Below, one piece after another: positions 1 through 30,359 of a DNA stretch of 30,359 nucleotides. The position numbers and the translations under genes were made by a program. Every line of letters begins with the position of its first letter. The first letter of the stretch is position 1. The notes beneath the pieces were generated by a model, which saw nothing but the letters and a program-made list of their open reading frames with translations, was not told the DNA's origin and ran no database searches. Source of the stretch: an uncultured Ruficoccus sp. Its GTDB lineage: Bacteria > Verrucomicrobiota > Verrucomicrobiia > Opitutales > Cerasicoccaceae. The stretch covers positions 1 through 30,359 of the forward strand of contig OZ223520.1 in assembly GCA_965140785.1 (NCBI GenBank), in the 5' to 3' direction.

Positions 1-610
1 ACGGGAGCAAAAGCGGTATCCAGGCTGCCGTCCGTGTTCAAGAGCGCGACCGAAGGACGAGCCGTACCGTTCACCGTCGTGAAATTCCCGGCGACATACA
101 CCTTGCCATCGTCTTGCCAGGACCAGGCGCTTGCACATAGCGCACGGATGCGCCCCCCACCCCCGCCACAGCGAAGCTGGTGTCCAGCGACAAGTCCGCA
201 TTCAGACGCAGCACGCAGGCCCGGGAGGTCCCGTCATAAGAATCAAATACACCGCCCACGAGGATCTTTCCGTCCGGCTGAACGACGATGCTGTTGATTT
301 CCGGAGAGCCCCGTCGTCGTCGCAAAGCCGTCAATAATGTCGGCGACCGTACCGTCGGCATTGAGACGCCACATGGCCGAGCTGCCCCCCCCCTGGTAGC
401 TGCCATAAGTGCCCCCCACCAACAGGCTGCCGTCGCTCTCAAGGGCGACCGCGTTGAGCGGCTCGGCAAAGCCAGTTCCGACCTCCACCATAAAACCGGC
501 GTCGAGGTCATCCGGAGCTGCATAAACACTCCCGGTAATGATGAAAGCCAGCACAAAGGCCGGCGCTAATTTATTTAATCAAGCGTCGGCAGTGATTGGT
601 AGTTTCGCAT
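1..610 (-). pseudogene. Secreted delta-60 repeat (DUF5122-like) beta-propeller protein, 5' part, frameshifted; continues beyond window
   Basis: Repeats read across frames: NAVALESDGSLLVGG, NSIVVQPDGKILVGG..RLNADLSLDTSF, LQDDGKVYVAGNF..LLNTDGSLDTAF. Hydrophobic signal-like N-terminus. Frame breaks near 580, 300 and 115-130; these may be sequencing indels. Confidence 0.8.
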
Positions 611-960
611 AACCGATTAGTGATCGATCCAATGGAGTTACAGGAGGCTGTACCGTCGAACACAGTCTGAAAAACACTAATCGTACTAATCAGCCCAGTT
701 AATAATGACTAAATTACGTCATATGCATGGATATAAAAAGTCCTTATCCCCGGCGCGGGTTAAATTAGGCAACACCATTTCCCGCAAGACATAAGGCTAT
801 TGCGCCCTAGTTGATCCCTATATCTCCTACCTATATCAAGCCAAAAGATCCCATTAATTCTTGAGGTATATACTTCATAAAATCAGGTCCGCTTTGCGCA
901 CCAACCTGCCCTTCTCTCCTCAGTCGCCCCCTGTCTGAGTCCCACGTTTTGGTCCGGATG

Positions 961-1950
961 TTATGAGAGATTTCCGGTCTGGTGGTTGTGTTGTTGGTTT
1001 GTTTGTTTTTGGAGGTTCTGGCGTAGAGAGGCCGTAGGCCGAACGGAGCCGGAACCTGAGTTTAGTTGTTTGGCAAACTGGGTCGGGTTGTGAGCAAGCC
1101 CAGAGAGCGATGAGGGCGTTCGTTGTTGTAGTAGCTGCGCCAATCATTAAAGACGACGCGTGATTCGCTGAGGGTGTAGAGCAGTTCACGATCCAGGCAC
1201 TCCTGCCTGAAGCGGCTGTTGAAGGACTCGACGTAGCCGGGCGGGCTGGTCGCACCGTCCGCCATTGTGCCAGGGGCAACCCGGATCAATGTAGAGGGTC
1301 TTGATCTGATTGTCGGCCAGCCAGCGCTTGATCGGTCTGGCGATAAACTCGGGCCCGTTATCGGAGCGGATATACGCGGGAACTCCGTGGGTGGTGATCG
1401 CCTGCTTGAGCACGGCGAGCACATCATCGGCCTTGATGGAGCGATCCGCATGGATGCAATGACACTCACGCGTAAACTCATCAATGAGGTTAAAACAGCG
1501 CAGGGCGCCGCCACGCTGAGTATGGTCGGAGACTACCGAGCGCGAAGCGCGACATGATCACAAGAAAACAAGTCCGCAGGCCCAGACGTGGTTACGGGGC
1601 GTGGCCTGCTGCGGCAATCCTGTCGACAAGCCCTGACGACGTGTGCGTGGTTTAGGAGCAGGCACTTGCAGGCCCTCCTGCCGACGTACGCGTTGCACCA
1701 GTTTCTTGCCCACATTCCAACCGGCCTCGCGAAGCTTGCGCGTGATCTTGCGATAGCCCAAGGTCGGATGACGCTGGCTCATCTTCACGATCTCGGCTTC
1801 CAGCAGCCGCTTCTTCTCGGGTAGCGGCTTGGGTTGGTAACGATAGGTTGAGCGATGAATGCCCAGCCACCGGCACACTTGTCTCCCGGAGCACCGAAGC
1901 GCGGCGACGACCTTGGCGGCCGCCCCGCGCTGGTGATCCGGGCTCAGGCG
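961..1950 (-). pseudogene. IS3 transposase OrfB (DDE integrase core), disrupted
   Basis: GYRKITRKLR, NHVWAC, IDEFTREC, IRSDNGPEF, GYVESFNSRFRQECL and YNNERPH lie in different frames. Insertions at about 1534-1569 and 1239-1263; frameshift near 1090. Confidence 0.9.
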
Positions 1951-2235
1951 TTTTTTTCCAACGCAATCTCAAGGGCTTTGGTCTTGAGCAAATGGTCGGC
2001 AAGCAGCTTCTTTAGCTCGGAGTGTCAGGCCTTCTCGCTACGCTCGTGAACTCCTTCTCCAAGTCCCGTAGCCGCTGTGCCTCCTTCACATCCAACCCCC
2101 CCATACTGGCGCTTGTAGCGATGGTACGTCGCCGGGCTGATACCGTGCTCGCGGCAGGCATCCTCGACGTTTAGACCTTCGCTCGCTGCGAAGGATGCGG
2201 ATGATCTCTTCGGTGCTTCGTCTTCCTCGTTTCAT
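1944..2235 (-). pseudogene. IS3 transposase OrfA (HTH), disrupted
   Basis: MKRGRRSTEEIIRIL..NVEDACREHGISPATYHRYKRQYGG..SELKKLLADH..LEKNA* read across frames. Confidence 0.88.
1950..1959 (-). promoter_or_regulatory. Probable -1 programmed frameshift site of IS3 (GGAAAAAAAC)
   Basis: A7 run at the OrfA end/OrfB start overlap, the usual IS3 arrangement. Confidence 0.65.
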
Positions 2236-2304
2236 ACTCGATTATCTGTCATTTGACAGAAAATCATCTCATCAGCAATGGACCAATTTCGGGAGGCTCA
2301 GACA

Positions 2305-3046
2305 AAGTCCTCGTGGTTTTGGCTACGTGTTGGATTTTTCTGATGCAACAATGGAGGAATTCTTTCTGGAAGAATTTGGAGTTGAAATCTATTCAGAGGA
2401 AAACCAAGTCAATGGAAATTCGAAGAGAAATTGCTTAACAACATTCCTTCGGCGGACGGATCAAAACACTGCTCTTAATGTTTTGCGAGCATTGTGGGAG
2501 CGTCGTGAAGGACTGTTAGATTCTCATCCTCATTCTCAGGAGACTCAGGAAGCCCGATCCAAATCTAAACCATTTCAGCAGGTTATCGAACAGCTCCAGA
2601 GCGATCCCACATTGGTAACGACTGCTGGGGTAGAGAAATTCTCACATGACCGCACACTGGATGAGCTTGTTTCGGATATTGAAAGAACCCTTTGTGCGAA
2701 TAAGCCGGAGGTGGCTATAGATCACTTACATACTTATTGTGTAAAAAAAATCACACACTTGCTTGAAATCCGTAGCATAAAATGCTCCCAAGACGAACCG
2801 CTACACTCACGATTTGGAAAGTATAGGAAATGTTTGGAAAGTGAGCAGAATTTACATGACTTCACGACCCGCGCCCTGAAGTCGTTCATTAGTCTACTGG
2901 AAAGCTTCAATGATGTTAGAAACAATCATTCGCTTGCCCACAATAACGTGATTCTGGACCCAATAGAGGCAAGATTCATCTTCAGCAGTGTGAGCGCAAT
3001 GCTTGTTATGCTCCGCGCCCTGGAATCAACACGATATGGAGAATAA
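2305..3046 (+). CDS. Abortive infection family protein (AbiJ-like N-terminus, Abi_C/HEPN-like C-terminus), 5' end cut by IS3
   Basis: GYVLDFSD..EFF..EFGVEIY..GNSK N-terminal motif; C-terminal FNDVRNNHSLAH (R-x6-H, HEPN-like). Lower GC than neighbours. The called ORF 2195-3046 begins inside the IS. Confidence 0.75.
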
Positions 3047-3106
3047 TAGAGCCAGTAGAGCTAAAACCCGAAATACTGAATTGTGTAATGTCTAAAACCT
3101 GTCCCC

Positions 3107-3344
3107 GGTTAACGCTCAGTTAAAGCCAGTTAAAGGCAAAAACGGGGGATTTGAGTCGTATTGAGGGGTATTCGGACAGGGCTTCTGTCGCAAATTAAGG
3201 CGTTACTATTACGCAAGTTGCGCAATAGTAGCCATTTAGGACAAATAAAAATTGGAGGTGGCGGGACGCGGACTCGAATCCATAAGTCGCTGACTACCAG
3301 CACACAGCGATTTAGTCCATTTACCAGTTAAGGCTCAGTTAAGG
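3107..3344. repeat. CAGTTAA direct-repeat clusters flanking the tRNA remnant (integrase arm-like sites)
   Basis: GGTTAACGCTCAGTTAAAGCCAGTTAAAGG (3107-3136) and CAGTTAAGGCTCAGTTAAGG (3325-3344), with 10-11 bp period. Confidence 0.6.
3257..3278 (-). other. tRNA 3'-end remnant (T-loop to acceptor), probable att core
   Basis: Minus strand TTCGAGT CCGCG TCCCGCC A CC fits T-loop, T-stem 3' strand, acceptor 3' strand and discriminator. No 5' half present. Confidence 0.6.
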
Positions 3345-3541
3345 TCATTGAGTCGCACGCAGTCGCATTGACGCGCATCGCCAATGACTTGGGCGTACCA
3401 TCAGTCCTTTCGTTTGCGGGTTGGAGGGCGAAATCATAGGCCCATGATTTTGCCGGTTCAGGGCATATGAGCCGTTGGGAAAGGAGTCACCCGAGCATCG
3501 AACTCGGGCATTTTTTGAAGAAAAGTGACTATCGGGAAAGC

Positions 3542-4060
3542 TCATGCGGCCCACCCCTCCTCTTCCTCAATTTTCGGTAATGGCTCGCGATAGGTGTGAT
3601 TCAGGAGCCCACCGAGGTGTGCGATTTTTCGGATCGGACCCTGATTGCGAGAGGCTTCCACGTCCGGCTCAATGATCTGGTTGTCACGGCCCTGATGCGG
3701 CCTTTCATGGTGGTAATGTAGCACGTATTCGCTGATGGCTTTCCGTAAGGCTGCCTCGCTGAAGAAAATCATCTTGTCCAGGCATGGGCGCTTCGCTTTG
3801 TCGCCGCTTCGCAGGCTCGGTACACGCTTGATCGATTTGACGAAGCACTCGGCGTAGCCGTTCATCATCGGCATGCACACAGGCAGCCTGAAAGGGGTTG
3901 TGCCACTGCTACGCAACAACTCACGGAACGCATTTGTAAAGAGAGTATCCCGGTCATGCAGCAGGTACTTCTTTCCGGTCAGGAATCCTTCGAACGCATC
4001 CGTCAGGTTCCAGGCAATTTGGAGTATTCCACTGGCCGGAGTATTGGCGACCAATGTGCG
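3542..4060 (-). pseudogene. Integrase-core (rve-type DDE) transposase, C-terminal fragment
   Basis: YLLHDRD, NGYAECFVKSIK..CLD, YHHERPHQG and LGGLL motifs. N-terminal HTH half missing; in-frame 13-aa insert in place of the expected Glu of KRECL. Confidence 0.85.
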
Positions 4061-4157
4061 TGATTTCCAGGCAGGGTAACACCCCGTAGCGCAGTCCTGT
4101 CTTTCTCGGTACACTGATAACCGGTAGCCGATAACAGGCTTTTAGAAAGTTAATACT

Positions 4158-4871
4158 ATGAAGATGTCATTTAAAAAACCATTCTGCATTGGGAAGACTA
4201 CGTGTCTTGCACTTGCATTCATTTCGACAGCCGGCCCCTTACTCCTGGCTAAAGTGCCGGAAAGTGAGCCTGAAGCGATGGTGCCGGCCGCTGAACCCGC
4301 GAAAAATCATGTGGGTGCCGAAAAGGCCAGCGATATCATGGGAATGGATGTCAAAAACCTCCAGGGCGAAAAGCTTGGAACCGTGGACAACCTGATGGTG
4401 GACCTATCGAGCGGACGCATCGTTGCCGTCATCGTGTCCTCAGGGGGCTTTATCGGCTTGGGCGATGTCTTGAGCGCGATTCCCCCGAGTGTCCTCGGCC
4501 AAAAAGCGGGCCAGGATTATCTGTCACTCGATGTCACGGCCAAGGCGCTCGCCGCTCTGCCGCATTTCCCCAACAATGCATGGCCGGACCTCAGCCAGCC
4601 CGATTACGTCGATGGGATTTACCGTGCGTATAATGTCCCGCCCTACTATGTCGTCACCCCGACGGCCGCACAAACTGCCAGGGAAAAGAGGATAGCATTG
4701 AACGCCAAAGACGTCGAAACGGTATCAGTGGACGGAAAATATACCATCCACATTAAACCTATGAGCGAGGACTCGAAGCGAGAAATGGATGAGTTTTCCG
4801 CGGAAATTGCCAAGGCCAAAGAAGAAAACCGTCGGCTTGAATTGAAGTTGAGCGAAGAAAACGCCCAATAA
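4158..4871 (+). CDS. Exported PRC-barrel domain protein
   Basis: Signal-like N-terminus; KASDIMGMDVKNLQGEKLGTVDNLMVDLSSGRIVAVIVSSGGFIG PRC-barrel signature. Confidence 0.9.
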   Translation: MKMSFKKPFCIGKTTCLALAFISTAGPLLLAKVPESEPEAMVPAAEPAKNHVGAEKASDIMGMDVKNLQGEKLGTVDNLMVDLSSGRIVAVIVSSGGFIGLGDVLSAIPPSVLGQKAGQDYLSLDVTAKALAALPHFPNNAWPDLSQPDYVDGIYRAYNVPPYYVVTPTAAQTAREKRIALNAKDVETVSVDGKYTIHIKPMSEDSKREMDEFSAEIAKAKEENRRLELKLSEENAQ

Positions 4872-4892
4872 GCCGCTTTCCAGCAAGGACCG

Positions 4893-4929
4893 AGCCCCTG
4901 TCACGCCAATTGGCGCAGGGGCTTTTTTT
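4893..4929 (+). terminator. Intrinsic terminator
   Basis: AGCCCCTG...CAGGGGCT stem followed by a T-tract, 21 nt after the stop codon. Confidence 0.85.
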
Positions 4930-5064
4930 ATAACTTGAGCAGTAGGTCATCACCCCAGAAATGCCCACTCGCAATCAGCCCGGAATGGCGTTATGTTTCT
5001 CTAATGCGCAAGCTATCGATAGCCCTGCAACAAGAACCCGGTTGCCATTCGTAGACTGCCCCGG

Positions 5065-6141
5065 ATGAAACCGACGATGGCCAAGGGTACTCAAACATCC
5101 TACCTCAAACGCTACCAATGCGCGCTGAGGTCGCATTTGCGGCGGCGGGCGGACAGGCGTTTGACCTCGCGGCCCGCGCGCTCACTGGGACGCGAGGGAG
5201 TCGCTCTCGGCATGGATGTGTTTGATCTCATCCGCGTGCATGACCAAGCGGTCGCAGCTCAATGTTCGCCTGAACCCCCGCCGAGTTCGGGCGGCTGTCC
5301 CACGTCCGAGGGCGCATTCCTGTCCGAAGCACTGAAACCTTTTGAAGCGGAGAGCGACCGTCAGAACACGGCTCTTCACGAGGCTAATCGACTCGGCGCC
5401 GATCAACTGGCACACGAAACCGAACATAACCGGCAACTGCTGGCCAATTCCCAGCGGCTTCAGAACGAGTTGCAGCGGCTCACGCGCCAACTCCTGATCG
5501 CGCAAGAGGAAGAGCGTAAGGAGATCAGCCGCGAGTTGCACGACGAGGTTGCTCAAATCCTGGCCGGTATCAACGTCCGGCTCGCCGCACTCAAGGAAAC
5601 CGGCGCACACAACAACCGCGAGTTGCAGCGCAATATCGCCCTGACTCAGCGTCTGGTCGAGCAGTCGGTTAAGGTCGTCCACCGCTACGCCCGTAAACTG
5701 CGTCCGGCGATGCTCGACGACCTCGGGTTGATCCCGGCCCTGCGTTCCTTCATCAAGGACTTGCCGGGGAGCAAGGGATTGCGCATCCGCTTCACGGCTT
5801 TCCCCGGGGTGGAAACCCTCGACAATGCCCGGCGCACCGTGCTCTACCGTGTCGCGCAGGAGGCCCTCACGAATGTGGTCCGCCATGCGCATGCCCGGCT
5901 TGTGAGCGTGCGGATCGTAAAAATCACCGGCGGCGCACGACTGGACGTGCGTGACGACGGCAAGTCGTTCCCGGTTGGCCGGATTCTGGCTTCTCAGACA
6001 CAGGCACGGCTCGGTTTGCTCGGCATGCGCGAGCGGGTCGAAATGGCCGGGGGCAGGTTCTCCATCCTTTCCTCGCCGGGTAAAGGCACCACCATCCGGG
6101 CCGAGATTCCTTTCAAGACTTTCACTGGAAAGAGCGTATGA
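5065..6141 (+). CDS. Cytoplasmic sensor histidine kinase (HisKA_3/NarX-UhpB type)
   Basis: QEEERKEISRELHDEVAQ H-box; QEALTNVVRHA, DDGKSF, GLLGMRER and GKGT ATPase motifs; no transmembrane helix. Confidence 0.93.
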   Translation: MKPTMAKGTQTSYLKRYQCALRSHLRRRADRRLTSRPARSLGREGVALGMDVFDLIRVHDQAVAAQCSPEPPPSSGGCPTSEGAFLSEALKPFEAESDRQNTALHEANRLGADQLAHETEHNRQLLANSQRLQNELQRLTRQLLIAQEEERKEISRELHDEVAQILAGINVRLAALKETGAHNNRELQRNIALTQRLVEQSVKVVHRYARKLRPAMLDDLGLIPALRSFIKDLPGSKGLRIRFTAFPGVETLDNARRTVLYRVAQEALTNVVRHAHARLVSVRIVKITGGARLDVRDDGKSFPVGRILASQTQARLGLLGMRERVEMAGGRFSILSSPGKGTTIRAEIPFKTFTGKSV

Positions 6142-6815
6142 AGCGTATCACCGTTTTACTGGCTGAAGATCATGCCATCGTCCGGGAGGGGCTGCGCACC
6201 TTGCTGGACTTGGGAACGGACTTCGAGGTCATCGGCGAGGCATCCACTGGCCGCGAAGCGGTGAACTTCGCCCGCGAGAAGCATCCGGATGTCGTCGTGA
6301 TGGACATTGCCATGCCGGAGCTTAACGGCTTCGAGGCGACCCGGCAGATCCTGGTCGTTTCGCCCGCCACGCGCGTTCTGGTTCTCTCCGCGCACAGCGA
6401 AGACGAGTATGTCTCACACATGGCTTCCGTCGGGGCATCGGGTTATCTCATGAAGCAAAACTCCGGGCAGGTGCTGCTCCATGCAATCCGGGAAATAGCC
6501 CGTGGCCGCCCGTACTTCAGTCCGGCCATTTCCAAGCGCCTGCGCAATGCCGAGCGTCAGGCCCGGCAACGGGGAACCGACCCTGCGAAGGCCAAGCGCC
6601 CCCTGACCGCGCGTGAGGCGGAGGTCCTGCAACTGGTGGCCGAAGGCTCGGCAAACAAGCAGATCGCCGCCCATCTTGGCATCAGCATCAAGACCGTCGA
6701 AAAGCATCGCCAACAGCTCATGGATAAACTCGACATCCATGACACTGCGGGGCTGACTCGTCATGCGATTTCTACCGGAGTCATTGAAAACAGCATCCAG
6801 CCGACAACAGGCTGA
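6138..6815 (+). CDS. NarL/LuxR-family response regulator
   Basis: LAEDH, VVMDIAMP receiver; LTAREAEVLQLVAEG..NKQIA..KTVEKH HTH; ATGA overlap with the kinase. Confidence 0.96.
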   Translation: MKRITVLLAEDHAIVREGLRTLLDLGTDFEVIGEASTGREAVNFAREKHPDVVVMDIAMPELNGFEATRQILVVSPATRVLVLSAHSEDEYVSHMASVGASGYLMKQNSGQVLLHAIREIARGRPYFSPAISKRLRNAERQARQRGTDPAKAKRPLTAREAEVLQLVAEGSANKQIAAHLGISIKTVEKHRQQLMDKLDIHDTAGLTRHAISTGVIENSIQPTTG

Positions 6816-6845
6816 GACGGGGCTTGAGCTTACTTTTCCTCCGCA

Positions 6846-7703
6846 TCACTCGATACGCCTGACACGCACATCCGCGGTCAGGTGACAGGTGACGGGCTCC
6901 GGATTCGCAAAAGCCCCCTGGATGGGGTTCACGCTTTCGGCCACCACGGCCTGGGCCACGGGGATATAGGCATTGGTACAGAAGATGCCATGGGTCGGGT
7001 CCATCCCCCGCCAGCCCGCCCCGGGCAGGAAGACTTCGGCCCAGGCGTGCATATCCCCGGAAGCGGACCCGTTGATCGATGGGTCAAAGAGGTATCCGCT
7101 GACGAAACGGGCCGCCAGCCCGAGAGTACGCGCGCATTCCACCAGAAGCGTGGCATAGTCCCGACAGGAGCCCGAGCCCAGGCTCATCGTGGTCAGCGAG
7201 CTCTGGATGCCGGGGGCGTCTCGCCGCAGATAGCGAAGGCTGTTGTAAATGGCCTGGTTGAGCTCGAAAAGCCAGGAGACCGTTTCCCGTGGGCGCATCA
7301 TAAAATGCTGGTTCAACCAGCCACGTATGGCATCCTGCACGTGGGGCTGCGGAGGGATGAGATAGATCGTGAGGTTGAACAGGTGCAGGGGCTCGTAGCT
7401 GAAGGGAAACATCAGCGCGGTATCACGGACCAGGAAGTCGAACGGCAACGCGTCCGCGGTGGTAACGGTACACTCGGAGCGAATGTCGAGCGTCGTGGAG
7501 TCGATGTAAAACCGTGCGCTCGCTGGCAGGTTGTCGAAGTCGTCCCGCATCCAATCGACCTGAGCCTGCGGCTGAAAAGCGAAGGCGAAATGATTGACCT
7601 GTAAAAGCGGGGTTTCGCGGGGTCTCAGGTAGAGCAGGTGCGGCAGGAACCGCACCTGCCGGTCGTAAGCATAGCGCGTGGCGTGAGAGATCTCTAGCTG
7701 CAT
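6846..7703 (-). CDS. Transglutaminase-like family protein
   Basis: GSCRDYA, ARFVSGY, HAWAEVFLPGAGWRGMDPT (Cys-His-Asp triad). Confidence 0.93.
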   Translation of the reverse strand: MQLEISHATRYAYDRQVRFLPHLLYLRPRETPLLQVNHFAFAFQPQAQVDWMRDDFDNLPASARFYIDSTTLDIRSECTVTTADALPFDFLVRDTALMFPFSYEPLHLFNLTIYLIPPQPHVQDAIRGWLNQHFMMRPRETVSWLFELNQAIYNSLRYLRRDAPGIQSSLTTMSLGSGSCRDYATLLVECARTLGLAARFVSGYLFDPSINGSASGDMHAWAEVFLPGAGWRGMDPTHGIFCTNAYIPVAQAVVAESVNPIQGAFANPEPVTCHLTADVRVRRIE

Positions 7704-8181
7704 GATAAGAAATTACATTTACAGAAACCGGCCTGTGGAGAAAGCACTCCACCGGGAATCCGTGAAACCGTGCGAGCCGACAACCATCGACTCAGATGCG
7801 TTTCATGAGCAGAAGCACAATTAATACGATCAGAACAAGGCCCAGCCCACTGCTCGGATAGTAGCCCCATTTCCGGCTATACGGCCAGGCGGGGATGGCC
7901 CCGATGAGCAAGAGAATCAACAGGATTAAAAGTATGGTTCCTAACATGGTATTCCTTCTCTAACATATGGGAAACAGCCTTCGCTGACCGGACGGGTGTC
8001 CGGCAAGGTCCGACGCTTCCGGAGTGGAAGCGTCGGCTCTTCCCTCCCCCGACTCTACTCGAATAGCCAGCTCCTGTCTACGGGGTCTTGCCCTACCCGG
8101 CAGTACGCAGTCCCGGACAGCTTTGTTTCCCTCATACGGGTAAGACCCCATTGCTGGTACGGGGCAGACGGCGTATCCTGA

Positions 8182-8448
8182 ATGCAAATGATGCAACGAA
8201 ACTTTCTTTACCGCTGGCTGAAGAGTGGAAACGAGCGTTATAGCGGACCGGTCACCCGGGCCGCTGTGAACACGCGCACCCATCAACTGGCCGTGATGGC
8301 GGGACGCCCCGACTCAGCAGTGGCACAGGTTGACTACGAGCAGGCGAAGCGGGAGATCACCGGAGAGTCGGACCCCGATCGCCAGTCAAAAGCGCTCGAC
8401 GGAGCTCGGGCGGAGCCTTTGACGCAAGATGAGCGTGCGCAATCATGA
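8182..8448 (+). CDS. Small hypothetical protein, DUF2934-like
   Basis: R..QLA...GR.......DYEQAKREI pattern; stop overlaps the next gene's start (ATGA). Confidence 0.65.
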   Translation: MQMMQRNFLYRWLKSGNERYSGPVTRAAVNTRTHQLAVMAGRPDSAVAQVDYEQAKREITGESDPDRQSKALDGARAEPLTQDERAQS

Positions 8449-10799
8449 GCGCCTACCATGCCTGTAATGGGAAAAGAGCCGAGCAGCTTGATGGTCCGCA
8501 AAGGCCCTCATCCGGCACATCGAGGAAAATCGCCTTTGTCGGGACCTACCTTCCCCGTAAGTGCGGGATTGCCACCTTTACCCACGATCTGCGTCATGCC
8601 GTAGCCGCTCAGCTAGGGGAGGATGCCGCGCCGGTCGTGGCCATCAGCGACCCTGCGGACTCACTGGCGTACCCCGCCGAAGTGGTTTTCCAGGTCCATT
8701 CACAGGACATCGCCAGCTATGAGCATGCCGCCAGTTTCCTGAACCGAAGCGAGGTGGATGTCGTTTGCGTGCAGCACGAGTTCGGCATCTTCGGCGGCAT
8801 CCACGGCGGCCATATCCTGGCTCTGATCCGGGCGCTGAAAATGCCGGTCGTGACAACCTTCCATACCATTCTCAGCGACCCGGCTCCGGAGCAACGCAAG
8901 GTCATGGATGCCCTGATCCTGCGGTCCGAGCGCGTGGTTGTGATGACGGAGCGCGGGCGCCGGATGCTGCGGGAAGTCTATAACACCCCGGACGACAAAA
9001 TCGACATCATCGCGCATGGCATCCATGACGTGGCGTTCGAAGAGCCCGAAGCGTATAAGGGGCTCTTTGCCATGGAAAACCGGCTCGTGCTTCTCACGTT
9101 CGGTCTCCTTTCGCCCAATAAGGGCATCGAGCATGTACTCAAGGCCATGCCCGCGATTATCGCGGAGTTCCCGCAGGTCGTTTACATGGTGCTGGGAGCG
9201 ACGCACCCGAATCTCCTGCACAAGGAGGGCGAAGACTATCGGCTCAGCCTGGAAAGCCTCGCGAAAAAGACCGGCATCAGTGAAAACGTCGCTTTCTACA
9301 ACCGCTTTGCCGACCTGCCTGAACTGGTCGATTTCATCGGGGCGGCGGATATATATCTGACCCCTTATCTGGATGAACGGCAAATCGTTTCCGGCACATT
9401 GGCCTATGCCTTTGGCGCGGGCAAGGCGGTGGTGTCCACCCCCTATTGGCATGCGACCGAGCTGCTGGCCGACGGACGGGGCGTGATCGTGCCCTTTGCC
9501 GACAGTGACGCCATTGCCCGGGAAGTGTGCGCGTTACTCCGCGATGCGCCGCGGAGACAACGCATGCGGCGGCAGGCCTACCAAATCGGGCGCGATATGA
9601 TCTGGAGCCGGGCCGCCGAATCCTATGGGAAGAGCTTTGCCCGCGCGCTCAAACACCATGAGATCGAACACCGCAAATCGCTTCAGGTTCGTACCCTGGC
9701 GGAAGACCCGATCAGGCTCCCTCCCTTCAAGCCCGATCATGTGCTGCGTATGAGTGACTCGACCGGCATGATGCAGCACGCGCTCTACTCGGTGCCGGAT
9801 TACTCGCACGGGTACTGCACCGACGACAATGCCCGCGCGCTCATCCTTACGCTTAACTGGAACGAACTGGGCGAGACATCCTCCACCCTGAACGCACTGG
9901 CGGCGAACTACCTGGCATTTCTCGCCTATGCGCTTCACCCCGACACGAAGCGGTTTCGAAATTTCATGGGGTACAACCGTAACTGGCTCGAAGAGACCGG
10001 CTCCGAAGATTCCCACGGGCGCGCCCTCTGGGCTCTCGGGGTCTGCGTCGAGCGGACAAATGACCGGGGACTCTCTCTTCTGGCGGACGAGTTGTTCACC
10101 CGGGCCCTGCCCGCGGTTGCGGAGCTGTCACACCCGCGCACGTGGGCGTTTGCCCTGCTGGGCATAGACGCCTACCTCCGCAAACGGCCCGACCATGCGC
10201 CGTCGCGGGAAATGCGCTCCCTGCTGGTTGATCGGCTGATGGAGCGCTTTGCCCGGCACGCGCGGGATGATTGGCATTGGCTGGCGGACGATGCGACTTA
10301 TGACAACGCCCGGCTGGCCCAGGCGCTGATCCTCAGCGGACGCGCCATGGAACAGCCCGACGCGCTTGATACCGGCTTGCAGGCGCTGCGCTGGCTTGTC
10401 CGTATTCAAACTTCCGATACAGGCTACTTTCAGCCCATCGGCTCGGATGGGTTTTGCCACCGCAACGGCACACGCGCCTTTTTCGATCAGCAGCCGATCG
10501 AAGTCCAGGGCACCGTGGCTGCGTGCCTGGAGGCTTACGGCGCGACTTCGGATGCCGGGTGGATTGTTCATGCCCGCACCGCGTTTGAGTGGTTTCTCGG
10601 CCAGAACGACCTGGGCCTGATGCTCTACGACACAAAGAGCGGAGGCTGCCGGGACGCGCTGCACGTGGACCGCATGAATGAAAACCAGGGGGCCGAGTCG
10701 ACACTCGCCTTTCACCTCGCGCTTGCCCAGATGAGGCTGGTTTACAACGACCTGGCGACGTTTCAGTCTCCGCTGGCACCGACTTCCGTCCCAAGATGA
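8445..10799 (+). CDS. GT4 glycosyltransferase fused to a C-terminal helical-barrel (six-hairpin-like) domain
   Basis: YLPRKCGIATFT, QHEFGIFGG, FGLLSPNKGIE, SGTLAYA; C-terminal GYCTDDNARA, EDSHGRA, FDQQPIE, NENQGAEST. Confidence 0.92.
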   Translation: MSAYHACNGKRAEQLDGPQRPSSGTSRKIAFVGTYLPRKCGIATFTHDLRHAVAAQLGEDAAPVVAISDPADSLAYPAEVVFQVHSQDIASYEHAASFLNRSEVDVVCVQHEFGIFGGIHGGHILALIRALKMPVVTTFHTILSDPAPEQRKVMDALILRSERVVVMTERGRRMLREVYNTPDDKIDIIAHGIHDVAFEEPEAYKGLFAMENRLVLLTFGLLSPNKGIEHVLKAMPAIIAEFPQVVYMVLGATHPNLLHKEGEDYRLSLESLAKKTGISENVAFYNRFADLPELVDFIGAADIYLTPYLDERQIVSGTLAYAFGAGKAVVSTPYWHATELLADGRGVIVPFADSDAIAREVCALLRDAPRRQRMRRQAYQIGRDMIWSRAAESYGKSFARALKHHEIEHRKSLQVRTLAEDPIRLPPFKPDHVLRMSDSTGMMQHALYSVPDYSHGYCTDDNARALILTLNWNELGETSSTLNALAANYLAFLAYALHPDTKRFRNFMGYNRNWLEETGSEDSHGRALWALGVCVERTNDRGLSLLADELFTRALPAVAELSHPRTWAFALLGIDAYLRKRPDHAPSREMRSLLVDRLMERFARHARDDWHWLADDATYDNARLAQALILSGRAMEQPDALDTGLQALRWLVRIQTSDTGYFQPIGSDGFCHRNGTRAFFDQQPIEVQGTVAACLEAYGATSDAGWIVHARTAFEWFLGQNDLGLMLYDTKSGGCRDALHVDRMNENQGAESTLAFHLALAQMRLVYNDLATFQSPLAPTSVPR

Positions 10800-12271
10800 G
10801 CTCACCTATCGATAAGCCCTCCCCAGTCGTCACTCGCAGCGACATCTGTATCAATCCTGACCACGCGCGTGTGTTGATCCGGCCGTTCGCTCCCGTCAGC
10901 GAGCATCGGATTGTGAAGATTATCGCCCGGTTACTGGCCCTCACTGAGCCGGAAATTGAAGCCTTGAAGAGTCAGGTGCTGGCGGATTTTTCCGGACGTC
11001 ACCAGAACACCCAGACCCTCTTTCTGAACCGTTTCGAAGCCGTGCGTCATTACCTGGTCAGTGACCTCGAGCCCTCCCTGGCCCGCAAGACCGTCATTGG
11101 CTCTTATTTCACGCATGAGTATTCGCTGGAGGCTGCCGCGTTGTTTAATCCGTCCATCGTGCCGCACCCGGACCAGAGCGACCTGCCTGCGGGAGCTTTG
11201 CGATTTGTCCTCAGCCTGCGGGCCACGGGCGAAGGCCATTTATCGTCCATTACATTCCGAACCGGCACGGTGGATAGCGCAGGCGTGATTACCACGGTAG
11301 CACCGACGCGCTTCGTTACCGAGCCGCAAACCGTTCATGATCTCATCTACGATAAGCCGCTCTTTGCTCGTCAGCTGGCGAAACGGGGGATCGAGAATGA
11401 GCTTATGCGGCGGACCTTGGCCTCGCTCAACGACTCATTTACCCTCGCCGAACTGCGCGCGGCTCTCGCGCTCGCCCAATACCAAATGGGTGACTGCGAA
11501 GCGGCGGTAGTGATGTCCTCAGCCAGCGCTTTGCTGGATCTGGCACTTTCGAACTGCCGCGTCCGCTTCCCCGCTGACCAGCGTCTGTCCGAGCGCGTCA
11601 TTTTTCCACATTCACCCAGCCAGAGCAACGGGATCGAGGATGCGCGCTTCGTCCGCTTTCAGCACGACGACGGCTCGCACGTCTACTATGCGACCTATAC
11701 GGCCTACGATGGCCGGGCGACATACCCCCAACTGCTGGAGACCAGTGACTTTCTGGACTTCACCTTCACGGTGCTTTCAGGGGCTGCTGTACAAAACAAA
11801 GGGATGGCCCTCTTCCCCCGCAAAGTCGGTGGCCGCTATGCCATGCTTTCGCGCCAGGACAACGAGAACATCTTTATAATGTTCTCTGATGAAATTTACT
11901 TCTGGAACACTGCACAGATCATCCTCAAGCCGACCTTCGCCTGGGAATTCGTACAACTCGGCAACTGCGGTTCTCCCATCGAAACCGAGCAGGGATGGCT
12001 GGTCCTCAGCCATGGGGTTGGAGCCATGCGCAAGTACTCCATCGGCGCATTTCTTCTCGATCTCGACGACCCGACAAAGGTACGTGGCCGCCTGCACGAG
12101 CCCCTGATTGCCGCCGCCGAAGACGAACGCGAGGGCTATGTCCCCAATGTCGTCTATACCTGCGGAGCGCTGGTTCACAATCGACAGCTCATCATTCCCT
12201 ATGCAGTCTCCGATTCGGCCACCCGCTTCGCATCTGTGCCCCTCGACGCAGTACTGGAGGCTATGGTTTGA
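10796..12271 (+). CDS. Glycoside hydrolase family 130 protein
   Basis: ALFNPSIV, GIEDARFV, YATYTAYDG, NKGMALFPRK, REGYVPNVVYTCG; ATGA overlap with the GT4 gene. Confidence 0.92.
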   Translation: MSSPIDKPSPVVTRSDICINPDHARVLIRPFAPVSEHRIVKIIARLLALTEPEIEALKSQVLADFSGRHQNTQTLFLNRFEAVRHYLVSDLEPSLARKTVIGSYFTHEYSLEAAALFNPSIVPHPDQSDLPAGALRFVLSLRATGEGHLSSITFRTGTVDSAGVITTVAPTRFVTEPQTVHDLIYDKPLFARQLAKRGIENELMRRTLASLNDSFTLAELRAALALAQYQMGDCEAAVVMSSASALLDLALSNCRVRFPADQRLSERVIFPHSPSQSNGIEDARFVRFQHDDGSHVYYATYTAYDGRATYPQLLETSDFLDFTFTVLSGAAVQNKGMALFPRKVGGRYAMLSRQDNENIFIMFSDEIYFWNTAQIILKPTFAWEFVQLGNCGSPIETEQGWLVLSHGVGAMRKYSIGAFLLDLDDPTKVRGRLHEPLIAAAEDEREGYVPNVVYTCGALVHNRQLIIPYAVSDSATRFASVPLDAVLEAMV

Positions 12272-12591
12272 AGATGAGACGTGGTGAAATCAATAAGGTG
12301 CTTTTTCGTGTGAATGATCTACAGTTCTCATTTACTTCAGACTTTAAGTCCATTTCGATTAACCTGACCATCATCGCGACAAAAAGCACCGATTTGATAT
12401 GCGCGTAAAGACCAACTAGCGAGCAGAGCAATCGCTTTGATGTTTTAAAACATGTGGACAGCGCTTCGCAGCGTAAAAGCAGTCTGGATCGTCTTGAGGT
12501 GATAGATCCGGAGGGGTTTTGTCCGTCGCTTGAAGAGCGTCTGTCTTACGGAGACCAGAGCAAGGACGGGCGCATCCCGTGGTATCCTAGA

Positions 12592-12608
12592 GGTGGCGGA
12601 ATGCCACC
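12592..12608 (-). terminator. Short hairpin immediately downstream of the tRNA-Asn 3' end
   Basis: GGTGGC-GGAAT-GCCACC, 1 nt from the CCA; no good U-tract. Confidence 0.4.
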
Positions 12609-12609
12609 C

Positions 12610-12656
<47 letters not shown>

Positions 12657-12743
12657 TGCGAATTCGGCTTGGTCAAATTTGGACAAGTTTTTTCTTATAT
12701 GTTCATTATCATATGTATATAAAACATTTACGAATCCAACAAA

Positions 12744-12806
12744 ACCACACTTGACCACACTTAAAATTGGTTGAGAATAGAAAAAATGGCACAGTTTTGG
12801 CACAGT
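12744..12806 (+). repeat. Integrase arm-type direct repeats
   Basis: ACCACACTT x2 (12744, 12754) and TGGCACAGT x2 (12787, 12798) between the att core and the integrase start. Confidence 0.65.
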
Positions 12807-12838
12807 GATTAACCAGTAGACTCCACCAAGGCCCCTTC

Positions 12839-14119
12839 ATGAGACTTTCCAAGACGCATCAGGATTACTGGACAAAGCGGATCGAGAAGCGCTCTTACAC
12901 CCGCAGCGATGGGAGCGTGGAAACGATCAATGAGTGGCAGGTCCGCATTTGCCACAAGGGGAAGCGCGAATGGTTTCAGCTCGGCTCAAGCAACAAGATC
13001 GTGGCCTCGAAGCGAGCAGCGGACATTTACCAGTCGCTCAAGCTGAACGGATGGGAGGCCACTATACGGGAGTTCAAGGGTGTGATGGAGGTCAAAAAGA
13101 AGGCCCAGACCATTGGCGATTATCTGGCTGTCGTGGAGGAGACCGGCGTCCTGGCCCCCAAAACCTTTGCTCTTTACTATCGTTGGCTACGGGCCATCGC
13201 TGCCCAGTCCAAAGGCATCCCCCACACCAAGCACAAGTACGATTACAAAAACGGGGGGCTGGCCGAATGGCGCAAGAAGGTGGACGCCATCCCGCTGGAG
13301 TACCTGACACCGGATCGCGTGCGCAAATGGCAGCGCGATTTTGTCGCCCGGGCCGGAAGCGATCCGGTCGCGATTCGCAAGGCCGAGCACTCGGCAAATT
13401 CTGCCATCCGTAACGCCCGCTCGCTTTTCAGCAACAATCTGCTTTCCCATATCAAAGGCGTTGAGCTTCCCTCACCGCTTCCCTTCGAGGGGGTCGCCCT
13501 GCTCAAAAGCGGCTCCATGCGTTACCGCAGCAGCATGGATACCGCCCAACTGGTCAAGGACGCCACGAGCGAACTTTCCCAATCGGACCCCAATGCCTAC
13601 ATCATCTTCCTGCTGAGTCTCTTTGCCGGACTTCGCCGCAATGAGATCGACAAACTGCGGTGGGCGTCCATCGACTTCGACAAGGGCATGGTCCACATTG
13701 AGCCGCACGCCTACTTCACGCCCAAGACCGAACACTCGATCGGGACGGCACGCCTTGACGAGGAGGTGATGGAGATTCTTCGCCAACACAAAAAGAGCCA
13801 CACCAGCGAGTACGTTATCGACTCGCGCAACGAGCCCAGACTCGGCTGCGCCTACGACCACTACCGGGCCGATAAATCCTTCCGGGCTCTGGTAAAATGG
13901 CTCCGCAGTAAGGGCGTCGATACCAACTCCCCGATCCACACCCTGCGCAAGGAATTTGGCCGCCTGATCACCGAGCAATACGGTATCTACGCCGCCAGCA
14001 AGGCCCTGCGTCACGGTGGCATCCAAATCACCGCCGCTCACTACGCCGACGACAAACGGCAAATCCTGGTAAAGATGAAGAGCCTGACGGGCGAGACGGC
14101 TTCGCCTGAGCGCGGTTGA
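12839..14119 (+). CDS. Tyrosine recombinase/integrase
   Basis: GLRRNEI, PKT, HTLRK, LRH and HY catalytic set all present; adjacent to the tRNA fragment. Confidence 0.95.
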   Translation: MRLSKTHQDYWTKRIEKRSYTRSDGSVETINEWQVRICHKGKREWFQLGSSNKIVASKRAADIYQSLKLNGWEATIREFKGVMEVKKKAQTIGDYLAVVEETGVLAPKTFALYYRWLRAIAAQSKGIPHTKHKYDYKNGGLAEWRKKVDAIPLEYLTPDRVRKWQRDFVARAGSDPVAIRKAEHSANSAIRNARSLFSNNLLSHIKGVELPSPLPFEGVALLKSGSMRYRSSMDTAQLVKDATSELSQSDPNAYIIFLLSLFAGLRRNEIDKLRWASIDFDKGMVHIEPHAYFTPKTEHSIGTARLDEEVMEILRQHKKSHTSEYVIDSRNEPRLGCAYDHYRADKSFRALVKWLRSKGVDTNSPIHTLRKEFGRLITEQYGIYAASKALRHGGIQITAAHYADDKRQILVKMKSLTGETASPERG

Positions 14120-14150
14120 CGGGGCAAGGCGCAGGCACCAGAATAAGCCG

Positions 14151-14941
14151 GTGCCGTTTTCGCGCATAGAGTACGTCCACGGTGGTGTTTACCTCCCCCG
14201 TCTGGGCCTATGGCTCGACCCTTCCCGGCCCAAAGCGGGATCGGTCTTTGTCAGCCATGCTCACAGTGACCATACCGCCGCGCACCGCACCGTAATTCTC
14301 AGCGCCGCCACCGCGTACCTCATGCGCCTGCGTCTCGGTGGCGAGCGCACCGAGCACCGCCTGAACTTCGGAGAGGCAACCGAGTTTCACACCGGAGAGA
14401 TACCGTTCCGCCTCACCTTGCTGCCCGCCGGGCACATTCTCGGCAGCAGTATGGCCTATATTGAGGCCGGGGGCCAAAGCCTGCTCTACACAGGCGACTT
14501 CAAGCTGCGCTCTGGGCTCTCGTGCGAGCCCTGCCAACTGCGCCCAGCGGATATCCTCATCATGGAGACCACCTTTGGCCGCCCGCACTACCGACTCCCA
14601 GACCCGGCCCAGACCTGGCAAGAGCTGGCGCCAACTTTTGCAACGAAACGCTGGCGGCGGGGGCAACCCCGGTCCTCATGGCCTACTCTCTGGGCAAGAC
14701 GCAGGAAGTGCTCGCCGGGCTGAAAACGACCGGGCTGACCTTTGCCCTGCACGAACAGGCCGTCCGCATGACACAGGCCTACGAGGCCCACGGCGCAAGC
14801 TTCCCCGCCTACACATGCTTTGACGGCAGTGCGCTGGACGGAAAGGTGCTCCCGTCCGCGCTGCGCTCAAAGCTCCTGAAGGGCCTGCCCCGCCTGCGCA
14901 AAGCAGCCATCACCGGCTGGGCTATGGACGCGTCCTTCCGC
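14151..14941 (+). pseudogene. MBL-fold/beta-CASP nuclease (DNA-ligase-associated type), frameshifted and 3'-truncated
   Basis: FVSHAHSDH, AGHILGS, YTGDFK, METTFG; shift near 14628 into PVLMAYSLGKTQE..ITGWAMD; similarity stops near 14941. Confidence 0.85.
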
Positions 14942-15882
14942 GCGAGGCGCTCGACGTGGACGCGTTCCATCGGCAGATCCGACAGGCCTGGAGCGAGAGG
15001 CTGGCCGGGTACACGGACGAGACCTACCGCAACGAACTCGACGCCTATGAATCAGCCATGGACACCTGGCGGAAAAACGGTTCGGTGCCCCCTGCCCCTG
15101 AGCGTCCCGAAGACCCACGCGCGGACAAGGAACGCCCCGGCAACCTCTACTGCGGTATGGTCAACCCGATCATCGGCTACGGCATTCGGGGCATTATCTG
15201 GTATCAGGGCGAAGCCAACGCCGGACGTGCCTATCAGTATCGCATCAGCTTTCCCCTGCTGATCGAAGCCCTCCGCGAGGACTGGGGACAGGGAGACTTC
15301 CCCTTTTGTTGGGTCCAGCTGGCCGGTTACATCGAGCCCCGCCCCCAACCCGACGACAGCGTCTGGACGGAACTGCGCGAGGCGCAGACCATGGCGCTGG
15401 ACCTGCCCGAGACCGGCGAAGCGGTCATCATCGACACCGGCGAATCGAACAACATCCATCCGCACGACAAGCAAACGGTCGCGAACCGTCTGGCCATGCT
15501 CGCGCTGAACAAGACCTATGGCGACCCAATCCCGTGCGAAAGCCCGCGCTACGCCTCAATGGAGGTCAGCAACGGCAAAATCATCCTCACTTTCGATGAC
15601 GTGGATCAGGGCCTCACCGCGTTTGACACGGATCGGCTCCAGGGATTCGCCATCGCAGGCGACGACCAGGATTTCGTCTGGGCCCAAGCCGAGATCATCC
15701 CCCCGGACCAGATCGTGGTCTGGAGCGAGAATGTACCCGCACCGATCGTCGTCCGCTACGCCTGGGATTACCATCCCGTCAACAACGTGATCGATCGCAA
15801 CGGCCTGCCCCTCGCTCCGTTCCGCACGGATGACTGGCCCGTCTATACGCAGACACACCTGGAGCGTCCCCGCTGGCTGTAA
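14938..15882 (+). pseudogene. Sialate O-acetylesterase (SASA) family, C-terminal half only
   Basis: PREAL.., PGNLYCGMVNP, GIIWYQGEAN, FPFCWVQL, LREAQ, NIHPHDKQTV, VRYAW, PFRTD. The N-terminal GQSNM block is absent. Confidence 0.88.
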
Positions 15883-16038
15883 TAAAGCGTCTTCCGCTCC
15901 ACGGGTTTAGATGCAACGACAATATTCGGCTGGCACGATCGTCCTATTTGTCGCGTCATTTTACGGCGAATCGCTTGCCTTTCACGGCAGATGAAGCTTA
16001 TTTACGGGATTCTCTGTCTTTTTGCCTTCCCCCACCCC

Positions 16039-16989
16039 ATGAACGAGCCTATTCAATACGAGCGCGATCTTGTCTTTTCACACCCGGATTTCCCCCTCGA
16101 TGTATCCACCTGGGAGAACCACCCGGACTACCCTCTGCACACGCACAACTTCTCGGAAATTGTCATCATCGCACAGGGAACCGGCTTCAACCTCATCGGC
16201 AACGAGGAGTTTCCGCTGACGGCGGGCGACGTGTTCATCCTGCATGGCTCGCGTCCCCACGGCTATCGCAGCACGAACAACCTGACCGTCATCAACATAA
16301 TCTACGACCCCGTGCTCCTGGCCAACGCCCGGCTGGACATCGCGGAACTGCCCGGCTACCAGGCCCTCTTCGTCATCGAGCCCGCGCTGCACCGCAAAGG
16401 CAATTACCAGCGCCATATGCACCTGGACATGGATCACCTGATCCGCGCGCGCGCGCTGACGGAATCCATCGAGATGGAGCTTCACGCCGCCACCGCGAAA
16501 CGCCGCGCCCGGATCTACGATCAACGTCATGACGCCGAGAACGAAACGCCGAAGTCTGTTGAGTCTCAACCGGGTTTTCGCTTCATTGCCATGGGCTACT
16601 TCATCGTGCTGGTCGGCCTGCTCTCCCGTTGGTACTCGCGCAAGCCGACCGTCGAGGCCCGCAAGATCATCGACATCGGCCGCGCGATCAGCCACATGGA
16701 GGCGCACTTCGACGAAAATACCGACGTGGACATCCTCGCCCGCATGGCCGGGATGTCCCGGCGGAACTTTTACCGCATTTTTCAAGAAGTCACCGGCGAG
16801 ACGCCCCTGTCCTACCGTCAGCACATCCGCATCATGAAAGCGGTCCGGATGCTTGAAACCACCGACAAGAACGTTACCGAAACAGCGTTCGAGTGCGGCT
16901 TCGAGGACAGCAATTATTTTTCCCGCCAGTTCCGGCAAGTCATCGGCATGCCCCCAAGCGAATTCAAGGCACGCCACCGTATGAAGTAA
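16039..16989 (+). CDS. AraC-family transcriptional regulator (RhaS/RhaR-like)
   Basis: Cupin LHTHNFSEIVII; C-terminal double HTH..CGFEDSNYFSRQF. Start could be 15991 or 16039. Confidence 0.93.
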   Translation: MNEPIQYERDLVFSHPDFPLDVSTWENHPDYPLHTHNFSEIVIIAQGTGFNLIGNEEFPLTAGDVFILHGSRPHGYRSTNNLTVINIIYDPVLLANARLDIAELPGYQALFVIEPALHRKGNYQRHMHLDMDHLIRARALTESIEMELHAATAKRRARIYDQRHDAENETPKSVESQPGFRFIAMGYFIVLVGLLSRWYSRKPTVEARKIIDIGRAISHMEAHFDENTDVDILARMAGMSRRNFYRIFQEVTGETPLSYRQHIRIMKAVRMLETTDKNVTETAFECGFEDSNYFSRQFRQVIGMPPSEFKARHRMK

Positions 16990-16998
16990 GCGGGCCCG

Positions 16999-17030
16999 AA
17001 AAAGGCGCTGTCCATCAACAGGCAGCGCCT
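16999..17030 (-). terminator. Intrinsic terminator between convergent genes
   Basis: AGGCGCTGTC...GGCAGCGCCT stem preceded by A5 (U-tract on the minus strand). Confidence 0.6.
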
Positions 17031-17051
17031 CCTCATGATTGGGAAAAGTGG

Positions 17052-19241
17052 TCAGCGCAGCAGAATCAGGCTGCGGTGCGGTTCCAGCCTCAACGAGGCC
17101 GGCAGGGGCAATTCCGCAATGCCGCCCGTGGTCGGGTCGAGCACCGAAATCTCACCCTCGGAACCGGCGGTCACGCTCACGGCGAGATTCCCCCCGGTTC
17201 GGTTGACGAGGAAATAAATGGCCTTGTCGCCCCGGCGGTAGCGCGCCACCGCTAGTTGGTCCGTACCTTCCGGCATGAATTTCAGGTCGAAGGGAGTCCC
17301 GGTGCGCTCGTCGATTTCCCCCGGCAAGTCATCCGGCCTGAGCGGTTCGACTTCGCTCAGCCAGTAAGCAACTTTCCCGTCTTCCTCCGCGTATTCTCCG
17401 GCCTTGGGCACCGCGTCCACCCAGAGGACCACGCCGCCCGCCGTTTCGAAGGCTACAATTTTCTCCAAGACCTCCGCCGGGATGATTTCCATTTCCGGCA
17501 TCACGAGGTATTGATACGAACCGCTGCCGATCTTCATTTCGCCCTCGCCGGTGATCACGGCATCAGCCACCGCGTCGGGGTGAATGATCGTGTATTCGAT
17601 GCGGGCGTCCAGCAGGTTTTTTTCTATTGCGTCCCACTCCTGCTGACGAGCCTCGTACTCGGGCACGATCTTCGTCCAATGACGACCCTCGGGAATATAG
17701 TCGGCCTGGAACATCGCTATCGGGTAATAGAGCGCCACGCGCGCGTCCCGATCCGCACCCCGCAGGACGCTGGAGATGCGGCCCACGTAATCGTTGAACG
17801 CGCGGTAGGCTTCCGGCGTGTATCCGGCGGCCTTCGTCCGCCCGTTATCACTGGGGTCCAGCGGCAGGTAGGACGTGAACATGTTTGCGCCGTTGAGGAA
17901 GGCCATGTTGGTCGCGTTGAGCAAGAGCGGTATGGCCGGGGAAAGACGCTTGAGCCCGCCACCCCCGATAATCGGGTCGAGCAGGATGATGACGCCCTTC
18001 TGCTCTTTCCACGCCCCGACGGAACTGAACAGGCGTGTTTGCGAATAAGGGAAAGTCATAAAGCTGTCGGGATTCGGAATGCCGATGTCCAGCGCGGGCA
18101 CGTCGAACTGCGACACGAAGTGCATCAGGTCGCCGTAACTGGCCACGTGCATCGACAGATACTCGTTGAGCAGAAAATGCCCGCTGGACATCAACCCGTG
18201 GTCGTGGCACCAGTCACGGATCACGCCCGCGAAATTCTCCGCGAGCATCGCCGCCACGGTCTGCTGGAAATGAATACGAACCCGGCGCGATTCCAAGTCG
18301 TCACCGCCGTAGAGCGCGACCAGCTTCGGCATCAGATCATAGCCATGCATGGCCTCAAATCGCTCCGACAGGGCCGGATTCCACGGCACGCAGGCATAGT
18401 CCACATCGTCGAGCTTCCAGTGCAGTTCCATGAGATTCGGCTCATTGGCGTAGAAACCCTCGACTTTGGAGGCCGGGTCGTCGATCTGGGCCAGGATCGG
18501 TTCATGCATATTGGCCAGAAAACGCGCGGTCGCATCCGGATTGAGCAGGTCCGGGTAATGCCCGGTATGGCCGAACTGCTGTACGGTCGAAGCCGCCTGT
18601 CCCTGGCGCAGCACCCGCACGAACGCGCACAGCTCCCAGTCCCCTTCCAAACCCTCGGCGTCGATACGTTTTTCCTCCACCGGCACCGACCGGCCTTGAT
18701 CAAGCACTCGGACACCATCCACCACCGGATAAATTTCCGCCGATACGAAGCGTTCGCCCCAGCCGGGCAAATCAAGCGTGACGGCTTCCGCGCCGTGACC
18801 GGTCAGGCCCTTCATCGCCAACCCACGAACCTCATAGTCCGGGTTTTCCGCAACGACCCGGCCGCCCGCCATGCCGCTGGGATAACCGAAGTCATCGGCC
18901 AGCCAGACTGTCATGCCCTTGGCCTTGGCGGCGTCCACCAGCGGCCCGATCTTCGAAGGTCCATCCGGTCCCTGCTGGTAAAGCTGCTTGTAGAAAAACG
19001 CCAGGTAACCACCAATGCCGTATTGCGGGTATTTTTTCAGCGTGCCGTCGTTAAGCTCATACTGGATGATGCGGTACTCGTTGGGCGGATTCGCGAAGGC
19101 GTCCACGTCCACCGCGTATCCCGGCGACTCGGGCTTAGCCTCCGCCGACGGAGAGCACCCTGCGGTGAACACGGTCGCCGCTACGGCGAGCAGACCATTG
19201 AACCATTTCGACATCAAGGCAGGCTTAAGCAATTTAGGCAT
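17052..19241 (-). CDS. Lipoprotein glycoside hydrolase, GH106/alpha-L-rhamnosidase-like
   Basis: Lipobox-like FTAGC; FANPPNEYR, WLADDFGYPSGMAGG, NEP, WCHDHGLMSSGH motifs. Confidence 0.75.
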   Translation of the reverse strand: MPKLLKPALMSKWFNGLLAVAATVFTAGCSPSAEAKPESPGYAVDVDAFANPPNEYRIIQYELNDGTLKKYPQYGIGGYLAFFYKQLYQQGPDGPSKIGPLVDAAKAKGMTVWLADDFGYPSGMAGGRVVAENPDYEVRGLAMKGLTGHGAEAVTLDLPGWGERFVSAEIYPVVDGVRVLDQGRSVPVEEKRIDAEGLEGDWELCAFVRVLRQGQAASTVQQFGHTGHYPDLLNPDATARFLANMHEPILAQIDDPASKVEGFYANEPNLMELHWKLDDVDYACVPWNPALSERFEAMHGYDLMPKLVALYGGDDLESRRVRIHFQQTVAAMLAENFAGVIRDWCHDHGLMSSGHFLLNEYLSMHVASYGDLMHFVSQFDVPALDIGIPNPDSFMTFPYSQTRLFSSVGAWKEQKGVIILLDPIIGGGGLKRLSPAIPLLLNATNMAFLNGANMFTSYLPLDPSDNGRTKAAGYTPEAYRAFNDYVGRISSVLRGADRDARVALYYPIAMFQADYIPEGRHWTKIVPEYEARQQEWDAIEKNLLDARIEYTIIHPDAVADAVITGEGEMKIGSGSYQYLVMPEMEIIPAEVLEKIVAFETAGGVVLWVDAVPKAGEYAEEDGKVAYWLSEVEPLRPDDLPGEIDERTGTPFDLKFMPEGTDQLAVARYRRGDKAIYFLVNRTGGNLAVSVTAGSEGEISVLDPTTGGIAELPLPASLRLEPHRSLILLR

Positions 19242-19284
19242 AAAGCAAAGACAGGAAAAGGGAGGTTGTCCGAAAAGTCGCGAA

Positions 19285-20475
19285 TCAGGAAACCGCCGCC
19301 TTGGAGTGGTTCATCTGCGCGTCCGTCTCGCGTCCGTCGTGTCCGAACACGTCACGGATGGCTTCCAGATAGGCGGTACCGTTGATTTGATCCGGTTCCA
19401 GGTAACTGCCTTCGGTCCACTCGTTCCATGCGTTGATGGTCAGGAACGGATGAGGCAACTTCCTCCCTTCCAGCCACTCTTGGACGATCTCCAGCGTGCG
19501 CCGGAAATTCGTCGGGGTGTTGTCCCTGATCAGATACATGAACGGATAGCCCAGGTTGCCATAGACATCCGACTGCACCGTGCGCGGCGAGGCATCCCAG
19601 CCCATCGTGATGTTCGGGTAGTACGGCAGCGGACACTTTTTTTCCACGGTCTCCCAGTAGTTCAGATAAGTGTCGCGCACGTCGCAGTAATCGACCTCGG
19701 GGAACGCCCCGCCCGCGTAATGGTGAATCCACACGTAGGAGGTCACGCTGGAAAAACCCAACGACTCCACCACCGCAGCCGTGTCCAGCGCGACACTTTC
19801 GCCCGGCAGGATGGCGTTCGTGTACACCACGGCGTTCAGGTGCAGGTCGGGAAAGCCCGCCGCCCGGACCTTTTCGCGGAAGCGATCCATCATCCGGCGC
19901 GTCTGATCCTGCCCGCCAAAGCCCGCGATGAGACGGTCGAGCGCGTAGATCGAAAAATACGGCGCTCCGTCCATCGTCCAATAGGACGGGTGGGTGAAAT
20001 ACGTCTCGATGCAATAGTCGATGATCCGGTCAAAAGTCCGCATTGTCACTGCGCCCGGGTAGAGCAGAGGAGCCACTTCGAGCGGCGAGCGCGTGTATTT
20101 GGTCGGATGGATGTCGATCCAGTCATGGTTGGCCCACATCAGGGCGAACTTGAGCCGGCCGTTGTTCGGGGCGTTGAGGAATCCTTCATCCAACGCGCGT
20201 TGCAGGAAAGGCCCGTCGTCATACCAGTACCAGTCGAAGATGAACGCATCGACCGCATGATCGGCCGCCAAGTCGATCTTCGAGGCCATGACCATGGGAT
20301 CGGCTTCGTCGGTGTAACCGGACATCGGCACCCGCGGCTGCCGGTGTCCGGGAAAGCGGGGGCCGGCCCTTTTCACCAGTTCCCACTCGGTCCAACCGGG
20401 TCCGTGGACCTTCTCGTTGCGGGAATCAACGTGGTAATTCGGGAAATAATAAGCGGCGACTTGAGGTGTCCTCAT
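19285..20475 (-). CDS. GH99-like/WbsX-family protein
   Basis: AYYFPNYH, WTEWELV, FIFDWYW, FALMWANHDW, GWDASPR, INAWNEWTEGSYLEPD. Confidence 0.88.
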   Translation of the reverse strand: MRTPQVAAYYFPNYHVDSRNEKVHGPGWTEWELVKRAGPRFPGHRQPRVPMSGYTDEADPMVMASKIDLAADHAVDAFIFDWYWYDDGPFLQRALDEGFLNAPNNGRLKFALMWANHDWIDIHPTKYTRSPLEVAPLLYPGAVTMRTFDRIIDYCIETYFTHPSYWTMDGAPYFSIYALDRLIAGFGGQDQTRRMMDRFREKVRAAGFPDLHLNAVVYTNAILPGESVALDTAAVVESLGFSSVTSYVWIHHYAGGAFPEVDYCDVRDTYLNYWETVEKKCPLPYYPNITMGWDASPRTVQSDVYGNLGYPFMYLIRDNTPTNFRRTLEIVQEWLEGRKLPHPFLTINAWNEWTEGSYLEPDQINGTAYLEAIRDVFGHDGRETDAQMNHSKAAVS

Positions 20476-20776
20476 AAGCAGGATTGGAGAATACCAAAGC
20501 GCGCGACTTTACGCCTTCACTGCGCTGCCAATAACCAGCACGAATGTGCCTGTCTGGGGGACAGATCACTCATCGTGATCCACCATGACGGCGGTCAAAG
20601 AGCGGAGCCCCCATGCAAGCGAGAAGGCCAACCACCCAATACCGCACTGCGAATTATCCAACAAACACAAGGGAAGCAACAGGAAGTCCCCCTAAAGCAG
20701 CAACAGGGCACCCCCTAATCAAGGTGCCATGCGACATGCCAATATCGGATCGATACCGAACCGAAAAGGAAACTTC

Positions 20777-22195
20777 TTAACGGCTCCGGCGGCGACGAAT
20801 GCCATAGGCCAGTCCCAGGGAGGCCAGGACCATGGCCAGCGAAACCGCGGAGGGTTCTGGAATGGCCGTCAGCGTCCCGGTCGCTTCAGAGAAGCTCCAG
20901 TTGCCGTCGTTGCTGGTCCACACACCGCTGTTTTCGCTGAAGGTCAGCGTGCCAAACCGATCCTGCACGGCGGACAAAGCGACCGTGGAACCGCTGGCGA
21001 GCGAAGGCACGTCGATCAGCACCCAAGAACCGGTCGCACCCGTGAAACTGCTTAGGTCGAGAATCATCGTGCCCGTGTAGCTCAGCAGACCCGTGCCGAC
21101 AATCTGCGTATTCGCCGAATCGCCCACGCTGAAAACCATGGAATTCTGAATGTCGAGCGTGCCGCTGGCGTTCACCGTCACGCTGCTGCCGTTGATCGTG
21201 CCGGCGCCTTTCACGGTCAAAGTGCCACCATTGATGACCGTGTCCCCGGTGTAGTCATTTGCGCTCCAGTAGATGAGATCACCGTCACCGTTTTTGACAA
21301 CACCACCGGTTCCCGAAATGCCAACTCCGCCATTAATTTCCTTGTTGGTGGCGTCGTAGGCGGTCACGTCGAAGGTCACGTCCTTGCCCGCGCTCAGATT
21401 GATCGATCCCCCGCTCATTGTCGCGTTGCCGCCACTGTCGTTTTTAATGATGCGGGCTCCGCTACCGGCGCTGACGATCACGTTATTGGTGAAGTTTCCG
21501 TTCCAGAAGGAACCGATCTGGAGGGTCGCGTCGTCCGCACCGCCGCTCTGCCCAATCACGAAATTCCCCGTCCCGGTCGCCCGGTTGTCGTTATAGACGA
21601 GCACCGTTCCCTGGTTGATGTTCACGTTGCCGGAGAAATTCTCCCCGTTGCGCCGCAGGACAAACGTGCCAGCGCCATATTTATTGATATTGCTGGAACC
21701 ATTGAACGTAGAATCGATGTAGAGATTCGCGGTGGTGGAGTTTTGGTAGATGTCCATATCCGTCTGGAACACGACCGTACCGGCAGAACTTCCATCCTCC
21801 GTTCCGACATAAACCGACTTGGTCAGGCCGGAGCCCATCGTGATGGAAGCATTGCCGGTCCCCCCATCCATGTAGAGGACCGCTCCGCCACTGCCGATCG
21901 TCGTCAACGCACGGACCTGAAAAAGGCTACCAGTACTGGTCAGGCTGTCGCCGAACTCCAGGGAGCGAATCTGCCGGCTCGCTCCGAGGTAGGTGACATA
22001 AGCATCCCCCATGTCGTTGTTGAAGACGAGATCGGCGCTGGTATTGAAGACCGGAGAGGTATCCCAGTTGGTGGAGGTACCCCAACTGCCATTCGTCGTT
22101 CCGACCCAGTTGTAGGTGGTACCGAACGCACCTGGCGTTCCCAGAGTAAGCAACGCGACGGAGGCCGCAAATATACACAGGTTTCTAGATTTCAT
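20777..22195 (-). CDS. PEP-CTERM surface protein with autotransporter-associated beta-strand repeats
   Basis: Signal peptide; KYGAGTFVL..N.SGNVNINQGT and KNGDGDL..NDYTGDTVINGGTL repeats; C-terminal IPEPS, hydrophobic helix, RRRRSR. Confidence 0.93.
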   Translation of the reverse strand: MKSRNLCIFAASVALLTLGTPGAFGTTYNWVGTTNGSWGTSTNWDTSPVFNTSADLVFNNDMGDAYVTYLGASRQIRSLEFGDSLTSTGSLFQVRALTTIGSGGAVLYMDGGTGNASITMGSGLTKSVYVGTEDGSSAGTVVFQTDMDIYQNSTTANLYIDSTFNGSSNINKYGAGTFVLRRNGENFSGNVNINQGTVLVYNDNRATGTGNFVIGQSGGADDATLQIGSFWNGNFTNNVIVSAGSGARIIKNDSGGNATMSGGSINLSAGKDVTFDVTAYDATNKEINGGVGISGTGGVVKNGDGDLIYWSANDYTGDTVINGGTLTVKGAGTINGSSVTVNASGTLDIQNSMVFSVGDSANTQIVGTGLLSYTGTMILDLSSFTGATGSWVLIDVPSLASGSTVALSAVQDRFGTLTFSENSGVWTSNDGNWSFSEATGTLTAIPEPSAVSLAMVLASLGLAYGIRRRRSR

Positions 22196-22416
22196 AATAT
22201 GGGGTATAGGATGGGAGTTAAGTATTGTCGGCTTTACCGATTATGCGGAATCATTTTAGCACCCTGTGTCCCCTTTGTTCCATAAATCGCGTGCCAACCT
22301 TCAGCACAAACATGCCACAAGAGATGAATCCTTCATTTTCGATTTTGAAGGACCATGATGCTTTACTCTGAAAAGGCATGGGACGACACCATTACGGGTA
22401 AAGTGCTGCCCCCCGG

Positions 22417-23319
22417 TCACTCCTGCCCGGTGGCCTTAGCGATCGCCTGGAAGCGGCTGCGGATGTCGCTGAGTTTTCCGAGGGTAAGGTAAGCGGTGTA
22501 TTCGAAGCGCATGGGATGGTCAAAGGCGAAACTGCGGATCGGCGCAAAATACGAACAGGCGTCGCCGTCACTGCCGGTGCTCCCCGATCCCTCGTAGCGA
22601 TAGGCGGTGATCTGCGTCACGCCGGGCACATAAACGCCAACACCCCAGTCCCGCTTGTCGGTGTAGGCTGCCCAGTTCTCGGTGATGCTGTAGTATTCGT
22701 TGGGCCAATCCGGCTGGATGGTCTTGACCTCGCCGCCGCTCCAGGGCTTATCACCGTCATAAAACTTCAGGTATGGCAGCGCCGCGTCAATAAAGACAGC
22801 CGGGGTTTCCTGATGCATCACCGGGTGTTTCGTATCGCCCTCATAGGTTATGACGAAGCGGACTTCCGCGACATCGCCGTTAAGGGTGATGGTCTCCTCC
22901 ATGATAACCGCCTTTAGCAGTTCGCCCGTGGCCCAGTGACGGGGGCGGGTCTTTACGTAAAGCCGGTTGTCGTCATTTTTCCACTCCAGCACCTCCGAAG
23001 CGTTGTTTTTATAATCGCCGCCCTGCACCGGGTTCCAACGCCAAGGCTGGTCTCCCCAAAACGAGCCGTCCTCCTCTCCGTAGTATGACTGCTTGATCAG
23101 CCGTCCCCGATCCCAGGTGTTGAGCAGGTTTTTATGGTTACGGCCCTCGCCGAAATAGCAGATACCGCCACCCGACTCCAAGTCAATGCCGATCCGCAAC
23201 TACCCGTTGCGAATAAACTGTTGACTGCGGTCAGAGGCCGTAGACGAAAGCGCAAACGAGAAGAGTCCGACCAGCAGGCCCAACAGCGCACGAGAGGAGT
23301 ATTCGTATCGAATTTTCAT
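22417..23319 (-). pseudogene. Conserved secreted hypothetical protein with an in-frame TAG after the signal peptide
   Basis: ATG 23319 reads MKIRYEYSSRALLGLLVGLFSFALSSTAS..FIRNG*LRIGID, in frame with ORF 23199-22417; TAG at 23200-23202. Confidence 0.75.
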
Positions 23320-23351
23320 GACAAATGACTGGCTTGACTGATAAGCGGAAT

Positions 23352-26300
23352 TCACACCACTTGCGGCACGGAGCGCAAGCCGACCGGCACCAACTGATGC
23401 TGATCGGACCAGGCCTCGCCCTCGGAGCGGAAACTGCGAGGGCCGATGCTGTTCTGCTCAATCGGCATCAGATGCAGCGGACCGAAGGTGTTGCGGCGCG
23501 TGAGCACGCACTCGACCACGACCTTGCCGTCGTCATTGACCAGGCCGTTGAGCGCGGTCTCGAAGGGAGCCCACGGCAGGACTTGGCGCGCTGAACCGCC
23601 CGGATGGCGCACCGCGAGCGTCGCCGCGCCGACGGGGGCCAGGCACAGGCGGCGCGCGCTCCCGACGGGAACCGTGAGGTCGATCCGGCCCGAGTAAAAG
23701 GGCAGGCCCTGCGCGGTCCAGTCGCCCGGAAGCAGGCGCCGGGGACGGGCCGTCAGCGTGACCTGCCCTTCCCCCGCGCGCACCCCGAAGTCACCCCAGC
23801 AGATAAATTGCTTCCAGCTCCAGGCCCGGTTCAAAGTTCGTTTCAAGCACCAGTTCGTTCGCGCCCGGGATCAGGGACTCGGCAGGCAAGGGCAGCGTTC
23901 GCAGGCACGGGTCGATCAGCCAGCCGGTCGTTTCCGGCACGGGCACGGGCGTCCCGTTGAGGCGGATGCGGTAGCGTTCCGGCTGTTCCAACATCAGACG
24001 GACCTCCCCTTCCGGGCAACACTCGACTGTGAAATCGAAGCGCAAACGGATCGGCAACGATGGCCCGGATGGGCCTTTTCGTGCCGCCCACGGCTGGACC
24101 ATTTCGCCGCCGCGCAACGGAATGCCCGTGAGGTCGCACAGAGATTTCTCCACCTGGAGAATCTCCCGTCGGCTCTGCCAGGGTGCGTCCCCGGCCCCCG
24201 TCGCGAAACTCGCCATGTCGAGCACCGCGAGGTTCGGCTCGTCCAGTTCGTAGACGAACCCGTCCGGCGCATCGACATCGCCCCAGGCCTCCGGCGCGGG
24301 TGCGGGAGGCAACGGCGGGAGCGCGTCAGGCAGGTCTTTTCCGACAAGATAAATACGCTCCTGCAAGGGACGCAGCGAGGCGGTCCAGCGCAGCGTGCCG
24401 TCCGACGCCCCGGCCGTTTCGACACGGCGCGTCGTCCCGCTCAGGCAATCCATTTCCAGCACCGGACCCCGACCCGCGAAGGTAACTTCCGTCGCCGGGT
24501 AATCCCGCGTCTCGGAGGGGTTGAGCAACGCCACGACGTGCGCGCCGTCCTCGCACCGGACCTGACTGAAGAGACCTTCGCCATGCTCGTCCAGTCGGAG
24601 CATCCGGCTGACGGCGCTGCCCGCGCGCACGGCTTCGGTCAACGCCCTTCGCTCCAGCGGCACGGCGACGGCCTCCCGGCGGAAAGTATTCGCCTCCTCC
24701 GAGGGCACGGCACCGACGTGCGTCGCGGCCTCCCCGGCGAACACCACGCGGCCCCCGGCCCGCTGAAAACGCTTCAGCAGGTCGAGTGTCGTGCCGCGCA
24801 TCGTCTCCATCCCGGCGACAACCATCACCCGGTAACGCATCGGCCCGAGCACCAGCTCACCGGTCTGCGCGTCAATGGACGCGCGACGGGCCAGGTGTTC
24901 CTCGTCGCCGTAGTCGAAGTCGATCTGCGCGCCGCTGAGCCAGGTGAAAACGTCGGTGAAAATTTTCTCCAGCGCGAGCACGTCCGGGTCCACCGCACGC
25001 AGCCAAGTCGCCCAGCCCACGCGCGCCTGCGCCCAGAGACTTTCCACCGGATGGACCACGAGCACGTCGCACAGCGGCGTACCGGCCTGCATCAGCACGT
25101 TGAAGCGGCTGAAATAGGTCTCGACCGCCTCGTATTCTCGCCACCAGGACGACTGGAACGAGATGCTCGCCGGGTAGTCGCGCTTGGCCTCGCCCGCCAT
25201 CGAGTACCAGCTCAGGTGGTGGCAGCGCAGGTTGATCCCGAAGAGCGCCTGCCAGTCGCCAATGCGCTTGTGGTCCTCGAAAGTCGTCTGCCAGCCGCTG
25301 CATCCGTACAGCTCGGACATCATCCAGGGCTTGCCGAACTGGCGCGCCACCGAGGCCAGTTGTTTGACCACGTAATAGTTCGTGTTGCGAAGGCCCAGCA
25401 CGTCCACGCCGGGACAGTCGAAGTGCTCGTAATAGCGCAAGAGCGAACCGCAGGGAACCGCCTGCGCTGCCAGCGAATCCTCGTGCAGCGCATGGCCGGT
25501 CAACTGAAGGCCCAGTGCGTGGCATCGCGCCAACATGGGCTTGGCCCAGTGGTCCATGAACAGACGCTGGCAGATTTCCAGATACTGCCACTTGACCGGA
25601 CTCAGACGTTCCTCCGGAGAAGGTCGCAAAAAAAGTTCCGGCAGCCGCGTGCGTAGGTCGTAGCCGAAGGCCTCGGTAAACGCGTCCCACAGGCGCGGCG
25701 TCCAAGGCGTGACGGCTGCGGTGTCACCGCCCGCGCCCGGTTGTCCGTGCCAGTCGCAAAAGACAAAGCCCCGGCTCGGCTCGTCGGTGAAGATGCCCTT
25801 GATACTATGTCCGATCCGGTCACCGCACGCCTTTTGATAGGCGTCGTGCGTGATGTGCAGGTAGTGTTCCGTGGCCTCCCCGCACATCGTGTCGAGGTAG
25901 GTCTGGCCGTTGTAAAACGAGTGCCCTTCGGCCTCCTCCCAGGAGAAAATCAGCAGACAATGACCGGGCGTGACCGGCGTTTTTCCCACGCGCCACGGCC
26001 ACGTAGCCGCCGGTCAGTGTCAGCCCGTCCAACGGCGCGGCGAAGGCCCCGACAAAGTGCTCCGCGTCCGGCCAGTCCGGCGTCGCCGCTATGGCGTCCG
26101 GCGAGGCTGATTTCACGATGTGCAAGCGGAGGTATTTCGCACGGAAACGGGAATCGGTCGTCGCCAGCCCGCCCGCGGAACCGCTTGGCCAGCGGTCCTC
26201 GTCGTAGAGCCAGCCTTCCAAACCAAGAGCCTCGGCCTCGTCGGCCCCCGCGTTGATGCACGCGAACCATTCCTCGCCCAGGTAAGGCGTCACCAGCCCG

Positions 26301-26457
26301 GTGCGTGAGTGCATGAAATAGCCCCCCATGCCCATCTCTTGGAAGATGCGCGCCTGACGCTTCAGCTCCTCCGGCTCCAATACGCCGTTCCAGCTCCAGA
26401 ACGGCTTTCCACGAAATGACGCCGGAGGCGTCTGCCAGTTGCTAAAAAATCAGTCAT
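23352..26457 (-). pseudogene. Large GH106-like glycoside hydrolase, split by three frameshifts
   Basis: PPASFRGKPFWSWNG, GGYFMHSRTGL, WLYDEDRWPSG, GIFTDEP, MSELYGCSGW, KRDYPASI, IYLLGDFG, GLPFYSG, RRNTFGPLH. Shifts near 26440, 25985 and 23795. Confidence 0.85.
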
Positions 26458-26465
26458 AATTGGAT

Positions 26466-27965
26466 TCAAGAGGGATCGGAGGCGTGATGAATCTCCGCGC
26501 GTGTGGCGCGCAGGCGGGCTTGGATTTCGTGCAGGCGCTCGCGATTGAGCGAGTAGTGCCGAAAAATCCAGAACGCGCCTAACAGGCAAGCAGAAGGGAA
26601 CAAGGCGATGAACACCCTCATACGCAGGATGGTCTCCGCGCTCATCAGGTCGGCACCCGCCTCGTAGCCGATCAGCCAGAGAATCAGGCCCAGCATCATA
26701 GCGATGCCCGAGAACGCCATCTTGACCACAAAGCCGAAAAATGCCGCGAACATGCCCTCGCGCCGATAACCGTTGAGCAGTTCGTCCTCGTCGCAGATGT
26801 CCGCGATGAAGGCCCCGTTGAGCAGCCAGCACGCGCTCATACCAAAGCCCACCAGCGCGGCCAGGACCAATTGCAGGAATGGGCAGGCGGGATTAAGTAG
26901 CAGCCATGTGCCGAAGATCGCCGCCGCCGCCAGGGCGAGCCCCGCCATCAGCACCTGTTTTTTGTCGAAGCGACGCACCAGCACCGGAATGATAAACGAG
27001 GAGACAATACCCGTCACACCGCCCACCGTACCATAGAGCCCGTTCCAGGTTGCCGCCGTGGACTTATCCCCCCCGAAAACGTAAAAGACGTTGGCGTAAG
27101 TCACCAGCACGCCCATGAAATACATGCCGGTAATCACGAGGAAAATCATCACACACAGTGTCCGAAACGAGCGGTTCTTGAGCGCTAACAGGCCCGACCG
27201 CAGCATGTTGAGCTTCGGGATGCTCTTAACCGAGAGCTTTTCACGAGTGAACAGGAACACCGGCAGCGCCGTCAACACGATCGCCGCCGCCATCAGCCAG
27301 GCGACGTAGCGCGCCCCGATCACCTCGACCTTGACGTTGCCATCGGAGGCCATCTGCGCGACCGGCGACAGGATAGGGGCATACCAGACGGGCACTTCCG
27401 CGGTCAGCGCGCCGCGCACGTGCTCTCCGACCATCAGGCACAGTTTGTAAAGCCATGGGATGAGGAACGTCGCCACCGAAGAAAACAGCATACGGTATTT
27501 TTGCAGGTCGGCACGATCGTCGTAGTCTTCCGCCAGTTCGAGCCCAAGCGCCGTGTAGGGCACCGAGAACATTGTGTACATCAGGTAGAAGAAGATACAT
27601 GCGACGACCGCGTAGGCGAACAGCACGCCGCCGCTCCAGTAAGGCGAAGCCATGTAGGAAATCGCGAACGCGCCGGCCATCAGGATGCCTCCGGCCAGGA
27701 TAAACGGGCGGCGACGCCCGAAACGGCTCCGGCAGTTGTCGGAAATATTGCCCATGAGCGGGTCCGAGACCATGTCCACGAAACGCGGGATCGACACCGC
27801 CCAGCCGACCAGCACAGAACTCAGCCCCAACCCGATATTGAAAATCGGCACGAAGATATTGTTCAGGCCATTCGAGGCGAGTTGATCACTCAACCCGCCC
27901 ATGCCCCAGGCCAGTTTCTCCTTGAGGGAAAGTTTTTTGCTCTCAGTTGCCATCGAGTCACTCAT
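26466..27965 (-). CDS. MFS glycoside-pentoside-hexuronide (MelB-like) symporter
   Basis: DPLMGNISD..RSRFGRRRPF, VPYTALG.EL, ADICDEDEL..G.RREG; about 12 hydrophobic segments. Confidence 0.93.
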   Translation of the reverse strand: MSDSMATESKKLSLKEKLAWGMGGLSDQLASNGLNNIFVPIFNIGLGLSSVLVGWAVSIPRFVDMVSDPLMGNISDNCRSRFGRRRPFILAGGILMAGAFAISYMASPYWSGGVLFAYAVVACIFFYLMYTMFSVPYTALGLELAEDYDDRADLQKYRMLFSSVATFLIPWLYKLCLMVGEHVRGALTAEVPVWYAPILSPVAQMASDGNVKVEVIGARYVAWLMAAAIVLTALPVFLFTREKLSVKSIPKLNMLRSGLLALKNRSFRTLCVMIFLVITGMYFMGVLVTYANVFYVFGGDKSTAATWNGLYGTVGGVTGIVSSFIIPVLVRRFDKKQVLMAGLALAAAAIFGTWLLLNPACPFLQLVLAALVGFGMSACWLLNGAFIADICDEDELLNGYRREGMFAAFFGFVVKMAFSGIAMMLGLILWLIGYEAGADLMSAETILRMRVFIALFPSACLLGAFWIFRHYSLNRERLHEIQARLRATRAEIHHASDPS

Positions 27966-28026
27966 GCATCAAAGCCGTTGAGAACGGCGACGGGAACCGC
28001 CCGCCGTCGTTTTATCGTCATGGAAA

Positions 28027-28803
28027 TCAAATTCGGGTGCCGCCCAGCTTCTTGACAAAGTCTCCATCCTGAAGCTGCGCTGCGGTCACCTGCCCGACAT
28101 GCCCGTCAAAGTAGAGCACGTTAGCGGCTCCGTTGTGACGCAGGGCAATCTGGTTCTCCAGAAATTCTCCACCGTGGGAAGGAGCAATCCCCCAACCGAT
28201 CTGCCAAGCCCCGCTATCGGTGGCACTTCCATCCCAGGCGTCCGCTACCAGCAGGGTCTCGGACGGATTCAGTAAACTCTCCGTGCGGACGCGGGGGACA
28301 GATGACTTTCCGGCCGGAAGCATGTAGCCGTTGATGCCGACATCAATCCCCGCGCCGCCCCAGCCATGGGATTCCGTCGCGCGACAGCAAAACGGCGTAT
28401 TCTGCGGCAGAGGCCAGTTCTGAGTATCGGTATGAAAGCGCCTCCCCTCGTCCAGGTAATCGCCAATCGCGTTGAACCAGAAACCGCCTTCGTCCGCCCA
28501 ACCCATGTTGCCATTCGCGTCGAAGGTCTGCGCCCGCGGGTATTCTCCACGGTTTTCACCTTTGAACATCTCGATCGCCATGGAGATTTCCCGCAGATTG
28601 GAAACGCAGCCCATCGACTGCGAGCGTTCGATCACGCCATGCACGACGGGGATCAGAATACTCGCCAGCGTCGCGATGACCGCGATGACCACCAGCAGTT
28701 CGATCAAGGTAAAGGCCGGGCGTTCACCTCGCCCGCCATCACAACGGGGAGCGGGGATTACGCATGCACGCTTTTTCACAACGTAGGGTATCATAGACAT
28801 CAT
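28027..28803 (-). CDS. Prepilin-type N-terminal cleavage/methylation protein with H-X9-DG C-terminal motif
   Basis: AFTLIELLVVIAVIATLASILIP, CVSNLREI, RHNGAANVLYFDGHV; exact start uncertain. Confidence 0.9.
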   Translation of the reverse strand: MMSMIPYVVKKRACVIPAPRCDGGRGERPAFTLIELLVVIAVIATLASILIPVVHGVIERSQSMGCVSNLREISMAIEMFKGENRGEYPRAQTFDANGNMGWADEGGFWFNAIGDYLDEGRRFHTDTQNWPLPQNTPFCCRATESHGWGGAGIDVGINGYMLPAGKSSVPRVRTESLLNPSETLLVADAWDGSATDSGAWQIGWGIAPSHGGEFLENQIALRHNGAANVLYFDGHVGQVTAAQLQDGDFVKKLGGTRI

Positions 28804-29063
28804 GGGCGACAAGAAGCATACCATCGCCATGGCGATTCTGCCATAAAGCAGTTGCCAAAGACCAGCACATACGTGCCAGGAAACACCGCCCGCCTGACGC
28901 CCTGGATATCCAGTCACGATGGCCTTGCGAACACTTTTGAGGCCAGCGCTGCACGGTCCACGGCGAATCGCCAGATGCCGCTCCAGGGCTTCACTTGGCG
29001 CGTTTCCGTCTCAATTGGGTATGGGGCGAGCATGGGATCACAATTTTCCATCGGCGTTTGTCG

Positions 29064-30352
29064 TCAAACCTGAGCCAAGGCCACGGGATCGTAATGGGGA
29101 GCGAAGAAGTGGTTGGCCGCGAAGGCGACCAGGTAGGCCACCGAGCAAAAACCGAAGACAATGGCGTAGCCGTTGACGAAATGATCCAGAATCATGCCGG
29201 TGGCAATGGGGAAAATCATGCCACCAATCGAGCCCGCCGTGCTGCCGATGCCGATCAGCTTGGCCACGGTCTTCTTGGGGAACACGTCGGACACCGTCGT
29301 GTAGAGGTTCGCCGACCAGGCCTGAGGCCGCTCCGGCCAGACCGATCAACACGACGGAGGTCCAATCTCCCACCCGCGTCACCAGCGCGATCGGCAGCAC
29401 TCACAGCGCGAAGCCGAACATCCCGGTCTTGCGCGCCCGGGTGACGCTCCAGCCACGTCCGGTCAACCAGCCGCCCGCGATGCTCAGCACCGTGATGATC
29501 GAGTAGATCGCCACCAGCAGCACCCAACTGCTCTTGATGTCAAGCCCGCTCGTGGCTTTGAAAAAGTCCGGCAGCCAGATCAGGAAAAACCATCACACCG
29601 GGTCGGTCAGGAACTCCGCCGCAATGAACGACCAGGCCTGGCGGTGACGCAGCACCTCGCCCCAGGTAACCGTGCCGGCCCCGTCGCTTTCGATGTGCGC
29701 CAACTCGGCGGGCGAGACCCGGCGCATCTTGCCGGATGCCCGAAAAACGCTCCCCACAGGATCAGCCACAGAAAGCCCGCGATCCCGGCGAAAATGAACG
29801 CCCAGTGCCAGCCCAGGGAGTAGGCGATCGCCGGAACAATCGCGGGCGCGGCAATCGCACCGACATTGGCTCCCGAGTTGAACAGACTGGTGGCCAGCGC
29901 GCGCTCACTCTTGGGAAACCACTGCGCGGTCGCCTTGACTGCGGCGGGGCAGTTCCCCCCTTCCCCGAGCCCGAGCGCGACGCGCGCGGTCATGAAGCCC
30001 CCGATCGAGCCGACCAGCGCGTGTCCCATGGCCGCGGGGCTCCACGCACCGATCGACACCGCGTAACCGATCTTCGTGCCGAAACGGTCGATGAACCACC
30101 CGAACACGAACAGGCTCACCCCGTAGGCCGCCTGGAAGGCCGCGTTGATCGCCCCGAACTGCGTGCCCGTCCAGCCCAATTGCTCGTCGAGCATCGGCTT
30201 GAGCAGCGACAAAATCTGCCGGTCAATGTAGTTTACCGTCGTCGCGAAAAAAACAACAGCGAGCAGATCACCCAACGGTAATGCGTCCGGGGTGCGTTCG
30301 GAGTGACGGCCAAGTCTGCTTCCGGCGAGTTTTGGATATTGGCAGTGATCAT
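29064..30352 (-). pseudogene. exuT: MFS hexuronate transporter (ExuT-like), multiply disrupted
   Basis: YRWVIC..FFATTVNYIDRQ, LGEGGN.PAA, WFPKSERA, TDPV*WFFLIWLP, QAWSANLYT. Frameshifts near 30250, 29730 and 29325; in-frame TGA at 29593-29595 and 29401-29403. Confidence 0.88.
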
Positions 30353-30359
30353 TTCAATT

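Follow-up and report, generated by a model that had tools for sequence, protein, structure and literature searches.

The window, which is the whole 30,359-nucleotide stretch of DNA analyzed, carries two damaged insertion sequence (IS) copies on its minus strand. The first is a 1373-nt copy of an IS3-family element (932..2304) that comprises orfA and orfB, is bounded by terminal inverted repeats at 932-945 and 2291-2304, and is broken by three micro-inserts together with single-base indels. Fragments of this copy match Pfam HTH_21 and rve, and the carrier has the features of the IS3 family, namely HTH_Tnp_1 in OrfA, HTH_21 plus rve in OrfB, and TG...CA inverted repeats. Two IS3 copies in C25 are 99.5-99.7% identical to the window copy and have different flanks. 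The second carrier is a 5'-truncated copy of a single-ORF rve insertion sequence (3253..4069; Pfam rve_3), which was delimited by blastn against an intact copy (C26:80595-82118) and, compared with it, has lost 141 nt to a deletion and gained 1 nt by insertion. Single-base homopolymer differences occur in the assembly (7 G versus 6 G; C runs at window positions 1-560).

The initial annotation described one insert in each carrier and a motif common to both, TACCGAGC-N0-2-GCGAAGC-N0-1-GCGACA. This motif is borne out at window positions 1534-1554 (plus strand) and 3799-3822 (minus strand), and none of 100 dinucleotide shuffles matches it. Its description of GCGAAGC as an unusually stable mini-hairpin agrees with the available portion of PMC13037366. 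Both inserts are real and slightly longer than first given. The type A4 insert in orfB extends over 1534..1570 (formerly 1534-1569) on the plus strand, antisense to the gene; it is 37 nt long (net +35) and consists of TACCGA, the hairpin GCGC-GAA-GCGC, GACA and a 16-nt tail. It lies immediately 3' of the Asp codon at W-A-W-D/F (slashes mark the site of insertion). The site is filled in C49, in both C25 copies and in C48, and is empty in paralogues from C10 and C26, reading GGGACT/TC/GTCTCC there. In the rve gene, the type A1 insert occupies 3785..3822 (formerly 3786-3822) on the minus strand, sense to the gene. These 38 nt replace AG for an in-frame net gain of 36 nt, turning K-R-E-C-L into KR-VPSLRSGDKAKRP-CL at K-R/E/C-L, 11 codons past the Glu of Y-A-E. 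A1 is built of TACCGA, a bulged hairpin (GCC-T-GC-GAA-GC-GGC), GACA and the tail AAGCGAAGCGCCCA; it is found in C49, C26a, C26c, C4b and C4d, and the intact copies C26b and C4a have the empty site GTG/AG/TGCC.

Two further inserts in the IS3 copy, both on the minus strand, were absent from the initial annotation. A 25-nt type B insert (1239..1263) with a GGCGGAC...GCCCGCC hairpin lies at N/G-Y-V-E, directly preceding the catalytic Glu motif. It is missing from the paralogues C10, C48 and C26, and a related type B insert is present at the same N/GY codon of the unrelated rve IS (C26a, C26c, C4b and C4d). Type B alone is flanked on both sides by GGC or CGGC, GGC being an in-frame codon. The 28-nt type A6 insert (2023..2050; net +26) lies in orfA at L-E-K-E/, contains a GCGTAGC mini-hairpin, ends in GACA and is missing from the C26 paralogue.

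A4 and A1 are members of one family, in which a constant TACCGA is followed by a variable hairpin, GACA and a tail. The micro-elements range from 25 to 50 nt in size, and their hairpins are short, G+C-rich and often closed by a GNA triloop. At least six distinct, fully paired stems lie between TACCGA and GACA, and the closing pair switches from GC..GC to AC..GT. Folding energies under a nearest-neighbor DNA model were not better than those of shuffled sequences (z from -1.16 to +1.21; four inserts on the given strand, with the opposite strand folded as well for two). That model may lack GNA-triloop bonuses, and thus the structure claim rests on covariation. A type A copy demonstrably begins with TA, ends with CA and takes the place of two bases of the target (AG, AA or GA, usually following G), with neither target duplication nor terminal inverted repeats. 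This junction rule matches no characterized transposition chemistry. The ends (TACCGA... versus ...CCCA, ...GACA or ...AACA) are not inverted repeats and two bases are replaced with none duplicated, which is not the anatomy of a MITE. The 5' flanks have only G in common (CGTG, CGGG, GACG, GAGG, CTGG, AGAC, GGAG and others), and there is one main hairpin. A derivation from IS200/IS605 as a PATE was rejected, since inserts have no fixed tetra- or pentanucleotide on their 5' side and lack the pair of subterminal hairpins, one at each end, that a PATE has. A4 lies antisense to orfB and the other types are sense; A2 brings an in-frame TGA. The insert classes share no sequence relationship. No Rfam covariance model matched the window or three G035 loci at E <= 0.1, and there is no tRNA gene at window positions 2900-3600. 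A crude genome scan found no CRISPR arrays, excluding stray repeats of a local array.

Empty and filled sites were found for every insert class among paralogues, a metagenome contig and protein homologues. The 12 extra residues of the rve protein are missing in 18 of 18 aligned public homologues, which disposes of the objection that intact homologues might share them. A 4029-nt metagenome contig (X3) that is ~98% identical to the window IS3 is without all three of its inserts, omitting 25 nt at 1236 (type B) and 23+3 nt (A6). Contigs in X1 and X4 skip 3784-3823 at the A1 site, with CT joining the ends. Because the paralogues, the ~98% identical contig and all 18 homologues are without them, the inserts are insertions rather than ancestral sequence, and they are clearly of later origin than their carrier IS copies. 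Alignment to IS copies, as the initial annotation had proposed, defined these empty sites and revealed no target duplication; its concern that reads might not support the inserts is answered by independent contigs that display filled and empty forms. Chance similarity or an assembly artifact can be dismissed with near certainty. The homopolymer differences do suggest some sequencing noise, but the shuffles and paralogues refute this reading, and identical inserts recur in several contigs, in the genome of another species (G003) and in run contigs.

The two sites of the initial annotation belong to a family of more than 40 copies in the genome. All 41 bona fide regex matches fall inside IS3/rve-type transposase DNA, which amounts to 38.2 kb or 0.88% of the genome, and ~7 further variants seen in alignments only are likewise in IS3/rve-type DNA, for a total of ~48 copies. 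Seven regex matches outside IS3/rve-like DNA are without hairpin or tail. In a relaxed hairpin scan, 20 of 24 matches lay in IS DNA, as against 0-1 for reversed-motif controls. This restriction to transposase DNA in the source genome is thereby shown and supports the accumulation that the initial annotation had suspected. There is one doubtful intergenic relic, and the extragenic abundance of REPs (hundreds) is not seen.

Recurrence at the same site is equally evident. At least 15 site-by-lineage combinations are occupied, and the same subtype is found at the same codon across IS lineages that are themselves only ~65-67% identical: another A4 copy, identical at 35 of 37 positions, occupies the same codon in an IS ~67% identical, and another A6 copy, identical at 28 of 28, lies at K-E/N of an IS-HC relative. 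Subtypes also occur at non-homologous sites, A2 at F-T-R/E/C and L-V-E/E/N and A3 at R-D/E/C-L-N and W-K-R/E/L-G. Since one subtype occupies non-homologous sites and relatives occur in other Opitutales contexts, simple inheritance cannot explain the distribution. The tiny mobile repeat first suggested from the window is supported by its presence or absence at numerous sites that are not homologous, and across several genomes of Opitutales. Pooled flanks have nearly no target consensus past G/RR, and this weak consensus fits badly with exact recurrence at particular codons. The preference probably reflects real targeting, with multicopy, dispensable, horizontally travelling genes as a 'safe haven'.

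The histories of individual copies bear on what the inserts do. C26a has three inserts in 357 codons and no other indel or stop. Between C26a and C26c, which are both filled, dS is 0.43 and dN/dS is 0.08; their inserts differ at 0 of 41 and 1-2 of 38 positions and by one indel, while the flanks are ~10% different. The inserts are therefore recent first lesions in copies previously under selection. An active IS lineage of 11 copies (98.3-100% identical) has no insert and one diverged relative has five. Deletions in IS copies are flanked by hybrid elements. Three IS3 copies at different loci (the window copy and the two in C25) have the same set of three inserts, which requires either that a dead IS was mobilized in trans or that the inserts spread between copies afterwards. 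No de novo insertion was seen.

In other Opitutales, relatives of the elements are intergenic or embedded in MITE-like repeats, some of the intergenic ones far from any IS. G035 has 52 copies, yet no match to the window rve protein. The A1/A2 tail pattern had no loci outside the source genome in a whole-collection scan, and the A3 pattern had one, intergenic, in a metagenome scan. No mobilizing gene was found. The initial annotation had looked to RAYT/HUH or reverse-transcriptase genes, and no co-occurrence emerged: across G000, G001-G003 and G035, the presence of Y1_Tnp and RVT_1 does not follow that of the element. Two 309-aa Y1_Tnp (Y1/HUH) genes in the genome are flanked by ~30-nt inverted repeats unlike type A or B, and RAYT-type mobilization by these resident genes was rejected on that ground.

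On balance, we somewhat favor the hypothesis that REP-like, non-autonomous micro-elements preferentially strike and knock out transposase genes and are moved by a trans-acting enzyme. The copies would be very small (25-50 nt) elements organized around a short G+C-rich hairpin, and the mover an enzyme that recognizes this hairpin in single-stranded form. Integration would take place at the DNA level, type A swapping two target bases without duplication, and landing would be confined almost entirely to transposase genes of the IS3/rve type, where a restricted number of preferred positions, coinciding with conserved codons, would be used. Each insertion would give the transposase a frameshift, a stop or an added loop, and so put the IS copy out of action. 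Where one IS holds two elements, these could later recombine, deleting the DNA between them. On this view the elements would actively target and silence transposase genes. A bolder version, which we put forward only tentatively, is a new ultra-small mobile class that homes to conserved IS3/rve transposase codons by an insertion chemistry not yet described, with its own specificity per subtype, possibly guided by nucleic acid through the variable hairpin or tail, and acting as a hyperparasite or as an anti-transposon device exploited by the host. When subtype-specific parts were compared by eye with the target flanks, no convincing complementarity emerged.

Some of the spread may be gene conversion, because the IS copies are clear recombination mosaics in which the same pair has 0-2 differences per 60 nt in places and 15-18 elsewhere. 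A small number of old insertions that arose by accident might instead, with no mobility system of their own, have been copied from one IS copy or family to another through gene conversion or through template switching mediated by microhomology at conserved motifs, and recombination of the elements with one another and the ...G/AG/TGCC... common to sites of the R-E-C type would suit such a history. We consider it unlikely, given that the same subtype is found at unrelated sites and in the intergenic and MITE contexts of other genomes, that flanks diverge within 7-12 nt of identical inserts, and that A6 flanks in two IS families have only ~6 contiguous bases in common. There is a small chance that the IS3/rve transposases move the micro-elements themselves, landing in their own genes because the enzyme acts preferentially in cis (auto-integration). 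Every carrier is indeed of the rve type, the elements end in ...CA-3' (A3 in AGACA, like the ...CAGACA end of the window IS3), and by string comparison the 5' TACCGAGCCT of the element is similar to the IS3 left end TGTCTGAGCCT. Strand transfer by a DDE enzyme, however, leaves target duplications, whereas none is seen here and two bases are lost; the intergenic relatives and the many G035 copies also speak against it.

The distribution confined to IS copies, the position of inserts at or beside catalytic motifs and their standing as first lesions in otherwise intact copies could all be read as an anti-transposon defense, in which a host system writes hairpin cassettes into the transposase genes of active IS copies. 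We regard the prospects of this explanation as slim: a candidate gene was not found, the most active lineage (11 copies) carries no inserts, and elsewhere intergenic DNA and MITEs harbor relatives of the elements. It is very improbable that filled IS copies stay functional through intron-like removal from mRNA or through ribosome hopping. The low dN/dS and lack of stops between two filled copies, the three near-identical filled IS3 copies at different loci and the in-frame GGC codon on either side of type B are compatible with such bypass, but a conserved Glu codon is lost to type A and removal cannot restore it, A4 is antisense, A2 adds a stop, the classes are unrelated in sequence, the proliferating lineages are the clean ones, and the same elements occur in non-coding DNA elsewhere.

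The proposed knock-out of transposase genes by mobile micro-elements is of interest since the truce between bacteria and insertion sequences is little understood. Here, the first IS-killing lesion is repeatedly a 25-50-nt hairpin at a codon of the catalytic core, not a random mutation, and internal deletions of IS copies then follow, driven by the inserts. If the targeting is real, it would represent a new layer of parasitism or control on transposons, and would imply an insertion mechanism that places ~40 nt at chosen positions without target duplication. For annotation, inserts split transposase ORFs into pieces that resemble unrelated fragments.

A literature search, with subscription journals mostly outside its coverage, found no published micro-inserts confined to transposase genes. 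Bypass cassettes, known from phage T4 gene 60 and as the 'byps' of Magnusiomyces mitochondria, are mobile hairpin inserts of 27-55 nt in coding sequence; bypass requires matching take-off and landing codons, usually with a stop after take-off. In contrast, type A has no matching codon pair and replaces a Glu codon, and type B has a GGC...GGC pair but no stop past take-off. Elements of the IS1111/IS110 group insert without target duplication at conserved stretches within other mobile elements (Tn21-family ends, attC sites, REPs), and are autonomous, 1.2-1.5 kb in length and encode a DEDD recombinase. The elements described here similarly exploit conserved sequence in another mobile element, a target that is safe and travels widely, but are 25-50 nt long and gene-free.

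We know of no enzyme that mobilizes the small dispersed repeats (SDRs) of Nostoc and of no report of their restriction to transposase genes; these sequences, said to have been described by Elhai and colleagues in 2008, are reportedly 21-27 nt long, apparently mobile, capable of forming hairpins and often nested in other repeats. Very small size and a hairpin are common to both, although phylum and sequences differ. The REP/REPIN-RAYT system offers a further likeness in its hairpin, conserved single-stranded flank and covarying stems, which make mobilization as single-stranded DNA plausible, whereas here there is no GTAG, copies number in the tens rather than hundreds, and no RAYT gene is flanked by the same repeats.

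The source genome presumably belongs to the same order as Opitutus terrae. The available portion of Di Nocera et al. 2013 (PMC3733652) describes intragenic palindromic REP/RPE elements with GTAG or CGTC tags, with most intragenic GTAG repeats in O. terrae, and CGTC repeats whose tag has a TGTC variant, whose tail is CCA-like and which lack a transposase of their own. As described there, these GTAG and CGTC repeats resemble type A in being hairpins of 20-40 nt with an unpaired tag and a tail that can be intragenic, and type A, read on its reverse strand, is TGTC-hairpin-TCGGTA, TGTC being a listed variant of the CGTC tag. Stem composition differs from the families in that portion of the paper, and the tag agrees with them only in part: type A is without GTAG, its stems start with GCC and not with the A/T pairs of CGTC repeats, and its tail is TCGGTA and not CCA. 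The published intragenic REPs, as far as that portion extends, are in frame and in housekeeping genes, and supplement file 3 contains 'terrae' 70 times and 'transposase' and 'integrase' 0 times each. Unlike the repeats described in PMC3733652, the elements described here are confined to transposase genes and are mostly frame-breaking; they return to one and the same codon in different IS families and take the place of two target bases.

A pattern search of the window located the shared motif at exactly two sites, 1534-1554 (+) and 3799-3822 (-), and 0 of 100 dinucleotide-preserving shuffles of the window contained a match, in keeping with the initial annotation, which had described the same micro-element in two unrelated transposase genes. 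The first copy lies antisense within orfB of an IS3-family element (932-2304; inverted repeats, Pfam HTH_21 and rve), and the second lies in sense orientation within an rve_3 transposase gene that has a single ORF (3253-4069; assigned by Pfam and 5'-truncated by similarity to an intact copy), where it translates as KR-VPSLRSGDKAKRP-CL. Paralogue alignments revealed two inserts in the window IS3 copy beyond those noticed previously: a type B hairpin of 25 nt (GGCGGAC...GCCCGCC) at 1239-1263 (-), positioned at N↓G-Y-V-E (arrows mark insertion points), and a 28-nt A6 element at 2023-2050 (-), positioned in orfA at L-E-K-E↓. An Abi_C (abortive infection C-terminus) domain is encoded (E 6.6e-09) by the ORF at 2195-3046 (+) between the two IS remnants, which may function in defence within an IS-rich region. 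Window 1-560 holds overlapping broken ORFs that are repeat-rich and beta-propeller-like, with long C runs around 385-395, explained by gene decay or else by assembly errors in homopolymers.

Comparison of the inserts with intact IS copies had been proposed as a check, and empty sites were found in paralogues, in homologues and in assembled contigs of sequencing runs. The alignments took in every copy of the two IS families detected in the genome to which the window belongs (G000; 4.36 Mb, 50 contigs, 59% G+C). The 38-nt element of the window rve gene (A1, 3785-3822) is present in five rve IS copies and absent from two full-length copies with intact ORFs (C26:80661-81785 and C4:131235-132470), in which the empty site reads ...AAGCGTG↓AG↓TGCCTG... 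(K-R-E-C-L). The 37-nt IS3 element (A4, 1534-1570) fills four IS3 copies and is missing from two, with an empty site of GGGACT↓TC↓GTCTCC (W-D-F-V-S). The rve protein fragment found 22 public homologues, of which 18 were aligned; none of these has the 12 additional residues, and K-x-E-C/A-L is retained in every one. Among the run contigs, a 4029-nt wastewater metagenome contig (X3) spans window 1033-2305 with 26 other letters different (~98% identical) and carries none of the three inserts of the window IS3, and contigs of two further runs (X1 and X4) connect 3784 to 3823 with CT between them, which is the empty rve site.

In seven filled/empty comparisons, type A elements (A1-A6) read TA...CA and stand in place of two target bases, with no target duplication and no terminal inverted repeats; in most comparisons a G directly precedes the element on its 5' side. 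AG is replaced after a 5' G at rve K-R-E-C-L (3' TGCC), IS3 F-T-R-E-C (3' TGYC), IS3 R-Q-E-C-L (3' TGCC) and rve L-V-E-E-N (3' AATC), AA between TGG and GTAT at W-K-Y-N-N and between GGAG and CGC at the A6 site, and GA between GAC and AGTC at the A4 site on the element strand. Type B, unlike type A, adds 24-25 nt before GGCTACG, with GGC or CGGC on either side.

All type A members share a 5' TACCGA followed by a hairpin and then GACA, and all except A6 continue into a 14-19-nt tail that usually carries a GCGNAGC motif and ends in CA. In other IS copies, A2 consists of TACCGA + ACTGAGGC-GNA-GCCTCGGT + GACA + AAGCGNAGCGCCCA, A3 of TACCGA + GCC-T-GTGCC-loop-GGCAC-GGC + GACA + CTCAAGCGAAGCGAAGACA, and A5 of TACCGAGGAGCGTAGCGACGACA + tail, and U23 is a 23-nt insert immediately upstream of the rve start codon. 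At least six different fully paired stems occur between the two constant boxes (GCCC/GGGC, GCGC/GCGC, GCCG/CGGC, ACTGAGGC/GCCTCGGT, GCC-T-GC/GC-GGC and GCC-T-GTGCC/GGCAC-GGC), the closing pair changes from G-C to A-T with both partners switching together, and many members have GNA loops. Nearest-neighbour DNA folding did not separate the inserts from shuffles (z from -1.16 to +1.21), so the case for structure rests on covariation, and the inserts matched no Rfam family. The earlier description of GCGAAGC as an unusually stable ssDNA mini-hairpin agrees with PMC13037366, in which GCGNAGC is a 'mini-hairpin' DNA motif with a Tm of 70-76 degrees C.

Searching G000 with regular expressions that cover A, A6, B and U23 gave 48 matches, extending the motif family beyond the two sites noted initially. 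IS3/rve-like DNA, defined by similarity to four representative proteins, amounts to 38,207 bp (44 regions; 0.88% of the genome) and holds 41 of these matches; the seven outside it lack the hairpin and tail and look like chance hits of loose patterns. The proposed enrichment in transposases is supported in this genome. Approximately seven further variants, visible in alignments only, all lie within IS copies and include four A5 copies, two A3 variants and, around 241.6 kb on C4, a second copy. A relaxed scan (at most one mismatch, hairpin required) placed 20 of 24 matches in IS DNA, and its three reversed-motif controls returned 0, 1 and 1 matches. One of the four outside matches, at C47:28089, is an intergenic sequence of AACCGAGCC...GGCGACACTCAGCAAGCGA architecture and may be a decayed type A relative outside any IS. 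There are at least 15 site-by-lineage combinations, a count of independent sites which presumes that sites repeated in diverged lineages were not simply inherited, as element-versus-flank identities support, short of proof; by our own arithmetic, random placement of 15 combinations has a probability of 0.0088^15 ~ 1e-31.

The same subtype recurs at the same codon in carrier IS lineages that are only ~65-67% identical. A6 occurs at K-E↓ both in the window IS3 family and in a relative of IS-HC, a second IS3-family lineage (28/28 identical), as do A4 at D↓F (35/37 identical) and A2 at T-R↓E↓C; type B occurs at N↓G-Y in IS3 and also in the unrelated rve IS, and A3 at D/Q↓E↓C-L in several IS lineages. 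A2 is also found at L-V-E↓E↓N and A3 at W-K-R↓E↓L-G, and the pooled target consensus is nearly absent (G↓RR) despite the strict recurrence at particular codons. This recurrence could reflect subtype-specific target recognition, hot spots arising from IS biology (a transposase acting in cis, or intermediates of transposition), or copying from one IS copy to another with the help of microhomology. IS-HC itself (C10:74248-75567 and 10 other loci) is apparently an active lineage, with 11 copies that are 98.3-100% identical and have no more than one gap apiece; none of the 11 contains a micro-insert. One diverged relative, at C48:102800-104200, carries five micro-inserts plus deletions. Several deletions, such as those at C26:99297, C26:178767, C10:469905 and the C48 A5 junction, are bordered by a hybrid element with its 5' flank from one site and its 3' flank from another, so the elements recombine with each other and wear down the IS copies that carry them. 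A further IS-HC relative (C48:101077-102238) is without a 54-nt stretch of orfA, and IS copies and remnants are clustered, nested or abutting at C4 131-185 kb, C26 80-180 kb and C48 100-104 kb.

Compared with an intact rve copy, the filled copy C26a differs by exactly three inserts (41, 25 and 36 nt), with 0 other indels and 0 stops in 357 codons, and a second filled copy, C26c, has inserts of 41, 24 and 36 nt and, in addition, a 1-nt insertion. After exclusion of the inserts, this pair shows a dS of 0.43, a dN of 0.034 and a dN/dS of 0.079, similar to the dN/dS of 0.073 between the two empty copies. In filled copies that are otherwise intact, the inserts are the first lesions. Between C26a and C26c the inserts differ at 0/41 positions, at 1-2/38 positions and by one indel, in flanks that are ~10% different, and are therefore much younger than the carrier divergence, unless they are strongly constrained. 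The rve copies are recombination mosaics in which dS defines no clade of filled copies. Extra bases in the filled copies at C26:132560-133830 and C26:163870-165140 total 102 (41+25+36 and 41+24+36+1), a multiple of three that is probably a coincidence, since the inter-insert stretch is out of frame and A2 introduces a stop. The window IS3 copy and two others, both on C25, share the same three inserts at 99.5-99.7% identity and in different flanks, which requires either trans-mobilisation of a dead IS or transfer of the inserts from copy to copy after transposition. The G000 assembly is 90.85% complete with homopolymer differences that may be errors, and some IS copies, where identical, may have been merged or lost in it, making an intact helper IS3 possible.

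In a scan of 41 relatives' genomes, in which G000 itself gave 20 matches, the sole other genome standing out was G035 with 53; the remainder gave 0-3, the same level as a reversed-pattern control. In G035, 52 of the 53 share one core, TACCGAGCCCGCAGGGCGACA (unchanged in 51 and altered at one base in the other), and the 18 loci fetched (L013-L030; 19 copies) all place it in the middle of one conserved ~361-nt repeat. This repeat has no Rfam match, and a second hairpin upstream varies in sequence with its pairing kept. Two of three matches are clearly real in another relative, G003: an A2 at the same rve site and, at F-H-N-R-L-Q-D↓E↓C-L, an A3-like copy. An intact rve IS copy (96% identical, 0 stops) is also present in G003, and G001, G002, G004 and G035 gave no matches to this rve protein. 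Across one genome per species (185,579), the A1/A2 tail pattern gave 0 loci and an A3-like pattern gave 87, of which 31 were inspected, most other listed loci belonging to one Opitutales MAG; the hairpin architecture is seen at eight of the 31, all of them in Opitutales-type MAGs. A Pelagicoccus MAG has four copies (L034, L047, L055, L078) in the left arm of a ~250-nt inverted-repeat element (MITE/REPIN-like), the right arm of which resembles an uninterrupted empty site. Single intergenic copies occur in an Opitutaceae MAG, a Puniceicoccaceae MAG, another Opitutales MAG and one metagenome contig, and a further MAG of the Opitutales set has one copy. The family is therefore order-wide and not limited to IS DNA, and restriction to transposase genes is particular to G000 and G003.

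We favor a non-autonomous element that would be recognised as a single-stranded hairpin and would insert at the DNA level. A folded single strand is favored by the GNA loops and stem covariation. Insertion into DNA is favored by the occurrence of either orientation relative to genes and presence in non-coding DNA, by the destruction of a conserved Glu codon by type A, which RNA-level removal could not restore, and by the fact that clean lineages are those that multiply. No mobilising enzyme was found among the Y1/HUH and reverse transcriptase (RT) genes examined, and the suggested co-occurrence of such genes did not hold: G003 has the element and no Y1 match, G002 has four Y1 matches and no element, and G035 has no RT match. 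G000 contains two 99%-identical ~1-kb units (C10:480126-481052 and C43:224705-225631), each with a 309-aa Y1/HUH (IS200-like) gene and bordered by ~30-nt inverted repeats (GAAGGGGTCA...AATAATTTAAAT) unrelated to the micro-inserts. A crude scan of G000 found no CRISPR arrays.

The micro-elements do not pass the tests that define GTAG REPs, MITEs, IS200/IS605 derivatives and translational bypass cassettes, type A being without the terminal inverted repeats or target duplication of a MITE. The nearest described systems are intragenic REP/RPE elements. According to Di Nocera et al. 2013 (PMC3733652), intragenic GTAG repeats are most numerous in Opitutus terrae, and repeats tagged CGTC/TGTC have CCA-like tails but lack a transposase dedicated to them; in the supplementary table of intragenic REPs (file 3), 'terrae' occurs 70 times and 'transposase' and 'integrase' 0 times. 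No description of micro-inserts restricted to transposase genes turned up in our literature search. The intragenic REPs of Di Nocera et al. (PMC3733652) are in frame and lie in housekeeping genes, whereas the micro-elements described here lie in transposase genes.
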